From: a virus
Taxonomy: Duplodnaviria; Caudoviricetes
Reading direction: 5' to 3' (one strand)
Virus record (IMG/VR): IMGVR_UViG_3300031992_000040
Span: 44,675-108,674 of that record
Length of the DNA: 64,000 nt
Made by a program: the position numbers and the translations under genes
In this document: piece by piece, positions 1-64,000 of the stretch
Numbering within the stretch: the stretch's first letter is position 1
Layout: the number at the start of each line of letters is the position of its first letter
Notes under the pieces: model-generated
What the model was told of the DNA's origin: nothing
What the model saw: the letters and a program-made list of their open reading frames with translations, nothing else
Database searches by the model: none

Positions 1-1
1 T

Positions 2-823
2 ATGGAGCCGAGCGTTTCGATATCATTAGATGGAGCGATGACTTTTTTAGCGAATAAAACTTATGAACTTAATCTTTTTGAAGAAGGAGATAAAACGAGC
101 ACAAATCCATCGATTTATCCAGTTTTATATTTTCAAGATTCAAATTCTAATGTTAAATTACTTTTGAAACCTGGGGATTTTCCTTATACTTATACCCCAA
201 CAGAAGATGTTTCTATCTCCAAAATAATGGTGTTGCCTGTTTATCACGTTACATATACGGATTATACGGCAAAAATAACTGTTAGAGAGGTGGTTCCAAC
301 GGAATCTCCCTCGGATGCTAAATATCTTTATAATACTCCTTTTAATGGGGTTAATAGCCTTTATACTGATAATTATGAAGTAATCTGGGAAAATGAAGAT
401 GGTCTTTGCACTCTTTCAAATGATTTTGATATTTCATTTGTTTTTAATTTAGATTCAGATTTCTTTATTGATTCGGATAATAATTCTATAGAAGAAGCTA
501 CTATTTTTGAAACAGAAGCAGATGTTTCAGCAGAAAATGATATGTCAAGCTTTGTTGTAAAAATAAATAAATATGATTTAATACTTGAAAGCGGAGATGC
601 TGTTCTTTTAAGAAAAAATATTTTTGGAGGGAATATTTCTCAGGCATTTGTTTTAAGTAGCGTTCCTGAAGTAGACCAGTATAAAGATTATATATGGTCT
701 GATACAGCAACTTGGGCTGATACATATTATTGGGTAGAAGGATTAAGTTTCAACGATAGAATGTGTAATAAATGGTGGAAAGTTGAAATTAAACCAACTT
801 CAATTAAAGCAATATTAATGTAG
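2..823 (+). CDS. Virion tail/baseplate protein, 5'-truncated by the window edge
   Basis: Acidic, beta-rich ORF running in from the window edge, co-directional with downstream tail genes; call rests on context only. Confidence 0.45.
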   Translation: MEPSVSISLDGAMTFLANKTYELNLFEEGDKTSTNPSIYPVLYFQDSNSNVKLLLKPGDFPYTYTPTEDVSISKIMVLPVYHVTYTDYTAKITVREVVPTESPSDAKYLYNTPFNGVNSLYTDNYEVIWENEDGLCTLSNDFDISFVFNLDSDFFIDSDNNSIEEATIFETEADVSAENDMSSFVVKINKYDLILESGDAVLLRKNIFGGNISQAFVLSSVPEVDQYKDYIWSDTATWADTYYWVEGLSFNDRMCNKWWKVEIKPTSIKAILM

Positions 824-835
824 AGGGGTGATTGA

Positions 836-1684
836 ATGATAAAAAAAATAAAATTAAATAAAAGTGTTAAATTAGACTTTTTGCATATAAAAGAAGGCTC
901 TAATTCTGATGATAATATTTTCTCTAATAATCAATATATCCCCTCTTTAAGTGTCGATTCTCGTTTTTTAGTTAAATTTGAGGATACAACGCTAATTGCT
1001 CACGGAATTTCTAATTTGGCATTAGGTAATACTTTTAGTGTTTACAAAAAAGTTAATAATGATTTAGAACTTATTTATGTATCTAGGATAGACGATGGAT
1101 ATTTATCTGTCACAGATTATAAGGTAGCAAATAATAGAAAGTATCAATATTATATATTTAAAGAAACGGCAACTGCTATGTCTCAAGCTGTTTTATCAAA
1201 TGATGTTGTAATAGATTGGTATGATTGGAGTATTATTGATGTTGCCCCAAGTCTAACAGATAAAAATTTATATTATGCAAATCCTTCTTCTATGTGGAAA
1301 TTAACATTAAATCTTTCTAGTGATTCAACAACACAAAATATGAATACTACCGTATATCAAACATTGGCTCAATTTCCAAAAGTTTCTACTTCTAGCAATA
1401 ATTATTCTAGCGGTGGATTATCTTGTTTATTGGGTAGTGTAGAAAAAATTGGGGCTAACACTGCTGATTATAATGAACCTTTTAATAAAATAAAAGAGTG
1501 GAATAAATTTTGTTCTAATGGAAATCTAAAACTTTTAAAAGACAGAAGAGGAAATGTTCGTTTGGTTATGATAACAGATACGAGTTCTGAAATTGATGAC
1601 GTAGTAACTCAACAACCGACTACAATATCTTTTTCCTGGGTTGAAGTTGAAGATATGGATAAAATTTCTGTAATAGGTGTATAA
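836..1684 (+). CDS. Putative tail/baseplate protein
   Basis: RBS GAGGGG; overlaps the next gene (TAATG); C-terminal LLKDRRG...ISFSWVEV resembles phage tail proteins; context. Confidence 0.5.
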   Translation: MIKKIKLNKSVKLDFLHIKEGSNSDDNIFSNNQYIPSLSVDSRFLVKFEDTTLIAHGISNLALGNTFSVYKKVNNDLELIYVSRIDDGYLSVTDYKVANNRKYQYYIFKETATAMSQAVLSNDVVIDWYDWSIIDVAPSLTDKNLYYANPSSMWKLTLNLSSDSTTQNMNTTVYQTLAQFPKVSTSSNNYSSGGLSCLLGSVEKIGANTADYNEPFNKIKEWNKFCSNGNLKLLKDRRGNVRLVMITDTSSEIDDVVTQQPTTISFSWVEVEDMDKISVIGV

Positions 1685-2946
1685 TGTCAACATATAATAG
1701 GAATGCTTTAGCGGATTCAAATAATAATATACTTTGGAACAAATTTGGAGAGGTTCTTAGGTTAGTAGATAGTGAAGATATATCTATGGATTATCTTGAA
1801 AGTGTTTTGCAAAGACCAAATATAAAAACCAGATATAGATTACTTCTTTTAAATCCGGATGAAAGTGTAAATTATGAAATTCCACAAGAAGATATAATAA
1901 TAAATTCTGGTAGTTTTACAGAGAATTATCAGAGTGGACAAAGAAAAAGTTTGACAATAGACTTGGTTAATACTGATGGAAAATATACCCCAAGTATAAA
2001 TTCAATTTGGGTTCATAATAGATTAAGATTGGACGTTGGATTAGAATTTGATGGAAATCTTTATTGGTTTCCTCGTGGTGTTTATATCTTAAATAATCCT
2101 ACTGATTATCATATTCTTTCTGACAAAAAAATATCTTTGTCTCTTTCTGATAAATTTGCGATTTTTGAAGGAAAATCTGGAACATTAGAGACTACTTATG
2201 AAATTCCAGTTGATTCAGATATTGAGGGAGTAATAAAAGGTATTCTTGGTATGGATAGTGGTTCTGGATATCCTTTAGATTCAAAACCCATTTTTTATGA
2301 TAATAATTTATCTGGTATAAAAATGCCTTATACTTTAACTAAGGATGCTGGAAGCACTTTCGGGGAAATATTGTTAGAAATAGGTGTAATATTAAATGCG
2401 GAATTATATTATAATTCACAAGGTAATTTTTGTGTTGTGGCAATTAATGAAACTTCTGATGATTATCAGAAAGCTTCGATGTGGGACTACGAAGAAGGAA
2501 AAAATGATTATTTTGATTCTAATATTAATTATGATTTTGAAAATGCTGTTAATGAAATACACGTTGTAGGAGATAACATATTGAATGATTTATTTTATGC
2601 AAAAGCCGTTAATGATAACCCTTTATCTCCAATATGTGTTCAAAGAGTTGGAAGAAGAATAGATTATATAAATGATTCTGGAATATATAGCGATGATTTG
2701 GCAAAACAAAGAGCACAATATGAGTTGAGAAAAAAGATGATTTTGGGAACCATACTTAACGTAAGTGTGGCTTTTAATCCTTTATTGTTTGTAAATAATA
2801 TAGTGACTATAACAGATTCACATTACAAAATAAAAAAAGAAAGATATATAATACAATCCATTTCTTATACTTTAGGAAACGATAGCGTGATGAGTTTATC
2901 TTGTTCTAATGTTAATGAAAGGGTTAATAGCGTATTACAAATGTAA
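1684..2946 (+). CDS. Baseplate hub / tail-tip protein
   Basis: 420 aa; GVYIL, NEIHVVG and AKQRAQYEL motifs typical of hub proteins; lies before the fibre genes. Confidence 0.55.
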   Translation: MSTYNRNALADSNNNILWNKFGEVLRLVDSEDISMDYLESVLQRPNIKTRYRLLLLNPDESVNYEIPQEDIIINSGSFTENYQSGQRKSLTIDLVNTDGKYTPSINSIWVHNRLRLDVGLEFDGNLYWFPRGVYILNNPTDYHILSDKKISLSLSDKFAIFEGKSGTLETTYEIPVDSDIEGVIKGILGMDSGSGYPLDSKPIFYDNNLSGIKMPYTLTKDAGSTFGEILLEIGVILNAELYYNSQGNFCVVAINETSDDYQKASMWDYEEGKNDYFDSNINYDFENAVNEIHVVGDNILNDLFYAKAVNDNPLSPICVQRVGRRIDYINDSGIYSDDLAKQRAQYELRKKMILGTILNVSVAFNPLLFVNNIVTITDSHYKIKKERYIIQSISYTLGNDSVMSLSCSNVNERVNSVLQM

Positions 2947-2958
2947 AGAAGGTGTTGT

Positions 2959-4260
2959 ATGGATTTTAATTCTAATGAAACAGTCGAATTTAAAAAGACT
3001 ATAGAAGATATAGTTTCGGCACAATTTTATAGAGAAGGAGTCACAAAATATGTTGCTGCAAAAATCACTGCGGTTAATTCAGATGGCACCTTCAATGCAA
3101 TAATTCCGCCTGACGATGAAGTAGAAGTCGTTGGGCTTTTAAATAAATCTAATGATGCTTTACAAGTGGGGGATTCTGTAGAGCTTGTAACAAAAAATGG
3201 AAAGCTTTCTAATGCGTGGATAAGCGCGAAACATAAAAAAAATCATTTTGGATTTACTTATTCTCCCGATGGTCAGAATAGAGGATTATTTGATTATGAT
3301 GTTAATGATTGGATTTATTATAAGTCGCAAGATAATAATTTAAACATTCCTTATTTGGCAGATACAAAAAAAAGAAGAAGTTTCTTTTTACAGAATCATT
3401 CGCGTGATGATGCTCCAAGTTATTATTTAATAGCAAAATTACCAGTAAGCAATACGAGCAATAGGGCAAGCGTTGTTATATCTGGTTTATTTGGGGGGTA
3501 TTCTTCTAATACTCAGGCATATATGGATTTATTGATAGGTAACAGAGACAGATTTACTGTAAGTTTAATGTATACAGGAGATTCTTCTGCGTTTAATTAT
3601 ACTACAGTGGAAGTTTATGAGCAAACGAATGGGGAATATTGGATATATGTAAAGAGGATACAAAGATATACTACGGATACAATTTTTGATATTGTAGCTT
3701 CTCAGGCGGAACTTATTTGTTCTACAACTCCAACCACGCCTTCTGGAAATTTAATAAAAACAGTTGGAGCTGGAGATGCTTCTGGCGGAGGAGGAAGCAC
3801 GGATGTTTCAAGGGCTTATCCCGTTGGTTCAATTTATTTGACTACTTCGTCTACAAATCCCGCAACATTGTTTGGTTTTGGAACCTGGCAACAAGTTTCT
3901 CAAGGAAGAGTTTTAATTGGTGTTGGAACTGGAAATGATGGAAATACTTCTAGGACATATGCTTCTGGAGACACTGGAGGAGAGTATACTCATAAACTTA
4001 CTCTTTCGGAATGTGCTTCACATCAACATAACCCCGATACATCTTCTTGGGGATTTTTAGCTTATGTTCCTGGAGACGTAGAAAGAGTTAGGGTTGGGAC
4101 TAATACGAGTGGTCGATATGCATTTTTAAGTGTAGCAGCAAGCTCAGCAGATGCTTCAGGGTTAAAATATGCAGGAAAAACAGATTCACGAGGTGGTAAT
4201 GGATATCACAATAATATTCAGCCATACTATGCGGTGTATATATGGCGTAGAACGGCTTAA
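2959..4260 (+). CDS. Tail fibre/baseplate protein with gp10-C/collar-like C-terminal domain
   Basis: YPVGSIY...GTWQQVSQGRVLIGVG...GGEYTHKLT...HNNIQPYYAVYIWRRTA signature. Confidence 0.75.
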   Translation: MDFNSNETVEFKKTIEDIVSAQFYREGVTKYVAAKITAVNSDGTFNAIIPPDDEVEVVGLLNKSNDALQVGDSVELVTKNGKLSNAWISAKHKKNHFGFTYSPDGQNRGLFDYDVNDWIYYKSQDNNLNIPYLADTKKRRSFFLQNHSRDDAPSYYLIAKLPVSNTSNRASVVISGLFGGYSSNTQAYMDLLIGNRDRFTVSLMYTGDSSAFNYTTVEVYEQTNGEYWIYVKRIQRYTTDTIFDIVASQAELICSTTPTTPSGNLIKTVGAGDASGGGGSTDVSRAYPVGSIYLTTSSTNPATLFGFGTWQQVSQGRVLIGVGTGNDGNTSRTYASGDTGGEYTHKLTLSECASHQHNPDTSSWGFLAYVPGDVERVRVGTNTSGRYAFLSVAASSADASGLKYAGKTDSRGGNGYHNNIQPYYAVYIWRRTA

Positions 4261-4274
4261 AAGGAGGTAATTAT

Positions 4275-4679
4275 ATGGCACAAAAAATTTTAAATAATGG
4301 TATGACCGGTGCTGCATTTAGAGGAGCTTTAAATGATAATTTTACAGAATTATATTCTTCAAGAGTTCCAATAAATCATGCGGTATCTGCAACTACATAC
4401 GGTGTTGGAACAACATCTAATTATGGGCACGTTAAAGTTACTGCTCAAAATGGTCTATCTATAACTTCTGGAACAATAGCTATGGCCGCAGCATCTACTT
4501 CTCAAATTGGAGCCGTTCAATTAGTAGATGATGCTTTGACCAATGATTCTACTAAGGCTGCTACTGCCGCTGCTTTAAAAGGGGTTAAGGATAGCGCTAT
4601 TTTAACTTATAGTGGAACTTCAGACCCAAGTTCTTCTTTGGGAAAAAATGGAGATATATATATAAAATTATCTTCATAA
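4275..4679 (+). CDS. Short tail fibre-repeat protein
   Basis: YGHVK and GAVQL fibre repeats; C-terminal GTSDPSSSLGKNGDIYIK. Confidence 0.65.
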   Translation: MAQKILNNGMTGAAFRGALNDNFTELYSSRVPINHAVSATTYGVGTTSNYGHVKVTAQNGLSITSGTIAMAAASTSQIGAVQLVDDALTNDSTKAATAAALKGVKDSAILTYSGTSDPSSSLGKNGDIYIKLSS

Positions 4680-4694
4680 AGGAGTTGATTTTTT

Positions 4695-4907
4695 ATGAAA
4701 AGAATAATAAAAAAAATTTGGAATAATAGAATTTTTAGAACTTTTTTGCAAACATTTTTAAGCACAATTTTTGTATATTTTAGTTCAAATGAAATATTTA
4801 ATTTTGATATGAGTGCATTAAGAGCTTTATTTATCAGTGCATTAGCAACTGGTTTAGCAGCTATAATGCCTCTTTTTAATATTGATGAAAATAAGGAGGA
4901 AGAATAA
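4695..4907 (+). CDS. Holin
   Basis: 70 aa, two hydrophobic helices, RTFLQT motif, charged termini, upstream of the endolysin. Confidence 0.7.
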   Translation: MKRIIKKIWNNRIFRTFLQTFLSTIFVYFSSNEIFNFDMSALRALFISALATGLAAIMPLFNIDENKEEE

Positions 4908-5002
4908 TGGATATTAATGAAGAAATCTTAGAAGAAGAATTTGTAGAAGTAATCGGAGATTCAGATGAAGTTATAACAGAAGTAGAAGAAGAGGTGGAGT
5001 AA
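4907..5002 (+). CDS. 31-aa hyperacidic peptide (not in the ORF track)
   Basis: ATG overlaps the holin TAA (TAATG); RBS AAGGAGG; MDINEEILEEEFVEVIGDSDEVITEVEEEVE; stop 1 nt before the endolysin ATG. Confidence 0.6.
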   Translation: MDINEEILEEEFVEVIGDSDEVITEVEEEVE

Positions 5003-5003
5003 T

Positions 5004-5981
5004 ATGGCATATGTAATGAAAGCAGCGGATTTTGTTAAAAAAGCAAAAGATGTTGCAACTAAATATAAAACATTATATGTTTATGCTTGTTTTGGAGCAC
5101 CAATGAACCCCACTAATAAAAAAAGATATTGCAATAATTCAGCTTATAACAAACAAGCAGCTAGAACAAAAAAAATAATGGCTGCATCCGCAGATACTTT
5201 TGGATTTGATTGTGTAAATTTATTAAAAGGGCTATTGTGGGGATGGTCTGGAAATAAAAATGCTACATATGGAGGAGCAAGATATGCTTCAAATGGTGTT
5301 CCCGATGTTAATGCTAATGATATGTTTAAAAAATATTGCACTAATAGAACATCAAATTTTAAAAATATAGCCGTTGGGGAATTTGTATGGATGAATGGAC
5401 ATATCGGCGTTTATATTGGTAATGGACTTGCAGTAGAATGCACTCCTATTTGGAAAGATGGAGTTCAAATTACTGCCGTTGGAAATATTGGTAAAAAATC
5501 TGGGTATAATACTAGAACTTGGACAGAACACGGAAAAAGTATATTTTTAGATTATTCTACTCCAGCACCTACACCAACTCCAACACCCGCACCAACTCCT
5601 AGTCAGAAATTTAAGATAGGAGATAAAGTTATAATAAATGGTTATTTATATGTAAGTTCAAATGCAGCAAAACCATCTGGAACTGTTAAAAATAAAAAAA
5701 CCAAAATAACCAGATATGCAAAGGGAGCAAAGCATCCTTATAATACTACCGGAGATTTAGGATGGATGAATGAAGCAGATATTAAACTTGATAACGCTAC
5801 ATCTTCTCCTGTTTCAACGAAACCAAAAGAAACAATATATGTTGTTCAAAAGGGCGATACTTTAACAAGTATAGCAAAAAAATATAATACAACTTGGCAA
5901 AAGATATATGCAAAAAATAAATTTATAATTGGAAATAATCCTAATATAATTAAAGTTGGACAAAAATTAACGATAGTATAG
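5004..5981 (+). CDS. Endolysin: NlpC/P60-like cysteine peptidase domain, Pro/Thr linker, SH3-like domain, C-terminal LysM
   Basis: FDCVNL...GHIGVYIGNG catalytic motifs; TPAPTPTPTPAPTP linker; YVVQKGDTLTSIAKKY...NPNIIKVGQKLTI LysM. Confidence 0.85.
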   Translation: MAYVMKAADFVKKAKDVATKYKTLYVYACFGAPMNPTNKKRYCNNSAYNKQAARTKKIMAASADTFGFDCVNLLKGLLWGWSGNKNATYGGARYASNGVPDVNANDMFKKYCTNRTSNFKNIAVGEFVWMNGHIGVYIGNGLAVECTPIWKDGVQITAVGNIGKKSGYNTRTWTEHGKSIFLDYSTPAPTPTPTPAPTPSQKFKIGDKVIINGYLYVSSNAAKPSGTVKNKKTKITRYAKGAKHPYNTTGDLGWMNEADIKLDNATSSPVSTKPKETIYVVQKGDTLTSIAKKYNTTWQKIYAKNKFIIGNNPNIIKVGQKLTIV

Positions 5982-5993
5982 AGAGGTGATTAG

Positions 5994-7064
5994 ATGGCGG
6001 TAACTGTTTGGGAAAAGAAAAAAATATATACTTATTCAAGTAGTGCAACAAACACTATTTATTCTAAATGCGAAATAACCTCTCAGTCTCGTAATGCTGC
6101 CACACAGAGCTTTACCGTTAAAATAACAATGTGGGTTGAGACAACCGGAACAGGAACTTTTTATAATGACAAGTGGACTTGTGATATCACTGTCGGTGGT
6201 AAATCCATTAAGACAGGTTTACAAATAAAAGGAACTACTTCCGGAAATATCGCAGGCACTAGATATAATAATAGCGCTTCTGGAAGTGTTACGGTTAGTG
6301 GAACTACTGGAACATTAAATATTAGTGTAACGCATAAAAACGGAACAACGGGCAGCAAACTCGGAGATGCATCTGGAAGTTTTGCCATAAATCCTTTGCC
6401 TTATGTTACGTTGGCTTCGAGTAGTAAAACAGATACAACGGCCACTTTAACTTATTCATCTTCAACTATAAGTCCTTCTAAGGTTGCTGTTTATCAAAAT
6501 GGAACGAAAATAAAAGAAGTTACATCTTCTCCATTTACTATGACTGGATTAAGTCCATCAACAACTTATAAATTTAAGGGTTATGGTTATGGAAACGGAG
6601 ATTGGGGTTCAAATGCCAATGAATTAAATGTTACAACGTATAGACAGACAGTTCAAATTTCTAATGTAACTATTGGTAATTTATTATATAATTCGGCAAC
6701 AGTAACTCCAACCTTTAATAATGCTTCAAATGTTGAGACGGTAAGATATAAGTTATATTCTAGTGATGGTTCATTATTGGGAACTTATACTTATTCAACA
6801 ACATCGCCAATAGCCTTCACTTTATCAGAGCAACAAAGTTATTATTTTGTTATTGATGCATCAACAAAAGACTCTGGTGTGTGGTCAAATGCTTATACAA
6901 CTCCTGTCTTTACAACACCTGCTGACCAGGCATCTGCATATATAAAGGTAAATGGGTCTTGGCAAAAAGGGAAAGTTTGGATAAAAGTTAATGGAACGTG
7001 GCAAAAAGCCAAAGATTTCTATATAAAAAAGAATGATTCTTGGCAGAAAGGGGTTAATCAATAG
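5994..7064 (+). CDS. Ig/FN3-domain virion protein (putative adhesin or fibre)
   Basis: Thr/Ser-rich beta protein; TGLSPSTTYKFK FN3 motif; C-terminal IKVNGxW repeats. Confidence 0.65.
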   Translation: MAVTVWEKKKIYTYSSSATNTIYSKCEITSQSRNAATQSFTVKITMWVETTGTGTFYNDKWTCDITVGGKSIKTGLQIKGTTSGNIAGTRYNNSASGSVTVSGTTGTLNISVTHKNGTTGSKLGDASGSFAINPLPYVTLASSSKTDTTATLTYSSSTISPSKVAVYQNGTKIKEVTSSPFTMTGLSPSTTYKFKGYGYGNGDWGSNANELNVTTYRQTVQISNVTIGNLLYNSATVTPTFNNASNVETVRYKLYSSDGSLLGTYTYSTTSPIAFTLSEQQSYYFVIDASTKDSGVWSNAYTTPVFTTPADQASAYIKVNGSWQKGKVWIKVNGTWQKAKDFYIKKNDSWQKGVNQ

Positions 7065-7096
7065 AGTAGATTTTAAATAAGTCTACTCTTTTTTTT
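7063..7096 (+). terminator. Intrinsic terminator ending the late/structural operon
   Basis: AGAGTAGAT...GTCTACTCT hairpin followed by a T-run. Confidence 0.85.
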
Positions 7097-7197
7097 ACCG
7101 CATTATTTTTTTAAAAAAGACTTGTAATTGACCTCTGGTTATGTTATCTTGATATTAATATTGATGGTATTGTGACCATAAAAACGAGGTGATTTTT

Positions 7198-8196
7198 ATG
7201 AGAAGAATTTATTTTGACAATGCGGCGACAACACCCATAGAAAAGTCTGTATGGAAGTGTATGAAGCCGTTTTTTGTTAGCATATATGGAAACCCTAGTA
7301 GTGCTCATAACGAGGGCAGACGAGCTCATTTCTATGTTGAGAGCTCTCGAAATAATATTGCAGAACTTTTGAAATGCAAACCAGAAGAAATATTCTTCAC
7401 GAGCGGAGCAAGCGAATCTAATTCTTGGATTTCAAAAAATTTATGCTATTGGTGTGACCCTTGGTCTCACGATTCTATGAAGATGGCAAATAAAAAAAAT
7501 GATGCAAAAGTTAAAGCTCATTCATTCCCCTTGGTGGACAGCGAAATGGGACAAAAGACTAAGTTTTCAGATAAAGATTTTTTTGTTCATTTAGATTTAA
7601 CTCAAGCCATAGGGAAAGTAGATATTGATTTATCTAATTCTTTAATTGGTTCGGCTTCGTTTAGTGCTCATAAATTTGGAGGCCCGAAGGGTGTGGGCGT
7701 TTTATATATAAATAGCTTATTACAAAAAAGAATAGAACCTTTAATCTATGGTCATCAAGAAAGAGGATTGCGTGGGGGGACAGAAAATGTTCCTGGTATT
7801 GTTGGTATGGCAGAAGCTTTAAGGTTAGCCATAGAAAATAAAGATAAAAATATAGCTAAAATAAAAAAGGTTAGAGATGCTATTTTAAGTAGAATATCAA
7901 GAAATAATAAGATAGAAGTATATTCTTCATCGAATATTATAAATATAAAATTCAAACATTTAAAAGCATATAGTGCTGTGCAGATTTTTAATCAATATGG
8001 AATTGATATTTCTGCGGGGAGTGCTTGCAATTCTGGTTCTGATGAACCATCGGAGTCATTAACCTCTAGGGGCTTTACAGAAGATGAGGCTTTAAGGACA
8101 ATAAGAATATCTCTCAGTCATCATAATACTGTTCGGGAAGCAAAAAAATTCTGCAAAATATTAAACAGAATAATTGACACCTATGATAAAGAATAG
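7198..8196 (+). CDS. iscS: Cysteine desulfurase (IscS/NifS family, PLP-dependent), compact
   Basis: YFDNAATT, YGNPSS, FTSGASES, SAHKFGGPKG (PLP Lys), RGGTENV, SAGSAC (catalytic Cys); RBS GAGGTG favours the ATG at 7198. Confidence 0.85.
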   Translation: MRRIYFDNAATTPIEKSVWKCMKPFFVSIYGNPSSAHNEGRRAHFYVESSRNNIAELLKCKPEEIFFTSGASESNSWISKNLCYWCDPWSHDSMKMANKKNDAKVKAHSFPLVDSEMGQKTKFSDKDFFVHLDLTQAIGKVDIDLSNSLIGSASFSAHKFGGPKGVGVLYINSLLQKRIEPLIYGHQERGLRGGTENVPGIVGMAEALRLAIENKDKNIAKIKKVRDAILSRISRNNKIEVYSSSNIINIKFKHLKAYSAVQIFNQYGIDISAGSACNSGSDEPSESLTSRGFTEDEALRTIRISLSHHNTVREAKKFCKILNRIIDTYDKE

Positions 8197-8202
8197 TATA
8201 AT
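8174..8202 (+). promoter_or_regulatory. Consensus SigA promoter for the replication operon
   Basis: TTGACA-N17-TATAAT overlapping the last codons of iscS. Confidence 0.8.
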
Positions 8203-8350
8203 GTATATATAAGATTGAACACAGGAAAATTAGGGATTTGTTGTGGATAAATCTGTTGGATTTGAGGTGATGTTCAGAAGGTAAAAAAATAATAAATAAT
8301 AAAAAAAAGAAAAAAGAGAAAAGAATTAAAAAAAGGGAGAAAATAATAAA

Positions 8351-9223
8351 ATGGCAGGATTTCAAAAAGCCAAAAGAGAAAAAATTTGGCTAAAATTACT
8401 TTTAGGTGGTGCCAGTGGGAGTGGAAAAACTTATTCCGCATTAAAATTAGCTACTGGTATTGCTAGTAAGGCAGGAACTAGAGTTGCTGCTGTTGATACT
8501 GAAGCTGGTCGTATAAGATATTATGCTAACGAATTTGATTTTGATGATATGCAATTAGAAGAACCTTATACTCCAGAAAAATATATTGAAGCGATTGATA
8601 GCGCCATACAAGGGGGATATCAAGTATTAATAATAGACAGTATTTCACACGAGTGGAGCTACTGTGTTTCTACACACGATAAGATGCCCGGAAATTCATA
8701 TACAAACTGGGCAAAAATTACACCTAGACACGATTTATTTATGGAAAAAATTTTACAATCTCCAATTCATATTATTGCCACTGTTAGAGGCAAAGATGAA
8801 TATGTTTTAGAAGAAAAAGAGGGAAAACAAAAACCTAGAAAAGTTGGACTTGGTTATAAACAAAGAGATGGCATAGAATATGATTATACAGCCACTTTTA
8901 ATATAGCTCAAGACACACACGTTGCTGAAGCAACAAAAGACAATACTCACTTGTTCGAAGGTAAATATGACCCTCTATCAGAAAAAGACGGAGAAGCATT
9001 ATACGAATGGGCAAATTCAGGACAAGAGCCAGCTTTCAATAAAGAAAAAGCACAAGAAGAAATAATTGCTTTGGCTACTGAACTAGGGGGAAGCAAAAAC
9101 TCAAAAGTTGTAGAGGCTACTCAGTCAATATTAGGAGTTGCTAATCCAAAGTTCTGCAAAGATACAGCTTTGTTAAAACAATCTTTGGAGGCGCTAAAGA
9201 AAATAAAAGAGGAAGGAAATTAA
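8351..9223 (+). CDS. AAA ATPase, Sak4-like single-strand annealing recombinase
   Basis: GASGSGKT Walker A, VDTEAG, IIDSISHEW; adjacent to SSB. Confidence 0.75.
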   Translation: MAGFQKAKREKIWLKLLLGGASGSGKTYSALKLATGIASKAGTRVAAVDTEAGRIRYYANEFDFDDMQLEEPYTPEKYIEAIDSAIQGGYQVLIIDSISHEWSYCVSTHDKMPGNSYTNWAKITPRHDLFMEKILQSPIHIIATVRGKDEYVLEEKEGKQKPRKVGLGYKQRDGIEYDYTATFNIAQDTHVAEATKDNTHLFEGKYDPLSEKDGEALYEWANSGQEPAFNKEKAQEEIIALATELGGSKNSKVVEATQSILGVANPKFCKDTALLKQSLEALKKIKEEGN

Positions 9224-9231
9224 AAAAGGAA

Positions 9232-9732
9232 ATGAGAGTAAAAACGGTTGATAATTTTAGAGTTTGGGAAATAAAAGAAAGCGATTCTGGAAAGAGCGCA
9301 TTAGTGCAACTTCAGGAAAGTCGTAAGGTAAATGAAGAAAATGCTTATGATAAAAGTTTAATAGATAACGGGGTTGCTAAAAGAGGATATGTAAATACTA
9401 ATTATTTTAATGTAAAATTTATTGCGCACGCATATAATAAATTAAAAGAGATTGAAATAGGGGATTCCATCACAAATGTTGAATTTGAGATGAAAAAAGA
9501 ACCTTATTATAATAAAGCAGAAGAACAAATTGTTTATCCTAATTATCCTAATATTACAGTTACAGACTTTACTGTTAATAGTGGAAAGAGATATAACTTG
9601 GAGTTCGTAGAAGCACCTGCAACAAAAGGTATAAATATGGATAAAGCACCAAAAGTTGAAGAGTCAACTCCGGAACCTGTTGTTGAAGAAGTGGACAATT
9701 CAAAGTCTCCAGAAGACATTTGTCCTTTCTAA
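9232..9732 (+). CDS. ssb: Single-stranded DNA-binding protein
   Basis: OB-fold size, acidic tail ending EDICPF, lies between the recombinase and the primase. Confidence 0.65.
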   Translation: MRVKTVDNFRVWEIKESDSGKSALVQLQESRKVNEENAYDKSLIDNGVAKRGYVNTNYFNVKFIAHAYNKLKEIEIGDSITNVEFEMKKEPYYNKAEEQIVYPNYPNITVTDFTVNSGKRYNLEFVEAPATKGINMDKAPKVEESTPEPVVEEVDNSKSPEDICPF

Positions 9733-9773
9733 AATTAAATAAAAAAAACAAAAAATTTTAGGAAAGGCGGCAG

Positions 9774-11702
9774 GTGTGTATGTTAATACCAAAAGATAAA
9801 ATAAATGCCGCTAAGGCTAAATATGGTGAGAGAGCCATACAAGAAATAATGGAATATTTCGGTGAGGGTTCTTATATAAGTGGCAAGAAAGCTTATTCTT
9901 GCCCTTATCATATAGACAAGACTCCTTCATTTGTTTGGAACGAAAAAAATAGTTCAATGCATTGTTTTAGTTGTGGAAGAAACTTTGATATAATTGATTT
10001 ATATATAGCTCAAGGAATGACATATTTAAAAGCCATTGAAAAATTGTTTGATAATGTAGATGAGGAATTTACTTTTGGTAACACATATAGCTACAAAGAT
10101 GACAATTATAGATATCCTAAAAGAGAAAAAGAAGACAGAACTAATGTAGAAGAATATTTAGCGCTTAGAAAATTAAGTGCAAAAACATTAGATTATTTAG
10201 ATATTCAGAGCGATAAGAGCGGAAACATAGTATTTCATTTTTATGATGAGAACGATATTCTTAAAACTGTTAAATACAGAGTTGGACACGTTTTTAATAA
10301 AGATAAAGATAAAAATAAATGTTGGGCTCAAAAAAATGCAGATTTTGCACCAATTTTATTTAATATGAACAGAGTAGACCCATCGAAGCCACTTGTTATT
10401 AGTGAAGGGGAACTAGATTGCGCCTCTATTGTGGAAGCCGGTTATAGTAATGTTGTTTCTGTTCCTAATGGATGTAATAATGCGCAGTGGATAGAATATA
10501 ATTGGGATTGGCTTGAGCAGTTTGATAAAATTATTTTATGGTTTGATAGTGATGCTCCTGGTAAAAAAGCAAGAGATAATATAATGCATCGACTTGGAAC
10601 TTGGAGAACTTATTATGTTGAAATTATGGATAAAGACACCACAGAAAGCGGTAGACCAATAAAAGATGCTAATGAGATATTATATTATAAAGGAGCAAAT
10701 AGAGTTCTTGACTATATTGCAAAACCATTGGATGTTCCGATAGACAATGTATTAGATTTGGCTACTGCCGAAGAATTTGATATAGAAAAAACTGAGGGAC
10801 TTTATACTGGAATAAAAGATTTAGATGACAAAATTTATAAACTTGTTTTTGGAACTTTAAATATTATTACAGGGAAAAGTGGTTCAGGAAAAAGTGTTTT
10901 TGTTAATCAGGTTGCCATTTGCCAAGCTTTGAATCAAGGGTATGATGTCTTTGTATTTAGTGGAGAATTGCCGTCTCCAGTATTAAGAAATTGGGTTGAA
11001 GTTAATATGATTGGCCGAGACTATATTACGATGAAAGATAATCATATTAGAGTATTAGATTCCGAAAAAAGAAGGCTAATGCAAAATTGGTATAGTGGTC
11101 GAATACTTGTTTACAACAATGATGTTGATACTACTGCAAAAAGTATTTTAATAAAAATGGAAGAACTTGCTAGAAAATGTGGAACCAAAGTTTTTTTAAT
11201 AGACAATTTAATGATGGTTGATTTAGAATGTCAAGAAAATGAAAGGTTGCAAGCAGAAAAAAGATTTGTGAGCGAATTAATATTCTTTGCAAAAAAATTT
11301 AATGTTTTGGTATTTTTGGTTGCACATCCAAGAAAAACAATGGAAACAAGATTAACTAAAGAAGATATTGCCGGTAGTGGAAATATAGTTAATTTAGCCC
11401 ATATGGTTTTTAGTGTTCACAGATATACCGATAAAGAAAAAGAAGGAGAAATGAACCTCAGAGGTCAGTATGTTAAAGGCAAAGAACCAATAGAATATGA
11501 TACTTGCATTGAGGTATTAAAAAACCGTATTACGGGAGTTTTACCGATGACCAAATTGTATTTTGATTATAATTCATATAGATTTTATAGAACTCCTTCA
11601 GAATTATGGTTTAGATATGGTTGGAATAAAAGCACTGAACCTTTAAACACAAATGACCCAAATCCTCACGGAATATCGAGTGGGGGTGATAGTCCATTGT
11701 GA
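9774..11702 (+). CDS. Bifunctional primase-helicase (CHC2 Zn finger + TOPRIM + DnaB/Twinkle-like helicase)
   Basis: CPYH...CFSC; SEGELD and FDSDAPG TOPRIM motifs; GKSGSGKS, IDNL, VAHPRK, LKNR. Confidence 0.9.
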   Translation: MCMLIPKDKINAAKAKYGERAIQEIMEYFGEGSYISGKKAYSCPYHIDKTPSFVWNEKNSSMHCFSCGRNFDIIDLYIAQGMTYLKAIEKLFDNVDEEFTFGNTYSYKDDNYRYPKREKEDRTNVEEYLALRKLSAKTLDYLDIQSDKSGNIVFHFYDENDILKTVKYRVGHVFNKDKDKNKCWAQKNADFAPILFNMNRVDPSKPLVISEGELDCASIVEAGYSNVVSVPNGCNNAQWIEYNWDWLEQFDKIILWFDSDAPGKKARDNIMHRLGTWRTYYVEIMDKDTTESGRPIKDANEILYYKGANRVLDYIAKPLDVPIDNVLDLATAEEFDIEKTEGLYTGIKDLDDKIYKLVFGTLNIITGKSGSGKSVFVNQVAICQALNQGYDVFVFSGELPSPVLRNWVEVNMIGRDYITMKDNHIRVLDSEKRRLMQNWYSGRILVYNNDVDTTAKSILIKMEELARKCGTKVFLIDNLMMVDLECQENERLQAEKRFVSELIFFAKKFNVLVFLVAHPRKTMETRLTKEDIAGSGNIVNLAHMVFSVHRYTDKEKEGEMNLRGQYVKGKEPIEYDTCIEVLKNRITGVLPMTKLYFDYNSYRFYRTPSELWFRYGWNKSTEPLNTNDPNPHGISSGGDSPL

Positions 11703-12505
11703 TAGAAGAATTTAAAGAAAAATTAAAAGTTTTTGATAAATTTCATTTTGAAGAAGAACCCCATATTTATTGGTGGCTAGATGAAGACGGAAATAGATGC
11801 CAAGCAGAAACATCGATGACAGCTCTAATTGAGTCACACGCACATCCATTTGATAAACAAAAAATTGCTGGTATTGTAGCCAGAAGAGATGGAATACCAG
11901 TAGAAGATGTTTTAGCTGAATGGGAATATAGCAATGAGTTATCAAAAATAAAAGGAACTCATATACACGCTTTTAATGAATATTTATGGCAAGGAATGAA
12001 CTATAAATATCCAAAAGATGAAATTATCAAAAAATTTGGTTTTGATGTTTTAGAGCCATTATGGCCACGTCTTATAAGAATAGCACAGAAATTTTATGAA
12101 GACTATAAAGATAGAATTATTCCTATTGGTTTAGAACAAGTTGTTGGAGATGAAGAAATAGGGATTTGTGGAAGTATTGATTTTCTATGTTATTCCAAAA
12201 AATTAAAATCTCTAATAATAATTGATTATAAATCAAATAAGGAAATTAAATTTGAGCCATATAGAAATAATAAAATGACTGGTTGTTTATCTCATTTAGA
12301 TGACTGCAATTATATTCATTATAGTTTGCAGCTAAACGGATATCAATATATACTTCAAAAGAAAACCGGATTTAAATTAAATAACAGGCATTTCTTAATA
12401 TGGATGAATGAAAAAAATGATGACTATATAATATATCAAACCAAAGATTTATATAAAGAAGCAAAAGATATGCTTTTAGATTATAAAAGAAGAAAAGGGA
12501 AGTAA
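11699..12505 (+). CDS. PD-(D/E)XK exonuclease
   Basis: KGTHIH, ICGSIDFL, IIDYKSN, YSLQLNGY. Confidence 0.8.
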   Translation: MIEEFKEKLKVFDKFHFEEEPHIYWWLDEDGNRCQAETSMTALIESHAHPFDKQKIAGIVARRDGIPVEDVLAEWEYSNELSKIKGTHIHAFNEYLWQGMNYKYPKDEIIKKFGFDVLEPLWPRLIRIAQKFYEDYKDRIIPIGLEQVVGDEEIGICGSIDFLCYSKKLKSLIIIDYKSNKEIKFEPYRNNKMTGCLSHLDDCNYIHYSLQLNGYQYILQKKTGFKLNNRHFLIWMNEKNDDYIIYQTKDLYKEAKDMLLDYKRRKGK

Positions 12506-12507
12506 AA

Positions 12508-12717
12508 ATGTTTGAAAATACAATAGCTAAAAAAAGAATGGAAAAGAAAAATAATTTATTAAATGAAATAGAAAAAGCAAAAAAAGATGGCAATGATTGG
12601 AAATTGAGACAATTAGAAGGAAAACTTGCCGATTTTAATGCTAAAAAGTATCCGACTGTATTTTTGGATGCGACACAAAAGGGGACTTATAAAAAACCAA
12701 AGGAAGAAAAAGAATAA
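12508..12717 (+). CDS. Hypothetical protein
   Basis: Tightly packed in the operon with an RBS. Confidence 0.5.
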   Translation: MFENTIAKKRMEKKNNLLNEIEKAKKDGNDWKLRQLEGKLADFNAKKYPTVFLDATQKGTYKKPKEEKE

Positions 12718-12738
12718 AAGGATAAAAAGGAGAAAATT

Positions 12739-13299
12739 ATGAATATTGAAGAATTAAGTGGATATGGCATTTCTAAAGAAATTGCTAAAATCATAGAAGA
12801 AGGATTTTCATATGATGAAGAAACAGGAGAAGTATTTTTTACTACTGATGATTTAGAAGCGCTTCAGATGGCTCTTGATGATAAACTTGCACAATTAGAC
12901 GGTGTTTATTTATGTCATTTAGCAAAAATAGATGCTATGAAAAATAGAAAAAAAGAAGTTGAAAAATCAATTAAACAACTTGAGAACAAAGCTGAAAATT
13001 TAAAGAAATATATTGATTTCTTAATGAAAACTAATGGAAAAACCAGCTTTGAAAAAGACGATAAGAAAATATCATATAGAAAGAGTGTTTCTTCCAATAT
13101 TTATGATGAAAAGGCTTTAAGAGAATATATAAAATCCAAAGATGAATATGAAGAAAAATACTTTAAAATTTCAGACCCAGAGATTAACAAAAAAGCTCTG
13201 TCAGACGATGTTAAAGCTACAAAACAAGAGGATGGGTCATATGCTCTTAATATACCTGGTTTCGAGCTTATAACAAACGAAAACATACAAATAAAGTAG
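12739..13299 (+). CDS. Siphovirus Gp157 / Gam-like protein
   Basis: Coiled coil, ISYRKS, PEINKKAL, IPGFELI...IQIK ending. Confidence 0.7.
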   Translation: MNIEELSGYGISKEIAKIIEEGFSYDEETGEVFFTTDDLEALQMALDDKLAQLDGVYLCHLAKIDAMKNRKKEVEKSIKQLENKAENLKKYIDFLMKTNGKTSFEKDDKKISYRKSVSSNIYDEKALREYIKSKDEYEEKYFKISDPEINKKALSDDVKATKQEDGSYALNIPGFELITNENIQIK

Positions 13300-13306
13300 G
13301 TATAAT

Positions 13307-13519
13307 ATGCAAAATAAAATGGTTACGCTACAATTATCTTTGGAAGATGTAGATACAATATTAAATGCTTTAGATTTAAAAGCAAAATCAATAACTGCTT
13401 TTAAAGATTATATTTATGATGATGTGATGTCACAAATTAAAGATATTTCTGAAGAAGAAGAAAATGTCTTTATTGATAATGATAAAAAAAAGAAGAAGAA
13501 GGGAAAAGAAAAAAAATAA
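13307..13519 (+). CDS. Hypothetical protein
   Basis: Coupled to the next gene (TAATG). Confidence 0.5.
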   Translation: MQNKMVTLQLSLEDVDTILNALDLKAKSITAFKDYIYDDVMSQIKDISEEEENVFIDNDKKKKKKGKEKK

Positions 13520-13734
13520 TGGAAGATATAAAATTAATTTGTAAAGATTGTAAAAAAGAATTTGTATTTACTGTTGGGGAACAGAAATTTTATGAAGAAA
13601 AGGGCTTTGGTGCGCCAATAAGATGTAAAGAATGTAGAGACGCTAAAAAAGCAAGAAACGAAGCGAAAGAAACACCTAAAACAGACTTGGAGGATATGCT
13701 TAAAAAGTTTAGAGAAAACACTATTAAATTTTAA
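13519..13734 (+). CDS. Zinc-ribbon protein (CxxC-x17-CxxC type)
   Basis: CKDCKKEFVFTVGEQKFYEEKGF-PIRCKECR. Confidence 0.8.
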   Translation: MEDIKLICKDCKKEFVFTVGEQKFYEEKGFGAPIRCKECRDAKKARNEAKETPKTDLEDMLKKFRENTIKF

Positions 13735-13756
13735 AATGTAAAAAGGGAGAAAGAAA

Positions 13757-16700
13757 ATGAAGTATTATAACTATCATAAGCACGACCATAAAGGAAACCC
13801 GGTTTCTTTAGATGTTGTAGTTAAAATGGAAGATTATTGTAAAAGAGCTATTGAATTAGGGCACGATGCTGTATTTACGACTTGTCACGGACTTCAAGGA
13901 GATATATTTGAAGCAACAACATTGGTTCATCAATATAATTTAAAATTAATTGTTGGAGCCGAACTTTATTATGTTCCAGACCGAAAAGAAAAAGATAGGA
14001 CAAATAGGCATATTATTTTAATAGCATTAAATCACGATGGAATAAGAGAACTAAATTCTATCATATCAGAATCTTTTATTACAGGGTTCTATTATAAACC
14101 AAGAATAGACCACGAACTTTTATTTTCTTTAAATCCAAAAAACTTTGTAATAACTACTGCTTGTATAGCGGGATTGTGGGAAGATGAACCTTTAATTAAG
14201 GAATTGAAAGAACATTTTGGTTTTAATTTCTTTTTAGAGGTTCAAGACCATAATTCTGAAAAACAAAAAGAGGTTAATCGAACAGTTTTAAAATTTAGTC
14301 AAAAATATGATATAAAAATAATACACGCAAATGATAGTCATTATATTTATCCAGAAGATGCGGCTTATAGAAATTTATTTTTGAGAGCCAAAGAAATATT
14401 TTATCCTGAAGAAGATGATTTTATATTGGATTATCCAGATTCAGATGAAATATTAAAAAGATATGAAATACAGGGCATATTAAATAAAAACAAGGCTATG
14501 GAGGCGCTTGAAAATACATTAATATTTGAAGGTATAGATTGTAGTGATTATATAAATGATGACATTAAATTACCATCTGTATCAGAAAACCCAAATGAAG
14601 ATTTAAAACAAATTATTAATGAAGCCTGGAAAAGAGAAAAAGATAAAATTCCAAAAGAAAGAATCAAAGAATATTTAGAAGCAATAAGATATGAATTTGA
14701 CATTATTGAAAAAACTAATATGGCAAACTATTTCTTAATTGATTATAACATTGCAAAAATTGCAAAAGAAAAATATGGAGGAGTTTTAACTAATACGGGA
14801 AGAGGTTCTGCTCCATCGTTTTATATAATTAATTTGTTAAGATTGACAAACATTGATAGATTGCAATCACCAATAACATTATTCCCAACAAGATTTATGT
14901 CTGTGGAAAGAATATTGGGGGCTCGCAGCCTTCCTGATATAGATTTAAATACTGCGGATGCTGAACCATTTATTAAAGCTAGTAAAGATTTGTTGGGAGA
15001 GAATAATTGCGGTTGGATGCTTTCTTGGAAACCACTACAAGAATCTTCTGGATTCAGATTATATTGTAAAGCAATAGGTTTAGACATTTCTGAATATAAT
15101 GAAATAGCCAAAAATCTTGATAAATATAAAGACGACCCAGAATGGGCACCAAGAATAAAAGATAGTTCGGTATTTATTGGAGTAGTTGAAGGAATATCTG
15201 AATCTCCTTGTAGTATGCTTTTACATTCAAAAGATGTTAGAGAAGAAATAGGAATGATAAAAACTCCTAATGGCAAAATTTGCTGTATGCTAGATGGTTA
15301 TAATTGCGATAAATATAAATATTTAAAAAACGATTATTTAACCGTTACTGTTTGGGCTATTATTAGAGATGTTTGTAAATTGGCAAATATTGATATTCCA
15401 TCAATAGAAGAATTAAATAAGCTTTTGGATGAAAAAACTTTTGATATTTATAAGGAAGGGTTGACTTGTTCAATAAATCAAGCGGATTCCGATTATGCAA
15501 CTAATTTGGTTATGAGATATAAACCTCAATCCGTAGCAGAAATGTCTTCTTTTGTTGCAATAATCAGACCGGGCTGTGCGTCTCTACTTGAAGATTTTAT
15601 AGATAGAAAACCATATACTACTGGCGTTAAAGCACTTGATGATATTTTGGAGGACAGTGAACATCGACTTATTTATCAGGAATCCATAATGAAATATTTA
15701 ATATGGTTAGGTGTTTCTGAATCTCAATCTTATGACATTATCAAAAAGATAGCGAAGAAAAAGTTTAAAGAGCCAGAATTAAAAGAACTAAAGGAACAAC
15801 TTTTAGATGGTTGGAAAAAACAGGTTGGAGAAGAAAATGGCTTTGAGGAAACTTGGCAAGTAGTAGAAGATGCTGCAAAGTATTCTTTTAATGCGAGCCA
15901 TTCACTATCTTATGCTTATGATAGTTTATATGGGGCATATTTAAAATCACATTATCCATTAGAATATTATACTGTGGCGTTAAATTATTATAATGGTGAC
16001 ACTGATAGAACTGCAAAATTAACAAAAGAACTTTCATATTTTGGAATATCTGTTGAAAAACCTCAATTCAGATATTCTATTGATGAATATTTTATGAATA
16101 AAGAAACAAACAAAATATACAAAGGAACTCAGGCCGTTAAGTTTATTAATAGTCAATGTTCATTATATTTATATAGTTTAAAAGATAATAAATATGATTA
16201 TTTTGTTGATTTATTGCGAGAAATATCAGAGGCAAAAACAGAAGATAATAAAGCATATATAAATTCAAGACAAATGGAAATATTAATAAAATTACAATAT
16301 TTTGAAGAATTTGGAAAAAATTTAAAGCTTTATAATATTTATCAAAAATTCTTAAAATTATATGGTAGAAAAACCATACCAAAAGATACTATTGAAGAGT
16401 ATAGTATTCCAGAAGATGTTCTTCAAAGTGAACTCTTTACTCAAACAGAAAAGCAATATAAACTTTCTGATTCTATGGCCGTTCTTAGAATAATAGAAGA
16501 AAGAGAAGAAGATAAAAACTTTGATATAAAAGACCAAATAGATTTTGAAAGTGAAGTTTTAGGCTATATAGGCATGACTTATGATGTAGATAAAAGAATT
16601 TGTTATGTTTTAAATGTAGAAACTAAATTTTCACCAAAAATAACTTTATATTGCTTACAAAATGGGAAAAATGTTATTTGTAAAATAAACAAATCAATGT

Positions 16701-16852
16701 ATTCAGCTAACCCTGTAAAAAAAGGAGAAATAATTCAAGCCATCAATTTTGAACAAAGATTTAAACAGATAAAAACAGAGACTGGATGGCAAAAAACGGA
16801 TGAGAAGGAATGGTGGCTATCTCAATACAAGATACTAACTGAATTTAAGTAA
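13757..16852 (+). CDS. dnaE: DNA polymerase III alpha subunit (family C)
   Basis: PHP domain (HKH, NDSHY), GRGSA, PDIDLN, YSFNASHS. Confidence 0.92.
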   Translation: MKYYNYHKHDHKGNPVSLDVVVKMEDYCKRAIELGHDAVFTTCHGLQGDIFEATTLVHQYNLKLIVGAELYYVPDRKEKDRTNRHIILIALNHDGIRELNSIISESFITGFYYKPRIDHELLFSLNPKNFVITTACIAGLWEDEPLIKELKEHFGFNFFLEVQDHNSEKQKEVNRTVLKFSQKYDIKIIHANDSHYIYPEDAAYRNLFLRAKEIFYPEEDDFILDYPDSDEILKRYEIQGILNKNKAMEALENTLIFEGIDCSDYINDDIKLPSVSENPNEDLKQIINEAWKREKDKIPKERIKEYLEAIRYEFDIIEKTNMANYFLIDYNIAKIAKEKYGGVLTNTGRGSAPSFYIINLLRLTNIDRLQSPITLFPTRFMSVERILGARSLPDIDLNTADAEPFIKASKDLLGENNCGWMLSWKPLQESSGFRLYCKAIGLDISEYNEIAKNLDKYKDDPEWAPRIKDSSVFIGVVEGISESPCSMLLHSKDVREEIGMIKTPNGKICCMLDGYNCDKYKYLKNDYLTVTVWAIIRDVCKLANIDIPSIEELNKLLDEKTFDIYKEGLTCSINQADSDYATNLVMRYKPQSVAEMSSFVAIIRPGCASLLEDFIDRKPYTTGVKALDDILEDSEHRLIYQESIMKYLIWLGVSESQSYDIIKKIAKKKFKEPELKELKEQLLDGWKKQVGEENGFEETWQVVEDAAKYSFNASHSLSYAYDSLYGAYLKSHYPLEYYTVALNYYNGDTDRTAKLTKELSYFGISVEKPQFRYSIDEYFMNKETNKIYKGTQAVKFINSQCSLYLYSLKDNKYDYFVDLLREISEAKTEDNKAYINSRQMEILIKLQYFEEFGKNLKLYNIYQKFLKLYGRKTIPKDTIEEYSIPEDVLQSELFTQTEKQYKLSDSMAVLRIIEEREEDKNFDIKDQIDFESEVLGYIGMTYDVDKRICYVLNVETKFSPKITLYCLQNGKNVICKINKSMYSANPVKKGEIIQAINFEQRFKQIKTETGWQKTDEKEWWLSQYKILTEFK

Positions 16853-16867
16853 GAAAGGAAAAATAAG

Positions 16868-17452
16868 ATGTTTGAAAAATATAAAAGAGTATTCATATTT
16901 GATACTGAAACAAGTGGATTAAGTCCTCAATATGATGAAATTATAGAACTTGGCGGATTGTTGTTAACAAAACCAGAGGGGAGTAATAAATTTACTGATA
17001 AAAAAGAAGTTTCAGTATTAATAAAGAATAAAAATCCAATAACAAATAGCCACATACATCATATTACAGAACAAATGTGTCAGAAAGACGGCATTGAAAA
17101 GGCTGAATTATTTGAAATATTGAAAGATATTTTTGGAGAAAATAAAGATGACACATTAATTGTGGCTTATAATGCCCCATTTGATATTAGGTTCGTAAAT
17201 TATTTTTTAAAAAGTTTTGATAAAAACTACAAAATAAAAAATCCAATCTTAGATTTATTAATAGTTGCAAAAAATAGAACACATAGAATAAGGGGCAATA
17301 AACTTTGTAATATGATTGAATATTATGATGTTAAAAATGTTCAAAATTCCCATAGAGCCATAGACGATGTTTATGCTACTTTTGAAGTTATGAAGGCTAT
17401 GATATTGGAAAAGCCAGATTTAGAAAAATATATTTATTATGAAAGGGAATAG
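16868..17452 (+). CDS. DEDDh 3'-5' exonuclease (DnaQ/epsilon-like)
   Basis: FDTETSGL, AYNAPFD, HRAIDDV. Confidence 0.88.
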   Translation: MFEKYKRVFIFDTETSGLSPQYDEIIELGGLLLTKPEGSNKFTDKKEVSVLIKNKNPITNSHIHHITEQMCQKDGIEKAELFEILKDIFGENKDDTLIVAYNAPFDIRFVNYFLKSFDKNYKIKNPILDLLIVAKNRTHRIRGNKLCNMIEYYDVKNVQNSHRAIDDVYATFEVMKAMILEKPDLEKYIYYERE

Positions 17453-17453
17453 T

Positions 17454-18068
17454 ATGGAAGTAAAAACAAAAATAGTAAATTTTGATGTAAATTGGCAATT
17501 TATAAAAGAAGGTTGTATGGCAACAATAGGCAAACAAGCAGGTAAAGAGCCTGGAAAAGAATGGAAAAGAAAGCTCTTAATTTGCCAACATTCGCCTCTT
17601 AGAAGAGGAGTTATAAGTTGGAAATGGGAAGAAATACCATTTTATTCTATGGGGCATTTTGTTCGCCATCACGTTGGATGCACACCGTTTGTGTCGACAA
17701 GCAGAGAGGACAGAACAAATGTTCCAAGAAGCGAAAGGAAACAAACAGACCTTGTTTCTATGGAAATGGATGCGAACATCCAATCTTTAATAGATATGGC
17801 CGCAAGAAGACTTTGTTACTGTTCTGATGCAACAACTATAAAGTATATGGAAAGTTTAGTTGAAGCAATAAGAGAAAAAGACGAAGATATTGCTTGGAGA
17901 CTTGTCCCTCAATGTATAAATTATGGTTCTTGTATTGAGAAATTTGGTGGTTGTAAATTTTATGAAAACTTTTCGAAGAATTTAACCCCAGAAGAACAAA
18001 CAGATATAGAAAAAAGAATAGATAAATATAATGAATATAGAGCAAAAAGATTAAAAAAGGAGTTATAA
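17454..18068 (+). CDS. thyX: Flavin-dependent thymidylate synthase, divergent
   Basis: HSPL, HFVRHH-x7-TSREDR variant of the ThyX motif, RRLC; start moved to the ATG after RBS GAAAGGGA. Confidence 0.7.
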   Translation: MEVKTKIVNFDVNWQFIKEGCMATIGKQAGKEPGKEWKRKLLICQHSPLRRGVISWKWEEIPFYSMGHFVRHHVGCTPFVSTSREDRTNVPRSERKQTDLVSMEMDANIQSLIDMAARRLCYCSDATTIKYMESLVEAIREKDEDIAWRLVPQCINYGSCIEKFGGCKFYENFSKNLTPEEQTDIEKRIDKYNEYRAKRLKKEL

Positions 18069-18349
18069 TGATAACAATAAATGATAGATATGCCATTGAT
18101 TTTGATGCCTATAATTTTATTTTAAAAGAAAAACGTGTTAGAGGTGAAAAATCAAAAGACTCTGGAGGAATTTATTATAAAGATATTGGATTTTATGGAA
18201 ATTTTGAAGGAGCTATTAAGTGGATTATAAATCAAGGCATAAAAGAATCTGGAGCTACAAATTTTGATTCTTTGTTGGAATATTTAGAAAATATGAAAAA
18301 TGAACTTGTGGCATCAATAGAAAAATTAAATACAGATACGAGTTCTTAA
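18068..18349 (+). CDS. Hypothetical protein
   Basis: Coupled to thyX (TAATG). Confidence 0.55.
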   Translation: MITINDRYAIDFDAYNFILKEKRVRGEKSKDSGGIYYKDIGFYGNFEGAIKWIINQGIKESGATNFDSLLEYLENMKNELVASIEKLNTDTSS

Positions 18350-18409
18350 AGAAAGGAAAACAATTTAAGCTTTTGAAAAGAAGGTGCAGATTTTTTTAGG
18401 AGGCTAATT

Positions 18410-18808
18410 GTGAAAGAGATAACAAAATTAATGATAAGAGAATTTAAGATTAAACAACTTGGATATGACTTTATGGGATATCGTTTACAAAAAGGCGATA
18501 TTTATACTGCACACCATTTGATTTTACCAGCAAGATTCGGAGGAAAATTAACAAGGGATAATACTGCTATATTATGTGGGCAAACTTCACATCCATATCT
18601 TCATTTAGTAGAGTGCAAAGATTATGATATGTTTTGTTACATTACTTCAGAAATGATAGATATGAATGTTTTGGGAAGATTAGATGTTAAAAATTTACGA
18701 AATATTGATGCAGTATTAACTCAATTTGAAAAAGAACATTATGACGATAGAGGCAAAAAAGGAAAGAGGCTAATAAAAGAGGAGTATTTAAGAAGACCAA
18801 AATATTAG
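18410..18808 (+). CDS. HNH-like nuclease-domain protein
   Basis: TAHHLILP..GG...NTAILC...HPYLH pattern. Confidence 0.5.
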   Translation: MKEITKLMIREFKIKQLGYDFMGYRLQKGDIYTAHHLILPARFGGKLTRDNTAILCGQTSHPYLHLVECKDYDMFCYITSEMIDMNVLGRLDVKNLRNIDAVLTQFEKEHYDDRGKKGKRLIKEEYLRRPKY

Positions 18809-18816
18809 GAGGAAAT

Positions 18817-19620
18817 ATGAAAAAAAGAATTTTCTTTTGTAGCGACATACACGGCAATTTCGATGCCCTGATTGAAGGGCTCGAAAAAGCCGGATATAAA
18901 GAAGATGACAAAAATAATTTACTTGTTGTTTTGGGAGACCTTTTTGATAGAGGAACAGATTCCTTGAGAGTTTATCAATATTTAAAAAGGTTATCAGATG
19001 AAAATAAAGCCATTATTACTATGGGAAATCATGAGGGATTTTTAATAAGATATTTAGATGGAACATCAATTTCTCCATTTAATTATTTAAGAAATGGAAC
19101 AGATGAAACATTGGCTGATTTTTTGGGAAGAACAAAACCTTTTGAAAGTTGGTGTTTTATCGATAAAGAATTAGAATATCCTACAGACGAAAGTTTTGCT
19201 GAATGGATTTCTATTGCCAAAGATGATATAAACAAAGAATATCCAGAATTATTATCTTGGTTAAAATCATTACCTAGATATTTTGAAAGTAAAAACTATA
19301 TTGGTGTTCACGGAGCAATAGACACAAGGGCAGAAGATTGGCACAACCCTCATTGTATATTGTCGGGCTATGTCGATTGGGATGCTCTTGACTTTGATGA
19401 TGGAACATTTTTTGGTAAAAATATCAATAACACAGATAAAACTGTAGTAATTGGACACTTTGGAACCAGACATCTAAGAGAAATATATGGAATCTCAGAT
19501 GGAAAAGAAGATAATGATATATTGATTAGAGAGGATGGTAGAATTGTTGCTTTGGATGCAACAACAATATTAACTAACAAGATTAATGTTTTTGTTGTCG
19601 AAGACGAATTATTAGAATAA
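18817..19620 (+). CDS. Calcineurin-like metallophosphoesterase
   Basis: DIHG, GDLFDRG, GNHE, VHG and IGH motifs. Confidence 0.85.
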   Translation: MKKRIFFCSDIHGNFDALIEGLEKAGYKEDDKNNLLVVLGDLFDRGTDSLRVYQYLKRLSDENKAIITMGNHEGFLIRYLDGTSISPFNYLRNGTDETLADFLGRTKPFESWCFIDKELEYPTDESFAEWISIAKDDINKEYPELLSWLKSLPRYFESKNYIGVHGAIDTRAEDWHNPHCILSGYVDWDALDFDDGTFFGKNINNTDKTVVIGHFGTRHLREIYGISDGKEDNDILIREDGRIVALDATTILTNKINVFVVEDELLE

Positions 19621-19636
19621 AGGAGGGGAATTTTAA

Positions 19637-20523
19637 GTGGAAAAGGTTATTAAAAGAGACGGAAGAACAGAATTATTTGATAAAGAAAAGATAGTTAGAG
19701 CCGTAGAACTATCGTTTCAAGATATAGAGGGCGAAATATCTGAAAAGGCTCATCTTAAAGCTAGAGAAATTGCTAATTTTGTTAGCAATATAGAAGAAGA
19801 TTTGTCGGTTGAACAAATCCAAGATATTGTAGAAGAAAAATTAATGGCTAGTAATTATAAAAATATAGCCAGAAATTTTATAACCTACAGATATGAAAGA
19901 ACAAAAGTAAGAGAAAGAAACTCCCAATTTATGAAGGATGTTTCAGAAAAACTTGCGGCTTCTAATGTTCAAAATCAAAATGCAAATGTCGATGAATATT
20001 CTTTTGGTGGAAGAATGGGAGAAGCAAAAAATTCCCTTATGAAAAAAATTGCTCTTGATTATATAGTATCTGATATGTCAAGAGAAAATCATTTAAATAA
20101 TGAAATTTATATACACGATTTGGATAGTTATGCGGTTGGTATGCATAATTGTTTAACAATACCATTTGACAAATTATTGAAAGAGGGGTTTAATACAAGA
20201 CAAACAGATGTAAGACCAGCACGTTCAATTAATACTGCATTTCAATTAGTTGCAGTATTATTCCAATTACAATCACTTCAACAATTCGGAGGAGTAAGTG
20301 CTAGTCATTTAGACTGGACAATGGTTCCTTATGTTAGAATATCATTCAGGAAACATTTTAATGAAGGAATGGAATTTATTGAAGAAAGTGATTTAAGACA
20401 AGAATCAGATGAACTATCTATAGAAGATGATTTTTATAAACAATATCCTAAAGTTTATAAATATGCTATGATAAAAACAGAAAAAGAATTGATGCAAGCA
20501 GTTCAAGGAATGTATCATAACCT
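19637..20523 (+). CDS. nrdD: Anaerobic ribonucleotide reductase, exon 1 (with ATP-cone)
   Basis: VIKRDG ATP-cone, NANVD, IYIHDLD, HNC, QFGG; ends CAT AAC CT at the predicted splice site. Confidence 0.88.
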
Positions 20524-21475
20524 TAATTATTAGGGCGACTTAATAGCAATATTAAGAACTTAGTTATCTAAACGGGGAAACTCTCATCGAGACAATCCCG
20601 TGCTAAATTTGTATCATTAAAAAAAGAAAAAAGGTGGATAATATGTATTATGTTTATTTGCATAATAACAAAATAAATAATAAAAAATATATTGGTATAA
20701 CCAAACAAAAACCAGAAAATAGATGGGGTTTAAATGGTTATAATTATAATAGCAGTCCATATTTCTATTCTGCTATACAGAAATATGGTTGGAATAATTT
20801 TGAACATATTATCTTATATGACAATTTAACAAAAGAGGAAGCGTGTAAAAAAGAAATAGAATTAATAAATAAATATAAAACGCAAAACAAAAAATATGGA
20901 TATAATATAATGGAGGGTGGAAGCGCACCTAGCTTACCAAAGGAAGTAAGAGATAAATTATCAAAAGCTTTAAAAGGTAATCAAAATGGTAAAGGTCATC
21001 CTTGCAATATAAATAAAAGAATAAAAATAAGCGAAGCACAAAAAGGTAGAAAATTAACAGAAGAACATAAAAGAAAATTGTCATTAGCTGCAAGCAAAAG
21101 ACACGTAGTATGTTCTAATAAAAAGAAAAGGCTTTTATCACAAAATTATCCACATAAAAAGAAAATATATTGTGTTGAAACAAACACTATATATGATTCG
21201 GTGCAAGAATGTGCTAGACAACTTAATTTACACGCAACGAATGTCACAAAAGTATGTAAAAGTATTCATCATACAACTGGTGGCTATCATTTACAATATC
21301 ATAATGATACAATAAATGCCTAACGACTATCCACATAAAACGTGGAGTAGACTCAAGCGAGTCGAAATGGTAACCTCCTCGTTAGAGGATGAAGATATAG
21401 TCTAATCTTTATGGCGACATAAAGAAGTTCATAAGAGAACTGCATAAGATTAGCGACCTTATGTGAATATTAATG
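20524..21475 (+). mobile_element. Group I self-splicing intron in nrdD
   Basis: P1 with U.G wobble (exon CCU pairs with intron GGG), core elements AAACGGGGAA / AATCCCGTGCTAA / TAACGACTA / AAGATATAGTCT, terminal G at 21475; splicing restores YHNLNTLQSRSGNQ in frame. Confidence 0.85.
20634..21323 (+). CDS. Intron-encoded GIY-YIG homing endonuclease with NUMOD-type repeats
   Basis: YVY-x10-YIG...R, GYNIMEGG, KISEAQKGRKLTEEHKRKLS; lies inside the intron. Confidence 0.85.
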   Translation: MDNMYYVYLHNNKINNKKYIGITKQKPENRWGLNGYNYNSSPYFYSAIQKYGWNNFEHIILYDNLTKEEACKKEIELINKYKTQNKKYGYNIMEGGSAPSLPKEVRDKLSKALKGNQNGKGHPCNINKRIKISEAQKGRKLTEEHKRKLSLAASKRHVVCSNKKKRLLSQNYPHKKKIYCVETNTIYDSVQECARQLNLHATNVTKVCKSIHHTTGGYHLQYHNDTINA

Positions 21476-22793
21476 TAATACATTACAATCAAGAAGCGGA
21501 AATCAACTTCCATTTACTTCTATTAATTATGGAACTTGCACATTACCAGAAGGGAGAATGGTTATTAAAGCGTTGTTAGAAGGTTCGATTGAGGGAGTTG
21601 GTAAAGTTAGAAAAACTCCGATATTCCCTTGTGGTATATTCCAATGTATGAGGGACGTAAACAGAAAACCTGGAGACCCAAATTATGACTTATTCAAATT
21701 GGCATTAAAATCTACTTCAAAAAGATTATATCCTAATTATGTTAATGTAGATTGGTCTACGAATGCAGGATATGATAAAAATGACCCTAAAACTTTTGTA
21801 AGCACTATGGGATGTAGAACATATAATGGAGCCGACATTAATGCTGAAGAAGGAACTAATCCGCAAACAAAAGACGGCCGTGGAAATATTTGTCCGGTCA
21901 CAATTATAATGCCTACGCTTGCAATGGAAGCCGATAGAGATATAGATAAATTTATGGAATTACTTGATAAAAAAATCGGAGAAGCAAAAGATATGCTTAT
22001 TGAAAGATATAATTATATTTGTTCACAAAGTCCTGAATCTGCTAAATTTATGTATGAAAATGGTTTAATGCTTGGTTATGATGGAAAAACAATAGAAAGT
22101 GCTATGAAGCACGGAACTTTAGCTCTTGGACAAATTGGTTTAGCTGAAACATTGCAAATTTTAATTGGAAAAGACCATACAACACCTGAAGGTATGAAGC
22201 TTGCTAAAAGAATAGAACAATTATTCAAGGATAGATGTGCTGAATTTAAAAAGAAATATAAATTAAATATTGGAGTATATTATACACCAGCAGAAAATTT
22301 ATGTTATACTGCTATGAAAAAGTTTAAATCTCAATATGGAGAGATTGAAAATGTTTCAGATAGAGAATACTTTACAAATTCAATTCACGTTCCTGTTTGG
22401 ATTAAAATGTCGCCATTTGAAAAAATCGACATAGAAAGTCAATTAACTGGTTATTCAAACGCCGGTTGTATCACTTATGTAGAATTAGATAGCGGCGTTC
22501 AAAACAATCTTGATGCCTTAGAAGAATTAGTTAATTATGCTATGGATAAAGATATACCTTATTTTGCAATTAATGTGCCAAATGATACTTGTTTAGATTG
22601 TGGATATACGGATGAATTTAATACTGAATGTCCTATGTGCCATAGTAATCATATACAACAGTTGAGGAGAGTTACGGGGTATTTAACAGGGGATTATAAA
22701 ACGGCATTTAATTATGGTAAACAAAAAGAAGTCGAAGATAGATATAAACACAGTCATAAAATGAAGAATTGGAACAAAAATAATGAGATATAA
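21476..22793 (+). CDS. nrdD: Anaerobic ribonucleotide reductase, exon 2
   Basis: TMGCR, GRGN, TPAENLC, YFTNS, CxxC...CxxC, RRVTGYL glycyl-radical motif; spliced product 734 aa. Confidence 0.88.
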
Positions 22794-23277
22794 TTCAATA
22801 GATAAATGTGAAGCTATTAACGGCGAAGGATTTGGGGTATCTTTGTATACACAAGGATGCCCTTACCACTGTTTAGGTTGTTTTAATCCTGAAACCTGGG
22901 ATTTTGATAAAGGTAAAGAATGGACTCAGCAAGAAGAAGACTTAATTATAGAATTTTTAAAACCAGATTATATCAAAAGATTAACAATTCTGGGTGGAGA
23001 GCCACTCATAGAACGCAATATTGAGCCGTTGACGGCACTTTTGAGAAGGGTTAAATATATTTATCCAAATAAGAAAATATGGCTTTATACGGGCAGTAAT
23101 TTTGAATTTGAAAGCATTAGATGTGATAATTTAATAGAGCACACCGACATAGTGATAGATGGACAATTCAAAAAAGAATTAAGAGATATAACTTTAAAAT
23201 GGAGAGGTTCATCTAATCAAAGAGTTATAGATGTTCAAAAAAGTTTAAAAGAAGGAGAAACAATATTATATGAATAA
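22783..23277 (+). CDS. nrdG: Anaerobic RNR activating enzyme (radical SAM)
   Basis: GCPYHCLGCFN, GGEPL, RGSSNQR; overlaps the end of nrdD. Confidence 0.9.
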   Translation: MRYNSIDKCEAINGEGFGVSLYTQGCPYHCLGCFNPETWDFDKGKEWTQQEEDLIIEFLKPDYIKRLTILGGEPLIERNIEPLTALLRRVKYIYPNKKIWLYTGSNFEFESIRCDNLIEHTDIVIDGQFKKELRDITLKWRGSSNQRVIDVQKSLKEGETILYE

Positions 23278-23437
23278 TTTAGTAAGCATATTAAAAATAG
23301 TATTTCCAGCACTAATGGTCACTGGTGCATTAGGAAGTTTAATCACAAATATAGCAACCAAAGGAAATTGGCCAACATCATTACAATGGTTTGGAGCAGC
23401 ACTATTATATACGGCATTGTTGTTCAGAAATAAATAA
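23270..23437 (+). CDS. 55-aa two-helix membrane protein (not in the ORF track)
   Basis: [55 protein letters not shown]; RBS GAAGGAG; fills the nrdG-dut gap. Confidence 0.6.
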
Positions 23438-23453
23438 AAAGGAGAAAATAATT

Positions 23454-23879
23454 ATGGAAATTAAAATAAAATATTTTGCAGACATTGAAAAAATCGAAAA
23501 GATTGAAAAAGGAGACTGGATTGATTTAAGAGCAGCAGAAGATATAGAAATGGTTGCTGGAGATTATAAATTAATTCCTCTTGGAATTGGTATGATATTG
23601 CCAGAAGGATATGAAGCTCATATCGTTCCAAGAAGCTCTACATTTAAAAATTGGAAAATTTTGCAAACTAACTCTATGGGCGTAATAGACAATTCATATT
23701 CAGGAGAAAACGACCAATGGATGTTTCCTGCTCTTGCAGCAGATGATACAGTAATACATAAAAATGATAGAATTTGTCAATTTAGAATAGTAGAAAAACA
23801 ACCAGAAATAGAATTTACAGAAGTAGAACATCTTAATGAAGAAGATAGAGGAGGATTTGGCTCTACTGGCGAAAATTAA
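23454..23879 (+). CDS. dut: Trimeric dUTPase
   Basis: [29 protein letters not shown]; RBS AAGGAG before the ATG at 23454. Confidence 0.9.
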
Positions 23880-23881
23880 TA

Positions 23882-23910
23882 TTGACCACAAAAACCCCTT
23901 GTGATATAAT
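23882..23910 (+). promoter_or_regulatory. SigA-type promoter
   Basis: TTGACC-N17-TATAAT with extended -10 TG. Confidence 0.7.
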
Positions 23911-23930
23911 TGTATCAAGGAGGGTAGATT

Positions 23931-24323
23931 ATGGAAAATACTTTAAATATAGTTAGACTTGTATTTTATTGTGCTTTTATCTTATTTATTGTTATTAGTT
24001 TGATTTGGAAAATAATAGACAGATATAGAGAAAAGCAAGCTGATAAAGCAGCCGAAAAATTTTTTGATGAAATACATCAAGGAATAAATAAGTGGAAAGA
24101 AGAAATAACTAAACCAAAAGTTAAAAGGCCAAGAAAATCAAAACAATCAGGTGCGAAAGTAGTAAAGATAAAAGCAAAAGAGCCAAAAATTGTAGTTGAT
24201 TATTCAGCGAAGAATATGAAAGAACTTAGGTCTATTGCCAAAGAAAAAGGGGTTAAAAACCCTACTACACTTAATAAAGCAAGTTTAATTAAAGCAATAG
24301 AGGAAAAAGATAATGAAAAATAA
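23931..24323 (+). CDS. Membrane-anchored protein with C-terminal Rho-N/HeH-like domain
   Basis: N-terminal TM helix; KELRSIAKEKGVKNPTTLNKASLIKAI. Confidence 0.55.
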   Translation: MENTLNIVRLVFYCAFILFIVISLIWKIIDRYREKQADKAAEKFFDEIHQGINKWKEEITKPKVKRPRKSKQSGAKVVKIKAKEPKIVVDYSAKNMKELRSIAKEKGVKNPTTLNKASLIKAIEEKDNEK

Positions 24324-24666
24324 AGAAGAAATAAAAAAGGAATTAGACCTTTATACAAACTTAGCTAAGGCCGTTAAAGAAGGCCTTGTTGTTTCTATGT
24401 TTTTGGATATCGTAGCATATATGGTTGAAGAAACAGATGATGGCAAAAAAAGTTTTGAAAAAATTGATAAACTTTATAACGATGCTAAAAATGAACTAGA
24501 AAAGGTCGATTTAAAAAACATTGAAATAAGAGACTCTGATAAACTCGTTGAGTCATTTAAAGAGCAATTAAATACTTATGAAAGACGCTTTTCAGAATGC
24601 ATTGGTTCTATAAAAGTAACTCAATGGATTTTAGGAGAAGAAGAAAAAACGAAAGAGGACGAATAG
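24313..24666 (+). CDS. Hypothetical protein
   Basis: Overlaps the upstream gene; followed by a terminator. Confidence 0.55.
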   Translation: MKNKEEIKKELDLYTNLAKAVKEGLVVSMFLDIVAYMVEETDDGKKSFEKIDKLYNDAKNELEKVDLKNIEIRDSDKLVESFKEQLNTYERRFSECIGSIKVTQWILGEEEKTKEDE

Positions 24667-24680
24667 TCCTCTTTTTTTTT
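24652..24680 (+). terminator. Intrinsic terminator
   Basis: AAAGAGGAC-GAATA-GTCCTCTTT hairpin plus T-run. Confidence 0.85.
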
Positions 24681-24690
24681 ACGCTTTTAC

Positions 24691-24719
24691 TTGACATCTC
24701 AAGGTGGGTTTATTATAAT
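24691..24719 (+). promoter_or_regulatory. Consensus SigA promoter
   Basis: TTGACA-N17-TATAAT, then RBS AAGGAGGT and the ATG at 24740. Confidence 0.85.
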
Positions 24720-24739
24720 TAAATTAAAGGAGGTATACT

Positions 24740-25039
24740 ATGGAAACGCCAAGTAAAGAATCAATGTTAATACATCAAATGTCACATTTTGAGTCGATTT
24801 TAAACGAAATGGCAGGAAGTTATTATAGTCTTGCTAAAAAAAGAATATTTGATGAAGAAATGGATAGAGATAAATATATGGTTTATGATATGGTAGATAT
24901 GCTTATACATTTAAATGCGGCTTTAGGAGAGGCAACAAAAGAAAATATTTATCCTGATTATATGGTTGAAAAATTATCAAAAGTTAAGTCATATATTGAT
25001 ACGACATTGCATTATTTTGAAGAAAGGGCAAAAAAATAA
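24740..25039 (+). CDS. Hypothetical protein
   Basis: Strong RBS and its own promoter. Confidence 0.6.
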   Translation: METPSKESMLIHQMSHFESILNEMAGSYYSLAKKRIFDEEMDRDKYMVYDMVDMLIHLNAALGEATKENIYPDYMVEKLSKVKSYIDTTLHYFEERAKK

Positions 25040-25605
25040 TGAAAATAACAAAAGATATGAAAGTTGGAGACATTTATTTAAATCCTGTTGCTGCGGATTT
25101 ATGGATTTTAAGAAAAGGTTTTCCAAATGATTATGATAATGAAGAATGGGTTTTAAGTTTAGTTCACACTGATTATGAAGAAGAATATTTGGCTGTTAAA
25201 GATTTTGTTAAACTCGGAAATATTTATGAAATAATAAGCGGATGGTCTGAAGAAAGATTTTTAGAAGATTATAAAGAAAATTATAACAGATTTTGGAAAC
25301 AAATTGTTGAAAATGAAGATGGAACTTTAAATAAAGACCAAGTTATGAGAGAACTCTGTGATTATTCTATGGTGTTAGATAATTGTGCTCAAGCATATAG
25401 CAAAATGACAAATAATATGGTATCAAAACAAAATACAAAGTTTTCTGCCGTAGAAGAAATATTTGATACTTGCTATTTAGACCGAGATATAACAACTGAT
25501 GATATTTGTGATATGATTGAAAACAACAATGATATTAATGAATTAAAAAGCGAATTAAAAAAATATTTTGGAATAATGGAGTCTAACAATGAAAATAATA
25601 AGTAA
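25039..25605 (+). CDS. Hypothetical protein
   Basis: TAATG coupling. Confidence 0.6.
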   Translation: MKITKDMKVGDIYLNPVAADLWILRKGFPNDYDNEEWVLSLVHTDYEEEYLAVKDFVKLGNIYEIISGWSEERFLEDYKENYNRFWKQIVENEDGTLNKDQVMRELCDYSMVLDNCAQAYSKMTNNMVSKQNTKFSAVEEIFDTCYLDRDITTDDICDMIENNNDINELKSELKKYFGIMESNNENNK

Positions 25606-25798
25606 TAAAGAATATCAAAAACTTAAAGAAACAAGCGAAAAATACGATTTATTAATGGGACAAACAGTGACTTTTTGGACAGGAGAAAGAAGTAGATATA
25701 AAGCTCTTCTAACTCTATCAAAAGAGGAATTAGTTCGCAGAATAATGGATATGAATAATTATATTTGTCAAACAATACGAAAGAAAGGAGGTATATAA
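25589..25798 (+). CDS. Hypothetical protein
   Basis: Operon packing. Confidence 0.5.
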   Translation: MKIISNKEYQKLKETSEKYDLLMGQTVTFWTGERSRYKALLTLSKEELVRRIMDMNNYICQTIRKKGGI

Positions 25799-26214
25799 TG
25801 TATTTAAGAATACTGCCAATGTCTAACCTCGACAAAGAATTTGCTGGGAAAACAATATCCGAAATTCAACAAGATTTTTTTGAAAATCATTTAAAGATTA
25901 ATGAGGAATATTTATATCAAAAAAATGGGCTTGATGCAGAAGATGGAGATATGGTTTTATTCCAAATGGAAAGCCAAATAATTGCTATGGCTAAAATTAA
26001 AAGTATTATTTCTTTTGAGGAACCAACAAAAGAAGATGGAAACTATGGAGCCATTATGTTTAGAGGAAACACAGTAAAAACTTTTAAACCAATAAACGCA
26101 GAGGAGCTACAAAAATATATTCCTACATTTAAAAGATTTTCACAAGTTAAACACAGATTTAAATTGGGAGAAGTAAAATTAGATGAATTATTAGATAGGA
26201 TGGAAATAAAATGA
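25798..26214 (+). CDS. Hypothetical protein, possible EVE/PUA-like fold
   Basis: GDMVLFQ..SQIIAMAKI pattern; RBS AAGGAGGT before the ATG at 25798. Confidence 0.4.
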   Translation: MYLRILPMSNLDKEFAGKTISEIQQDFFENHLKINEEYLYQKNGLDAEDGDMVLFQMESQIIAMAKIKSIISFEEPTKEDGNYGAIMFRGNTVKTFKPINAEELQKYIPTFKRFSQVKHRFKLGEVKLDELLDRMEIK

Positions 26215-26522
26215 TAAGATTAAAAAAGAAAAATAGGGAATGTTGGGTATTAAATTATGAGTCTATAAAATGGTTGAAAGAGCATTTTGAAATTTATAAA
26301 GAGGATGCTTCTAGGATAGTAAAATTAGATTATCATAAGTTTAAATACAAAAATAAAGAATATACACAGATAGAAATTATCAATATGATAATAATATTGT
26401 GCACTGAATTATTACGTATTATGGAAGAAAATAATTACAGTAAATCTGGAACTAAAGCTGAAAAAATTAAAAATGAAATTTTTGATTTATATAAACTTGT
26501 ATTCTGGGTTATGTGGTGGTAA
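26211..26522 (+). CDS. Hypothetical protein
   Basis: ATGA overlap with the upstream gene. Confidence 0.5.
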   Translation: MIRLKKKNRECWVLNYESIKWLKEHFEIYKEDASRIVKLDYHKFKYKNKEYTQIEIINMIIILCTELLRIMEENNYSKSGTKAEKIKNEIFDLYKLVFWVMWW

Positions 26523-26540
26523 TAAAGAGGGGGTGATATA

Positions 26541-26837
26541 ATGGAAAATAAGTTAAAACAATGTATAATAGATTATATTTTAGATTTAAAACAAAAAGGA
26601 TTTTCTTATAATGAAATAATGAAATCGGTTAATAAAATATTTTCACAAGTAAAAACAACCGTTGAGAAAGCAAATAAAGAATTGTGTTGTATTTGCGGAA
26701 AAAGAATAGAGGGATTTGGGAATAATGCTCAACCTATTGCAGACGGAAGATGTTGTGATGATTGTAATAGAGCTGTAATCAACGCAAAATTTGATAAAAT
26801 TTTCTCAGATGGAGATGCCGTTAATGAGAACGTGTAA
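26541..26837 (+). CDS. Zinc-finger protein
   Basis: CCICG...GNNAQP...RCCDDCN. Confidence 0.6.
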   Translation: MENKLKQCIIDYILDLKQKGFSYNEIMKSVNKIFSQVKTTVEKANKELCCICGKRIEGFGNNAQPIADGRCCDDCNRAVINAKFDKIFSDGDAVNENV

Positions 26838-27255
26838 ATTATGTAAAAATAAGTTTGGACAAAAAGGATATTATTGCCCTTCTTGTTATGCATATTTAAG
26901 AATACACCCAGAAGGAGTTTATGAATTGCCTAATGCTGGAGAAATAAGAAGGGCATCAAATGGAGACCCTATCTGTCATATTTGTGGCATGGCTTATAGA
27001 AAGTTAGGTAATCATATCGCTTTTAAACATCATATGACACAAAATGAATATAGAGATATGTTTAAATTATATCATAATACTAAGTTATCAAATTATGAAT
27101 ATATTAATAAAATGTCACAATATAATAACATTTATAAAGACATTGTTGTTAAAGAAAATTTAATAAAAGGCGGAAAGAAAACAAGGATTACTCCTGAAAT
27201 GCAGAATATGCCAAAAAGAAAATATGGCAGAGCAATTTCAGAAAAAACTGTTTAA
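26824..27255 (+). CDS. Double zinc-finger protein (C4 plus MucR/Ros-like C2H2)
   Basis: CKLC...CPSC; ICHICG...LGNHIAFKHHMT..EYR. Confidence 0.55.
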   Translation: MRTCKLCKNKFGQKGYYCPSCYAYLRIHPEGVYELPNAGEIRRASNGDPICHICGMAYRKLGNHIAFKHHMTQNEYRDMFKLYHNTKLSNYEYINKMSQYNNIYKDIVVKENLIKGGKKTRITPEMQNMPKRKYGRAISEKTV

Positions 27256-27294
27256 TTTTCACCACAAAATATTCTTTAACGATATTTACTGGAG

Positions 27295-27322
27295 AAAAAA
27301 AAGAGGTTTATGCCTCTTTTTT
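27295..27322. terminator. Bidirectional terminator where the two arms converge
   Basis: A-run-GAGG-TTTATG-CCTC-T-run hairpin overlapping the TROVE stop codon. Confidence 0.7.
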
Positions 27323-28939
27323 ATTTTCTTTATTATCCCATTGTTTAATTAGTTCTGATGCAAATAATAATTCTTTTCCTGTCCATCCGTATAGAACGGC
27401 TCCTCTATAAATATATTCTGGTATTAAAGCATTATTATATCCTGCTGTTTGTATCATAAACACGTTTACTTTTGGATTCACTTCTGCCCTATATTTATTG
27501 ATTAACTTCATTACATCGACATATTTACCACTGTTATAGTTTGTTCCGTCTATAATATAATCATCCGTTTTACCATACAAACCACCGTGTCCAGCTTGTT
27601 GGTCTGAATAAATAAATATATTATCATACCAGGTTTTTTCTCTTATTGCTGAAAGGAAGAACAACCAAATACCATTTTCTGTGCCCATACCGATTCCTTG
27701 ACGAGATTCTTCTGATATTTTTTTTGCCTCAGACAGTATACCATTTTTCTTTAATATAGAGTATTCTTTTAATCTATCTCCGAATGCTCCAACATATCCT
27801 TCATCACTTCTATGAGCAACCATTACAGAACTTAAATTACCTATTTCCGCTACTGTTACACTTCCGTATTCACTAGGTATTGCTCCCCAAGCACTTCCAG
27901 AATTGTCTGATAAACACATTGTTTTACCTTTTAACATAGGAAGTTCCCTAGAACTAATATCTATACAATCTTCTAAAGCATCCATAATGCTAGCTTTAAA
28001 ATTAATTTCACTATTTGAACATTTTTCAATTCTTTGTAATGCCGTATAGTATCTAAAAGGAAATTGTTTACCCTTCTTAACCCCGCTCTTTAATTTTGCT
28101 AATATATTATCTTTTTCTGATAAATCATCAATCTCTTTAAATATATTCTTTAAATTTCTTAGCAAGGCCATATGGGGCATATCAATAGTTCTCAATATTT
28201 CTTTAAAAGATTTTCCTTCAGAACGTAAGTTTTCCCAGGTCTTATCTTCTTCTTCAATTTCTATTGTTCCCGTAGTCATCAATTCATTTATTGCTGAATT
28301 CTTTGCGTGACAAATTCTTATTACATCTATAAGCCCAATATCTTTATTTTTATATTTTGCAATCTCATATTTTGTCATCTTTTCAATTCTATCAGCCCAA
28401 GAACGCTTTAATATTGATGGGATTTTATTTTTAGATTTATTATAATATAAGTAAAAAGAAAGTTGAGACGCAGGTTCATCGGCTCTGGCCATAATTTCGC
28501 AATTTAATTGTCTAAATAATGATGGATTTTCTTTTGAAAATTCTTCTCTTTTTGGATTTATTGCGGCTAAAACCATTATTACTTGTGGGTTTAATCTCAT
28601 ATAAAAGTTATTACGCAATTCTTTTGCCCACTCAATAGTTCCCATAAAATCATATTCTAATGAGTCTTCAATGGCCATAATCATTATTTCAGAAGTGGTC
28701 TTATTATCTGGAAATAAAAATAAACCATAATCTTCTACCAATCTATGATATTTAAATTTACCATCTCTAATACCAGAATTTCTATAATAAGCAGGCTCTC
28801 CAAATATTGAAGATGCTGAAATCATTTTTAATGTTTCAAGCGGGTCAAGCTGATAAGATACGCCACCCATAAAGTTTTCTACGGGTTTTTCTTTTCTAAC
28901 CTTATCTTCCCAATCTACAATTTTGCTTATTTTACTCAT
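27308..28939 (-). CDS. Ro60/Rsr-like TROVE + vWA RNA-binding protein
   Basis: 543 aa; N-terminal NFMGG.SY, RADEP, MALLRNL, KQFPFRY, MIDAS-like DNSGS, IYSDQQ. Confidence 0.88.
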   Translation of the reverse strand: MSKISKIVDWEDKVRKEKPVENFMGGVSYQLDPLETLKMISASSIFGEPAYYRNSGIRDGKFKYHRLVEDYGLFLFPDNKTTSEIMIMAIEDSLEYDFMGTIEWAKELRNNFYMRLNPQVIMVLAAINPKREEFSKENPSLFRQLNCEIMARADEPASQLSFYLYYNKSKNKIPSILKRSWADRIEKMTKYEIAKYKNKDIGLIDVIRICHAKNSAINELMTTGTIEIEEEDKTWENLRSEGKSFKEILRTIDMPHMALLRNLKNIFKEIDDLSEKDNILAKLKSGVKKGKQFPFRYYTALQRIEKCSNSEINFKASIMDALEDCIDISSRELPMLKGKTMCLSDNSGSAWGAIPSEYGSVTVAEIGNLSSVMVAHRSDEGYVGAFGDRLKEYSILKKNGILSEAKKISEESRQGIGMGTENGIWLFFLSAIREKTWYDNIFIYSDQQAGHGGLYGKTDDYIIDGTNYNSGKYVDVMKLINKYRAEVNPKVNVFMIQTAGYNNALIPEYIYRGAVLYGWTGKELLFASELIKQWDNKENKKEA

Positions 28940-28965
28940 ATAAATCTACCTCTTTCTAAAATAAA

Positions 28966-29089
28966 GACTCTTGAGAATAACTTAAAGACGAAATATAAGC
29001 CCTTTATATCACGGAGATATGAGCTCTAATTAAAATCCTTTTTACTAATTTACCAAAATCGAAGTATGTCTTTAACCGCTTCAAGAGTC
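28966..29089 (-). ncRNA. Y-RNA-like structured RNA, copy 1
   Basis: 9-bp closing stem GACUCUUGA/UCAAGAGUC, internal loop AGCGG/GUUAUUC, second stem UUAAAGAC/GUCUUUAA, UACUUCG; 26 nt upstream of the TROVE ATG. Confidence 0.65.
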
Positions 29090-29107
29090 ATTTAATTTTT
29101 CATTTTT

Positions 29108-29190
29108 GACATCCGAGAATAACCAAAAGAGTAATAAGTTTTAACCAAAAACTATCATAACGAAGTAACTCTTTTACCGCTTCGGATGTC
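29108..29190 (-). ncRNA. Y-RNA-like structured RNA, copy 2
   Basis: Closing stem GACAUCCGA/UCGGAUGUC, the same AGCGG/GUUAUUC loop, second stem AAAAGAGU/ACUCUUUU, UACUUCG. Confidence 0.65.
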
Positions 29191-29209
29191 TGTTCTTTTT
29201 TTTTATGTG

Positions 29210-29285
29210 TGGTGGAGCATACAGGGGTCGAACCTGCGACCTCCACGGTGCAAACGTGGCGCTCTCCCAGCTGAGCTAATGCCCC
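29210..29285 (-). tRNA. tRNA-Ala(UGC)
   Basis: Canonical 76-nt cloverleaf GGGGCAUUAGCUCAGCUGGGAGAGC...UGC...GGUUCGA...CCA with G3:U70. Confidence 0.95.
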
Positions 29286-29297
29286 AAAATATTAATT

Positions 29298-29509
29298 TGG
29301 AAAGGGAGCTACCGCTATTACTGTATCCTTTTACCTTAGTTCACTATACGTTTATAAGCGCCATTACATACTAAGAACCAAAAAAAATCAATAGGTTAAT
29401 GCTTATATAGTAAAGGGTTAACCAAAACATTCTATATACACACTACATTTTACATAACTTATTCTATTAGTCTCGTTAGTGTCATTGAGCTATCAGCAGT
29501 TGCTCCTTC
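29298..29509 (-). ncRNA. Candidate ~210-nt structured RNA between the tRNAs
   Basis: Long closing helix GAAGGAGCAACUGCU/AGCGGUAGCUCCCUUU followed by CCA; internal hairpins; no convincing ORF. Confidence 0.45.
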
Positions 29510-29536
29510 GTTTCTGCATCAAAGTTAAAACCTAAT

Positions 29537-29610
29537 TGGCAGAGAGCGTAGGAATTGAACCCACTCGACTTGAGATTTGGAGTCTCAACGGCAACCATCG
29601 CCTGCTCCCC
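29537..29610 (-). tRNA. tRNA-Trp(CCA), atypical structure
   Basis: 74 nt; anticodon loop CUCCAAA, T-arm GUGGG-UUCAAUU-CCUAC, G73 and encoded CCA; short D-arm. Confidence 0.8.
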
Positions 29611-29880
29611 ATATAGCTTTGCATAAGACTGAAATTATATTTTGCTCTCTCTAATTATTATATTATAATTCTAAGTCTTATACACAAACGCAAAGTATAC
29701 CGCAAGAGAGATGCGTTTGACAAATGCAATAAGCATAGTTTTCGATTTATGCACGGTCGTTAGAACAAAAAATTATTCAAAACATATATTCAGGGGGCGA
29801 AAAAACCGTGCTACGCCAAAATGAAAAACAAATCAAATGCGTAAGAGCTATTCTTGTCTCTTACAAATTAAGTATAGCAT

Positions 29881-30246
29881 TTATGAATATAAGTTGTCAA
29901 TGTATTTTTCAAACAATTTTTGCATCTCTGGTGTTATTGTATTATTACCAAATTTTCTTGAAATTTCTATGGCTTTCAAGGTCTTTACTGCATTAGAGAT
30001 ACTGCCGATATTATTATTTTCCATACACAATAGAATACAAAAAAGAGCTGCAAAAAACATTTCTTCACTAATGTCGCTTAATTCCATTATTTTTATGACT
30101 TCATCAATATATTTATGAACCTTATATGTTTCAATTCCAACTTGTGCTAAACAATCATCACAAGCATAAACCCCATTCGCTAATGTTTTAGTGGTCTTTT
30201 GTCCACATTGAATACATTTTCCTCTTTTTTTTAATCTAAATCCCAT
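29881..30246 (-). CDS. Hypothetical protein with N-terminal Zn finger
   Basis: CIQC...CDDC. Confidence 0.5.
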   Translation of the reverse strand: MGFRLKKRGKCIQCGQKTTKTLANGVYACDDCLAQVGIETYKVHKYIDEVIKIMELSDISEEMFFAALFCILLCMENNNIGSISNAVKTLKAIEISRKFGNNTITPEMQKLFEKYIDNLYS

Positions 30247-30617
30247 CTATTTAATTCCTCCATACAAATTTCATACATTCTAATATATTCATCTCTGCTA
30301 TGAAGTTTATTTACCGTTGTTCCTCTGCCAAGATACTTATACCAACTTATTTCAATATCTCCACATTTAAAATTGTAATCTTGTGAGTCTTCATCATTCC
30401 AATTATAAGCGTGCACTTCAAAGTTTTTTCCAATAAACTCATTACCTGTATTCGCAAAAGGGCTTTCATATTCTTTGTGGTTTTTATTCCACATTACTAT
30501 ACTTAATTTTCTTTCTATATCACGTAGAAGTGCAATTACCCACTGAGGACAATCATAAGGATGAATCGTGTTTGGGGAAAAAAGTATTTGTCCTAATTCT
30601 ACATTTGTCTGTGTCAT
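30231..30617 (-). CDS. Hypothetical protein
   Basis: Overlapping operon packing. Confidence 0.55.
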   Translation of the reverse strand: MTQTNVELGQILFSPNTIHPYDCPQWVIALLRDIERKLSIVMWNKNHKEYESPFANTGNEFIGKNFEVHAYNWNDEDSQDYNFKCGDIEISWYKYLGRGTTVNKLHSRDEYIRMYEICMEELNRWDLD

Positions 30618-30814
30618 TTTTGATTTCTTCCTTTCTTTATTTTTTCAAATTTGTTTATAAGTGATTTTTTTAATTTTACATTTATAAGTATCGCGCCATC
30701 ATTGAAAATTAAATTATATAAATCTCCAACGGGGATAATATCTAATACATCATCTAAATCAAAAGCCAACCACTCTCCATTATATTTAATACTTTCCAAT
30801 AATTTTGATGCCAT
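30614..30814 (-). CDS. Hypothetical protein
   Basis: Operon packing. Confidence 0.45.
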   Translation of the reverse strand: MASKLLESIKYNGEWLAFDLDDVLDIIPVGDLYNLIFNDGAILINVKLKKSLINKFEKIKKGRNQK

Positions 30815-31286
30815 AATCTTCTTCTAACTCCTCTAATGTTAATGGTTTTAATTGTATTATTACTAACATCCCATCTTTTTCGTTGTCATTATATATAGGA
30901 ATATTATGCTGTAATACATTGACATTTCTTTTTTCTTTTTCTTCCCACGGCAATGTTATATATTTTTCTTCTTCATTATCAAATACCAAATTAACGTGAG
31001 TGATGTCTCTATATTGAAGTCTATCTTCTAGCGAGTATTCCGATACATCTGAAAATAAATTGACCTGTGTTTTTAGCCCCTTATTATTAATATATACATA
31101 AAAACAATCACAATCTATCGGTCTTAAAATTTCTCCTTCTCTATATTGAAAAGAATTAATATGCAAAGACTCATTCATTTTACAAAATCCAGCCTTGTCC
31201 ATTAAGTTCGGCGTTAATTCTGCTACTTCTAGGTTTTCAAAGACAAGCTCTAACTTTTTTAATTTCAAATCTTTTTCTTTCCCCAT
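30786..31286 (-). CDS. Hypothetical protein
   Basis: RBS GGAGG before the ATG at 31286; own promoter. Confidence 0.6.
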   Translation of the reverse strand: MGKEKDLKLKKLELVFENLEVAELTPNLMDKAGFCKMNESLHINSFQYREGEILRPIDCDCFYVYINNKGLKTQVNLFSDVSEYSLEDRLQYRDITHVNLVFDNEEEKYITLPWEEKEKRNVNVLQHNIPIYNDNEKDGMLVIIQLKPLTLEELEEDYGIKIIGKY

Positions 31287-31312
31287 TTTTATTCCTCCTA
31301 CCATCTATATAA

Positions 31313-31341
31313 ATTATATAATAGAAATAATGATATGTCAA
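31313..31341 (-). promoter_or_regulatory. Consensus SigA promoter reading toward the tRNA/Ro60 cluster
   Basis: TTGACA-N17-TATAAT on the - strand. Confidence 0.8.
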
Positions 31342-31345
31342 CAAT

Positions 31346-31383
31346 AAAAAAAATGAAAAAAGAGCCCAAAGGCACTTTTTTCA
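31346..31383 (-). terminator. Intrinsic terminator
   Basis: UGAAAAAAGUGCC-UUUG-GGCUCUUUUUUCA hairpin plus U8. Confidence 0.75.
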
Positions 31384-31519
31384 ACTGCACTTTTTAATTC
31401 GAATTTACTTTTTCCAAAACTACAAAAAAAGTAAGGAATTAAGTCTTCATCTGATGGAAAAAGAAATAAATGATATAAGAGAATATCCTATCCCATCAGA
31501 AACAAGTTTAACTGAAGAC
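31346..31519 (-). ncRNA. Candidate stand-alone small RNA (~175 nt)
   Basis: Bounded by its own promoter and terminator; stems GUCUUCA/UGAAGAC and UCUGAUGG/CCAUCAGA; no sense ORF. Confidence 0.55.
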
Positions 31520-31525
31520 AATATT

Positions 31526-31554
31526 AATGTATCATATTATTATATAAATGTCAA
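31526..31554 (-). promoter_or_regulatory. SigA-type promoter for the small RNA
   Basis: TTGACA-N17-TACATT with extended -10 TG. Confidence 0.65.
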
Positions 31555-31557
31555 CAA

Positions 31558-32016
31558 TTACCACCATTTTTTTGCAACAAAAGTTCCTTCTTCTAATTTG
31601 TTGGTTATAAGGTGTTTTGCTTTTACATCTTCTACATTTACTAAATACGTTACACAAAGATTACTAATAACAACATCGTCCTTAAACCAATCTGCAATAT
31701 CTTCATATCTTGCACCGATAAATTTTGTGTGTTCACTTTCATAAGGTTTCATCCATCTTCCTGCATTCCACAAATCAATACCGATATAATCAATTCCTTC
31801 ATTTTCAAAAATATATGCATATTGATTAAGATTGCTACCAATATCCACAACCCTTTTTGGCTTTTCTTCTAATTCTAAAACTGCTTTTAATATATTTTCG
31901 TATGAATCTACATTGATGAAACTGTGCATTTTACAATCATCATATCTCATATCATCTTTATCGTTTATACTGTCGAGATATTCATACATTTCTTTCATAT
32001 TATTTATTTTTTTCAT
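31558..32016 (-). CDS. Small class I SAM-dependent methyltransferase-like protein
   Basis: RVVDIGSN motif I, YIGIDL motif II. Confidence 0.55.
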   Translation of the reverse strand: MKKINNMKEMYEYLDSINDKDDMRYDDCKMHSFINVDSYENILKAVLELEEKPKRVVDIGSNLNQYAYIFENEGIDYIGIDLWNAGRWMKPYESEHTKFIGARYEDIADWFKDDVVISNLCVTYLVNVEDVKAKHLITNKLEEGTFVAKKWW

Positions 32017-32228
32017 AATCTTTGTATTGTAGCACTCCTATCATTTAATAATTTCATTAAAGCCTGAGCCTCTTCTTTTATAATGGGTATTCCATCTTCT
32101 ATAAAATTTGTTAAAGTTATTTCTCTTCTAACCCTCCAATGATTTTCTGAGTCTTTAACAGTAATTATTTTAAAATCTTTAATATACATATCGCCAGATT
32201 TTACTCTATAAAATTCTTCTTTATTCAT
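32013..32228 (-). CDS. Hypothetical protein
   Basis: ATGA overlaps. Confidence 0.5.
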   Translation of the reverse strand: MNKEEFYRVKSGDMYIKDFKIITVKDSENHWRVRREITLTNFIEDGIPIIKEEAQALMKLLNDRSATIQRL

Positions 32229-32770
32229 TCTTTATCTCCCCCTGTTAATGTATTTTCAATATCAGTTATTTCTGCTATATCAATTCCAATATGTAATATA
32301 TCCTTTAATTTTTTATTTAGTTCTTTTAACATAGGAATTGCTTTTTCACATCTTGATTTATAATCTTCATAAGTTGGCATATCATATAATTCCATAAAGG
32401 TTTTATCTTTTGTCAATTTTTGTGGAATACCCGCTTTTTGTATATAAATATTTTGTTCAAAATCAAATAGTTGTTCTTTTAATCTTTCATTTTCTTCGAC
32501 ATTCGCTTTCAATAAAATTTCGTATGTTTTTAAAGAACCTCTAAGATTTTGAATTTCGTCTTGTAATTCTTTAAATCTATCAGTGCTAATCCATTTCATA
32601 CCATTATATTCAAGTAAATCTTCCCAATTAGTATCTGTATATAATGTTGGTTTTTCTTTTTGTAAATTAGTTATGTAATTATAATATTCTTCATATTTAT
32701 CTTCACTTATTTCACCACAATAATGGCAATTACCTATTAATTGTAATATTTCTTTTGTCTCATCACTCAT
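32225..32770 (-). CDS. Hypothetical coiled-coil protein
   Basis: Operon packing. Confidence 0.5.
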   Translation of the reverse strand: MSDETKEILQLIGNCHYCGEISEDKYEEYYNYITNLQKEKPTLYTDTNWEDLLEYNGMKWISTDRFKELQDEIQNLRGSLKTYEILLKANVEENERLKEQLFDFEQNIYIQKAGIPQKLTKDKTFMELYDMPTYEDYKSRCEKAIPMLKELNKKLKDILHIGIDIAEITDIENTLTGGDKE

Positions 32771-33092
32771 AATCTTTGCATTCCTTTGATAAACTAATTT
32801 CTAATGCTAAATTGTTATCATAAAAATTATATCCTATCGAACAAATATAACTTTTTAATATTTCTTCATTAAATATTTTTTTACATATATCCCAAGTATA
32901 TTGTTTCTCACTAAAATCATATATTCCAAATTCAAACCACTCATTTTCTTTATATTCATCATAATTATAAGGCAAATATATCCTTATTATCTTTGTGTCA
33001 TATATATCTTTTTTATATTCGTTACTATAACCTGCAAAATCTCTAAAATTAAAAGTTTTTATAAATTGTTCAAATGTTATTCTTTTACTCAT
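32763..33092 (-). CDS. Hypothetical protein
   Basis: Operon packing. Confidence 0.5.
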   Translation of the reverse strand: MSKRITFEQFIKTFNFRDFAGYSNEYKKDIYDTKIIRIYLPYNYDEYKENEWFEFGIYDFSEKQYTWDICKKIFNEEILKSYICSIGYNFYDNNLALEISLSKECKDYE

Positions 33093-33202
33093 AAATTTAT
33101 TTAATCTCCCACATATAACTTCTAATAATGTCCATAATTGTTTTATAGACTAAATATCTATCCCAATAAATTGGTGTAGTAGTTTCTCTGTTCATAATTT
33201 AT

Positions 33203-33481
33203 TTAATTTCCTTCATAATAATCATCCACTGTGCCACTTAAATCATTAAATATAATCATTATTTCAGTTTCCCATCTTGAATTTTGTGGAGCAAAGTTTT
33301 GAGATAATATTCCTGCTAAATTATCCCAATCCATATATGCAAGTTCAGGAGCACGGTAGCGACTATCTCTTTTTACTTTTTCTATTTGTTCAATAATATT
33401 AGCAACTCTTTCTTCATTAAAATCACATTGTTCATCTATAACTTTAATAATTTTATCTGCTACATCTACTATATTTCTCAT
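33203..33481 (-). CDS. Hypothetical protein
   Basis: RBS AGGAG; operon packing. Confidence 0.55.
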   Translation of the reverse strand: MRNIVDVADKIIKVIDEQCDFNEERVANIIEQIEKVKRDSRYRAPELAYMDWDNLAGILSQNFAPQNSRWETEIMIIFNDLSGTVDDYYEGN

Positions 33482-33488
33482 ATTCTAT

Positions 33489-34004
33489 TTACTCCTGACT
33501 TTCTAAATTGTGTTTATGATAACAATATAACATATCAAATCCAGCCGAATAATTTACATTTTTCCAATCAATCTTCTGTTCAATATCATCAACCACTTTA
33601 GTCATATAAGGTTTTAAATCAATAAATAATTTGTAAAAAGTTTTACCAATATATTCGTCACTAAAAGCAAAACTTAATTTTGAATAAGTTAAAAAATTGC
33701 CTTTATAATCTGTTATTAATAATTCACATTCGTCACAATATTTTCTAAAAGATAATTCACTACTTCTACTAACTGGTTTATCATAATAACCTTTGCAACC
33801 ATATTTATCTCCATCAGGTAAATCATTATATTCTTCTTCTGATATAAATTCTTTTTTTAAAGGTTTATTTTTAGTTTCATATACGACTAAATCATCTCCA
33901 CTGAAGCCTAATGGTGCAACATTAGTTATTTCATCATTTCTTATTTTTTTTACATAATTAATAAAATCTTGTTCTGTTATTTTATTTAATTCTTTCATAA
34001 GCAA
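33489..34004 (-). CDS. Hypothetical protein
   Basis: Operon packing. Confidence 0.55.
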   Translation of the reverse strand: MLMKELNKITEQDFINYVKKIRNDEITNVAPLGFSGDDLVVYETKNKPLKKEFISEEEYNDLPDGDKYGCKGYYDKPVSRSSELSFRKYCDECELLITDYKGNFLTYSKLSFAFSDEYIGKTFYKLFIDLKPYMTKVVDDIEQKIDWKNVNYSAGFDMLYCYHKHNLESQE

Positions 34005-34022
34005 TTCACTTCACTTTCTACT

Positions 34023-35219
34023 TTATTCGCTAGCTTTAAAATTATATATTGGCTTTATTATTTTTTCTACTTCAACTGTATCTTTTATACGTTCTAATAT
34101 TTCTTGCATTGGTTTATATACCATAGGTGCTTCATCTATTGTTTCCTCATTTACTGATGTTGTATATATACCGTCCATTGATTTTTTGTAATCATCAATA
34201 TTTAATGTTTGCCTTGCTATGTTTCTTGACATTGTTCTACCAGCTCCGTGTGGTGCAGAATAATTCCAATCTTCATTGCCTTTACCAATGCCTATAATAC
34301 ATCCATCTCTCATATTCATAGGTATAATAACTTTTTCACCTTTTCTTGCTGATATTGAACCTTTTCTAACAATGTTATCTTCAAAATTTATATAATTATG
34401 AATACATTGGAAATAATCTTCACTTAATATACTCATCTCTTTACAAATTTTATAAGCAATATAACTTCTATTTAATAATGCAAACTCTTGACATAGTTTC
34501 ATATCGTGCAAATAATCTTCTCTATCTTTTCCTTCTAAATAACATAAATCTTTTGGCAATTTAGTTTTTCCATTATATTTAGCATTAATTTCTGTTAATA
34601 CTTTTTGTATTTCCTTTTCTCTGCCTTGTTCTTTATATTCTTTAATTACTTTTTGCTTTTCATCGTTCATTTCTTTTTTGTATGAACAATATTCTATCGC
34701 TTTATTTTGATATATTTCGGCAACTTGTTTTCCTAAATTTCTCGAACCCGTATGAATAACTAAATATTTGTTATTTTCATCATCAACATCAATTTCAATA
34801 AAATGATTACCACCACCTAGTGAGCCTAATGACTTTTCTAACCAACCATCTTTATTTTTTAATTCTTTATAACAATATAATTGAGTAAAGTCATAATCTT
34901 TAACTTTTTTTTCATGAACATTCATTCCACTTGGTATATATTTTCTAATAATCTTATCTAATTTCTCTAAATCTAATTCTATATTTCCTAAATTGACACA
35001 TAACATACCACAACCAATATCAACACCCACTATGTTTGGTATTACTTTATCACCTAAATTGCCAGTAAAACCTATTACGCAACCTGCTCCTGCATGAACA
35101 TCTGGCATTATTCTAATTTTACAATCTTTAAATGCTTCTTGTTCTAATAATAAATCAATTTGTTCTTTTGCGCTTTGTTCTATATTGTTTGTAAATATTT
35201 TTAAGTCTTTCATAATCAA
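34023..35219 (-). CDS. rtcB: RtcB family RNA 2',3'-cyclic phosphate/5'-OH ligase
   Basis: MPDVHAG, VGVDIGCGM, GSLGGGNHFIE, HTGSR, HNY, SAPHGAGR, DEAPMVYK. Confidence 0.93.
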   Translation of the reverse strand: MIMKDLKIFTNNIEQSAKEQIDLLLEQEAFKDCKIRIMPDVHAGAGCVIGFTGNLGDKVIPNIVGVDIGCGMLCVNLGNIELDLEKLDKIIRKYIPSGMNVHEKKVKDYDFTQLYCYKELKNKDGWLEKSLGSLGGGNHFIEIDVDDENNKYLVIHTGSRNLGKQVAEIYQNKAIEYCSYKKEMNDEKQKVIKEYKEQGREKEIQKVLTEINAKYNGKTKLPKDLCYLEGKDREDYLHDMKLCQEFALLNRSYIAYKICKEMSILSEDYFQCIHNYINFEDNIVRKGSISARKGEKVIIPMNMRDGCIIGIGKGNEDWNYSAPHGAGRTMSRNIARQTLNIDDYKKSMDGIYTTSVNEETIDEAPMVYKPMQEILERIKDTVEVEKIIKPIYNFKASE

Positions 35220-35366
35220 TTCACTTTACTTTCTAAACTAAAATATAATTCCGATATGGAACATCTATCATCGAAATAAATTTTGTTTCAAATATTACTG
35301 TTTTTCCCTTTTTATCTTTATATAAATACAATGCTTTTGTATATTTCATCACCATTCACTCCACTT

Positions 35367-36248
35367 TTATTTTTTTATTATTTGAAACATTTCTGTTATT
35401 GATTTTTTTAATGGATAACCTTCTTTTACCAAAGAACTTTTGTGAAAAGTTTTATTTACTGCGTCTATATAAAAACTCGTTTCTCCATCATTGCCCTGAT
35501 AAATAGTCTTCCATTGTTCTTCTGTAAATATATGTTGTGGCTCTAATTGTTCAATAGCCAAATTATCCAATGAAATCAATTTAAACTTTTTTATATATTT
35601 ATCAAGATTATTCTTTAACCATTCAATTTTACCGTCAACATCTTTGTCTTGTTCTCTGTATTTTATTCCTCTTTCTAAGTTTTTATACCCGAGTATAAGT
35701 ATTTTACAGTTAAATTGTGAAAGATAGTCAAATACATCTTTACCGTGAACTCCTGCAATTAAATGTATTATTGCATTATCATTTTCTGCTACATTTTTCC
35801 ATAGCAAATCAAACCTTGCTTTATATGAAACACCCAATCCTTTTATTAAATCCTCATCAATAAGTTCGTTAATAAGCATAACTTTCTCTACAAATTCTGG
35901 TTGACTTACAGTCATATTTGCTATTATACCTTTTTCTTTCAATTTTCGTAAAAATGGTTTTAAATCTGGGTGAGTAGTGACAGAGCCACCACCAATAGCA
36001 CACTCTTCTCCTGCAATCATAGTGTCAATAAAATCTAGGTTCATAATATCTGCGTGCTTACCTTCTTGTGTGCAACCAGCATAACAATATGGACAACCGA
36101 CTTCACAATATTTAGTTATACAAAGGTCTATACTTAAAGGATATTCTAAATTTAGTTTCTCGTGGTCTGGATAATCCACAATTCTTGTTCCATCATCAAA
36201 AATGGATACTTCTGCATTTCCATTTTTATATTTATTAAGCAACTTCAT
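35367..36248 (-). CDS. Radical SAM enzyme (no SPASM domain)
   Basis: CEVGCPYC CxxxCxxC motif, AIGGG, ANMTV. Confidence 0.85.
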   Translation of the reverse strand: MKLLNKYKNGNAEVSIFDDGTRIVDYPDHEKLNLEYPLSIDLCITKYCEVGCPYCYAGCTQEGKHADIMNLDFIDTMIAGEECAIGGGSVTTHPDLKPFLRKLKEKGIIANMTVSQPEFVEKVMLINELIDEDLIKGLGVSYKARFDLLWKNVAENDNAIIHLIAGVHGKDVFDYLSQFNCKILILGYKNLERGIKYREQDKDVDGKIEWLKNNLDKYIKKFKLISLDNLAIEQLEPQHIFTEEQWKTIYQGNDGETSFYIDAVNKTFHKSSLVKEGYPLKKSITEMFQIIKK

Positions 36249-36447
36249 TATTTTCCCCCAACTTTCTTAATATATCTAACTTTTTTGCAACTTCCTCATA
36301 AGATTTTCCCATACAAATAGGAATATATCCATTAAAACATTTCTTTTTATATAAATCTTCGTTTATTTTTATTGCTTCTTCTAATGTTATTATATTATAA
36401 GCGTCTTGCTCTGGACTATATTCTCCTAAATAATACATATTAATCAC
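36235..36447 (-). CDS. Hypothetical protein
   Basis: Operon packing. Confidence 0.5.
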   Translation of the reverse strand: MINMYYLGEYSPEQDAYNIITLEEAIKINEDLYKKKCFNGYIPICMGKSYEEVAKKLDILRKLGENNEVA

Positions 36448-36860
36448 CTCTCTTTAAATATTTTTCTATCAATCCAAAAGAAAATGATACCACCAATTAA
36501 ATTGGCTATTATTGTTTCTAAAATAGTATTTGTATGCAATAAATACAATACTATAGCCAAAGTAGGTGTGCTAAGTTGCCATCTAAATAAATACAGTAGA
36601 AACTTTTTTATAGTTAATTTCCCTTTTCCAAAACTTCTTTTATTAATAAGTTCTACTAATTCTAAATTTTTATTATTTGCTCTTTCTAACTCTTTTGTTG
36701 TATCACATAAATCTTTTGCAAAAGCCTTTATTCCTTCATCTTTTATTTTTATAATATCATTTAATCTTTCAATTTCTTTCTTGTATTCTTCTATTGTTGG
36801 GTCTTGCCATCTTGTTAAAACCTCAACTTCTTTTCCATCATCTGCCATTATTCCTCCCAA
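36444..36860 (-). CDS. Coiled-coil protein with C-terminal membrane hairpin
   Basis: YLFRWQLSTPTLA...IANLIGGIIFFWIDR. Confidence 0.55.
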   Translation of the reverse strand: MGGIMADDGKEVEVLTRWQDPTIEEYKKEIERLNDIIKIKDEGIKAFAKDLCDTTKELERANNKNLELVELINKRSFGKGKLTIKKFLLYLFRWQLSTPTLAIVLYLLHTNTILETIIANLIGGIIFFWIDRKIFKER

Positions 36861-37180
36861 CCAAGTTCATCGTATTGCATTTGTATTGCTAATAATTCTT
36901 TTTTATTAAGTGGAGCACTAATTCTACAATTATGTTTTTTAGAATACGCCCCAATCCAGACTCTTTTTGTATAAAATCTAAATTCTATATCTTGTATAAA
37001 GTCTTCGTTTTCACTACGGTATAATATATACGGTTCATCCTGCGTTACCCAACCACCATTTTCTTTGTTATTAGAAATATTATGGCATATTTTTTTATAC
37101 CCAAGTTCAGCAAATAAATCTTCTGCCATTTTATTTTCCAATAGTGTAACGCAATTTTTGTTCACATCCGTCTCCGTCAC
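36848..37180 (-). CDS. Hypothetical protein (start uncertain)
   Basis: Operon packing. Confidence 0.45.
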   Translation of the reverse strand: MTETDVNKNCVTLLENKMAEDLFAELGYKKICHNISNNKENGGWVTQDEPYILYRSENEDFIQDIEFRFYTKRVWIGAYSKKHNCRISAPLNKKELLAIQMQYDELGWEE

Positions 37181-37412
37181 AATATATATGTCCGCTCAAC
37201 ATATATATATTATTACCGTAGTTAACGTGACGATGGCAATTAGGACATTCTACGGTATAATTTAACTCATCATCACTATTATTTTTATCGATTATTTTTA
37301 TTGGCGGTTGAGATAAACTTGCATATATATATTCATCTAAGCTTCTATCTACAAAATTTTCTCCAGTTATTGTGGCATTTATCATTTTTGCCACCAAATC
37401 TATTTTATTCAT
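37131..37412 (-). CDS. Zinc-ribbon protein
   Basis: CPNC...C-x4-C. Confidence 0.5.
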   Translation of the reverse strand: MNKIDLVAKMINATITGENFVDRSLDEYIYASLSQPPIKIIDKNNSDDELNYTVECPNCHRHVNYGNNIYMLSGHIYCDGDGCEQKLRYTIGK

Positions 37413-37413
37413 A

Positions 37414-38193
37414 TTAATTACCTTTTAAGAATACATCGTTTTCTTTTTCGTATTCTCTTAATTTATCCCAAAACTCTCCAGTTTCAAAAGTATATTCTTC
37501 CCAATATCTATCCCAATATTCATCTTTAATACAACCACGCTCATCTAACCATTCCTTTGGAGGCAATTCTCCTTTTTCGTTCATCCTATGGTCGCCTTCT
37601 TTATAGTCATATTCAAACCCTATTGTTTTAATATTATAGCCACGATATTCATCTCCACCGATAGTTATATAAGAATCTTTATTAAAAATAAATCTTTTTA
37701 AAAATTCATCGTCATTAAATACTTTATCAAAAAAATCTTTTCTATCAGCAAATTCTCCAACGTGGTCAACAAATGGGTGAAACCAACTTCTATCTAAAAA
37801 GTCATATTCTTCACTTTTTTCTCCATTTGTGTCGATACATTTGAAAATATCATTAGGTTTTGGGTCATTTTTATATGGTTTATATTCAACAATATTATAA
37901 ACTTCATTATATATTTTATTTATTCTTTCTTTAAAAGAGTTAACCATATCTTTTGTTATTTGATATTGGTCTTTACTCCACTCATACCCTACTAATTCAC
38001 GAATTGTAATATATAAATAGGCTAATTTCTCATCCCAATCATCGACAAGCCTACTTTCTTCTCTCCCATAAGCATAATTGTGGTCTAAACTATCATTAAG
38101 ATTATAATTTTCTTCATCAACTTCGTGTGGAATAACTAATGCGTGTGTAGAAGAAGAATTGGTTTCAAATGTCCCTTTTCTAATTAATTTCAT
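37414..38193 (-). CDS. FETNSSSTHA-motif protein, paralogue A
   Basis: N-terminal MKLIRKGTFETNSSSTHALVI; FVDH; IGGDE; ends KGN. Confidence 0.7.
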   Translation of the reverse strand: MKLIRKGTFETNSSSTHALVIPHEVDEENYNLNDSLDHNYAYGREESRLVDDWDEKLAYLYITIRELVGYEWSKDQYQITKDMVNSFKERINKIYNEVYNIVEYKPYKNDPKPNDIFKCIDTNGEKSEEYDFLDRSWFHPFVDHVGEFADRKDFFDKVFNDDEFLKRFIFNKDSYITIGGDEYRGYNIKTIGFEYDYKEGDHRMNEKGELPPKEWLDERGCIKDEYWDRYWEEYTFETGEFWDKLREYEKENDVFLKGN

Positions 38194-38553
38194 TTACCAT
38201 CTATCTCCTTTATAAATACTCATAATTATTTTATCATCAAGTTCTTTTTGTTCAACTTCTGCATAATTATTTATATATTCTGGAGAGGCATTTCCATCTT
38301 CAATTACATCATAGTAATCACTTTCCATAAAATCATATTCGTTATCAAAATGCTCCCCATTATAATCTATAGAGCCATCTGCATTTCTTATGATTTTTTT
38401 ATCGTTATCACTTAAATCTTCAACTTCTCCAGTATAAAGATTTAAAACCTTTTCATTATTTTGCCAAGCCTTATAGTCTTCTTTAGACATAATTACAAGT
38501 GCGTGTGTGCTACTACTGTTAGTTTCAAAAGTATTTCTTCTTATTAATTTCAT
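38194..38553 (-). CDS. FETNSSSTHA-motif protein, paralogue B
   Basis: N-terminal MKLIRRNTFETNSSSTHALVI; RBS GAGGTG before the ATG at 38553. Confidence 0.7.
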   Translation of the reverse strand: MKLIRRNTFETNSSSTHALVIMSKEDYKAWQNNEKVLNLYTGEVEDLSDNDKKIIRNADGSIDYNGEHFDNEYDFMESDYYDVIEDGNASPEYINNYAEVEQKELDDKIIMSIYKGDRW

Positions 38554-38563
38554 ATTGACACCT

Positions 38564-39085
38564 CTAATTTCCTTTATAATAATGATAATAGTCTGGGTTA
38601 TCATCTAAATCATCTAAATCATAGCCATCATCATTATCATTTCCAGTTCTTACATAACCATCTAAAATGGCATTAACAAATAATTCTTCATTTCCAAATA
38701 TTTCATCAAGAAAATCCTTTAATTCTTCACAATGGTCTACATAACCTTGCATACTATCTAAATATCTCCATTTTAAATTTCCGTCATCATCATAACTTTC
38801 ATCAAATTTAGGCTCTTCAAATTCTATTTTTTTATAATAAGGACTTAATATATCTATGATTTTTTGTTTATATTCTTCATATTTGTCTGGATAAACGTCA
38901 CATATTGCTGTCCAAATGTAATCGGTAAGAGTATGTTTCCCATATTCCCATCCGAAATCACTAATTCCAAAATGAATAGATGGACGCTTTCCATATAATG
39001 ATTTATCTATTTTTCTAGGAATTGTTATTGCGTGAGTTGAAGATGAATTTGTTTCAAAAGTTTTTAGTCTAATTATCTTTGTCAT
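38564..39085 (-). CDS. FETNSSSTHA-motif protein, paralogue C
   Basis: MTKIIRLKTFETNSSSTHAITI; YVDH; TGNDN; ends KGN. Confidence 0.7.
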   Translation of the reverse strand: MTKIIRLKTFETNSSSTHAITIPRKIDKSLYGKRPSIHFGISDFGWEYGKHTLTDYIWTAICDVYPDKYEEYKQKIIDILSPYYKKIEFEEPKFDESYDDDGNLKWRYLDSMQGYVDHCEELKDFLDEIFGNEELFVNAILDGYVRTGNDNDDGYDLDDLDDNPDYYHYYKGN

Positions 39086-39512
39086 TTTTATCACTCAATT
39101 CTGTATACTCTAAATATAGTTCTTTAAAACTATCATCTATTTGAGCATAATATTCGAACTTCTTTTGTTTATCAATTTCTTTAAATTTGCTTTCCATCTT
39201 TTCTTGAAGTTCCTTCATTCTCTTTTTTCTTTCAATTTCTTCTACCCAGTCTGATAAATTTATATCTTTTAAATATCTATATTCTTTTGCAGAAGAAGGA
39301 ATAAAATCTTCTTGACAAAATTCTTTATATACTTTCCCTATAAAAACTCCACATCCTATATGTTCAACTACTACAAAAGAATCTTCTTTTAATTTTTTAT
39401 TAGATGCCATAATAATACTATCTCTGCTATTAATTCTTAATATCCCACTAGCATATTCTACTGTGTAATAATATATTTTATTTTTACTTTTTTTCATGTT
39501 AATCTCTCCCAA
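39069..39512 (-). CDS. Hypothetical protein interrupting the paralogue cluster
   Basis: Operon packing; C-terminal coiled coil. Confidence 0.5.
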   Translation of the reverse strand: MGEINMKKSKNKIYYYTVEYASGILRINSRDSIIMASNKKLKEDSFVVVEHIGCGVFIGKVYKEFCQEDFIPSSAKEYRYLKDINLSDWVEEIERKKRMKELQEKMESKFKEIDKQKKFEYYAQIDDSFKELYLEYTELSDKNDKDN

Positions 39513-39969
39513 ATTCTATATCTTTTCCGTCTTGTAATACTTCTGCGAGCAAATCTCTTTCTTCATCTACAAGGTCTTCTAAAACTTCGCTTAAACTATG
39601 GTTCCAACTTATAAGTTGATGATTTATTACCGTTAAATCTTCAACATTTCCACTGTATTTAGGAAAAACAATTTTCTTTCCATAATTATCTGAAACATAT
39701 TGCTCAATTCTTTTGAAATCCCAGTTATTTTTTACTTGTTCAATTAAATCTTCATAATCTTCTGCATTATATTGATACCAACTTGCAATATGAGATACCA
39801 AATAAGACACTTTTTCTTCTAGTGTGGTCAAAGTTTCTTCTTCATCAAACCACCTTATCTTTATGTTGTTTCCAAAAGGAGCATAATCTTTTCCCAGTGT
39901 TCTTCCAATAGTTAAAGCGTGTGTGCTACTACTATTTGTCTCAAACACGCTATTTCTAATTTTTCTCAT
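39499..39969 (-). CDS. FETNSSSTHA-motif protein, paralogue D
   Basis: MRKIRNSVFETNSSSTHALTI; INHQ; ends FGRD. Confidence 0.7.
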   Translation of the reverse strand: MRKIRNSVFETNSSSTHALTIGRTLGKDYAPFGNNIKIRWFDEEETLTTLEEKVSYLVSHIASWYQYNAEDYEDLIEQVKNNWDFKRIEQYVSDNYGKKIVFPKYSGNVEDLTVINHQLISWNHSLSEVLEDLVDEERDLLAEVLQDGKDIEFGRD

Positions 39970-40348
39970 ATAATTGTTCCTCCAACATCTTTATTTTTTC
40001 TTCTAATTCATTAATTTTTAATTCCATAGCACCACCATTTAGCCATTTATTTAAATAACCTTCATCAAATTCACGATGTTGCACTACTGATTGACAAAAT
40101 AAGTCACAAGCTGTGCTTAACATTCTCTGTATTTGACACGCTTGTTCCCTATTTAAATGTGAATATTCTTCTTTTTGATATATTATACCTTTATTATCTT
40201 CTCCATAATAACAAACCATATCATAAGAAATTTCCCTAATCATCTTGAGAACTTCTTTTAGAGTTAATTTAGAACAAACATCTCTTAAAACCTCGTCCAT
40301 TCGTTCATAAATCATTTCATCATCATAAAAACTCTTCCTCGTCTCCAT
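39956..40348 (-). CDS. Hypothetical protein
   Basis: Operon packing. Confidence 0.5.
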   Translation of the reverse strand: METRKSFYDDEMIYERMDEVLRDVCSKLTLKEVLKMIREISYDMVCYYGEDNKGIIYQKEEYSHLNREQACQIQRMLSTACDLFCQSVVQHREFDEGYLNKWLNGGAMELKINELEEKIKMLEEQLYEKN

Positions 40349-40655
40349 CTTCTTCCACCTCCTTTGTTAATTCATCTACTGTTTTATTTGCCTCTTTTAA
40401 TTCAATTTTTAAATTTGACATTTCTTTCTTTTGCTCTTTTAATTGATTATATGCCTCTGCATATTTATCGTGATAATATAAGTATTGATTAAAACCCTCT
40501 GCCTTTTCTTCTAAAAGTGCCATATATTTTTGAGTTAATTCTCTTATTTCATTCTCTAAATCTTCTATTTCTTTATCTCTTTTTCTGTATTTCTTTTGAG
40601 GTCGATTTTTACCATCTTGATTTTCTTGATGATTTAAAATATTAAATATTCCCAT
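40323..40655 (-). CDS. Coiled-coil protein
   Basis: Heptad-rich; RBS GGAGG. Confidence 0.55.
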   Translation of the reverse strand: MGIFNILNHQENQDGKNRPQKKYRKRDKEIEDLENEIRELTQKYMALLEEKAEGFNQYLYYHDKYAEAYNQLKEQKKEMSNLKIELKEANKTVDELTKEVEEDGDEEEFL

Positions 40656-40667
40656 ATTTTTCCTCCA

Positions 40668-41156
40668 TTATTTAAAAAGATTTTTAAAATCTTCGTCCGT
40701 ATATCTCCTATTTTTATATTCGGTATTAAGATTTTTTGCTGCTTTCCATATCTCTGATATAAAAAACTGTCTCTGTTCTGATTGACACAATCTGTTTTTA
40801 TACAAATTATAAACTCTCCTAATTTCTATATCTTTGACTATCTCTCTCCTTTCCAATCTCTTGTCTTTTATTGCTTTAACAATTTTTGTGCATTGAGTTG
40901 GTTTTAAATCATTATTTTCTATATAATGACACAAATCGCTTAATTCTTCATCGACTCTTGATTGTTCATCATTTAAACTATCAAAATAATTGTCTATAAC
41001 ATATAATTTTTCACAAACTTCTTGTATTTTTTTTACAATTTCTGTGCAATTAATTTCTTCTTTTTCTTCTTCATATTCTTTAAGATTTTGTTCATCTTCT
41101 GTTGTTATAATATCAAGTTCTGCGATGTCTTCTAAACTTTTTACCTTTTTAACCAT
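40668..41156 (-). CDS. Helical hypothetical protein
   Basis: DLCHYIE...RLERREIVKD; RBS AGGAG. Confidence 0.55.
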   Translation of the reverse strand: MVKKVKSLEDIAELDIITTEDEQNLKEYEEEKEEINCTEIVKKIQEVCEKLYVIDNYFDSLNDEQSRVDEELSDLCHYIENNDLKPTQCTKIVKAIKDKRLERREIVKDIEIRRVYNLYKNRLCQSEQRQFFISEIWKAAKNLNTEYKNRRYTDEDFKNLFK

Positions 41157-41160
41157 TATA

Positions 41161-42057
41161 TTACTCTCCTAAATCATCTTGATGAAGCATTATATTTTTA
41201 ATTGCTTCCTTGTTTGAATGTGCATAAGTATTTGTTATTGCGATATTTGTATGACCAACCATATCACGAATATTACTAATTGGTGTTCCTTTATCTATCA
41301 TTTTTGTAATGAAACTATGCCTAAAAGTATGTGCTGAAACCTCTCGATACCAAGAAATACCTGCTTTCCTAGCAATTTTCTTTAGATATTCATTAAATTG
41401 ATGTAAACCCAAAGTTTTTCCAGTGTTCGTAATAAACAATAGGTCTGTATCTAAATTTAATTCTCTAATAATTCCTTTTCTTCTATTGTTAATAAATATA
41501 TTACACAAATATTGGCAATTAGGTGTAAACCATATTGTTCTTTCTTTATTTCCTTTACCGATTATAGTAGCATAACCATTTTGAATATCTGTGCAAGTAA
41601 TTTGTATCATCTCAGAAAATCTTACACCCGTAGTAGACAATATAGACATAGCCGCTTTCATTTTTGTGTTAATAGCAATATTCATCATTTGTTGCATTTG
41701 TTCTTCTGTTAAATATTTCTTTTCTTTTTGTTGTTGTTTTGGCGGTTTAAGTTGTTGTATCTTTTTATCAATATTATAATCTTTAACAAATTCTAAATAA
41801 TTAAATAATAATTTTACTGAAATTAATTTTATTTTTCTAGTTGCTGGAGAATTATTTCTATCTGTTAACATTTGCAACCAATCTATTATTGTTTTAGATT
41901 TTGCATTAGTCAAATCTTCCATATTTTCTATATTCATTTCCTTAATAAATTCTCTACAATGTTGAGAATAAAATGTAGCACTTTTTTCACTTTTTCCCTC
42001 AACTTTTAATTCATAAATATAGAAATCATCTATTAATTTTTCTAAATCTTTATTCAT
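41161..42057 (-). CDS. Tyrosine recombinase (XerC/D-like)
   Basis: TGVRFSE (R), GKGNKER (K), HTFRH (HxxR), GHTNI..T..Y. Confidence 0.9.
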   Translation of the reverse strand: MNKDLEKLIDDFYIYELKVEGKSEKSATFYSQHCREFIKEMNIENMEDLTNAKSKTIIDWLQMLTDRNNSPATRKIKLISVKLLFNYLEFVKDYNIDKKIQQLKPPKQQQKEKKYLTEEQMQQMMNIAINTKMKAAMSILSTTGVRFSEMIQITCTDIQNGYATIIGKGNKERTIWFTPNCQYLCNIFINNRRKGIIRELNLDTDLLFITNTGKTLGLHQFNEYLKKIARKAGISWYREVSAHTFRHSFITKMIDKGTPISNIRDMVGHTNIAITNTYAHSNKEAIKNIMLHQDDLGE

Positions 42058-42072
42058 TTTTTATTTGCCCCC

Positions 42073-42387
42073 TTATTGATTGTTAAATTTTTTTACCTCA
42101 TCTAAATTAATTTCATATAATGGGTATGTGCAAAACCCACTTTGAAAATTCTTTCCAAGAGGTTTACCTAAATTATTTTCCTCTATAAATTTTTCCACCC
42201 AAGAACAATTATTTGTATCTAAATATGCTTGATTTTCTGCCAAACCCTCCTCTAAATTTTTTGTAATAATAGCATAAGGTTCTCCGATTTCATCATATAA
42301 AGTTAGTGCCAAATTGTTCCAATAACTATATCTGCTCACTTCTATCTTCTTTATTAGATAGCCGTTTATTCTTCTTTTTTCTTCCAC
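42073..42387 (-). CDS. DUF4313-like protein
   Basis: GEPYAIITKNL, AYLDTNN, SGFCTYPLY. Confidence 0.6.
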   Translation of the reverse strand: MEEKRRINGYLIKKIEVSRYSYWNNLALTLYDEIGEPYAIITKNLEEGLAENQAYLDTNNCSWVEKFIEENNLGKPLGKNFQSGFCTYPLYEINLDEVKKFNNQ

Positions 42388-42586
42388 GTTTTATTTCCTT
42401 TCTTTCCTCCTCTGTGATTGATAATTTATAAAATGTTCCATCATATTTTACTTTCACAGTAGGAATTTCTTTCTTTATATAATCTGCTTGTTCTTCTAAA
42501 AATACGGTAGCAACACCACTTGATGTTAAATCGCTTATAGCGTCCCTAACAACTGCTCTAAAATAACCATTTTCTTCTTCTAACAT
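42326..42586 (-). CDS. Hypothetical protein
   Basis: Operon packing. Confidence 0.45.
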   Translation of the reverse strand: MLEEENGYFRAVVRDAISDLTSSGVATVFLEEQADYIKKEIPTVKVKYDGTFYKLSITEEERKEIKRGRKKKNKRLSNKEDRSEQI

Positions 42587-43077
42587 TGTATCTTATACCT
42601 TTCTTTATTTCTATATTTTCCTTTTACTATACCCTCTATGGTTGTATATGAAACACCATATACTTCAGCCAATTTTCTATAACTGATTTTAGTGTTTGGG
42701 TTATTAATTTCTCCCTTATCTTTATATTTATTATATATGTATTTAATTTCCTCTGCTTGTTCGTCCGTTAATTTAGCCGTCTTGTTCTTTTCTCCGTGAA
42801 GAATATCTTTGTTTTCTATTGCCATTAAATTATCTACGGAATAATCATCTTTATCATTATTTTTTCTTGTTATTACAATGTTGGTATTATTTATATCAAA
42901 ACTATCTTGATGAAAAGCAAAATAAATTAATCTAATATACGAAATATTTTGTTTCTTACCATTTTCCATACAAATTTTAATTTGTTTTCTTTTCTTTATT
43001 AATTTATTTGATTTTTTTCCAATAATATCACCATTTTCATATATTTTATAACCAAATAATTCTATGAATTTTTCCAT
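42580..43077 (-). CDS. Degenerate HNH endonuclease with C-terminal HTH
   Basis: YKIYENGDI, DDYSVDNL, GEKNKTAKLT, SYRKLAEVYGVS; catalytic His appears replaced (YIRLI, ITRKN). Confidence 0.55.
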   Translation of the reverse strand: MEKFIELFGYKIYENGDIIGKKSNKLIKKRKQIKICMENGKKQNISYIRLIYFAFHQDSFDINNTNIVITRKNNDKDDYSVDNLMAIENKDILHGEKNKTAKLTDEQAEEIKYIYNKYKDKGEINNPNTKISYRKLAEVYGVSYTTIEGIVKGKYRNKERYKIQC

Positions 43078-43301
43078 TTTTTAATGATATCTCCTATATT
43101 ATAACAAAATATTGTAGCAAAGTCTACCCTAATATTTTCTCCACCATTAAGAACAATTTGCACGGTTTTTTTACTGTTGTTTGTTCTATACCTTGCAATT
43201 TCCTTATTATTTTTAGCCATAAACAATTTTAAACGAACTCTTTGACCAATAGAATCAAATTCTCTTTTTCCATATCTCTTTATAAATTCTGCATTATTCA
43301 T
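43062..43301 (-). CDS. Hypothetical protein
   Basis: RBS GAAGGAG. Confidence 0.5.
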   Translation of the reverse strand: MNNAEFIKRYGKREFDSIGQRVRLKLFMAKNNKEIARYRTNNSKKTVQIVLNGGENIRVDFATIFCYNIGDIIKKWKNS

Positions 43302-43384
43302 ATATAATTATCTCCTTCTATTTTTTGATGGTAGTAACCCAGTAACAAGTAAAAATATTATAAATTCTATTATTAAATCTAACA

Positions 43385-44062
43385 TTATACCCCCTCACTT
43401 TCCTTGATACAATCTTTCCATCTATATTCAGTATCAAAAATCTCTTTATATTCTTCATCTGTTAATAATTCAAATGTGTCAATAAAGTCTAGTTGTTCCA
43501 TTACTTTATCATATAATTCTTTATTCACATTTTTTAATTTATATTTTTCATATTCATCTTTATAAGTGTTCTGATTTAATTCAAAATACTTTCTTGCACT
43601 AATCATTTTAAAATCATCAACCCAATCGCCAATTTCTTCGTAACCACCACCAAGACCATATTTAACTTTGCCATCTTCTCTAATGTCAATTACGAGTATG
43701 CCATTGTTATTGTCTTGATTATTAGGGTTCATTTTAAATGTTTCTGTTATGTCGCCTTTTTCTTTAGCCCACTCATATTCTTCTTTAATTAAATCAATAC
43801 CCTTAACATAACTTCCAATGGTAGTGTTCATTTGAATTAAATTTTGTAGTATATCAATATCTTCTCTCCTATTGCCACTATTTGCTATGTCAAAATTTTC
43901 CTCTCTAAAATTTCCATAAGTTGCTTTTACATTTTTACTAATAAAATCTAATAATTGATAGGTTCTATTTATCATATAGTAGCCATAATTCCATTGTAAG
44001 TGCATAGCCACCAAATTCTTTTTATTTTTATATCTAATATATAACTGACTTCTTTGTCCCAT
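43385..44062 (-). CDS. Hypothetical protein, MGQR-family member 1
   Basis: N-terminal MGQRSQLYI...AMHLQW. Confidence 0.6.
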   Translation of the reverse strand: MGQRSQLYIRYKNKKNLVAMHLQWNYGYYMINRTYQLLDFISKNVKATYGNFREENFDIANSGNRREDIDILQNLIQMNTTIGSYVKGIDLIKEEYEWAKEKGDITETFKMNPNNQDNNNGILVIDIREDGKVKYGLGGGYEEIGDWVDDFKMISARKYFELNQNTYKDEYEKYKLKNVNKELYDKVMEQLDFIDTFELLTDEEYKEIFDTEYRWKDCIKESEGV

Positions 44063-44063
44063 A

Positions 44064-47000
44064 TTATTTTCCCTCTTTTTCCATATATTCTTTATAAGTT
44101 ATATTGCCGTTCATATAATCTAGTTGATTTTTTAAATGTTCCACCAATGTATCAACTTCATCACTATTTAACGGTTCTTTAACCCAATCTTTATCATATT
44201 TATTTAATATTTCAATTAATTCATTTTCAAATTCCAAATCAAACATATCAAATTTCATCTCCCACTTCTAAAATATCTAATATTTTCCACTCATTTTCCA
44301 CAAGTGTTCCATTTTTAATATCTTCTCTTATTTCGTTTTCACTTAAACCATAAAAGAATATTTTATCATCTTCATAATCATCTTTATAATCATTTGTCGT
44401 TTTAATAATTACTTCCATTTGTGTTTTATCATCTGCATATTCTATTAAACACTTAATATACATATTATCATCTCCTTAATTCAAATTTGTATTACTACAT
44501 ACTTCTTCTAAACTTGCTTTTCCAAAACACCAAGTATCATCTATATCTTTATAGATATTTGCTTTAATATAATCTTCTAAACAACTATAAAGTCCCTTTG
44601 TGTTTACATTATATTTACTGACCTCAAAATCTTTTGCAATATTTACACACCACTCGTAAGCAATATCATTTTCTAATGGTAGAATATCTTTTAATAAATC
44701 TCTGCCTAATAGAAAGACCACATAATTATCATATCTTTTTATTTCCACACCAAATAGTCCACCATTAACATAATGATTTTTAATATCTTCTATACTTTCT
44801 GCTAAACTTTCTGTGTTGTCTTCATATAACTTATAAATATCAATTCTTTTAAAGTCTTTTATTGCACTTTCATAATCTTCTTCTTCCATACCAAGCCAAT
44901 AATAGCCATAATCTATTAATTTATTTCTCATTTTATTCATCTCCCATTTCAAACCAAACTTTAGTTTCCAACCAATTTACTTCTACTTTTTCTTTTATTT
45001 GTTCTATTGTTGGTATCTTTTTATAATCATCATAAAAATTGTTAATAAAATTTTCTATGTCCCTATGTAATTCATCTGCAAATTCATCATCTTGCTTTAA
45101 ACCCATTTTATTTAAGTCTAATGTTATCATATAATTTTCAATAATTGTTTCTGTATCACTAATTTCTAAATCAACTAAAACATTATTGTCTTTTAAATCT
45201 TTTATGTCCCATATACAACAAAATAATCTATCTTTCATATTAATCTCCTATAATTCATCAAACCATTTTTGTTGTTCTTCAACATTATCTGTCATTTCTG
45301 CCCTTAAATCTTCTAAATCATCAATTCCTAAAATTAAAAATCTAACTCTTTCTTCATCTCTAACATAAACCTTTACTGCTATATGTAAACTTTGTTCTAA
45401 ATCATAATACATTTTAATATCTTGAATTTGATAATCTTTAAGTCCTTCTTGAATTTTTTTCTTTTCATTTAATATATCTTTAATATCATATAATAAACTA
45501 TTCATCTTTATCATCTCCTATCTTATCATATAAAATTTCTCCATTTTCATTTTTTACAACAACAACGACAGAATTTTTATCTAAATATTCAATAATTAAG
45601 TCTTGATATATGCCATTTATTATTTCTAAATACATATTTATATCTTTTTGTATTTCTTCGACACCATTACACTCAAAATAATAATCATCTAATTTAATGT
45701 TTTTAGTTTCTTTTATAATTTCTTTTTTTAATTTTTCAACTACTTGTAATGGTTTTCCTCTCAATAATTCTTCCACCTCTATACACTTCCTTTACATATA
45801 AATATAAGTCAATATTGAATTAAAATAATATTTTTTTCTTTCTTCATTTTTTTCATTACAATAATCTAAATAATAATTACATAAGTCCCAAATTTCATCT
45901 AACCAACTAACATAAGGAATTTCATCATACATAAAAGCATAATCTCCATTATGTTTGTCCATAATTTCTTCCATATCATCATCATAAGATATAAAATGAA
46001 GTTCCATATAGGTTTTTTTTACATAATCATAATCTTCTATACACCAATCTAATAATGTTTCTGCACCATCTTTTCCTCTGTTATTTATTTCATATTTTAA
46101 TTGCCCCAACAATACCTCATTATATTTACTATCATTTGTTTTTTTCCAAAACTCATATAATTTTTCAATTAATTTTTCTTTCATTAATTTTTCATCTTTT
46201 TCCATTATTTCACTTCCATTTCATTTATAACAATTTGATATTGTAATTCATCATCATAATTGATTTGAAAAATAATTTCATCTTCTTCGTTTTTAATTAA
46301 AATATATTCCCAACCACCATTATTATCACATTGAAAAGATAATTCATTTTTTACAAAAGTCATAGCATTTGTTTCATTATTAAAAACACCAAGACACTCA
46401 TAATTACTATCATAAAAATTTACATTAGAAAAATCTTCTTCTCTAATTTCACTAACAACATAAACTTTCATTATTTTATCTCCGTATCAACTTCATCTAA
46501 TGCCCTTAAAAAATCTGTCATAAAGTCTAACATATCTTCAAAATTAGATACACTAATATCGTTCATATTTAAAATTTCATTGTTGTTTTCCACTTCACAT
46601 TTATAATCATAGCAACCATTTAAAAAGTTTTCATGTGCATTATAAACACAATTAAAGTCTTTCATCTCATTGTTTCCTAAATGCCAACCATATTTTATCA
46701 TCTTTTCATATATTTGTTTTTTGATATTACCGATTTTATTTATATGAATAACGAGTTCATTTTCTTCTGCTATTCTTCTTTCTTTATCTGCCCACTCTAA
46801 ATCATATAATTTCATTATTTTGTATAAAGAAAACCAACAAACGTCCCAAATATTAGTATTTAATCTTAATTCTCCTTTATAACCACTTTCAACATAAGCA
46901 AGAATTTTATCTATATTTTCCATTAAGATATTAAAATCTTCCATACCATATTTTTCATCATATCTATAATCAAACTCATCATCTGCTACTGCATATTTTA

Positions 47001-49352
47001 TACACTCTTTTAATTCTTTATTTATTCTTTCATCTGCATATACTTTTAATATAATTCCTTTCATATTATTTTCCCCCTTAATCAACAAATCTACTCATAT
47101 TTTTTTCATCACTTTTTGCAATTTCATCTAATTTATCAATATTTTTTGCCACATAATCTGTGCCTAATAAATCATCAATATCTTGCAACAAACCAATTAG
47201 TCTAGCATAAGCCATTTCTCCACTTATAGATAATGTTTCGTTCTTCTTAAAAGGTTTTTTGCAACCAAAATATTCTTGTAAAATTTCTTCCATACTTTTC
47301 ATTATTCAATTACACCACTTTCTTTTAAATCTTTTATAATATAATCTAAATAGTTCTTAATTTGATATTTAAAATCTTTTAACCCCTCACTAATACTGCC
47401 ATATACACTATCATTAAAATAACTTTCAATATAGTTTCCCTCGTTATCAAAAAACTCTATCGTAAACCAATTACTCATATCAAAGTATATTTTATCTTCA
47501 TCAACTGCCTTTGTTAACTCATCATTGTTTCTAATATAATAGTTTACTATATCTGTATAATTCCAAGTATCTATATTGTTTTCTTCATCTGTATAATGAC
47601 ACTTTAATTCTCCTAAACTATTTATTCTCCAAGTTCCATATTTACACTTTGCAAGTTCATAACCATAACCATAGTGAAAGAAATCACTATCTGCATTATC
47701 TAGCAACTTTTTGTCTAATGTTATTTCAATATTCATATATTGCCTACCTCTACTTTCTATTTATTTTTTCATACTTGACTAAAATTTTTGTAATATCTTT
47801 TTCTAATTTTTTTTCTTCTTCAACTGCCAAATGTAATTTTCTCATTTCTTCTAATGTCAAATATAAACATACAATTTTTTGGTCTATACTTATAATATCA
47901 TCTTCAAACCAATGGTCATATTCACTTGCATTTATATAATTATTATCAAACATAAATTCTACAACTAATTCTTCTTTTGTTTTAACAAAGTTTTCTATAA
48001 TCTTTCCATTTCCTTTGCCTAAAAAATAAGGGTTTTTCTCATCTCTAACTTTATATAAACTATAAATAACATTGTCAAGTTCATAAGCACCATTAAATAT
48101 GCCAATATCTTCTACATAGCCACCACCAAGTATATAATTTATATCGTTCATTACATAACCCATTTCTTCATCTCCTAATGGTTCTTTTTTTGAATAAATT
48201 TCATTACTATCATATTCTAATTTAGATATAATTGCATAAGTTCCATTTACACCATTATCTACATATTTTTTTGCATATTCAACTGCTCTATTATAATCTA
48301 AAAACAATACACTATTTTCTTCATAATAACTATGTTTTTTATCGTAATATAAATAAAATTCATATTCTTCATTATCTTTATCTAAAAGAACACCAACCTC
48401 AACTTTATAAACATCAAAATTTAGTCTATAATAGTTCCAATTTTCTATTATATTTTTTTCTAAAGCATATTCTATTCTTTCAATAATATAATCAATATTT
48501 ACTCTGTTTTCATAACCATTTTTAAGGTTTATTTCTTGATTATGTTTTAATTCGTTTAATAATTCTTCTAATCTGTTTTTCATATTATTTTACACCCCTT
48601 TTAATTAAAACCCTAATAGTTTATGTAAATCATCTGCCATTTTTTGCACCCTACTATCTTCTTCTTCAAAGTCTACAAAACTACCATTATATACATAATC
48701 TTTTAATAATGTTATCAATTCTTTAATATCTTTTTCGCCAATAACACCAACTAAATATGTATATATTGCTTTTGTTCTACAATCTTCTAAATTATTCATC
48801 ATTATCACTTCCATATTCATCTAATAACTCTAAACTATCAAAATTATGTAATTCTGTTAATTCACAAGTTTTATCGTAATAATCAAAATCTTCATTTGCT
48901 ATTTTACTTAATCTACAAATTTCATCTAATGCTTTCATAAAACCATTTGCCAATTTGTCATATTCCCAATTAGTATGTTTATAACCAATTTCATCAAAAT
49001 ACCAATTATAACCTAAATCTTCACAAGTAAGGTATTCATCAAAATTATATTTGTCTTTCGTAATATCATAAGTTCCTTTTTTAACGAAATTATAGTCTGT
49101 ATAAACATTGTTTCCTATAATAAGTTCTTCATCTTCAAACTCTTGTTTAGTTTTAATTTTCAAATCATCATCTTTATATTCACTTTCCATAGCCATACCA
49201 AAAACTTTACAATATAAATTATTTATTGTTTCTGTCATATTATAAATTTTTGTTTCCTCATCTTTTGAAAATCTATCTTCGTGATTTTCTCTTATATCGT
49301 TTAATAGTTCATAACAAATTTTTAATTCTGCCAAAACTTCTTTATTTGTCAT
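44064..49352 (-). other. Array of about 14 small, mostly acidic hypothetical genes (44064-44258, 44248-44463, 44476-44952, 44933-45238, 45248-45514, 45498-45776, 45792-46205, 46205-46471, 46471-47088, 47078-47302, 47302-47736, 47750-48583, 48605-48820, 48792-49352)
   Basis: Head-to-tail - strand ORFs with RBSs and minimal spacing; no recognisable domains. Confidence 0.6.
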
Positions 49353-49364
49353 TTTAAAACCCCC

Positions 49365-49988
49365 TTAATATATACAATGATATATATTCTCTTTATCTCC
49401 TTTAATTTTAAACATACCACAATAATTGTTTTCTATTTCAATTACCCTATTAAAAAGTTCATATAAATTTTCTCTTGTCATATTCCATAAATCAAAATCA
49501 AATTCAATTAAGTTGTCATAATCTATATTATATTCTGCATAATCTTCCTTTGTGCTTTCAATATCTTGCCTATAAAACACATCAAAAGACACTCTAATTT
49601 CCTTTATTTGCTCGAAATAGTCAGTGATATTAGGTAGATATATTTCAACTCTGCCCTCCTCCCACTTTCTTGTTTCTTCTATGCCTTTTTCAGTAAAAGA
49701 TATTAAGCCTAGATTTCTGTTTTCTCCAACTCTGCAAACTCTTTGTTCTTTTTCAGTTAATAAATCGTATTCATCACTAATAACCCCTGCACCTGTGCTT
49801 TCTAACAACCTAATAGCATACATTTTATCTACTTCTTTTTCGTTATAATTTACACTTATGGTATTTTCAATAATTTCTAATGTTAAGTCTAAAGCACTTT
49901 TTGTATAAGCCGACCAATGATAATAACAATTTGCTATTGTTTCGTTTGTTTCCTTTTTCTTTATTTCAATATTTAATCTTTGCCCCAT
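49365..49988 (-). CDS. Hypothetical protein, MGQR-family member 2
   Basis: MGQRLNIEI...ANCYYHWSAYT; RBS GTGAGG before the ATG at 49988. Confidence 0.6.
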   Translation of the reverse strand: MGQRLNIEIKKKETNETIANCYYHWSAYTKSALDLTLEIIENTISVNYNEKEVDKMYAIRLLESTGAGVISDEYDLLTEKEQRVCRVGENRNLGLISFTEKGIEETRKWEEGRVEIYLPNITDYFEQIKEIRVSFDVFYRQDIESTKEDYAEYNIDYDNLIEFDFDLWNMTRENLYELFNRVIEIENNYCGMFKIKGDKENIYHCIY

Positions 49989-49989
49989 A

Positions 49990-52900
49990 TTATTTTTCCT
50001 CACTTTCTAACTCTTTAATAATTTTTTCTGTTAATTTTTTATCATATTTATATGCTATTGCTCTAAAGTTATGTAAATCTATTATTGTGTCAATTAAATC
50101 ATAATAATTATTTACTTTTAATTCATCAACTAAAAATTCACTTAATTCTTGTATATTTTTATATATACTTTCTTTCATTATATCATATTCGTTCATAATT
50201 TTACACCTCTGTTTCAATTTCAACAATAGTATATCTAGTCAACATATCAGTATAATCTTTTGTTTCAAACCAAATTTCCCTTTGATAATTTCCATTATCA
50301 TTATAATCACAAATATAATAATCTCCACCATTTTCTTTTAAACCCTCGTATTCTTGTATAATTAGTCTGTCTAATTCTTCTTTTGCTTTTTCATAAGTAG
50401 TATAACCAACTTTGTGATTATCATTATATATAGTATTGTCTGTGTCTTTGCATAAAACCTCTATTATATATACCTTTTTAATGTTTCTTTCTTCGTTTTT
50501 TCCAAAAGGAATATAACCTAAAACTATTTTCTCTAAATCTTCAAAATTCATTTCATCAAAATCAGTTCCCATTTCATCATCATAGATAATAATATCTTCT
50601 CCTAATTTGCAAACCTCTCTCTTATTATATTTACTAATAGTTAATAACATATCTTTATAGTTAAAATCAAAATAACCTAAATCTAAATCTATATTTGTAA
50701 AACCAATAGTAGTATCTTTCTTCTTTAATTCTAACATATATTTATAAACTTTTTCAATATCGTAAGTATCTCCAATATCAATACTTAACTTTCTTTCAAG
50801 TTGTTTATAGTCAATATAAACCCTAGTTAATATTTTCATTTCTCTTTCATTATATTTTTTCATATTATCTATTCCCCTCGACAAAATCTTCTAACATTTT
50901 TTTATATTTATTATCTACAAATTTACAATAAACATTCAAATAATTTCCATAATAATCTTCTGTAATTTCATAATCAACAAATATAACATTTGCATTTAAA
51001 ATATTTTTATCTTTTAAATAATAATTTCCTACAACATATTTATTTTCTAGGTCTTTATACATACCAACATATTTTTTTGTTGAAAGTAAATTTTTAATAA
51101 AAACATTATTAAAACCAGCGTCCAAAACTTCTTTTAATGTTATTTCATATTTATCATAACTATTGTCAATACGATTTAAACATTTTTTTCTTAATTCTGC
51201 AACCTCATATTCTAATTGATATAATTTTTTCATAATTAAACCACCTCATAATCTCCTCTTAAAATCATTTCAATAATACTTTCTTCATCTGCAAACAAAC
51301 CAACCCAATCTTTAATAGTTATTTCTTCTTCCCAAAAACCATATTTAATTGTTATTTCTTTGTTTGTTTTATTTTCAATATCATAAGCAAAGTCCCAACC
51401 TTTATTATCTTTCCATATAATAAATTCATCTGTTTCAAATATATTTTCTAATTTCATTATATATTCACTTCCTACTCTTTAATTCCTAATCTAATTAAAT
51501 CATTATCAGTAAAACCCAATATAGTCTTAAATTTTTGTTCTAATTTTTCTTTTTCGTTAATGCCCCATAATTCTACTAAATATTCAATAGTATTATAAAG
51601 TAATTCTTCATTATGTTTTAATTCTTCTACTCTTTTTATTTCCTCTATGTCCATAATCATAATTATTTATCTCCTATTCCTAGTCTTTGTTTTTCTTCTT
51701 CCCAACATTTATCACAATAAGCACTTTGGTAGTCATCTTTTTTACAACCACATACAAGACAAACAGATTTATTTTCTACTTCTTTTTTTAATTGTTCTAA
51801 TTCTTCTTCAAAATTATTCAACCACTCATCATTTGAGTTCATATATGCTTTTGCCACACTTAAAAGTTCTTCTCCATAGTCTATTTGATAATTGATTTCT
51901 TCATCATCTTCCCAACACATTTCATTTTTATAATAGTCTATTGCCCTACAAACAATTCTTTCTACGAGTTCAGTAAAAGTTTTATAACACTCATCTTCTA
52001 CAAATTCATTTTTAAATTGTATGTCTTTAATATTAAACCCTTTGCTACATTTAATAGGTCGCCAATCATACATTTCACAAAAATTGTCTAAAACTTCTAA
52101 TTTACTATCTCCACCTAATTCTTTTAAACTTATTTCTTTATAGTCTAAAAAATAATCTTCTTCTTTACCAACACTTTTAATTAAATCTTCTAATGATAAA
52201 ACTTTTGTTTCTTCGCAACTATCTAAATACTCTTGTTTTTCTCCATAAGTAAAACCTTTACCCATTTGATATTCCATACATAAATGTTTTATCCCATTGT
52301 TTTTTGCATTGTCAATTATGCTATGCTTTTCATCAATTTTTCTTAACCATTTTATATAAACTCCAAAACCCAAATCTTCCATTAAGTCCATAAATTTATA
52401 TATATCATCATTTTCGTAATTGATTTCTACAACTGCACTATAACAACCACCTAAAAACAATTCATAATCTGTTTGCATTTTTACACCTCCATAAACATTT
52501 TAACAAGTATTTCTCTAGTAGTCATATTATTTATATTATCTTTAATATCTTCGTAAATATCGTATAGCATATCACTTAATCTGCCAATAGTAGTGTCTGT
52601 TTCATCTTTTAACCACAAGTCATTTAATAAACCTATCAATTCATAAGATTTTTCCTCATTAAAACCACTACCTTTTAAACAACTATACATATATAATTCA
52701 TTTATACCCTCATCTCCTAGTTGTTTACTTAATTTATCTAATTCTATCTTCATTAAAGCCATTTTTTTATTTCATCTCCTATTTTAATAATATTTTTCCT
52801 TTTCTTCATCAGTTAATTCATCTAAATCTACAAAATTATGCCCCATATCTTCTAATAAACATTTTAAAGTTTCTTTATCTCCAACCTCATTTTTAAATAA

Positions 52901-53536
52901 ATCATATAGTTCTCCATAAGTAAAATTACTATTAAATTCACTAAAGATATATTCTTCTAATACTTCATCATCTATTAAGTCCATTAAATCAACTGCGACC
53001 ATTTCCATATTAAAATTTTTAATAAATAAGTCTTTTAAATTCATATTATATTACACCTCTTTTACATTGTTTTTTTAGTAGAGGGGGAATATTATATTCC
53101 CACCTCTTAACACTTAATCTATTGAAAAAGACTAATTAAACTTTTCAATAACTAAATCTTTTACAATATCACTAGGTATAAAGCCATTATGTTCATAATA
53201 TAAATCTTTTAATTCATTTTTTATTTCTTCAAATTTTACATATAAAGTTTCCATACCTAATTTTTCTAAATCTTTGATTTCTATTCTATAATTGTTTATG
53301 ATTTCTTTTTCTACACCAACAAATATTAGTTCAACATAATCATTATTTCCACCTACATTTATGCTTGTTAATATTTCTGTGTAATTTTCTTCATATTGCT
53401 CATCTGTTTCTTCATCTTCATAAACATAAGTAATTCTTAATTGCCCCTCTAAATTTTGTTGCTTGATTTCATCTCTTAAATCTTTTAAACAATTATATGT
53501 TCCATACAAATCTTCGTTCAAATATAAATTATACAT
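49990..53536 (-). other. Array of small acidic hypothetical genes (49990-50226, 50201-50884, 50865-51233, 51236-51457, 51472-51660, 51663-52478, 52481-52762, 52784-53044, 53132-53536)
   Basis: Head-to-tail - strand ORFs with RBSs; 51663-52478 ends in a CxxC...CxxC Zn finger. Confidence 0.6.
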
Positions 53537-53558
53537 AGTTTTCTCTCCTTTTTTCTAT

Positions 53559-53588
53559 ATTATATCACACTTTTTTAAATTGTGCCTA
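53559..53588 (-). promoter_or_regulatory. TAGGCA-class promoter 1
   Basis: TAGGCA-N18-TATAAT with extended TG. Confidence 0.7.
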
Positions 53589-53591
53589 ATT

Positions 53592-55157
53592 TTAATCAAA
53601 ATTTACTTCCATTTTTCTTTTTTCTGCAAATTCTTTTAGTGCTTTAACTTCATGCTCGTTAGGTTTTCTATTGTGCATACCTTTAACTTGCATTATAGTA
53701 TTATTTCTAACTTCAAATGTAATTAAACTTTCTTCTTTATTTTTTCTTAAAAAGTATATTAAACAAGTTCCATTTACAACCCTCTTAATATAACTTGCAA
53801 CACAATGATTAAGATTATCTCCCTCTTTTGTTAAATCACTCGTGCAACTAGGTGCAACAACATAATATTCTTCACTTGATTTAAACTCTTTAAAATCTGC
53901 ATATCTGCTCTTAAAGATTTCTTCTTGTTCTTCTTCAACTTTTATTTGATGATTTCTACTTGTTATATCGTGAGTCTGTTTTAAATAACTTGAATACAAT
54001 GTCGGTTTTATATTGTCTTGTTTACACATTGATAAATAATCTCTTAATTCTCCAATAAAATTAGTAACAGAAGTATACCCTTGATTTATTGTTTCATTTA
54101 CAACATAATTAGCATATTTTTTAAACGAATAATTTTCTCTTAAAATTTCTTCTTTATTATAGTGGTATAATAAAACACCTAATAAATTTTCTCCATAACC
54201 TCTATAACCCCAACCATAATAAGTTGAATAAGTAATTTTATAAAAACTTAAATCTTCTTCATAACCTATCATTTCATCAATTAAATCTAGCCACTCTTTT
54301 TCTGTTCTTTTAACATAATTATCTTGTTCGTTGTTAATAGTTCCTAAACTTTCATATAAATATTTAATAGTTCCTTTTTTTACTGCTAAATTATATGTTT
54401 CCATAGTTATATTCAATAATTTATGAATAGGTAGACACTCTGTAAATTTTTCTTTCAATAACTTGTCTTTTATCTCGTTTGGTGCTTGTTTCATTATGAT
54501 TTCAAAAGATTTATTTTCTAAATTGTATTCTCTTAATTTCCACAAATTATGTTCTCCCTCATAGTCAACACCATAAACTTTGTTAATGAAATATTTGCCT
54601 TTAATATTTTGAATATTGCTATATCTACTAAAACTATAATCTTCTTCTGTTTTTGTTTTTATATTGTATTTTTTACCCTTTTCTTCCATAAAACTTATAG
54701 AATAAATAGTTTCTAATATCATTGATATTCTTTTATTATCATTTGAAATATTATATTTATATTCATACACAATAATACACAAATCGTTAAAATCATAACC
54801 CTTAACAACCTTTATTTTACCTCTTTTTGTATCTAGTGTATATAAATAATCTTCTTCTTCGTTATAATCTGTTATTTCAACACCTAAATCACTATCATAA
54901 TACATATTCCCTAAATTTCTATTACAATATTGTAATACAATTCTATCTGTTATCATATCAAAACTTTGCTCGTTAGAATAAGATTTTTCAATTTCATTTG
55001 ATAATTCTTGTTCTTTTTGTGCTAATTCTAGTTGTAATGATTTCATTTTTGCTTTTAGTCCTTTAATAACACTATTATCTAAATCAATATTAAAAGCATT
55101 ATTAAAATTATGTTCCTCTTTTTTAAAATAATCTCTAATATAATTTTTTTCTTCCAT
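53592..55157 (-). CDS. PcfJ-like domain protein
   Basis: RDYLSM, LKQTHD, EGDNLNHCVASY, IYFLR, ITFEV, QVKGMHN. Confidence 0.75.
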   Translation of the reverse strand: MEEKNYIRDYFKKEEHNFNNAFNIDLDNSVIKGLKAKMKSLQLELAQKEQELSNEIEKSYSNEQSFDMITDRIVLQYCNRNLGNMYYDSDLGVEITDYNEEEDYLYTLDTKRGKIKVVKGYDFNDLCIIVYEYKYNISNDNKRISMILETIYSISFMEEKGKKYNIKTKTEEDYSFSRYSNIQNIKGKYFINKVYGVDYEGEHNLWKLREYNLENKSFEIIMKQAPNEIKDKLLKEKFTECLPIHKLLNITMETYNLAVKKGTIKYLYESLGTINNEQDNYVKRTEKEWLDLIDEMIGYEEDLSFYKITYSTYYGWGYRGYGENLLGVLLYHYNKEEILRENYSFKKYANYVVNETINQGYTSVTNFIGELRDYLSMCKQDNIKPTLYSSYLKQTHDITSRNHQIKVEEEQEEIFKSRYADFKEFKSSEEYYVVAPSCTSDLTKEGDNLNHCVASYIKRVVNGTCLIYFLRKNKEESLITFEVRNNTIMQVKGMHNRKPNEHEVKALKEFAEKRKMEVNFD

Positions 55158-55159
55158 TT

Positions 55160-55417
55160 TTATTTACCCTCTTTCTTTTTAATTTCTTTTGTCGCTAATT
55201 CAAACATATCATCTATGAAAGTTAAGCAACTTATCATATCATCATAAGTATTAAACTTATATGTTTTATCTTTCATTATTAAACAATAGTTATTTGTTCC
55301 ATTGTTTTTAAACTCTGTCTTAAAAGACCTATTTACAAGTCTTTCATTTAATCTTGTTATTTGTTTATCAATATAATCTAATTTTTCTTTTGTTTTCATT
55401 TTACCAAATCTCCTCAC
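55160..55417 (-). CDS. Hypothetical protein
   Basis: Operon packing. Confidence 0.5.
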   Translation of the reverse strand: MRRFGKMKTKEKLDYIDKQITRLNERLVNRSFKTEFKNNGTNNYCLIMKDKTYKFNTYDDMISCLTFIDDMFELATKEIKKKEGK

Positions 55418-55946
55418 AATTATATAAATCTACAATTTTAAAATCTTTGCCACCACAACTTTTATGTATTCTTTTACCCTCTATAAAAGAATTTAAACCT
55501 TTTTGTGTTAATCTGTGCCAATACCATACTTTACCACACTTATCGCAAGTAATTTCCCACTTATAACTTTCGTGTTCTTTTGGTGGTATTTTGTTCGCAT
55601 TTCCATACACTTGATATTTATTACCACACCTATCAATATTATAATCTGTTCTATTGTTTACATATCTTGCATAATATTGCCATTTTGCCTTATGTCCTAT
55701 TGTATCATCAAAAGTATGTAAAATCTCGTGTATTATTGTATTTTTTATATCTTTATCTGTGCCAACCTCTAAAAGCCAACTTGAAATATTTATATCTTTT
55801 TTATTACAACACTCTCCAAATCTTTTTTTTGCTCTGTAATTTACCTCATAAGTCAAATCTTTTTTCAACTTATTTTCAAGTCCTATTGCCTTTAGTTCTT
55901 CTTCACTTTCTTTTGAAAGTCTTTTTAATTTTTGTTCTAAATTCAT
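55401..55946 (-). CDS. SprT-like zinc metalloprotease
   Basis: RAKKRFGEC, TIIHEILH...GHKAKWQ, CDKC; start moved to 55946 (RBS GAGGTGG, promoter just upstream). Confidence 0.8.
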   Translation of the reverse strand: MNLEQKLKRLSKESEEELKAIGLENKLKKDLTYEVNYRAKKRFGECCNKKDINISSWLLEVGTDKDIKNTIIHEILHTFDDTIGHKAKWQYYARYVNNRTDYNIDRCGNKYQVYGNANKIPPKEHESYKWEITCDKCGKVWYWHRLTQKGLNSFIEGKRIHKSCGGKDFKIVDLYNCEEIW

Positions 55947-55971
55947 ATAATATTTCCACCTCTTGACACTT

Positions 55972-56001
55972 ATTATAGCATAGATTTTTGAAATATGCCT
56001 A
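55972..56001 (-). promoter_or_regulatory. TAGGCA-class promoter 2
   Basis: TAGGCA-N18-TATAAT with extended TG. Confidence 0.7.
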
Positions 56002-56007
56002 TTTTTT

Positions 56008-59000
56008 TTATTTTCCAAAAATATATTTTGCTATACTTATATGTTTTCTAACAGACACTTTCAAATTTTTGTCATCAGTTATATCTTTCATAGTTCTTAA
56101 ATCTAATATTCTTCTTTTATAATCTTCATATTCAATAAGTAATATTCCTTTAAAAGATATTGTTTTTTTCTTTGTTCTTTCATCATAGATAAACACATTT
56201 CTAATTCTCATTATATTTATAATCTTCTTCATTTTCCCACCTTAACTTTCTTCATTTTTTTTAATTTCTTCTATAAAACTTTTATCATCATAAGCATAAA
56301 AATCATAATCTTTTTGTTCTTCTTCACACCAAACTCTTAACATTTCACTAAATATAGAAATATCATAATAATAATGTTTGTTATTATATTCAAAACAACC
56401 ACTAAAATTTTCTATACATATTTCATCTATTGTTTCAAAAAAATTTTCAAAACTATCAAATCTAAATAAAGCATAATCTGTATAATTCGTTCTAATATCT
56501 CCAAATCTATGAACCATAATAGCAACATAAAACCCATTATCAGTTTCACAATAATCGTAGTTAATATCATGTAGTATTTTACCACTATAATTATAAGTAT
56601 TTCCACCTTTAAATTCTTTATAGTCAGTTAATTTTTTCATATAACCAAGAATATCATTTTCATACTCTTTTGGTATATCTATTTCATAATTTCTTAAATT
56701 GTCTAAAATAATTCTTGTATCTGCTAAATATTTCAATTCATCTTTATATTCGCTATTTTCTTTCTCAATATCTAATTTTGGTATATCTGCAATAATTTTA
56801 TCTATCATTTTCATAATATTATCTCCTAATTAAGCAAAATAACTTCCACTTATATAGCCAAAATGCCCTTCAATATAATAATTATCAACTATAATTCCAA
56901 CATTAGATAAATCTTCTTTCAATTCTTCTATAATTTCATCTCTATTGTTATATTTTTCAAACAAATTATTCTTCATCAATTCTATTAAAATTATATCTTC
57001 TCCACTATCAAATTTACCTCCAAAATAAACTCTTTCTTGTGTTTTATCAACCTCTAAATAGCCATTAAAATCTCCAATAAAGGTAGCAAAATTGATATTA
57101 TAAGTAAAATCTATAATTTCATCAAATTCTATATTGTCTATATCTACAAACAAATCTTTATTTTTAATATTTTCTTTATTTGATGTTAATAATGTTCGTA
57201 ATTCATTTAAAGTTAAAATCATACCTTTAGTTTCAACACCATAAGTTCTCATAGCCATATTTATTCTCCCCTTTTATTCATTTGTTTTCTTTCTTTTAAT
57301 AATTCTTCATACAATTTTGTATCTTGTTCTGTTTTATTCTTTTTGTTTCTTAAATATGATATTTTATTATTTAATTTATGTCTTTCTTTATATATAGTCT
57401 TATTTTTATTATTGACTATTTTAGTTCTTTCTTTCTTTTCAACAATAAATCTTTCAACCATATTCCAATATTTAACCCAAATATCATAATTTTTGCTATC
57501 TTCAAATATTTCATTATCTTTTTCTAATTTATTATGCAATAATTCTTCAACCTCTACCATTATTTTTATATCTTTATTAGTAATAATTGCCACAATAAGC
57601 ACCTCTTTCCTAATCTAAATCTAATTCTACAAAACCAATTTTGTTGTTTTCTTCTTTAATTTCATTTTCAAAATATTTTTTATAGATTTCTTTTGTTTCA
57701 TCATCTCTAAACCATATATTTGTATCTAAATAATTAGTATTATATTCAATATCGTTATAAGTATCTAAATATTCAATATCTTTTAACTCTTGTTTTTTTA
57801 CCTCTATCTCGTATAAATCGCTTTTTCCATAAGCAACAAACTCTAATCTTCTTTCTAAATAATCAATATCTTGTTTTAATTGTTCTATTCTGTCTTGAAT
57901 AATATTTTCAATATTTCCTCTGTATAAATCTATTGCCCCCATTAAAATATCGTTAAAACTCATTTCTTCTATGCTCGTAAAACCTTTAATTATATTTAAT
58001 ATATCTTCAAAATCATAATTACATTGTTCTAACATATCATAATCTGCAATTCCACCACCAAACAATGTTATCAATATACTTTCTTTAAAACTTATCATTT
58101 TAATTTTCCCTCTACTTTATTTTATTATATTCTTCATTTATATATTTCATATAATCTTTATACCATTTATCGTTTGTAAAGTATTTATCACAACCACACT
58201 CAATTTCATCTTCCCCTACAATTTTCCTTATACAATATATTCTTTTTTCGTTATCTATTTTTTGCAATAAACACCCTAAAATAATCATTATACAACCTAA
58301 AATTGCCAATTTCTTCATATTAAAACCTCTTTTCTATACTAAAATCGTTTGTTTCTTTATTATAGTAAACTCTAATAGAACAAGCCGACCAATAACCTTG
58401 ACTATTTAAACAAATCTCAAGTTGATTTTTTATTTCCTCATCAGTTCCAAAAATAAACTCATCATAATCTTCCATTATTGTTAAAAATCTTTTTAACATT
58501 TCATCATTTACTTTAATCATATTATTCCTCCTCTATTAAAGAATTATAAGTGCAACCCTCATAATCAGTATATACATTACTTTTTACTTTACATTTTGTA
58601 TCAAAATATTCTTTCTGTTCCTTATATATTTCTTCTGTTCTTTCTTTTCCAAGTAAATCATAGTATTCATCAATATATGGACGACCATAATATTTACTAA
58701 CACCATTTATACATTTATTTGTATGAATATCTCCAAAATAAGTAAAACAACTCATAATCATTTCTCTTAATTGCAACTCAATTTCTAATTTTTTTTGCTC
58801 ATCAGTTAATTCTTTATAACACCTTAAAAAGTTTCTTCTTTCTTCTATTTCTTTACTACTCATTTTAAAAAGTCCTTTCTAATACATTTCCATTTTTTAT
58901 AAAACCAATAACACCAATTTCACTACAACATTTATCAGTTTTATTGTAAACATAACTATATAATTCGTTATTTTTCAACATTTTTCTATCTTCTTGCCAC

Positions 59001-59944
59001 TCTTTTTTTTCACTACTAACATAAAACATATTATATAATTCCCCAAAATTAGTATAACTATGAATTATATGATAAACATAAGAATTATAATCTTCTTCAA
59101 ACTCATTTATTGCTTGTATCAAATCAAAATTATGCTCGTTAAGTCCTACAATATTATATCTTTCACTTATACTTAAATCATAATTATAATTATCTATTCC
59201 TAACATTTTTAATCGTTCTTTACCCTCGTTTATTTGTTCTATTGTTGCCTTATATTCTCTTTTAGGTATTTTCCTTATTTCTATATCTTTTCCCATTGTT
59301 TTTGCCAAACAATATGCCTTAAAATAGTCTAATAAGTCTTTTTCATTTAAAAAGTTATTTTTGCTATAATAGAAAGCACCTTTTGTTCCTTTTTGCCTAA
59401 TATAACCATAATTTTCACTATATAAGTAATATTTTCCCTCGTGTTTCTCATTAAAATATTTCATAAACACTCTATAATAATTTTCTAATGTTTTTGTTCT
59501 ATTGTCTACTTGTTCTTGATATTCTTGTTTATTTCTATAAAGTGTATAATCTTTTCCCTCATAATCAACCTCATACAAACCACTTTTTAAATCATCATTT
59601 GATATTTCAATATAACCATTGTTATAACCAATATTTCCAATATAATATACTTGATATTTTAAAATCGTGTCCTCATATAATTGCCAAGTATTTACATTAT
59701 TATAAAGTTCTTCATTTGTTCTCATTAAAGCATATTGCCATTTATAGCAACTTGCATTTAAAACAAGTCCACCACCATTTAAACCTCGTAAAAGTTCTAA
59801 TTCAGTTTCGTGGTATCTCTCTACACTATCAACAATATTATAAGTAGAATAAGTGATAGGGAATACATTACTACTTGCCCCACATATATTTATTTTTCCA
59901 CTTTTTTTATTCATTGATATATTTTTTACTTTTGTATAACTCAT
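56008..59944 (-). other. Array of hypothetical early-type genes (56008-56232, 56242-56814, 56830-57258, 57261-57602, 57610-58098, 58112-58318, 58320-58520, 58522-58863, 58865-59944)
   Basis: Head-to-tail - strand ORFs with RBSs; 58112-58318 has an N-terminal hydrophobic signal or anchor. Confidence 0.6.
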
Positions 59945-59968
59945 AATTCTTTCCCCCTAAACAACTAT

Positions 59969-59998
59969 ATAATAACATAAGATTTTCATATATGCCTA
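59969..59998 (-). promoter_or_regulatory. TAGGCA-class promoter 3
   Basis: TAGGCA-N18-TATTAT with extended TG. Confidence 0.65.
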
Positions 59999-60010
59999 TT
60001 TTTTTCAATT

Positions 60011-62840
60011 TTATTCGCCAAAATAACTATCTATAAATTGACTATATAAAATATCGTTTTCCACCTCATAATAGCAATTTAATTCTAAATCGTTATTACT
60101 ATATTTTCTATCGTAAACAACCATTTTTATAGGTATAAACTCATCATTTTTGTTTTTTCTTAAATGATATTCTATTTCATTACAAACCTCGTTAAAATCG
60201 TTTATAATCGTTTTAACACTTAAATCTTTATAAACAATAACTAAAACAAATCTTTCTTTATTATTCATCATCAACAACTCTTTCTAATATTTGCCAAATC
60301 TCTAAATCATCATTATCGTAAATAACCTCAAAACCATTGTTTTTTTCTTTTATTTCCATAGTTCTATCTTTTTCATTTTCTAAAATCTCATTTTTAACAA
60401 TTTCTAGTTCTTTTTGTGCCTTTTCTATTGTGCTTTTAACACCATATTTACTAATAACACTATAAACCTCATTTTGTAGCATTGTTCCAACTACAATATA
60501 AACCTTATTCATTTTGTTTACACCTCTCAATTCTTTCTCTTATTTCTTCCAATTTATCATCAGAATAACAACCAACAATTTTTTCATTTTCTATTATCAT
60601 AGTAGAAAACTTATTTTTTGCCTTTTCAAAATCGTTTCCAATATAAAATTGCCAACTTGCATAACCAAGTTCAAAACCTATATTTGCCAACTCATAACTC
60701 ATTTTTTCGCCTAAATCTTGTAAAGTTCCATTATTTTCAAACTCTATATCTTGTTTTAAATCTTGCAATTCTTTATAAAAATATTTACAATATCTATCAA
60801 ACATTTGTTTGTGTTCTTCACTTATTCTAATAATATCATTTTTACTAATTTTTCCCTCAATAAACCACTTTTTTAATTCAGTAAATAAATTATCAATAGT
60901 AGAATATTCATATATAGTTGTTTCATTATGCAACCCTACTTTTGTAATTGACAATAGATACATAAAAACACCTCTTTTAACCTAAAATAATATAATTTTC
61001 TAAATCATCATCATTTAAACAATAAATCAATTCTTTAAACTCTTTTGTATCGTTAGTAAAGCCATAAAATAATTCGTGATAACTATTTCCCTCATCATCA
61101 GCACTTATTAAAATCTTTTTATTGCCATTACCTAATTTTACCTCGTTTTTACATAATTCCAATAATTCCTTAACACTAATCGTTTCCATTTAAAACACCC
61201 TCTAAATAATCTCTAATCTCATCAATTTTATAATAACTAACATTTTTTATCAGTTTACTAAACTCAATATTATTGACCTTATATTCAACCTCGTTATTTT
61301 CAATAATATATTCAATAAGTCTTGAAACATTGTCTAATACACCAATATATTCGCCTAAATCTTGTTTTTCAAAAAAACATAAATCTTTATTTAAAACATA
61401 GTCTTTTTCGCCACCAACATAAACTTTACTAACAATTTTATGATTAAATCTTTCCATAATTCTATCAGTTAATAAGTTGTTTTTAATCATAAAACTATAT
61501 AATTCCATTATATTGTCTATTTTTGCAACAACTTGTCTATTTGTTGTTTCATACTCGTTAAAAAATAATTCGCCACATAAATCTATTTCATTACATAATT
61601 CGCAACCATCATAAGTCAATAAATAACAATTTTCATACTCTATTGTTCCATTGTCTTGTAAATCGCATTTTATAATAGTATCATATTTTTTCATACTTAA
61701 TACACCTCTTTTACTTGTTATAATCAACAATATCTTGTATTGTATCTAAAATAGAATATAAACTTTCTAAATCTTCATTTTTAATTTTATAATTATTTCC
61801 TAAATCGTATTTTTCACTTTCACTTGTTAAATCGTTCATATAATCAATATCATTTATAACTACACCAATAAAATACTTAATAATTTTTAATAAATCTAAA
61901 TTATCATAAGTAAACTCAATTTTTTTTAAATCTTCTATATTCAAATTATCAATTTTCATAAAAAACACCTCTTATTCATATCTAAAAATCTCTTTAAAAA
62001 AAGTCCTCATCAACAAAACTATACATACTATAAGCATTGATAAAATCTTCATCATCATCACTTATAATCTCATTTATACTTGCAATTTCCCCATAACTTA
62101 TATTTCTATTTTCCTTTTCCATAAGTAAATTATCTAAAAATTGCACTTTTAATTGTTCTTTTTGTTCTTTTGTTAAATCTTCTAATCTCATCATTTTAAA
62201 ACACCCCTTTTAAATAAGATAAAATATCAATTTCCATATTTCTTTCCACCTTTTAACACCTAATAAGTATATTTTTCTAAATTGCTATTAAAATATGTTT
62301 TTTGCTCGTTTTCCACTCTAAAATCATAGGGAATATATCTTTTGAAAAAATTATCATAACTTAATAAAATATAGTTTTTGCTATTTGCAATTTTTTCCAT
62401 AATTTTGCTCGTAAAATTGCAAAAAGTAATTATTTCCTCATTTTTAGTATTTATTTCCAAAATCAACCTATTTTTCATCATTTTTACCTCATTTTTTCAA
62501 TTATTTCTTGCATTGTTTTTTTGCTCACTTTTCTTCCCATTACCCAACTATATGGTAGTCTATAAAAGTTTTCACTAAAAATCTTCTTAAACTCTCTTTC
62601 TATTATTGTTCTTTCAGTTTTTTCCAAAATCTCGTTAATTGCCACAAAATTGCAATTTACACTAACACTATATTTGTTTTTATCATAAATTGAATATAAC
62701 ATTGTTTCAATTTCACTTTTTACCCTCTTTATTTCCTCGTTTTCAGTAGTGAAAAATCTTTCCACCTCGCCTTTATCATAATTATCGTAAAAGTCCAAAA
62801 TTGTTAAATAATTCAATTTATCAATGATATTTCTTTCCAT
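60011..62840 (-). other. Array of small hypothetical genes (60011-60277, 60261-60530, 60505-60963, 60977-61189, 61176-61730, 61711-61968, 61994-62194, 62260-62481, 62484-62840)
   Basis: Head-to-tail ORFs with GAGGTG/GGGGTG RBSs. Confidence 0.6.
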
Positions 62841-62950
62841 AATCTTTCCCTCGTTTCTTTCCATAATCATAATATCACAACTTTTTCATATATGCCTAAA
62901 ATTGTCAATTTCTTTCCATTTCTTTCCATAAAATTGCAATTTCTTTCCAT
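62830..62950. repeat. Five direct copies of TTTCTTTCCAT
   Basis: Copies start at 62830, 62854, 62909, 62919 and 62940, flanking promoter 4. Confidence 0.75.
62869..62898 (-). promoter_or_regulatory. TAGGCA-class promoter 4
   Basis: TAGGCA-N18-TATTAT with extended TG. Confidence 0.65.
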
Positions 62951-62954
62951 AGCC

Positions 62955-63455
62955 CTAGTATTTGCTTATTTCCATTATGTATTTCAATTCCTCGTTAATT
63001 TCTTGCCATTTTTCAATATCACTCATTATCTTGTTAAACTTTTCAACTTTTGATTTCAAGTTTTTTCGCTCGTTTTTCAACATTTCTATTCTTTCAGTTA
63101 TGTAGTTAATTGTTTGTTCCATACTCGCAATATATGTATTTGCAAGTGTATTTTCTTCCCCACTATAATTATTATAATAATATAGTTTTATTGTTTCATA
63201 ATTGTTCCAATTAGTGTTATCATAATACACTTTTATTGCTCTTTCTTTTCCAAAATAATCATTTTCGCTCTCATAGTAAACATTATATTTTGATAATTGC
63301 TCTTTAAACTTTTCTTCCACTCTTTTAGTGATTTCCTTATCTTGTATAGTTTTTGCCACTATTAAAACATTAGAATATATATCAAGTCTAATTTTTTCAT
63401 TTTCAAGTCGCTTTTCCAACTCGCTTTTTACCTTTTCAAAATCATATTTTCTCAT
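62955..63455 (-). CDS. Hypothetical protein
   Basis: RBS GAGGTGG. Confidence 0.6.
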   Translation of the reverse strand: MRKYDFEKVKSELEKRLENEKIRLDIYSNVLIVAKTIQDKEITKRVEEKFKEQLSKYNVYYESENDYFGKERAIKVYYDNTNWNNYETIKLYYYNNYSGEENTLANTYIASMEQTINYITERIEMLKNERKNLKSKVEKFNKIMSDIEKWQEINEELKYIMEISKY

Positions 63456-63467
63456 TTTTCCACCTCT

Positions 63468-63665
63468 TTATATATATAATAGTAAAACCCTTTTGTTTCC
63501 AATATATTGACAATTTATTTTGATAACTCGCTTGTTCATCAATTCAGTATTTTTTCTCAAATCATCAACATTGTAAAAACCATAACTAGCATAGGTGAAA
63601 TTGTCCAAAATCTCAATATAGAGTTTTTTATCTTCCACCATACCCACAAAATTAGCAATATACAT
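63468..63665 (-). CDS. Hypothetical protein
   Basis: RBS GAGG; first gene of the leftward arm. Confidence 0.5.
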   Translation of the reverse strand: MYIANFVGMVEDKKLYIEILDNFTYASYGFYNVDDLRKNTELMNKRVIKINCQYIGNKRVLLLYI

Positions 63666-63809
63666 ATTTTTTCCTCGCTTTCTTATTTTCTCGGCGAAAC
63701 ACCACTTTTTTACTATTATGCTTTTAAATCTCGCTTGTTTCCATTTGTAAAAAGTCGCCCTTTTGTTTCCCTCGTTTTTGCTCTCTTTTTCGCCTTTTTC
63801 AACAATAAT

Positions 63810-63839
63810 AATATAACATGGCTTTTTAAAATATGCCTA
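63810..63839 (-). promoter_or_regulatory. TAGGCA-class promoter 5
   Basis: TAGGCA-N18-TATATT with extended TG. Confidence 0.6.
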
Positions 63840-63868
63840 AAATTATCAATTTTGAAAAAAAGTTTTTC

Positions 63869-63897
63869 TTGCAAAATTGCTCGTTTTATGCTATAAT
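63869..63897 (+). promoter_or_regulatory. Divergent SigA-type promoter reading out of the window
   Basis: TTGCAA-N17-TATAAT with extended TG. Confidence 0.65.
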
Positions 63898-64000
63898 GAT
63901 TAAGGGGGGAAATACCTACCGAAAAGCGAAAAAAGAAAGGAAGTAAAAAAAAATGATTAAACAAATCGCAAACAACCAATTTTTATTGAGAGAAAAGGGG

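What the first reader, a model, noticed from the sequence alone, without database searches (positions are those of the whole stretch)
28966..29190. Two tandem co-varying structured RNAs directly upstream of Ro60: candidate new Y-RNA class
Seen on the - strand: copy 2 is GACAUCCGA-AGCGG-UAAAAGAGU-UACUUCG...ACUCUUUUG-GUUAUUC-UCGGAUGUC and copy 1 is GACUCUUGA-AGCGG-UUAAAGAC-AUACUUCG...GUCUUUAA-GUUAUUC-UCAAGAGUC. The stem sequences differ but pairing is fully kept, while the internal loop (AGCGG/GUUAUUC), UACUUCG and a UUUUGGU tract are identical, and the apical part varies (83 vs 124 nt total). That is the pattern of a protein-bound RNA motif. The 5' end of copy 2 (UCCGAAG..GGUA..GAGUUA) recalls the Ro60-binding 5' strand of metazoan Y RNA, but there is no tRNA-like domain as in YrlA. 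Inference: Ro60 ligands (a non-YrlA Y RNA), or tandem leader elements for Ro60 autoregulation.
Basis: partly seen in the sequence, partly recalled or inferred. Interest (0 to 1): 0.8.

Follow-up and report, generated by a model that had tools for sequence, protein, structure and literature searches.

The report
Two small phage Y RNAs beside Ro60
Two small folded RNA genes sit between a tRNA gene and the Ro60 ring-protein gene of a phage; they belong to a large, uncatalogued phage branch of the known Ro60 partner RNAs (Y RNAs) and keep only the protein-docking stem, without the usual tRNA-like head.

Summary
On the - strand, 29190-29108 (83 nt) and 29089-28966 (124 nt) fold alike: a 9-bp outer stem, an AGCGG / GUUAUUC internal loop, an 8-9-bp inner stem, UACUUCG, then a variable head. 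The stems differ between the copies but stay paired.

A covariance model built without the window finds only these two places in the 64 kb (51 and 42 bits). The seed-inclusive model finds only them in the 108.7-kb phage genome. It gives 183 hits in 76 of 80 related phage Ro60 loci, all on the Ro60 strand, just upstream or downstream of the gene. The window-free model gives 52 more beside Ro60 genes in Bacillota assemblies. Other members sit flush between tRNAs in phage tRNA arrays.

All 18 pairs covary. The neighbouring protein has a Ro60 fold, and RtcB lies 5 kb away.

In relatives the same stem carries a tRNA-like head that matches Rfam YrlA below threshold. So this is a divergent YrlA-type docking stem, not a separate class. 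The window's copies are stem-only members.

Ro60 binding is inferred, not shown. A pure Ro60 mRNA leader is unlikely. The scan met this family before in other phages. Verdict: a new variant of a known kind.

The parts
29108..29190 (-). Y-like RNA, copy 2 (83 nt). Outer stem 29190-29182 with 29116-29108. 5' loop AGCGG at 29181-29177. Inner stem 29176-29168 with 29132-29124. UACUUCG at 29167-29161. Small head with a possible hairpin closed by AGUUUU/AAAACU and a UGGUU loop (my pairing by eye; the minimum-energy fold draws the head differently). 3' loop GUUAUUC at 29123-29117.
   Evidence: Sequence. Fold z -3.85. R1 57.2 bits. Window-free model R2 51.1 bits, E 1.8e-9.
28966..29089 (-). Y-like RNA, copy 1 (124 nt). 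Outer stem 29089-29081 with 28974-28966. AGCGG at 29080-29076. Inner stem 29075-29068 with 28989-28982. UACUUCG at 29066-29060. A 70-nt head with a hairpin. GUUAUUC at 28981-28975. It ends 26 nt before the Ro60 start codon.
   Evidence: z -2.90. R1 48.5 bits. R2 41.9 bits. An ortholog with a similar head stands before the Ro60 gene of the closest relative, at L146 2797-2948.
27308..28939 (-). Ro60 / TROVE + vWA protein gene (543 aa), the presumed protein partner.
   Evidence: Pfam TROVE 31.3 bits, above its cut-off of 23. 53.7% identical to Bacillus phage G gp540, annotated as an RNA-binding protein with a putative TROVE domain. AlphaFold2 model pLDDT 79.9, pTM 0.80. The 12 best Foldseek PDB chains listed (all with E <= 1.6e-10) are all Ro60: phiLo 9kop E 1.9e-15, Xenopus 1yvp, Deinococcus Rsr 2nvo.
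29210..29285 (-). tRNA-Ala(UGC) with an encoded CCA end, 19 nt upstream of copy 2.
   Evidence: ARAGORN. Rfam tRNA 63.6 bits.
29537..29610 (-). tRNA-Trp(CCA), first gene of the probable RNA operon.
   Evidence: ARAGORN.
29694..29723 (-). Promoter-like site (TTGTCA-18-TATACT) just upstream of tRNA-Trp. A stronger one (TTGACA-18-TATACT with TG) lies at 29900-29871.
   Evidence: Consensus scan only. The number of such sites is no higher than in shuffles, so this is weak evidence.
27297..27322 (.). The only terminator-like hairpin in 27200-30000. It is palindromic with A/T runs on both sides and lies just after the Ro60 stop codon.
   Evidence: No terminator-like site lies between the tRNAs, the two RNAs and Ro60.
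34023..35219 (-). RtcB RNA ligase gene, same strand, 5 kb upstream. It gives the RNA-repair context.
   Evidence: Pfam RtcB E 2e-58.

Best explanation
The two elements are genes for small stable non-coding RNAs of the Y RNA kind. They are probably transcribed together with tRNA-Trp, tRNA-Ala and the Ro60 mRNA from a promoter upstream of the tRNAs, then cut out of that precursor (inferred). Each RNA pairs its 5' and 3' ends into a two-helix 'handle'. The near-invariant unpaired nucleotides of that handle form the docking site for the phage Ro60 ring: YGA-WGCGG on the 5' side, UUACUUC at the top of the inner helix and AAUAUUC on the 3' side (inferred from association and from likeness to the YrlA stem). 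The variable head is the part that would contact a second factor. In this phage both heads are small and not tRNA-like. These two RNAs therefore most likely act as gates or regulators of Ro60, or as tethers to a host nuclease such as PNPase, within a phage RNA repair and quality-control kit of Ro60, Y RNAs, tRNAs and RtcB. Shown: the fold, the covariation, the family and its linkage to Ro60 genes and tRNA arrays. Inferred: transcription, processing, Ro60 binding and the downstream function.
For: (1) Structure. Eighteen pairs in two helices were scored on three alignments.
- Unfitted MAFFT alignment of 24 elements: 80.4% paired against 58.4% in shuffles, 114 double-change cells against 45, and 39-51% when partners are slid.
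- 124 distinct model-aligned hits: 86.6% against 55.2%, with all 18 pairs covarying.
- An independent set of 52 hits from bacterial assemblies: 86.7% against 54.7%.

(2) Linkage to Ro60.
- 183 hits at E<=0.01 in 76 of 80 phage loci picked only for a Ro60 homolog, every one on the Ro60 strand.
- Among the 148 best, 91 lie upstream (median gap 183 nt) and 57 downstream (median 256 nt), with up to 7 in tandem.
- 51 of 52 hits beside Ro60 genes in Bacillota assemblies are on the Ro60 strand.
- The whole 108.7-kb phage genome holds only the two copies.
- In pattern scans not conditioned on Ro60, pattern-only matches had neither a model score nor a Ro60 gene. True members lay beside Ro60 or inside tRNA arrays.

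(3) Bridge to known Y RNAs.
- In phage G the same handle carries a T arm and a D arm, which match Rfam YrlA at 36 bits.
- YrlA aligns over its full length (41.7 bits) to member L023 4803-4938, stem on stem and loop on loop.
- Five more members coincide with sub-threshold YrlA hits.
- Chen et al. 2014 (PMC4201824) define the bacterial Ro60-contact motif as GNCGAAN0-1G at this position in the 5' strand. Copy 2 reads UCCGAAG there.

(4) Conservation pattern. The unpaired G11, C12, U29, C31, U33, C34 and C318 are 100% conserved next to freely varying helices.

(5) Partner and context. The neighbouring protein has a Ro60 fold, and RtcB and tRNAs lie on the same strand. This matches the Salmonella rsr-yrlBA-rtcBA operon (PMC7790460).

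(6) Age of the two copies. Copy 1 has an ortholog with a similar head in a phage whose Ro60 is 65% identical. The two copies are therefore old paralogs kept separately.
Against: No experiment shows these RNAs exist as discrete species or bind Ro60. Neither copy matches Rfam Y_RNA or YrlA, even at E<=10. The published 5' motif is met only in part: the first G is absent in both copies, and copy 1 has UGAA rather than CGAA. Members inside tRNA arrays can lie far from Ro60, and some fragmentary contigs that hold them show no Ro60 gene; those contigs are only 9-23% complete. The experimentally bound Yrl1 and Yrl2 of Thermus phage phiLo are not members of this sequence family, so no binding data transfer directly. 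The promoter evidence is a consensus match at chance frequency.
Confidence: 0.8

Rival explanations
1. The elements are cis-acting leader structures of the Ro60 mRNA. Ro60 would bind them on its own transcript and throttle its own translation or read-through (autoregulation), and no free small RNA would be made.
For: In the window both copies lie between the probable promoter and the Ro60 start codon, with no terminator between them. Copy 1 ends 26 nt before the ATG and is followed by UUUAUUUU. In 91 of the 148 best hits the element is upstream of Ro60.
Against: 57 of the 148 best hits are downstream of the Ro60 stop codon. Strong members sit flush between tRNAs in arrays away from Ro60, for example L108 tRNA-Val | element | tRNA-Asn, where tRNA processing would release them. 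The Shine-Dalgarno sequence is not inside the fold. A U tract after the element is not a family trait: 28 of 176 have one. Relatives with the same handle are YrlA-type RNAs, a class known as free RNAs (PMC4201824). A secondary autoregulatory effect of copy 1 is not excluded.
Confidence: 0.08
2. The elements act independently of Ro60 as accessories of the phage tRNA genes. They could be processing punctuation or precursor-folding structures, or decoys for host anticodon nucleases.
For: Many members abut tRNAs with gaps of 0-5 nt inside tRNA arrays. Some handles enclose a full cloverleaf: L010 4671-4805 holds tRNA-Lys(UUU) at 58.9 bits on the tRNA model. In the window a tRNA lies 19 nt upstream. 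Hughes et al. (PMC7790460) proposed that the YrlA tRNA-like domain could inhibit an anticodon nuclease.
Against: Most members (143 of 176) have no tRNA-like feature, including both window copies. The invariant loop nucleotides and the strict co-orientation and adjacency to Ro60 in 76 of 80 loci are not explained by tRNA processing. The two array-bearing contigs that are at least 66% complete both carry Ro60.
Confidence: 0.08
3. The elements are a DNA-level repeat (a mobile miniature element, recombination site or protein-binding palindrome) rather than an RNA.
For: The copies are tandem, have inverted-repeat ends and lie in AT-rich intergenic DNA.
Against: G-U pairs are common and strand-specific, and the reverse strand scores 6.4 bits against 57.2. 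The helices vary freely while pairing is kept. All hits in the phage loci and 51 of 52 in bacterial assemblies are on one strand relative to Ro60. There are only two copies in the genome.
Confidence: 0.02

Closest known systems
YrlA (Y RNA-like A; Rfam RF02553) of Salmonella, Mycobacterium and phages (Chen et al. 2014, PMC4201824)
   Same: Both are encoded beside Ro60 on the same strand, often several per locus. The 5' and 3' ends pair into an outer stem, an asymmetric internal loop (about 5 nt opposite 7-8 nt) and an inner stem. The 5' strand carries a CGAA-like motif followed by GC. Family members in relatives carry the YrlA tRNA-like head, and the YrlA model aligns to one of them over its full length.
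   Different: The window's two RNAs have no tRNA-like domain. They give no RF02553 hit even at E<=10. The loop sequences differ: WGCGG / AAUAUUC here against AUGCu / AaAcUuGu in YrlA. An invariant UUACUUC replaces CUA at the top of the inner stem. Even the tRNA-headed relatives score 33-42 bits, well under the 69-bit gathering score.
YrlB / Yrn2-type second Y RNAs (S. Typhimurium YrlB, M. smegmatis YrlB, D. radiodurans Yrn2; Chen et al. 2014)
   Same: [quoted passage not shown] In M. smegmatis they are processed from one precursor together with YrlA. The shape of copy 2 would fit if its head folds as I paired it by eye (a U-rich UGGUU loop); RNAfold draws the head differently.
   Different: Chen et al. 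report that YrlB sequence searches found orthologs only in Salmonella serovars. I had no YrlB sequence by reference, so similarity was not tested. Here the stem-only form is the majority of a large family (143 of 176), and this phage has no YrlA-type partner at all.
Yrl1 / Yrl2 of Thermus phage phiLo (PMC12135203; PDB 9L5Y)
   Same: These are two Y-like RNAs directly upstream of a phage Ro60 gene, with a stem-bulge-stem layout and a CGAA motif. They were shown in vitro to bind the phage Ro60 and, together with host PNPase, to form ternary complexes. The phiLo Ro60 is the closest solved structure to the window's protein.
   Different: The family model gives no hit anywhere in the phiLo locus, even with filters off. 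The Ro60 proteins are about 22-25% identical.
Metazoan Y RNAs (Rfam RF00019)
   Same: Both have a terminal stem formed by the two ends, a conserved 5'-strand motif (GGUCCGA in vertebrates, contacted by Ro60 according to Chen et al. 2014) and a variable loop that recruits other factors.
   Different: There is no model hit at E<=10. Metazoan Y RNAs have a bulged-helix site rather than a 5-by-7 internal loop, are separate Pol III genes and have La-binding U tails.

Membership tests
Y RNA (functional class: small RNA partner of Ro60) | Encoded close to, and co-oriented with, a Ro60/TROVE gene | tested here: met
   The copies end 26 and 168 nt before the Ro60 start codon on the same strand. Family-wide, 183 of 183 hits in phage loci and 51 of 52 in bacterial assemblies are co-oriented.
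Y RNA (functional class: small RNA partner of Ro60) | 5' and 3' ends pair into a long stem interrupted by a conserved loop or bulge | tested here: met
   Folds. Covariation of all 18 pairs. Invariant loop nucleotides.
Y RNA (functional class: small RNA partner of Ro60) | Ro60-contact motif GNCGAAN0-1G in the 5' strand (Chen et al. 2014) | tested here: inconclusive
   Copy 2 reads UCCGAAG and copy 1 CUUGAAG. The family consensus is YGAWGCGG. The core (C/U)GAA-G is present, but the leading G is absent.
Y RNA (functional class: small RNA partner of Ro60) | Physically bound and stabilised by Ro60 | not testable with these tools
   This needs pull-down or EMSA.
YrlA (Rfam RF02553) | Match to the covariance model at or above the gathering score (69 bits) | tested here: not met
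   There is no hit at E<=10 in the region or in the whole phage genome.
YrlA (Rfam RF02553) | tRNA-like domain (T arm, acceptor-like stem, D arm) | tested here: not met
   Neither copy has a T-arm or D-arm pattern, and there is no tRNA or YrlA model hit inside them. 33 of 176 relatives do have such features.
YrlA (Rfam RF02553) | Outer stem / internal loop / inner stem module homologous to the YrlA Ro60-binding stem | tested here: met
   Shown indirectly. The identical handle in phage G and in L023 carries a YrlA-type head, and YrlA aligns over model positions 1-114 to L023 4803-4938.
YrlB / Yrn2-type Y RNA | [quoted passage not shown] | tested here: inconclusive
   The shape is met for copy 2 only if its head folds as I paired it by eye (U-rich UGGUU loop); RNAfold draws the head differently. 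Copy 1 has a larger branched head. Sequence relatedness to YrlB was not tested because no reference sequence was in hand.
Metazoan Y RNA (RF00019) | Match to the covariance model | tested here: not met
   No hit at E<=10.
Intrinsic terminator / attenuator | GC-rich hairpin followed directly by a U tract | tested here: not met
   No terminator-like site was called in the elements. A U-rich tail follows only 28 of 176 members.

The most novel reading that the evidence does not exclude
The two-helix handle may be a portable Ro60 docking tag that large phages of Bacillota graft onto interchangeable cargo heads. The heads range from a bare hairpin (this window), through a conserved multi-hairpin domain, to permuted tRNA mimics and even complete cloverleaf tRNAs with anticodons. 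The tagged RNAs are released from tRNA-array transcripts by the tRNA-processing enzymes. On this reading the stem-only RNAs of this phage are not degenerate leftovers. They would be dedicated gates or competitors that set how much Ro60 is free to act on damaged host or phage RNAs during infection, for example after anticodon-nuclease attack, together with RtcB.
Probability: 0.3. Interest if true: 0.75.

Novelty: new variant of a known kind. Interest (0 to 1): 0.6.

Why it matters
Y RNAs are the obligate partners of Ro60 from bacteria to humans. Outside a few species the bacterial and phage ones are hard to find, because they diverge beyond sequence search.

This family gives a well-supported covariance model for a branch that Rfam misses. 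It has 176 distinct members in the loci sampled here. It spans large phages and prophage-like contigs of gut, rumen and environmental Bacillota, and includes a cultivable case, Bacillus phage G.

It shows that in this lineage most Ro60-linked RNAs lack the tRNA-like domain that was thought to mark at least one Y RNA per species. This phage has none detectable, although its record is an estimated 94% complete, so one could still lie in the missing part.

It also shows that the same docking stem is combined with very different heads, and that members are built into tRNA arrays. That gives a clean system for asking what the head does, and what Ro60 does for a phage that also carries tRNAs and RtcB.

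Tried and rejected
- **Rfam, all families.** The region, the window, the whole phage genome and related loci were scanned. Only sub-threshold YrlA hits on tRNA-headed relatives appeared.
- **The search for related loci with the single protein.** It found nothing in viral contigs. An alignment of homologs was needed.
- **Alternative pairing of GAAG (5' strand) with CUUC (in UUACUUC).** Rejected. Members with GAUG keep CUUC, and members with CAUC keep GAAG, so there is no covariation.
- **The 215-nt stretch between the two tRNAs (29286-29536) as a third, long Y RNA.** It folds no better than shuffles (z +0.38) and gives no model hit with filters off.
- **tRNA-Ala as a tRNA enclosed by a Y handle, as in L010 and L146.** Its flanks have no handle motifs.
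- **Terminator reading.** There is no general U tract.
- **Listeria phage A511.** It has the same gene order (tRNAs, Rsr-like protein, RtcB), and a close relative has abundant unannotated transcripts there (PMC12282133). The model found no hit in the first 50 kb, which holds that locus.
- **Thermus phage phiLo Yrl1/Yrl2 locus.** No model hit.
- **Desulfovibrio phage SRB7757 (Ro60 34% identical).** No model hit.
- **Long 200-230-nt members.** They share a conserved multi-hairpin head that is not tRNA-like and not YrlA.
- **Literature searches.** No description of this handle or of tandem stem-only phage Y RNAs was found. Two Wolin-lab reviews were not held, and the supplement of Chen et al. 2014 was not held. 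I therefore cannot say which phage G RNA they listed.

Full report
**What is in the window**

The window is the right-hand 64 kb of a 108,674-bp, roughly 94% complete IMG/VR virus record with about 28% G+C. Read on the - strand, the locus runs in this order:
- tRNA-Trp (29610-29537)
- a 251-nt spacer
- tRNA-Ala(UGC) with an encoded CCA (29285-29210)
- 19 nt
- copy 2 (29190-29108, 83 nt)
- 18 nt
- copy 1 (29089-28966, 124 nt)
- 26 nt containing a Shine-Dalgarno sequence
- a 543-aa ORF (28939-27308)

The ORF passes the Pfam TROVE cut-off. Its AlphaFold2 model (pLDDT 79.9, pTM 0.80) matches only Ro60 structures among its 12 best listed PDB chains. These are phiLo 9kop (E 1.9e-15, TM 0.65/0.75), Xenopus 1yvp, human Ro60 and Deinococcus Rsr 2nvo. 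An RtcB gene lies 5 kb upstream on the same strand.

Promoter-like hexamers lie upstream of tRNA-Trp. The only terminator-like hairpin follows the Ro60 stop codon. A single tRNA / small RNA / Ro60 transcript is therefore plausible, but it rests on consensus matches only.

**Checking the observation**

RNAfold gives each the same layout:
- a 9-bp outer stem ending in G-C and A-U
- five unpaired bases (AGCGG) opposite seven (GUUAUUC)
- an 8-9-bp inner stem
- UACUUCG
- a variable head

The z-scores are -3.85 and -2.90. Four outer-stem positions differ between the copies, and all four are compensated.

To rule out circularity I built a second covariance model (R2) from 27 elements of other phages only. 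In the whole window it finds just these two places, at 51.1 and 41.9 bits, and nothing else at E<=1. On the opposite strand it scores 6.4 bits against 57.2.

**The family**

The closest named Ro60 is Bacillus phage G gp540, 53.7% identical. The 1-kb gap in front of that gene holds five tandem copies of the same motif, and a sixth lies 2 kb further upstream.

An alignment of 21 Ro60 homologs retrieved 80 viral contigs. R1, built from a MAFFT alignment of 24 short elements with a hand-set structure, gave 183 hits at E<=0.01 in 76 of those 80 loci. Every hit is on the Ro60 strand.
- Of the 148 best non-window hits, 91 lie upstream of Ro60 (median gap 183 nt).
- The other 57 lie downstream (median 256 nt).
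- There are up to six or seven copies in tandem, and the median length is 88 nt.

In 80 further Ro60 loci from bacterial assemblies, R2 gave 52 hits, 51 of them on the Ro60 strand. These assemblies are mostly Bacillota MAGs such as Ruminococcus, Lachnospiraceae, Acetatifactor and a Coprovivens MAG at 65% identity, plus an isolate Bacillus.

Covariation holds on all three alignments:

| Alignment | Paired | Paired in shuffles | Other measures |
|---|---|---|---|
| Unfitted MAFFT, 24 elements | 80.4% | 58.4% | 39-51% when partners are slid |
| 124 distinct fitted hits | 86.6% | 55.2% | covariation score 0.767 vs 0.207; all 18 pairs change on both sides |
| Independent set, 52 hits | 86.7% | 54.7% | covariation score 0.771 vs 0.211 |

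The unpaired bases are close to invariant while the helices are free:
- G8 0.97, A9 0.93, G11 and C12 1.00, G14 0.98
- U29, C31, U33 and C34 1.00
- the 3'-loop C 1.00

That is the signature of a protein-binding or tertiary-contact site.

**Is the link to Ro60 more than ascertainment?**

Two pattern scans of the viral collection were not conditioned on Ro60. In the first, ten of the twelve pattern matches had no significant model hit (one weak 23-bit match) and no Ro60 gene. The two real members lay beside Ro60.

The second scan brought many strong members. Nineteen of its 47 loci held a Ro60-related gene within the fetched stretch, 18 of them this type and one a weak 24%-identical match. Several others revealed a second kind of site, where the element sits flush between tRNAs in large phage tRNA arrays:
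- L108: tRNA-Val 3102-3175, element 3176-3259, tRNA-Asn 3264-3336
- L131: between tRNA-Tyr and tRNA-Gln
- L099, L140 and L145: the same Val | element | Asn arrangement

Of 15 such contigs, the two that are at least 66% complete both carry Ro60 elsewhere, as do two of the less complete ones (19% and 23%). All those without Ro60 are fragments estimated at 9-22% complete. So I found no well-sampled genome with the element but without Ro60, though the sample is small.

**Relation to known Y RNAs**

Rfam has no family for the handle. But the handle is the YrlA stem in divergent form.

The sixth phage G copy (L001 278-437) has the same outer stem, loop, inner stem and UUACUUCG. Its head holds a T arm, an acceptor-like stem and a D arm. 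That head matches YrlA at 36 bits.

YrlA aligns over its full length (41.7 bits) to member L023 4803-4938, with outer stem on outer stem, AUGC on AUGC, inner stem on inner stem and CUAc on UUAC. Five other members coincide with YrlA hits of 33-37 bits, all far under the 69-bit gathering score.

Other members enclose a complete cloverleaf. L010 4671-4805 folds as handle plus tRNA-Lys(UUU), at 58.9 bits on the tRNA model.

The 176 distinct members divide as follows:

| Head type | Members |
|---|---|
| At most 95 nt, no tRNA feature | 97 |
| 96-150 nt, no tRNA feature | 38 |
| Over 150 nt, no tRNA feature | 8 |
| T arm only | 18 |
| T arm and D arm | 15 |

Twelve of the long members that I aligned share a conserved multi-hairpin head that is not tRNA-like.

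The window's copies belong to the stem-only majority. The published Ro60-contact motif GNCGAAN0-1G (PMC4201824) sits at the same place as YGAWG here. Copy 2 reads UCCGAAG.

**The two copies are old paralogs**

In the closest relative available (L146) four elements precede Ro60:
- one enclosing a tRNA-like body
- a perfect TTGACA-17-TATAAT promoter
- a YrlA-type element
- a short element
- a 152-nt element directly before the gene

That last element shares the stem sequences and parts of the head of the window's copy 1, more than copy 1 shares with copy 2. The duplication therefore predates the split of two phages whose Ro60 proteins are 65% identical, and both the handle and the head of copy 1 have been kept.

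**How it most likely works**

Shown: two conserved, covarying, strand-specific RNA structures belonging to a family bound genomically to Ro60 genes and tRNA arrays.

Inferred:
- They are cut from a tRNA-containing precursor. In the arrays the tRNA-processing enzymes would define both ends.
- The handle docks on the Ro60 ring as the YrlA stem does.
- The head contacts another factor.

Known systems offer three roles for Y RNAs:
- gating Ro60's cavity
- tethering PNPase (Deinococcus, Salmonella; phiLo in vitro, PMC12135203)
- for tRNA-like heads, possible interference with anticodon nucleases (PMC7790460)

With small non-tRNA heads, RtcB nearby and no YrlA-type RNA in the genome, I favour a gate/regulator or nuclease-tether role. 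My confidence is about 0.8 for 'Ro60-docking Y RNA' and much lower for any particular downstream function.

**Rivals**

A pure mRNA leader or autoregulatory operator is contradicted by the downstream and tRNA-array positions of many members, although copy 1, which ends 26 nt before the start codon, could have such a side effect. A Ro60-independent tRNA accessory or decoy role is not excluded for tRNA-headed members, but it does not explain the invariant handle or the Ro60 linkage. A DNA repeat is excluded by the strand specificity, the G-U pairs and the free helix variation.

**Limits**

- There is no binding or expression evidence for any member.
- Model E-values are rough because of shortened calibration.
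- A3 and A6 are fitted to the model. The unfitted A2 and the slid controls address this.
- Completeness estimates for the contigs are CheckV's.
- The supplement of Chen et al. 2014 and two reviews were not available. Part of the phage G array may therefore have been listed before. The phiLo paper says only that Y RNA-like RNAs were reported for phage G.

**Earlier notes of this scan**

Earlier notes describe the same handle-plus-cargo layout beside Ro60 in several other phage genomes. I reached the family independently from this window. Their leads on RtcB and the promoter were checked here. The suggested 215-nt RNA between the tRNAs was not supported.

Noticed in passing
window 34023-35219 (-): A full-length RtcB RNA ligase gene (Pfam E 2e-58) lies on the same strand as Ro60 and the tRNAs, giving a Ro60 + Y RNA + tRNA + RtcB kit like the Salmonella rsr-yrlBA-rtcBA operon.
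   Followed up: partly
window 29286-29536 (-): The 251-nt spacer between tRNA-Trp and tRNA-Ala has no ORF and contains AGCGGU. It folds no better than shuffles (z +0.38) and does not match the family model.
   Followed up: yes
L108 3176-3259; L131 9975-10056; L140 11840-11925; L099 611-696; L145 1904-1989: Strong family members sit flush between tRNA genes inside phage tRNA arrays of 12-20 tRNA genes in the stretches fetched, away from the Ro60 gene of the same genome. tRNA processing would define both RNA ends.
   Followed up: partly
L010 4671-4805; L020 4717-4848; L016 4641-4770; L146 2349-2485: Complete cloverleaf tRNAs sit on top of the Y handle in place of the head. They carry anticodons UUU, GCU, UUU and UAG, pass the Rfam tRNA threshold or are called by ARAGORN.
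   Followed up: partly
L049 2449-2670 and 11 similar elements (alignment A4): A class of 160-230-nt members shares a conserved multi-hairpin head, including a well-covarying terminal hairpin, that is neither tRNA-like nor any Rfam family.
   Followed up: partly
L008 881-1524; L023 6131-6531; L022 6650-6773; L012 2168-2450: The same phage RNA islands hold a ROOL RNA (284 bits), a tmRNA (87.9 bits), a DUF3800-I RNA (55.6 bits) and a weak group I intron hit (27 bits, below the gathering score), all within 3 kb of the Ro60 gene.
   Followed up: no
L020 5167-5256: ARAGORN calls a tRNA with anticodon UUA (reads the TAA stop codon) just downstream of the Y RNA array. It may be a suppressor tRNA in that phage.
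   Followed up: no
L226 (Listeria phage A511) 21192-31496: The gene order is the same as in the window: a tRNA array, an annotated RNA-binding (Rsr-like) protein gp57 and an RtcB. The family model gives no hit, so any partner RNA there differs. A related phage has three very abundant unannotated transcripts in this region (PMC12282133).
   Followed up: partly
L108 992-1630: An ORF with the HAD domain of 'Swiss Army Knife' RNA repair proteins (E 6e-23) lies beside the tRNA array that holds a Y-like element.
   Followed up: no
L172 2612-2710 (-): This is the only family hit on the strand opposite to Ro60 (35.5 bits), directly after the gene's end in a Synergistaceae MAG contig.
   Followed up: no
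window 26791-27255 (+): A small ROS/MucR-type zinc-finger ORF converges on the Ro60 gene and shares its terminator hairpin.
   Followed up: no

Follow-up and report, generated by a model that had tools for sequence, protein, structure and literature searches.

Proteins that begin with a conserved serine-rich tag and a subfamily of small radical SAM (rSAM) enzymes are linked almost obligatorily: their genes lie on the same strand, usually adjacent, and the enzyme and its partners are a real module. In the sheep-gut phage analysed here (a 64-kb stretch of its DNA, hereafter the window), one small rSAM enzyme gene is accompanied by four acidic proteins with a common N-terminal serine-rich peptide. 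Neither the tagged family nor the rSAM subfamily had previously been characterised, and the split of the tagged proteins into two body families, the minimal system and the fusions described below are new here. We favour, at a little under an even chance, a self-contained phage module in which the compact enzyme acts on the tag of its partners, a candidate modification.

Viral loci seeded with the motif had the enzyme within 10 kb in 73 of 80 cases. In loci seeded with the enzyme, the strict tag was present in 79 of 80, all 175 tagged genes were on the strand of the enzyme, and the nearest of them usually started 290–530 bp upstream of it. Of five viral records without the enzyme within 10 kb, the three with a completeness of 58–96% carry it at another place; for the remaining two, completeness is just 16% and 26%. 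The enzyme was likewise found in 63 of 75 bacterial and MAG assembly loci, most of the misses being short contigs. Co-occurrence had been chosen as a refutation test of the pairing proposed in the first-pass annotation, and it proved near-obligate and did not refute that reading; the second such test, a match to a characterised family, returned none for either family. No third gene family is conserved near the module: among 44 dereplicated loci, every other family was confined to 7 or fewer, and no conserved protease or exporter was seen in these 44. The attribution of the locus to a phage was supported. Large phages that bear the module have hosts in at least five phyla (Firmicutes, Bacteroidota, Cyanobacteria, Deinococcota and Proteobacteria), and among them are the Lak megaphages and, from culture, Ma-LMM01, phiYS40/TMA and Salmonella phage Arash.

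Clustering of the bodies separated the tagged proteins, which are 92–330 aa long, into two families, a long c0 and a short c1, and the usual gene order is c0-c1-rSAM. Up to six tagged genes accompany a single enzyme gene, consistent with a single enzyme that serves numerous clients. Microcystis phage Ma-LMM01 has a minimal system of one c0 and the enzyme; its gp128 and gp130 are the cultured-phage members of PHROG 16999 and PHROG 28997, two families that no source connects with each other. Fusions were also found. Two contigs encode rSAM-LSKQ-tag-c0, and the reverse order, tag-c0-rSAM, is that of Salmonella phage Arash gp146, a protein annotated as a methyltransferase whose single fused polypeptide is the only tagged domain of that phage. 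The earlier suggestion of a hetero-oligomer or an enzyme family agrees with the two bodies, the c0-c1-rSAM operon and the fusions. The fusions and 1:1 systems suit a non-substrate subunit role of the tag equally well. In such a holoenzyme, the unmodified tag would serve as an insert for docking or for the active site, joining each subunit to the enzyme, and help to bind SAM or a third-party substrate (nucleotide, RNA or DNA). We regard this arrangement as possible but doubtful and, to the same degree, the extra c0 paralogues as interchangeable specificity subunits. Fusion in both orders, the 1:1 minimal systems with the one polypeptide of Arash, and the restriction to two body families in a fixed gene order all argue for it; the lack of any candidate third-party substrate pathway conserved nearby argues against it.

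The four tagged ORFs of the window lie on the minus strand at the coordinates given in the first-pass annotation (259, 119, 173 and 156 aa), in a non-structural minus-strand block that also holds the rSAM gene, RtcB and a recombinase. By translation of its ORF and body clustering, P4 (39499..39969; 156 aa, pI 4.68) has a c0 body of the subclass ending in ...FGRD. Many orthologues of 156–159 aa exist, and in L048/L049 this subclass follows the rSAM enzyme as a fusion. Between P4 and P3 lies an untagged minus-strand gene (39069..39512; 147 aa, PHROG 3489, function unknown) whose homologues are limited to 4 of 80 loci, each from a close relative, which places it outside the conserved module. P3 (38564..39085; 173 aa, pI 4.52) is a canonical c0 with DFGWE, GYVDH, TGNDN and a C-terminal YYKGN, and its best match is PHROG 28997 (E 2.3e-11). 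P2 (38194..38553; 119 aa, pI 4.35) has a short c1 body, with the tag followed by SKEDYKAW, an acidic linker and ...MSIYKGDRW. It is the best match in the window to the short 'THSITMC' proteins (E about 1e-11), a second c1 copy that in the nearest relatives separates the enzyme gene from the remaining tagged genes. P1 (37414..38193; 259 aa, pI 4.68) has a c0 body of the large subclass, marked by FVDH, ITIGGDE and FLKGN at the C-terminus, and its orthologues span 223–263 aa. The rSAM gene had been placed about 1.2 kb downstream of the tagged genes; the gap to the nearest of them is 1166 nt, and the gene is on the same strand. Inside the gap the ORF list gives four small untagged minus-strand ORFs (36235..37412; 93, 110, 138 and 70 aa). 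These are lineage-specific filler: across 80 loci, homologues were found only for the 70-aa ORF, in five loci.

All four proteins start with M-(x)-x-x-I-R-x-x-x-F-E-T-N-S-S-S-T-H-A, exactly the shared IR-x3-FETNSSSTHA start first reported for these neighbouring genes, and I4, R5, F9, E10, T11, N12, S13, S14, S15, T16, H17, A18 and I21 are invariant in their alignment. With all six frames of the window scanned, FETNSSSTHA occurred exactly four times, each 8–9 codons past the start, and the complete 108.7-kb virus record holds the same four copies and no more. By alignment, six-frame scan and codon comparison, the tag-coding segments, all on the minus strand, are MRKIRNSVFETNSSSTHAL for P4 (39913..39969), MTKIIRLKTFETNSSSTHAI for P3 (39026..39085), MKLIRRNTFETNSSSTHAL for P2 (38497..38553) and MKLIRKGTFETNSSSTHAL for P1 (38137..38193). 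The Ser codons agree with the earlier reading (TCT TCT TCT; AGT AGT AGC; TCA TCT TCA; AGT AGT AGC). Because the 51-nt tag regions share just 30–37 of 51 bases, the tag is conserved at the protein level, as had been proposed. Across 218 non-redundant ORFs, themselves selected by the motif, F, E, N, the first two Ser and H were present in all 218, T in 213 and the third Ser in 217; R(-4), which was not in the search pattern, was present in all 217 ORFs long enough to include it. The resulting consensus, R-x3-F-E-T-N-S-S-S-x-H, contains no Gly. The pattern R-x3-[FYW]-E-[TS]-N-S-S-[ST]-x-H inside the first ~25 residues describes all four window proteins, and the tagged family comprises ~2250 clusters (50% identity) at E<=1e-3. 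Departures at E and H occur in Salmonella phage Arash (FATNSSSSH) and Thermus phage phiYS40 (SMTNSSSAS), with E replaced in both.

The divergent small acidic proteins IPI–III of phage T4 share an N-terminal peptide of ~10 residues that ends in hydrophobic-x-Glu and is cut by the prohead protease. The tag has a T4-like V/T-F-E at positions 8–10, and its first ~10 residues (MKxIRxxVFE) could be a capsid-targeting signal cut after phi-x-E, the link to the rSAM enzyme being incidental. We consider this very improbable. The most conserved stretch, TNSSSxH, falls past the putative cut, the E is the residue replaced in Arash and phiYS40, the genes lie in a non-structural block, and neither the near-obligate same-strand link nor the fusions would be explained. 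Arash gp146 is also missing from the 116 proteins of a generous particle proteome, weak evidence from one phage (PMC10585845).

In the window, P1, P3 and P4 have c0 bodies and P2 a c1 body. The tagged proteins had been described as strongly divergent after the motif; this divergence has a limit, as three of the four bodies are of one family and the fourth is of a second. In c0 the conserved positions (P3 numbering) are R6, E11, N13, S14–16, H18, Y56, H118, G148 and D150, of which those beyond the tag (Y56, H118, G148 and D150) are kept in at least 90% of 82 aligned sequences, together with a consensus FGWE segment. The predicted structure of P3 (AF2, pLDDT 91) is confident and had no match among solved structures; its c0 body exceeds pLDDT 90, and tag residues 1–15 are coil, with pLDDT 62–78. 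The c1 body has a single Gly near the C-terminus as its only residue conserved at 90% or more. Three of the four tagged proteins match PHROG 28997 (unknown function) by HMM, and none matches Pfam, NCBIfam or a solved structure. No paper in the literature searched dealt with the tagged proteins or with their pairing with the rSAM enzyme, in line with the first-pass statement that no functional description of the motif was known.

Because there are just two body families and c0 residues are conserved outside the tag, the tag possibly lies within the partners' own functional site. One form of this idea has no contact between the proteins: tag residues E, N, S and H would combine with [DN]-H and G-x-D farther along the chain into a catalytic or metal-binding loop, and the rSAM enzyme would make or consume a metabolite of a shared pathway. 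The enzyme-like [DN]-H and G-x-[DE] motifs that recur in P1, P3, P4, Ma-LMM01 gp130 and Arash gp146 speak for it. Even so, c1 keeps the full tag yet overlaps c0 only in the first 39 columns of a profile-profile comparison, an active site drawn from a terminal stretch that is unstructured in the model would be unusual, and neighbours in a pathway seldom occur as fusions of both orders or show so strict a linkage without any other pathway gene. We therefore rate this reading as rather unlikely.

The stand-alone rSAM enzyme (35367..36248, minus strand; 293 aa) matches PHROG 16999 (E 1.3e-41), annotated as 'Fe-S oxidoreductase'. Its AF2 model (pLDDT 94.8) starts with a three-stranded beta unit (residues 3–25), continues as a partial TIM barrel and has a hairpin and helix free of Cys at the C-terminus. 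The [4Fe-4S]-binding motif C48-E-V-G-C52-P-Y-C55 (codons at 36084..36107, minus strand) is invariant in 17 and in 42 homologues. Both marks of the radical SAM superfamily, CxxxCxxC and a partial TIM barrel, are thus present, with Z scores of 11–18.6 against many rSAM enzymes of solved structure. On this enzyme PF04055 stays at 23.6 bits, under its cut-off of 29.5, and it is on record for many homologues. C48, C52 and C55 are the only invariant Cys, and no other Cys is near-invariant among the 42 homologues; a SPASM or twitch cluster motif is therefore missing, which bears out the earlier description of a CxxxCxxC enzyme lacking SPASM. In the N-terminal beta unit G10 and G20 are invariant and Y7, N9, N11, D19 and T21 nearly so. 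In structure the enzyme is closest to the peptide-modifying SkfB (Z 18.6) and SuiB (Z 17.3), with viperin (Z 16.5) little behind; CteB, EpeE, ChlB and PqqE match as well, and only the SkfB and SuiB alignments extend over the N-terminal unit.

Like the module, SkfB (PDB 6EFN) and SuiB (5V1Q/5V1S/5V1T) pair an enzyme with an adjacent gene, and the peptide is recognised through a conserved N-terminal element. They differ in their auxiliary Fe-S clusters, of the twitch or SPASM type, and in a complete RRE, the leader-binding winged-helix domain, whereas the phage enzyme has three invariant Cys and a mini-domain: ahead of its barrel is only the three-stranded unit, which falls by range inside the SkfB/SuiB alignments. 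Their partners are short precursors, whereas those of the module are folded proteins of two conserved families, and viral. The SPASM/twitch class (anSME, SkfB, SuiB, CteB, PqqE) was ruled out by the missing C-terminal Cys-rich motif, which binds one or two auxiliary Fe-S clusters, and a RiPP system of a leader-core precursor, usually with a protease or exporter, by the folded partners and the lack of a third conserved gene family. Anaerobic sulfatase maturases act on Ser or Cys; they depend on a pair of SPASM clusters and on a target motif, (C/S)-x-(P/A)-x-R. anSME/AtsB (PDB 4K36-4K39; Z 13.9) resembles the module in reading a short motif in whole clients, with several paralogues per enzyme. 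The tagged proteins were rejected as its clients: the tag lacks that motif, no tagged protein has a sulfatase Pfam match, and the enzyme has no SPASM. Glycyl-radical activases place the radical on Gly in a target loop, RVxG. The activases PFL-AE (PDB 3CB8; Z 11) and NrdG are likewise small, single-cluster enzymes of ~250–300 aa with an adjacent folded partner, and NCBIfam NrdG2 matches weakly (E 0.0012). Such a pair was excluded: the tag has no Gly, the partner fold is not that of a glycyl-radical enzyme, and no conserved RVxG was seen in the c0 and c1 bodies. We know of no tagged protein partners of viperins. Viperins (PDB 5VSL, 6Q2P) superpose in core barrel and C-terminal region at 3.2 A over 220 residues, the lowest rmsd found. 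Membership of the family was rejected (NF038283, 15.3 bits against a cut-off of 180); PADLOC pVip matches at E 4e-4 over residues 40–110, both viperin HMM matches being confined to 38–110.

If the enzyme modifies the tag, the exposed, poorly ordered tag would be the part of the partner that contacts it, probably adding as a beta-strand to the conserved N-terminal beta unit. The T-N-S-S-S turn would then be positioned at the SAM/[4Fe-4S] site, where the 5'-deoxyadenosyl radical would take a hydrogen and change one residue. For an enzyme that has a single cluster and lacks a conserved Cys as hydrogen donor, the simplest chemistry would be oxidation of a Ser. Matured c0, with or without c1, would perform the actual task, c0 retaining His, Asp and Asn residues of the kind found in enzymes, and the tag sequence would be frozen through one enzyme serving several partners. 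Co-occurrence, tag invariance, the disordered tag, the likeness to SkfB/SuiB and the fusions support this reading. It is also conceivable, though we would not expect it, that the enzyme installs a new group in T-N-S-S-S, for instance a cross-link or a cofactor made from Ser (aldehyde or keto), making c0 and c1 a new heteromeric enzyme class of many large phages, and the module a virus-specific cofactor system built from protein.

Counted against modification of the tag are the E and H changes in Arash and phiYS40, the fusions and 1:1 systems (Ma-LMM01, Arash), which are more typical of subunits or chaperones, and a core nearly as close to viperin, a nucleotide-modifying enzyme. To our knowledge, the peptide-oxidising or cross-linking rSAM enzymes carry SPASM or twitch clusters, unlike this enzyme, which has no auxiliary cluster. 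The viperin-like core and the missing auxiliary cluster, together with the c0 residues conserved past the tag (Y56, H118, G148, D150 and FGWE), also favour a holoenzyme of non-substrate subunits. Yet nine invariant residues including Ser-Ser-Ser are rarely needed for pure docking in so diverse a family, the tag is disordered in the AF2 model of P3 and resembles a substrate peptide, and it is peptide maturases that match best in structure when the N-terminal unit is included.

Modification of the tag would make the module the first radical SAM system carried by viruses to mature whole proteins, and one that does so without an auxiliary cluster. Should the tagged proteins be subunits instead, the module would represent a radical SAM enzyme of a new, multi-subunit kind whose specificity parts can be exchanged. 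Under either reading, the Arash gp146 fusion and the Ma-LMM01 pair make the question open to direct bench testing, and widespread mis-annotation ('Fe-S oxidoreductase', 'methyltransferase') could be corrected.

The window encodes four tagged proteins on the minus strand, P1 (37414-38193, 259 aa), P2 (38194-38553, 119 aa), P3 (38564-39085, 173 aa) and P4 (39499-39969, 156 aa), whose N-termini all follow the pattern M-(x)-x-x-I-R-x3-F-E-T-N-S-S-S-T-H-A. The ORFs, a six-frame scan of the window (exactly four copies of the tag peptide) and a profile search of the entire virus record (also four) bear out the four motif-sharing genes reported in the first-pass annotation. The parent IMG/VR record is 108.7 kb long and 94% complete, and the window is its bases 44675-108674. 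The tag serines use the codons given in that annotation, and the 51-nt tag-coding regions have only 30-37 bases in common, so selection acts on the peptide, in keeping with the protein-level conservation noted there. All four proteins are acidic (pI 4.35-4.68). Farther along the same run, 1166 nt downstream of the tagged genes, is the gene for a stand-alone radical SAM protein (the enzyme; 35367-36248, minus strand), a spacing that matches the first estimate of about 1.2 kb. Four small untagged ORFs (36235-37412) separate it from the tagged genes, and an RtcB gene comes next after it. The small ORF at 36444-36860, ahead of the enzyme gene, has a hydrophobic C-terminal half. A DNA search of the window against phage records gave no match; near-identical DNA is present in sheep and cattle gut metagenomes. 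Three exactly matching contigs came from an RNA library; two map to the enzyme gene and the third to P4, such an origin being no proof of transcription.

The enzyme and the tagged proteins form a tight two-family module. Among 80 IMG/VR loci seeded by tagged proteins, 73 contained an enzyme homologue (33-60% identity) within 10 kb, and several of the other seven stop at a contig edge. In the reverse direction, 79 of 80 enzyme-seeded loci contained the strict tag; in the single tag-less locus the enzyme lies 183 nt from the contig end. All tagged genes in the enzyme-seeded loci (175/175) are on the same strand as the enzyme, and the start of the nearest one is typically 290-530 bp upstream of the enzyme gene. 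Bacterial and MAG assemblies supplied 75 loci, 63 of them with the enzyme. We searched record-wide five viral records with no enzyme within 10 kb of their tagged genes: three (58-96% complete) encode it elsewhere, and the remaining two, with completeness of 16% and 26%, are fragmentary. The refuting outcome named at first pass, motif proteins occurring independently of the radical SAM gene, was not borne out by these loci. Any other gene family was found in at most 7 of 44 dereplicated loci, so the module consists of the enzyme and the tagged proteins and nothing further.

Several RNA-related genes lie just downstream of the module on the same strand: a TROVE/Ro60-like gene (27308-28939; PF05731, E 1.6e-7), tRNA-Ala(TGC) (29210-29285), tRNA-Trp(CCA) (29537-29610) and the RtcB RNA ligase (34023-35219; PF01139, E 2e-58). 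Together they look like a possible phage RNA-repair kit. Apart from the window, just 2 of 80 loci have RtcB as the gene after the enzyme, and we make no claim of a link between the module and RNA repair. Unrelated phages also have RNA-related genes near the module (Ma-LMM01 gp131, L085:5058-5858; Arash gp143, L247:7398-7850; L022 and L024), namely a 'histidyl tRNA synthetase'-like gene, an RNA ligase and RtcB; this recurrence is too sparse to be called a link. The window also encodes a tyrosine recombinase (41161-42057, minus strand; PF00589), and its DNA polymerase III alpha subunit (13757-16852) and primase-helicase (9774-11702), both on the plus strand, are phage-encoded.

The bodies of the tagged proteins are not unrelated: clustering of the sequence after the tag gave two large families. 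The long family, c0, comprises 243 ORFs (median 193 aa) in 38 of the 44 dereplicated loci, and the short family, c1, 147 ORFs (median 122 aa) in 36. The commonest operon is c0-c1-enzyme, and 52 of the 80 enzyme-seeded loci have exactly two tagged genes. In the window, P3 represents the canonical c0 form (DFGWE, GYVDH, TGNDN and, at the C-terminus, YYKGN), P1 and P4 are derived c0 copies in which [DN]-H and G-x-D are retained, and the c1 member is P2. The c0 motifs were weighed as those of an SGNH hydrolase or a metallophosphoesterase, and both readings were rejected, since the motif order differs and there is no fold match. We likewise discarded a Lys-Asn isopeptide bond joining the tag Asn to the KGN at the C-terminus, since the FGRD and c1 classes lack such a Lys. 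Two apparent exceptions were also set aside: P0230, a seeming c0-c1 fusion with a scrambled middle, is probably a frameshift artefact, and P0131, a seeming tag-less homologue, looks chimeric. In profile-profile comparison c0 and c1 align over their first 39 columns only. That c1 keeps the full tag with so little else in common, and that linkage is strict without any other pathway gene, makes it improbable that enzyme and tagged proteins simply serve the same pathway without contact.

Tagged-gene number varies among relatives. In a 1448-nt cattle-gut metagenome contig (run X5) the end of P4 (39500) meets P1 (38169), with ~28 nt between them; window positions 38170-39499 are absent, indicating a related strain without P2, P3 and a 147-aa gene, and thus variation between close strains. 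The nearest relatives (L005-L009, L012-L015) have one more short tagged gene (FETNSSSTHSITMC, 96-150 aa), a second c1 copy recognizable by THSITMC. It comes after the other tagged genes and before the enzyme gene, which it directly precedes in some loci. The window has no such copy, and the small ORFs preceding its enzyme gene are unrelated.

The tag itself is invariant and exposed. In a logo of 218 non-redundant tagged ORFs, F, E, N, S, S and H were invariant (218/218), T was present in 213 and the third Ser in 217. The Arg four residues before the tag Phe lay outside the search pattern and was invariant in all 217 ORFs reaching that position. Met1 sits 8 or 9 residues ahead of the Phe in 218 of 238 cases, and the tag can also be internal, as in the tandem tag-body-tag-body protein of locus L081 and in an enzyme-tag-c0 fusion. 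The tagged family comprises 2250 clusters at E<=1e-3 in a search of 1.84 billion representative proteins. In two remote lineages, Salmonella phage Arash (FATNSSSSH) and Thermus phage phiYS40 (SMTNSSSAS), Glu and His are replaced and T-N-S-S-S is retained. The latter tag, degenerate and without Glu and His, belongs to gp162 (L086:4433-5386, 317 aa; N-terminus MRRLKEVRLTSMTNSSSASMLVIP), whose gene is directly upstream of, and overlaps, the radical SAM gene; the c0 profile did not detect its body. The tag also fits the bacterial N-glycosylation sequon (D/E-x-N-x-S/T), which, with no supporting gene, we take as coincidence.

The module is minimal or fused in some phages. In Microcystis phage Ma-LMM01 the sole tagged gene encodes a c0, gp130, and lies two genes upstream of that for the enzyme, gp128; none of gp128-130 is named in the transcriptome paper on this phage. 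In Arash, gp146 (OQ632216.1, L247:5551-6981) is a single 476-aa tag-c0-enzyme polypeptide and the sole tagged domain in the genome. Two metagenomic contigs have the reverse order, enzyme-LSKQ-tag-c0, and in Lak megaphage B7 four tagged genes come after the enzyme gene. In existing annotation, gp146 is called a 'methyltransferase', and Ma-LMM01 gp128 and phiYS40 gp161 'Fe-S oxidoreductase'. That fusion occurs in either order speaks for contact between c0 and the enzyme, and implies that the two are probably physically coupled. The tag could instead be a T4-like capsid-targeting propeptide, but this would not account for the enzyme link, and the Arash particle proteome of 116 proteins (PMC10585845) does not include gp146; we regard it as very improbable. 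Separately, two enzyme homologues of ~500 aa, P0347 and P0351, have a NUMOD4 domain (PF07463), which suggests that in some phages the enzyme gene may have acquired a homing-endonuclease module by fusion or insertion.

We compared predicted structures. The c0 model, built on P3 with 82 aligned sequences, has a mean pLDDT of 91; its first 15 residues, which include most of the tag, are modelled as coil with pLDDT 62-78. Foldseek found no PDB match at E<=1e-3, an exhaustive VIA search gave a best Z of 2.8, and BFVD yielded one uncharacterised phage protein and nothing else, which is no proof of a new fold. Searches with the tagged proteins against Pfam, NCBIfam, PADLOC and PDB sequences gave nothing above noise, and ESM Atlas matches were unnamed viral clusters only. 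Having found no Pfam or NCBIfam family, no solved structure and, in literature searches, no paper on the module, we can match the tagged proteins to no characterised family; such a match would have spoken against the first-pass proposal. The enzyme has a sub-threshold PF04055 match and weak NCBIfam matches only, and PHROG matches are families without tested function.

By its model (pLDDT 94.8), the enzyme most resembles peptide-modifying radical SAM enzymes. Foldseek ranked CteB, SkfB, SuiB, DesII, BlsE, EpeE, ChlB and PqqE at the top, and VIA SkfB (Z 18.6) and SuiB (Z 17.3); a three-stranded beta unit ahead of the barrel (residues 3-25) was covered in these two VIA alignments only. Viperin is close behind on the core (Z 16.5, rmsd 3.2 Å), followed by EpeE (15.9), anSME (13.9) and PFL-AE (11). 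The only conserved Cys are the three cluster ligands, so the enzyme lacks SPASM and twitch clusters as well as a Cys hydrogen donor, confirming the SPASM-less CxxxCxxC enzyme first described. The main rival to tag modification is that c0 and c1 serve as subunits, not substrates, with the tag completing an active site for a third-party substrate. In its favour are the closeness to viperin, the minimal and fused systems with their 1:1 ratio, the constant gene order and the enzyme-like residues in c0; we consider it possible but unlikely.

Covalent modification of the tag by the enzyme is the reading we tentatively put forward, at not quite an even chance. From genomic linkage and the fusions, the two lines on which this step draws, we infer that the tag may bind the enzyme. 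It would dock there, plausibly by adding a strand to the conserved beta unit at the N-terminus, and present the TNSSS turn to the SAM/cluster site, where Ser oxidation would be the simplest chemistry for a single-cluster enzyme. By analogy, the module would work most like a maturase with its clients, as in SkfB or SuiB and their precursors, anSME and sulfatases, or PFL-AE and PFL. Each of these has a defining feature that is absent here: an auxiliary cluster, a short precursor, the (C/S)xPxR motif or the RVxG loop. On this maturase reading, the covalent change of the tag would mature both c0 and c1.

Follow-up and report, generated by a model that had tools for sequence, protein, structure and literature searches.

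Several described systems pair a radical SAM enzyme with protein or peptide partners. SkfB and SuiB are radical SAM RiPP maturases with the precursor peptides SkfA and SuiA, respectively, and SuiB, SkfB, anSME and CteB are SPASM or twitch maturases, which have conserved cysteines beyond the CxxxCxxC motif for one or two auxiliary Fe-S clusters. Many paralogous sulfatases are matured by one anSME, and a short invariant Ser-containing motif near their N-terminus comes to lie in a polar, metal-binding active site. Glycyl radical systems (PflB/PflA, GrcA, NrdD/NrdG) combine a single-cluster enzyme with protein substrates that have a conserved Gly towards the C-terminus, and glycyl radical enzymes contain an R-V-x-G-[YF] glycine loop. 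Viperin acts on a free nucleotide.

We analyzed a stretch of 64,000 nucleotides of phage DNA (hereafter the window; part of IMG/VR record IMGVR_UViG_3300031992_000040), in which four genes, A to D, encode proteins with a common N-terminal tag. The tagged superfamily to which they belong shows a tight genetic linkage to a single type of compact radical SAM enzyme, which has one [4Fe-4S] motif. Our literature searches, the broader of which covered result listings and the beginnings of abstracts, returned no paper on the FETNSSS family or on a phage-encoded radical SAM enzyme.

Tagged paralogues of the window and their conserved motifs

All four genes are located on the minus strand and encode FETNSSSTH at residues 9-17 or 10-18. 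Paralogue C (38564..39085; 173 aa) is a canonical member of what we name the long class. It contains the tag (39032-39058, residues 10-18), FGWE (38945-38956, residues 44-47), TDYIWT (38909-38926, residues 54-59), YVDH (38732-38743, residues 115-118), TGNDN (38633-38647, residues 147-151) and a terminal KGN-stop (38564-38575), and thus displays all long-class features: GW, Y-x-x-T, [DN]H, G-[NG]-D-[NE] and the usual, though not obligatory, KGN-stop. Paralogue A (37414..38193; 259 aa; A-type), a long-class protein with a C-terminal extension, carries the tag (38143-38169, residues 9-17), EKLAYLYIT (38005-38031, residues 55-63), FVDH (37762-37773, residues 141-144), IGGDE (37648-37662, residues 178-182) and KGN-stop (37414-37425), so that Y-x-x-x-T, DH, GGDE and KGN are all present. 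The long-class paralogue D (39499..39969; 156 aa; D-type) contains the tag (39919-39945, residues 9-17), EKVSYL (39799-39816, residues 52-57) and INHQ (39616-39627, residues 115-118), and ends in FGRD-stop (39499-39513). Paralogue B (38194..38553; 119 aa), of a rare short class, consists of the tag (38503-38529, residues 9-17) and a Gly-containing C-terminal strand only, ending in YKGDRW-stop (38194-38214); neither a DH nor an NH dipeptide is present in its sequence, and GNDN is absent too. All the motif strings listed in a first-pass annotation of the window were therefore found on the minus strand at the genes named, including the shared KGN-stop of A and C and the YKGDRW end of B, which indeed lacks the DH motif. 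The ORF interposed between C and D (39069..39512, minus strand; 147 aa) lacks the tag; it matched phrog_3489 (E 7.9e-5) and, weakly, RpbA-like proteins, but no family profile, and hence is not a family member.

The first-pass annotation had proposed that ordered motifs beyond the N-terminus are common to A, C and D, and had named a lack of conservation in a wider alignment beforehand as refuting its reading. This check did not refute it: an alignment of 383 full-length relatives has few columns as conserved as the motifs, with FETNSSS-H, GW, Y, DH and GNDN all above 95%. A set of 39 diverse C-type relatives showed no variation in FETNSSSTH, GW, Y, T, DH or TGNDN, and at least 90% conservation of the K and N of KGN. 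DEKLAYL, DH, YITIGGDE and LKGN are all invariant in 12 unique A-type orthologues, and SYL, INHQ and the terminal G-x-D are kept in 17 unique D-type orthologues. These results confirm that the second-layer motifs of A, C and D are real and beyond chance.

A, C and D carry one long body, D more weakly so. The similarity between the bodies of A and C is real: with the first 25-26 residues removed, BLASTP aligned them over 113 residues including VDH (E 4e-4), and a profile built from C-type relatives alone matched A a second time at profile positions 96-149 (E 1.4e-4). Although D matched the family profile (E 1.1e-12), comparison of its body with the C-type profile showed weak similarity at best (hhalign E 0.0026, probability 12%), and BLASTP of the body against C-type was not significant. 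In two alignments the INH of D was located 3-4 columns off the DH column and FGRD was left unaligned. Thus, of the proposed common motif order, the strings and the A-C relationship stand, whereas the equivalences of INHQ with VDH and of FGRD with TGNDN are plausible at most. B constitutes a cluster of its own with 9 unique sequences; it matched neither the long nor the short body profile (hhalign against the C-type profile, E 0.12). This agrees with its earlier assignment as a distinct type.

The C-terminal ends are conserved as well. KGN-stop is the most frequent ending among the relatives and truly characteristic of the family: among 196 tagged ORFs, 81 have KGN at their end, and these comprise essentially the whole full-motif class. 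More generally, tagged proteins have a conserved Gly 1-4 residues from their C-terminal end, and the exact C-terminus is kept per class, with YYKGN as the tail of the long class and VAFGxYGYDG as that of the short class. Of 379 tagged proteins, 301 have a Gly among their last five residues, versus 558 of 2269 background ORFs, and 233 end in an aromatic-Gly pattern, versus 78 of 2269. However, this C-terminal feature is not universal, because Gly is absent from the last five residues of 78 of the 379 tagged proteins, some of which end right after the GNDN-like motif.

Genetic linkage of the tagged genes to a radical SAM enzyme

The superfamily is defined by the N-terminal tag h-x-x-I-R-x-x-x-[FY]ETNSSSxH. 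Its serine-rich part [FY]ETNSSSxH, located about 9 residues from the N-terminus with I-R ahead of it, was found in 196 of 197 family ORFs. It precedes at least 21 body clusters, the largest of which contain 201 and 127 unique sequences, in proteins of 96-320 aa. The invariance of the tag is undiminished in the 127 unique proteins of the short class and in further classes without DH and GNDN, which indicates that it has a role of its own.

We found 167 homologues of C, and the C-type profile matched 4,238 cluster representatives at E ≤1e-3 and 1,906 at E ≤1e-10 (clusters at 50% identity). The family is spread over phages of Firmicutes-like hosts, Prevotella megaphages and cyanophages. The only catalogued families matched by the tagged proteins or the enzyme were PHROG 28997 (C, E 2e-11; A, 6.5e-6; D, 3.7e-3) and PHROG 16999; B matched neither. 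These two automatic clusters are labelled 'unknown function' and 'Fe-S oxidoreductase', respectively, and the PHROG library descriptions record no link between them. Nothing credible was obtained with Pfam for A-D, the interposed ORF or 39 relatives, nor did Pfam match any of 25 tagged proteins whose bodies are of other types, taken from 33 picked at up to three per minor body cluster. Likewise, NCBIfam gave nothing credible for A or C, the two proteins scanned, PADLOC contained no family match for A-D, and C had no match among PDB sequences either by sequence or by profile. A-D belong to a superfamily of phages that is very large and uncharacterised.

In the window, the gene of the radical SAM enzyme, R (35367..36248, minus strand; 293 aa; CEVGCPYC at 36084-36107), lies 1.2 kb downstream of A in the same orientation, beyond four unrelated small ORFs (36235..37412, minus strand; 93, 110, 138 and 70 aa). 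The latter lack the tag and have no family match; they have no Pfam or PHROG match either, save one weak sub-threshold Pfam match of the 93-aa ORF. The canonical short class, which is distinct from that of B and the usual companion of the long class, is absent from the window; in most relatives a short-class tagged gene occupies the place of the four small ORFs.

Tagged genes and the enzyme gene are linked in both directions. A homologue of the window enzyme was encoded within 8 kb in 78 of 81 C-type-anchored sources (the window and 80 IMG/VR loci, which are not independent samples, since 46 of these 80 carry one IMG/VR dataset number, as counted from the locus table), nearly always on the same strand and just downstream, and one of the three misses was cut by the contig end. 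The enzyme was found in 45 of 58 loci of a second sample, consisting of genome assemblies from a separate collection, in which most misses were short contigs. Conversely, at least one tagged gene was present in 79 of 80 enzyme-anchored loci, the single miss being cut 180 bases upstream of the enzyme gene. In 63 of these 80 loci the enzyme gene was immediately preceded by a short-class tagged gene (median gap, 21.5 nt). Any other gene family recurred in at most 36 of the 81 sources. At less than 70% identity, 29 groups of enzymes can be distinguished. Prevotella phage Lak-A2, a Lak megaphage, has the enzyme and five tagged genes, and the pairing is also present in Microcystis phage MaMV-DC; an annotated 'seryl-tRNA synthetase' beside the MaMV-DC module had no Pfam support. 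Fusions were absent from a search for longer homologues of C, none of 206 enzyme ORFs carried the tag, and the best 120 near-length enzyme homologues included no fusion with a tagged protein. The enzyme gene holds inteins or homing-endonuclease inserts in several lineages; such inserts usually reside in genes indispensable to the phage.

R has the CxxxCxxC motif on a partial TIM barrel that characterizes radical SAM enzymes. It matched phrog_16999 with E 1.3e-41 and PF04055 with E 6.6e-5 (23.6 bits, under the 29.5 cut-off), and cysteines C48, C52 and C55 were invariant in 27 sequences. No Cys beyond this motif reached 90% conservation, either in that alignment or in 29 representatives less than 70% identical, which indicates that R has no SPASM or twitch cluster. 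The best NCBIfam match was the NrdG2 activase (E 1.2e-3; 18 bits versus a cut-off of 131), and weak matches to viperins (NF038283, E 8e-3; PADLOC pVip, E 4e-4) were far below the family cut-offs. The model of the barrel (pLDDT 94) matched many radical SAM structures at Z 10-18. SkfB (Z 17.8, 265 residues aligned) and SuiB (Z 17.6, 275 residues) were the best of these (Foldseek E 2-3e-6), and both alignments covered a conserved three-stranded extension at the N-terminus of R. EpeE was within Z 16-18, and viperin (Z 16.3, 221 residues), anSMEcpe (Z 13.6) and PFL-activase (Z 11.0) also matched. From its model, R looks like a protein or peptide modifier. The match to viperin, a nucleotide-modifying enzyme, is nearly as good, however, so that R may have a small-molecule substrate.

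Possible roles of the tag and of the bodies

Most likely, the tag serves to be recognized or modified by the radical SAM enzyme. The explanation that we favor, and to which we give an even chance, is that the tag is a common handle for the enzyme, that tag and polar residues of the long class form one pocket, and that the short class provides a second substrate or subunit. The enzyme would recognize its partner proteins by this handle and would probably modify it by abstracting a hydrogen from one of its Ser, Thr, Asn or His residues, following the logic of a RiPP maturase with its precursors, or of anSME with its many sulfatases. In the long class, the tag-bearing first strand probably packs on the C-terminal strand near the DH and GNDN loops, and the modified tag and the polar residues would then form one catalytic, ligand-binding or metal-binding pocket. 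Short-class proteins may be a second kind of substrate or subunit. Against this explanation count the missing auxiliary-cluster cysteines of R and its nearly equal resemblance to viperin, the distance between R and A in the window together with the absence of the canonical short class there, the dependence among the loci, and the C-terminal Gly that not all tagged proteins have. A putative metal or catalytic pocket in the long class is accordingly kept here as a plausible feature, the body of this class looking functional from its conservation.

An unlikely alternative is that the tagged proteins are interchangeable specificity or adaptor subunits, of which the tag plugs into the enzyme and the body brings a small-molecule or RNA substrate. 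It would fit the many body types behind one tag, the single cluster and viperin-like compactness of the enzyme, and the gene neighborhood. Thus, an RtcB RNA ligase gene, which is context rather than an established part of the module (34023..35219, minus strand; PF01139, E 2e-58), is located directly downstream of R, and genes for a PNK-like kinase (36), NifS (24), a deaminase (23) and an RNA ligase (21) are neighbors among the 81 sources. However, less than half of the loci contain such neighbors for nucleic-acid repair and modification, and Pfam detected no nucleotide- or RNA-binding domain in A-D, in the long class or in the 25 proteins with other bodies. A scan of region 33400-41200 for regulatory signals was uninformative: it contained 57 promoter-like sites versus 52.9 in shuffled sequences, and no minus-strand terminator.

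The first-pass annotation had assigned the His of the tag, the [DN]H and the G-x-D to one metal or catalytic site. In its full form this reading holds that long-class proteins are self-sufficient metalloenzymes in which these residues bind the metal, that the radical SAM gene is no more than a frequent neighbor, and that B is a non-catalytic subunit. The high conservation (>95%) of the E, H, D, H, D and N residues is in agreement with it, as is the lack of DH and GNDN in B and in the short class. In the predicted structure of C (AlphaFold; pLDDT 88, pTM 0.84), the long body is a confidently predicted alpha/beta domain; low confidence is limited to residues 1-11, in line with a tag that acts on its own. 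The motifs fall at strand ends or helix starts of this model, which also agrees with a metal site. In addition, mean-field DCA of 383 sequences (effective number 264) returned coevolving pairs that flank the motifs and suggest that these are close together: A18/T16-Y169, R145-H167, Y47-D151, T58-T146 and A59-V115 (172-residue numbering, one less than that of the 173-aa C). Inter-motif pairs at first seemed enriched (15 in the top 100 versus 3.9 expected), but this turned out to be an artefact of invariant columns; with these masked, 7 pairs remained versus 3.9 expected, a number equalled by 15% of random placements and hence not significant.

Several observations argue against such an autonomous site. 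The 127 short-class and other proteins without DH and GNDN keep the tag equally invariant, so that its conservation goes beyond what a tag-DH-GxD site alone explains, and the two-way linkage to the enzyme far exceeds that of any other neighbor. Moreover, no similarity in sequence or fold to known metalloenzyme families was detected. The C model gave nothing at E ≤1e-3 with Foldseek against the PDB and at best Z 2.7 with VIA-align against 48,161 chains; its sole match in BFVD was an uncharacterised Myoviridae protein (6.7e-6), and in the ESM Atlas (all and named clusters) the matches, with scores up to 0.89, were confined to clusters of viral 'hypothetical protein' entries. Taken by themselves, these fold searches say little. 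HAD, SGNH, calcineurin-like, alkaline-phosphatase and archease relationships, as well as pyruvoyl self-cleavage between N and S, were considered; no profile or fold search supported them. The evidence does not bear out the single site in its original wording, and we consider a self-sufficient metalloenzyme quite improbable; the additional conserved residues probably serve the enzyme-partner system rather than a stand-alone metal site.

It is also quite unlikely, yet conceivable, that the tagged proteins represent a new class of phage enzymes with an unseen fold, in which a maturase free of auxiliary clusters makes a catalytic residue or cofactor from FETNSSSxH, and that the matured long/short pair functions in host take-over or in countering RNA-targeting defence. 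If true, this function would explain the frequent RNA-repair gene neighbors. The maturation thus envisaged would be analogous to formylglycine generation, though chemically new.

Very doubtful is a role as RiPP-like precursors, with the tag region as leader and the C-terminal tail as a core that is cross-linked by the enzyme and perhaps subsequently released. It would account for RiPP maturases being the best structural matches of R, for several tandem partner genes with a common N-terminal region, and for the exact, aromatic-Gly-enriched C-terminus of each class. The size of the partners and their predicted folded domain do not fit a precursor, though, and the invariant internal DH and GNDN would be left without a role. 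In addition, SPASM or twitch cysteines are absent from R, the neighborhood contains no conserved protease or exporter gene, and 78 of the 379 tagged proteins have no terminal Gly. Finally, a glycyl-radical-type pair, in which R would be the activase of a stable radical on the C-terminal Gly or on that of GW, is in line with the single cluster, the NrdG2 match and the enrichment of terminal Gly, but is most improbable given that PFL-activase matched R clearly more poorly than did SkfB, SuiB, viperin and EpeE, that R-V-x-G-[YF] is absent from A-D, and that the partner model is above Z 2.7 to no solved chain.

Returning to the handle that we favor, recognition of an invariant protein tag by a radical SAM enzyme without auxiliary clusters would, if true, constitute new radical protein chemistry. 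The tag and the adjacent enzyme also provide a recognisable module for annotation in thousands of phage genomes.

Comparison with known systems

The phage system resembles glycyl radical systems in combining a single-cluster enzyme with proteins that have a conserved Gly towards the C-terminus. It differs in that the phage partners are small (119-259 aa in the window), and we found neither the glycine loop within a 10-stranded barrel nor an enzyme of the PflA/NrdG activase type. With viperin and the prokaryotic viperins, R shares a compact size of about 290 aa and the single cluster. The viperin alignment, however, leaves out the conserved N-terminal extension of R (model residues 1-35), and viperin has no tagged protein partner.

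The likeness to anSME lies in one radical SAM enzyme that would serve many paralogous partners, each with a short invariant Ser-containing motif near the N-terminus. The sulfatase motif (C/S)-x-P-x-R is absent from A-D, and the low Z scores of the C model to solved chains include those to sulfatases, which by itself says little about the fold. SkfB/SkfA and SuiB/SuiA come closest: the extension ahead of the barrel of R aligns with both maturases, and here too one enzyme adjoins genes for partners with a common N-terminal region. Unlike SkfB, SuiB and anSME, the phage enzyme does not have the extra conserved cysteines of an auxiliary cluster, and unlike the short SkfA and SuiA peptides, its partners are folded proteins that carry an invariant 9-residue motif at their extreme N-terminus.

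A phage-borne superfamily set by an invariant N-terminal tag

The window, of about 24-33% GC, covers bases 44675-108674 of a linear virus record of 108,674 bases, for which completeness was estimated at 94%. Between about 44 and 33.5 kb of the window all long ORFs are on the minus strand, and these include the paralogous genes D (39499-39969, 156 aa), C (38564-39085, 173 aa), B (38194-38553, 119 aa) and A (37414-38193, 259 aa), which are the only copies in the whole virus record of genes encoding the N-terminal tag [FY]ETNSSSxH. The motif I-R-x-x-x-FETNSSSTHA is common to all four proteins. The 147-aa ORF located between C and D (39069-39512) is unrelated to A-D; it matched phrog_3489 (E 7.9e-5) and, weakly, the phage RNA-polymerase-binding protein RpbA (PF10789, E 0.0077; phrog_1285, E 9e-4). 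Just downstream of A, a 93-aa ORF (37131-37412) contains a CPNC ... CDGDGC pattern with a zinc-ribbon-like look, and a protein-family scan of this ORF gave no match above threshold. Minus-strand tRNA-Ala(TGC) and tRNA-Trp(CCA) genes are present at 29210-29285 and 29537-29610, near the switch point of GC skew and gene strand at ~27-28 kb.

The tagged proteins belong to a very large phage-borne superfamily without known relatives, which is set by its invariant N-terminal tag. Protein C has 167 similar-length homologues at E ≤1e-3, and a profile based on 39 diverse relatives of C matched 4,238 representatives of 50%-identity clusters at this threshold, 1,906 at 1e-10 and 373 at 1e-30. With tblastn, relatives were also located in Lak megaphages (15 records) and Microcystis phages (9 records), and the tag was present in 196 of 197 family ORFs. 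No credible match was obtained in Pfam or PADLOC for A-D or the 39 relatives, or in NCBIfam for A and C, the two proteins scanned; the sole family match was PHROG 28997 ('unknown function'; E 2e-11 for C, 6.5e-6 for A, 3.7e-3 for D, none for B). A PDB sequence search with C and the profile as queries gave 0 matches. The AlphaFold2 model of C, based on the 39-sequence alignment, is a confident alpha/beta structure (pLDDT 88.0, pTM 0.84) that falls below 50 pLDDT in one stretch only, residues 1-11, where the tag starts. Foldseek, which had been proposed in the first-pass annotation, yielded no PDB match to this model at E ≤1e-3, and VIA-align, run in full against 48,161 chains, reached a best Z of 2.7. 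Searches of BFVD and the ESM Atlas returned one uncharacterised Myoviridae protein and viral hypothetical clusters only, respectively. Literature searches yielded nothing on FETNSSS or on phage-encoded radical SAM proteins, and the titles and opening lines of abstracts in broader searches held nothing relevant.

Conserved motifs behind the tag

Clustering of 379 unique tagged proteins by their bodies alone resulted in 21 clusters. The long class (201 members, including A, C and D) has the consensus GEFGW ... Y ... GYIDH ... GNDN ... K-N. The short class (127 members of ~92-176 aa) has neither DH nor GNDN, and ends in an exact C-terminus of its own type, VAFGxYGY[DNER](G)-stop. The window is atypical in that this canonical short class is absent. 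Protein B falls in a minor cluster of nine members ending SIY[KR]G[DE]RW, and no similarity between its body and the long class was detected (hhalign with the C-type profile, E 0.12; body-profile search, 0 matches), in agreement with the earlier view that B is of a different kind.

The first-pass annotation had described a second layer of ordered motifs shared by A, C and D, and every string it quoted is found in the gene concerned. For A and C this layer is statistically real. Without their first 25-26 residues the two proteins still align over 113 residues (BLASTP E 4e-4), taking in VDH and the strand preceding GGDE/TGNDN, and a profile built from C-type relatives alone gave a second match in A at profile positions 96-149 (E 1.4e-4). 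For D the case is less strong: its body gave no significant BLASTP alignment with C or A (E 0.56 and 0.30), and hhalign against the C-type profile reached E 0.0026 across 80 collinear columns, at a probability of just 12%. The proposed equivalence of the D motifs with those of A and C is plausible at most; in two alignments INH lies three to four columns away from DH and FGRD is unaligned. Among D-type orthologues (17 unique) INHQ and the terminal G-x-D are nonetheless invariant or nearly so, and among 12 A-type orthologues DEKLAYL, DH, YITIGGDE and LKGN are invariant. The motifs also stayed conserved in wider alignments. The 39 diverse relatives of C show no variation in FETNSSSTH, G-W, Y, T, D-H or T-G-N-D-N, and in their C-terminal YYKGN the conservation of K and N is 90% or more. 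Across 383 full-length sequences of the long class, conservation exceeds 95% at R5, F9-S15, H17, G, W, Y, D, H, G, N, D and N.

Mean-field DCA was applied to these 383 sequences (effective number 264; residues follow a 172-residue numbering of C, one below that of the 173-aa protein). Couplings of A18 and T16 with Y169, and of T20 with H167, form a pattern of antiparallel pairing that would place the tag-bearing first strand alongside the C-terminal strand. Further couplings were R145-H167, T58-T146, Y47-D151, joining the GW loop to GNDN, and A59-V115, joining the Y-x-x-T helix to the DH loop. An enrichment of inter-motif pairs seen at first was an artefact of invariant columns; once these were masked, 7 of the top 100 pairs joined motif neighbourhoods versus 3.9 expected, a number matched by 15% of random placements. 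The covariation thus suggests that the motifs may cluster in space.

Linkage of the tag to a compact radical SAM enzyme

The superfamily is tightly linked, in both directions, to a compact single-cluster radical SAM enzyme, encoded in the window at 35367-36248 (minus strand, 293 aa, motif CEVGCPYC; phrog_16999, E 1.3e-41; PF04055, E 6.6e-5, under the cut-off). We called ORFs anew in 80 IMG/VR loci around C-type relatives, which together with the window make 81 sources. All 81 contain family members, 72 of them at least two copies. A homologue of the window enzyme is present in 78 of these sources, which are not independent as 46 of the 80 loci share one dataset number, and it almost always lies just downstream on the same strand. 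The other three are L002, which ends at a contig end, L006 and L020. The linked enzymes form 29 groups at <70% identity. No other real gene family is common to more than 36 sources; a 43-locus cluster was rejected as an antisense ORF within the enzyme gene. A second, separate set of 58 loci came from genome assemblies, for the most part metagenome bins; 45 of them have the enzyme at most 6 kb away, and most of the others are short contigs. Conversely, at least one tagged gene is present in 79 of 80 enzyme-anchored loci, and the exception ends 180 bases upstream of the enzyme gene. These loci contain a long-class gene in 67, a short-class gene in 65 and both in 55 cases, and in 63 a short-class gene is the immediate upstream neighbour of the enzyme gene (median gap 21.5 nt). 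In the window, A and the enzyme gene have four small, unrelated ORFs between them. In Lak-A2 five tagged genes follow the enzyme; the order in Microcystis phage MaMV-DC is tagged gene, transposase, enzyme (annotated 'Fe-S oxidoreductase'). In this MaMV-DC locus (L144, 136630-145013) the annotation of a neighbouring ORF as 'putative seryl-tRNA synthetase' lacks Pfam support.

No fusion of the two partners was found: the tag was present in 0 of 206 enzyme ORFs, searches with C revealed no longer (fused) forms, and the best 120 enzyme homologues included 0 fusions with a tagged protein. The enzyme gene of L137 (3629-5701, 691 aa) contains an intein with a LAGLIDADG endonuclease (PF14528, E 2e-10; PF14890, E 3.5e-8), that of L021 (5107-7545) is divided over two ORFs, the second starting with an intein-like end, and two homologues of ~500 aa have a NUMOD4 domain. 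Metagenome-bin contigs L139 and L142, labelled Prevotella and Fibrobacter, carry nine tagged genes within 7 kb, and no radical SAM homologue was found within their 6-kb flanks. A near relative of the whole module, six tagged genes plus the enzyme (C-type protein 83% identical), is present on a 77.6-kb contig of a Methanobrevibacter sp. bin (L088); this archaeal placement is probably a binning artefact, since the next-closest copies come from Bacilli bins.

The only conserved cysteines of the enzyme are C48, C52 and C55, and it therefore lacks an auxiliary cluster. Its model is very confident (pLDDT 94.3, pTM 0.91), and the conserved N-terminal residues Y7, N9, G10, N11, G20 and T21 lie in three short strands before the barrel. 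The predicted structure is closest to peptide-modifying radical SAM enzymes, as judged by the top Foldseek ranks (CteB, SuiB and SkfB, 3.5e-7 to 3e-6) and by VIA-align Z scores (SkfB 17.8, SuiB 17.6, viperin 16.3, EpeE 16.0, ChlB/PqqE 13.9, anSME 13.6, MoaA 13.3, PFL-activase 11.0); viperin is not far behind.

Role of the tag

Most simply, the tag is read as the element recognised, and probably also modified, by the radical SAM enzyme. In long-class proteins the tag strand would probably lie against the C-terminal strand, near DH and GNDN, and the proposed 'centre' may be a pocket with a modified tag residue. To this joint reading we give about an even chance.

Rather unlikely is that the tagged proteins act as adaptor subunits, with a small molecule or RNA as the substrate. 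Frequent neighbours among the 81 sources are a PNK-like kinase with an HD-like tail (36), NifS (24), a deaminase (23) and a DRB0094-type RNA ligase (21); RtcB is present in the window (34023-35219), and RNA-repair genes lie near the module in, for instance, L014 (6360-7277) and L061 (5309-6487). These neighbours hint at RNA repair or modification, each occurring in less than half of the loci. The window ORF at 7189-8196 groups with cysteine desulfurases of the NifS type that also occur close to the module in 23 related loci (L061 member: TIGR03402, E 1.4e-111), and may be a sulfur source for the Fe-S cluster of the enzyme.

The first-pass annotation had combined the tag His, [DN]H and GxD into a metal or catalytic site, which would make these proteins stand-alone metalloenzymes. 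The motifs themselves are conserved in the long class; however, the tag is as invariant before unrelated bodies, including the short class, so that its conservation cannot stem from a site built with DH and GNDN, and we consider this proposal unlikely. That the tagged proteins are RiPP-like precursors with a C-terminal core seems more doubtful still. Gly occurs in the last five residues of 301 of 379 tagged proteins versus 558 of 2,269 background ORFs, and an aromatic-Gly end pattern in 233 versus 78; Gly is absent from these positions in 78 tagged proteins, and some stop right after the GNDN-like motif. A glycyl-radical pair of tagged protein and enzyme is very improbable, the enzyme being clearly less like glycyl-radical activases.

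We see a modest chance that the tagged proteins make up a new class of radical-matured enzymes. Recognition and probable modification of the tag would fit a kind of system that is already known, a radical SAM enzyme with dedicated protein partners; new are the tag, the predicted fold of the partner and the absence of auxiliary clusters.
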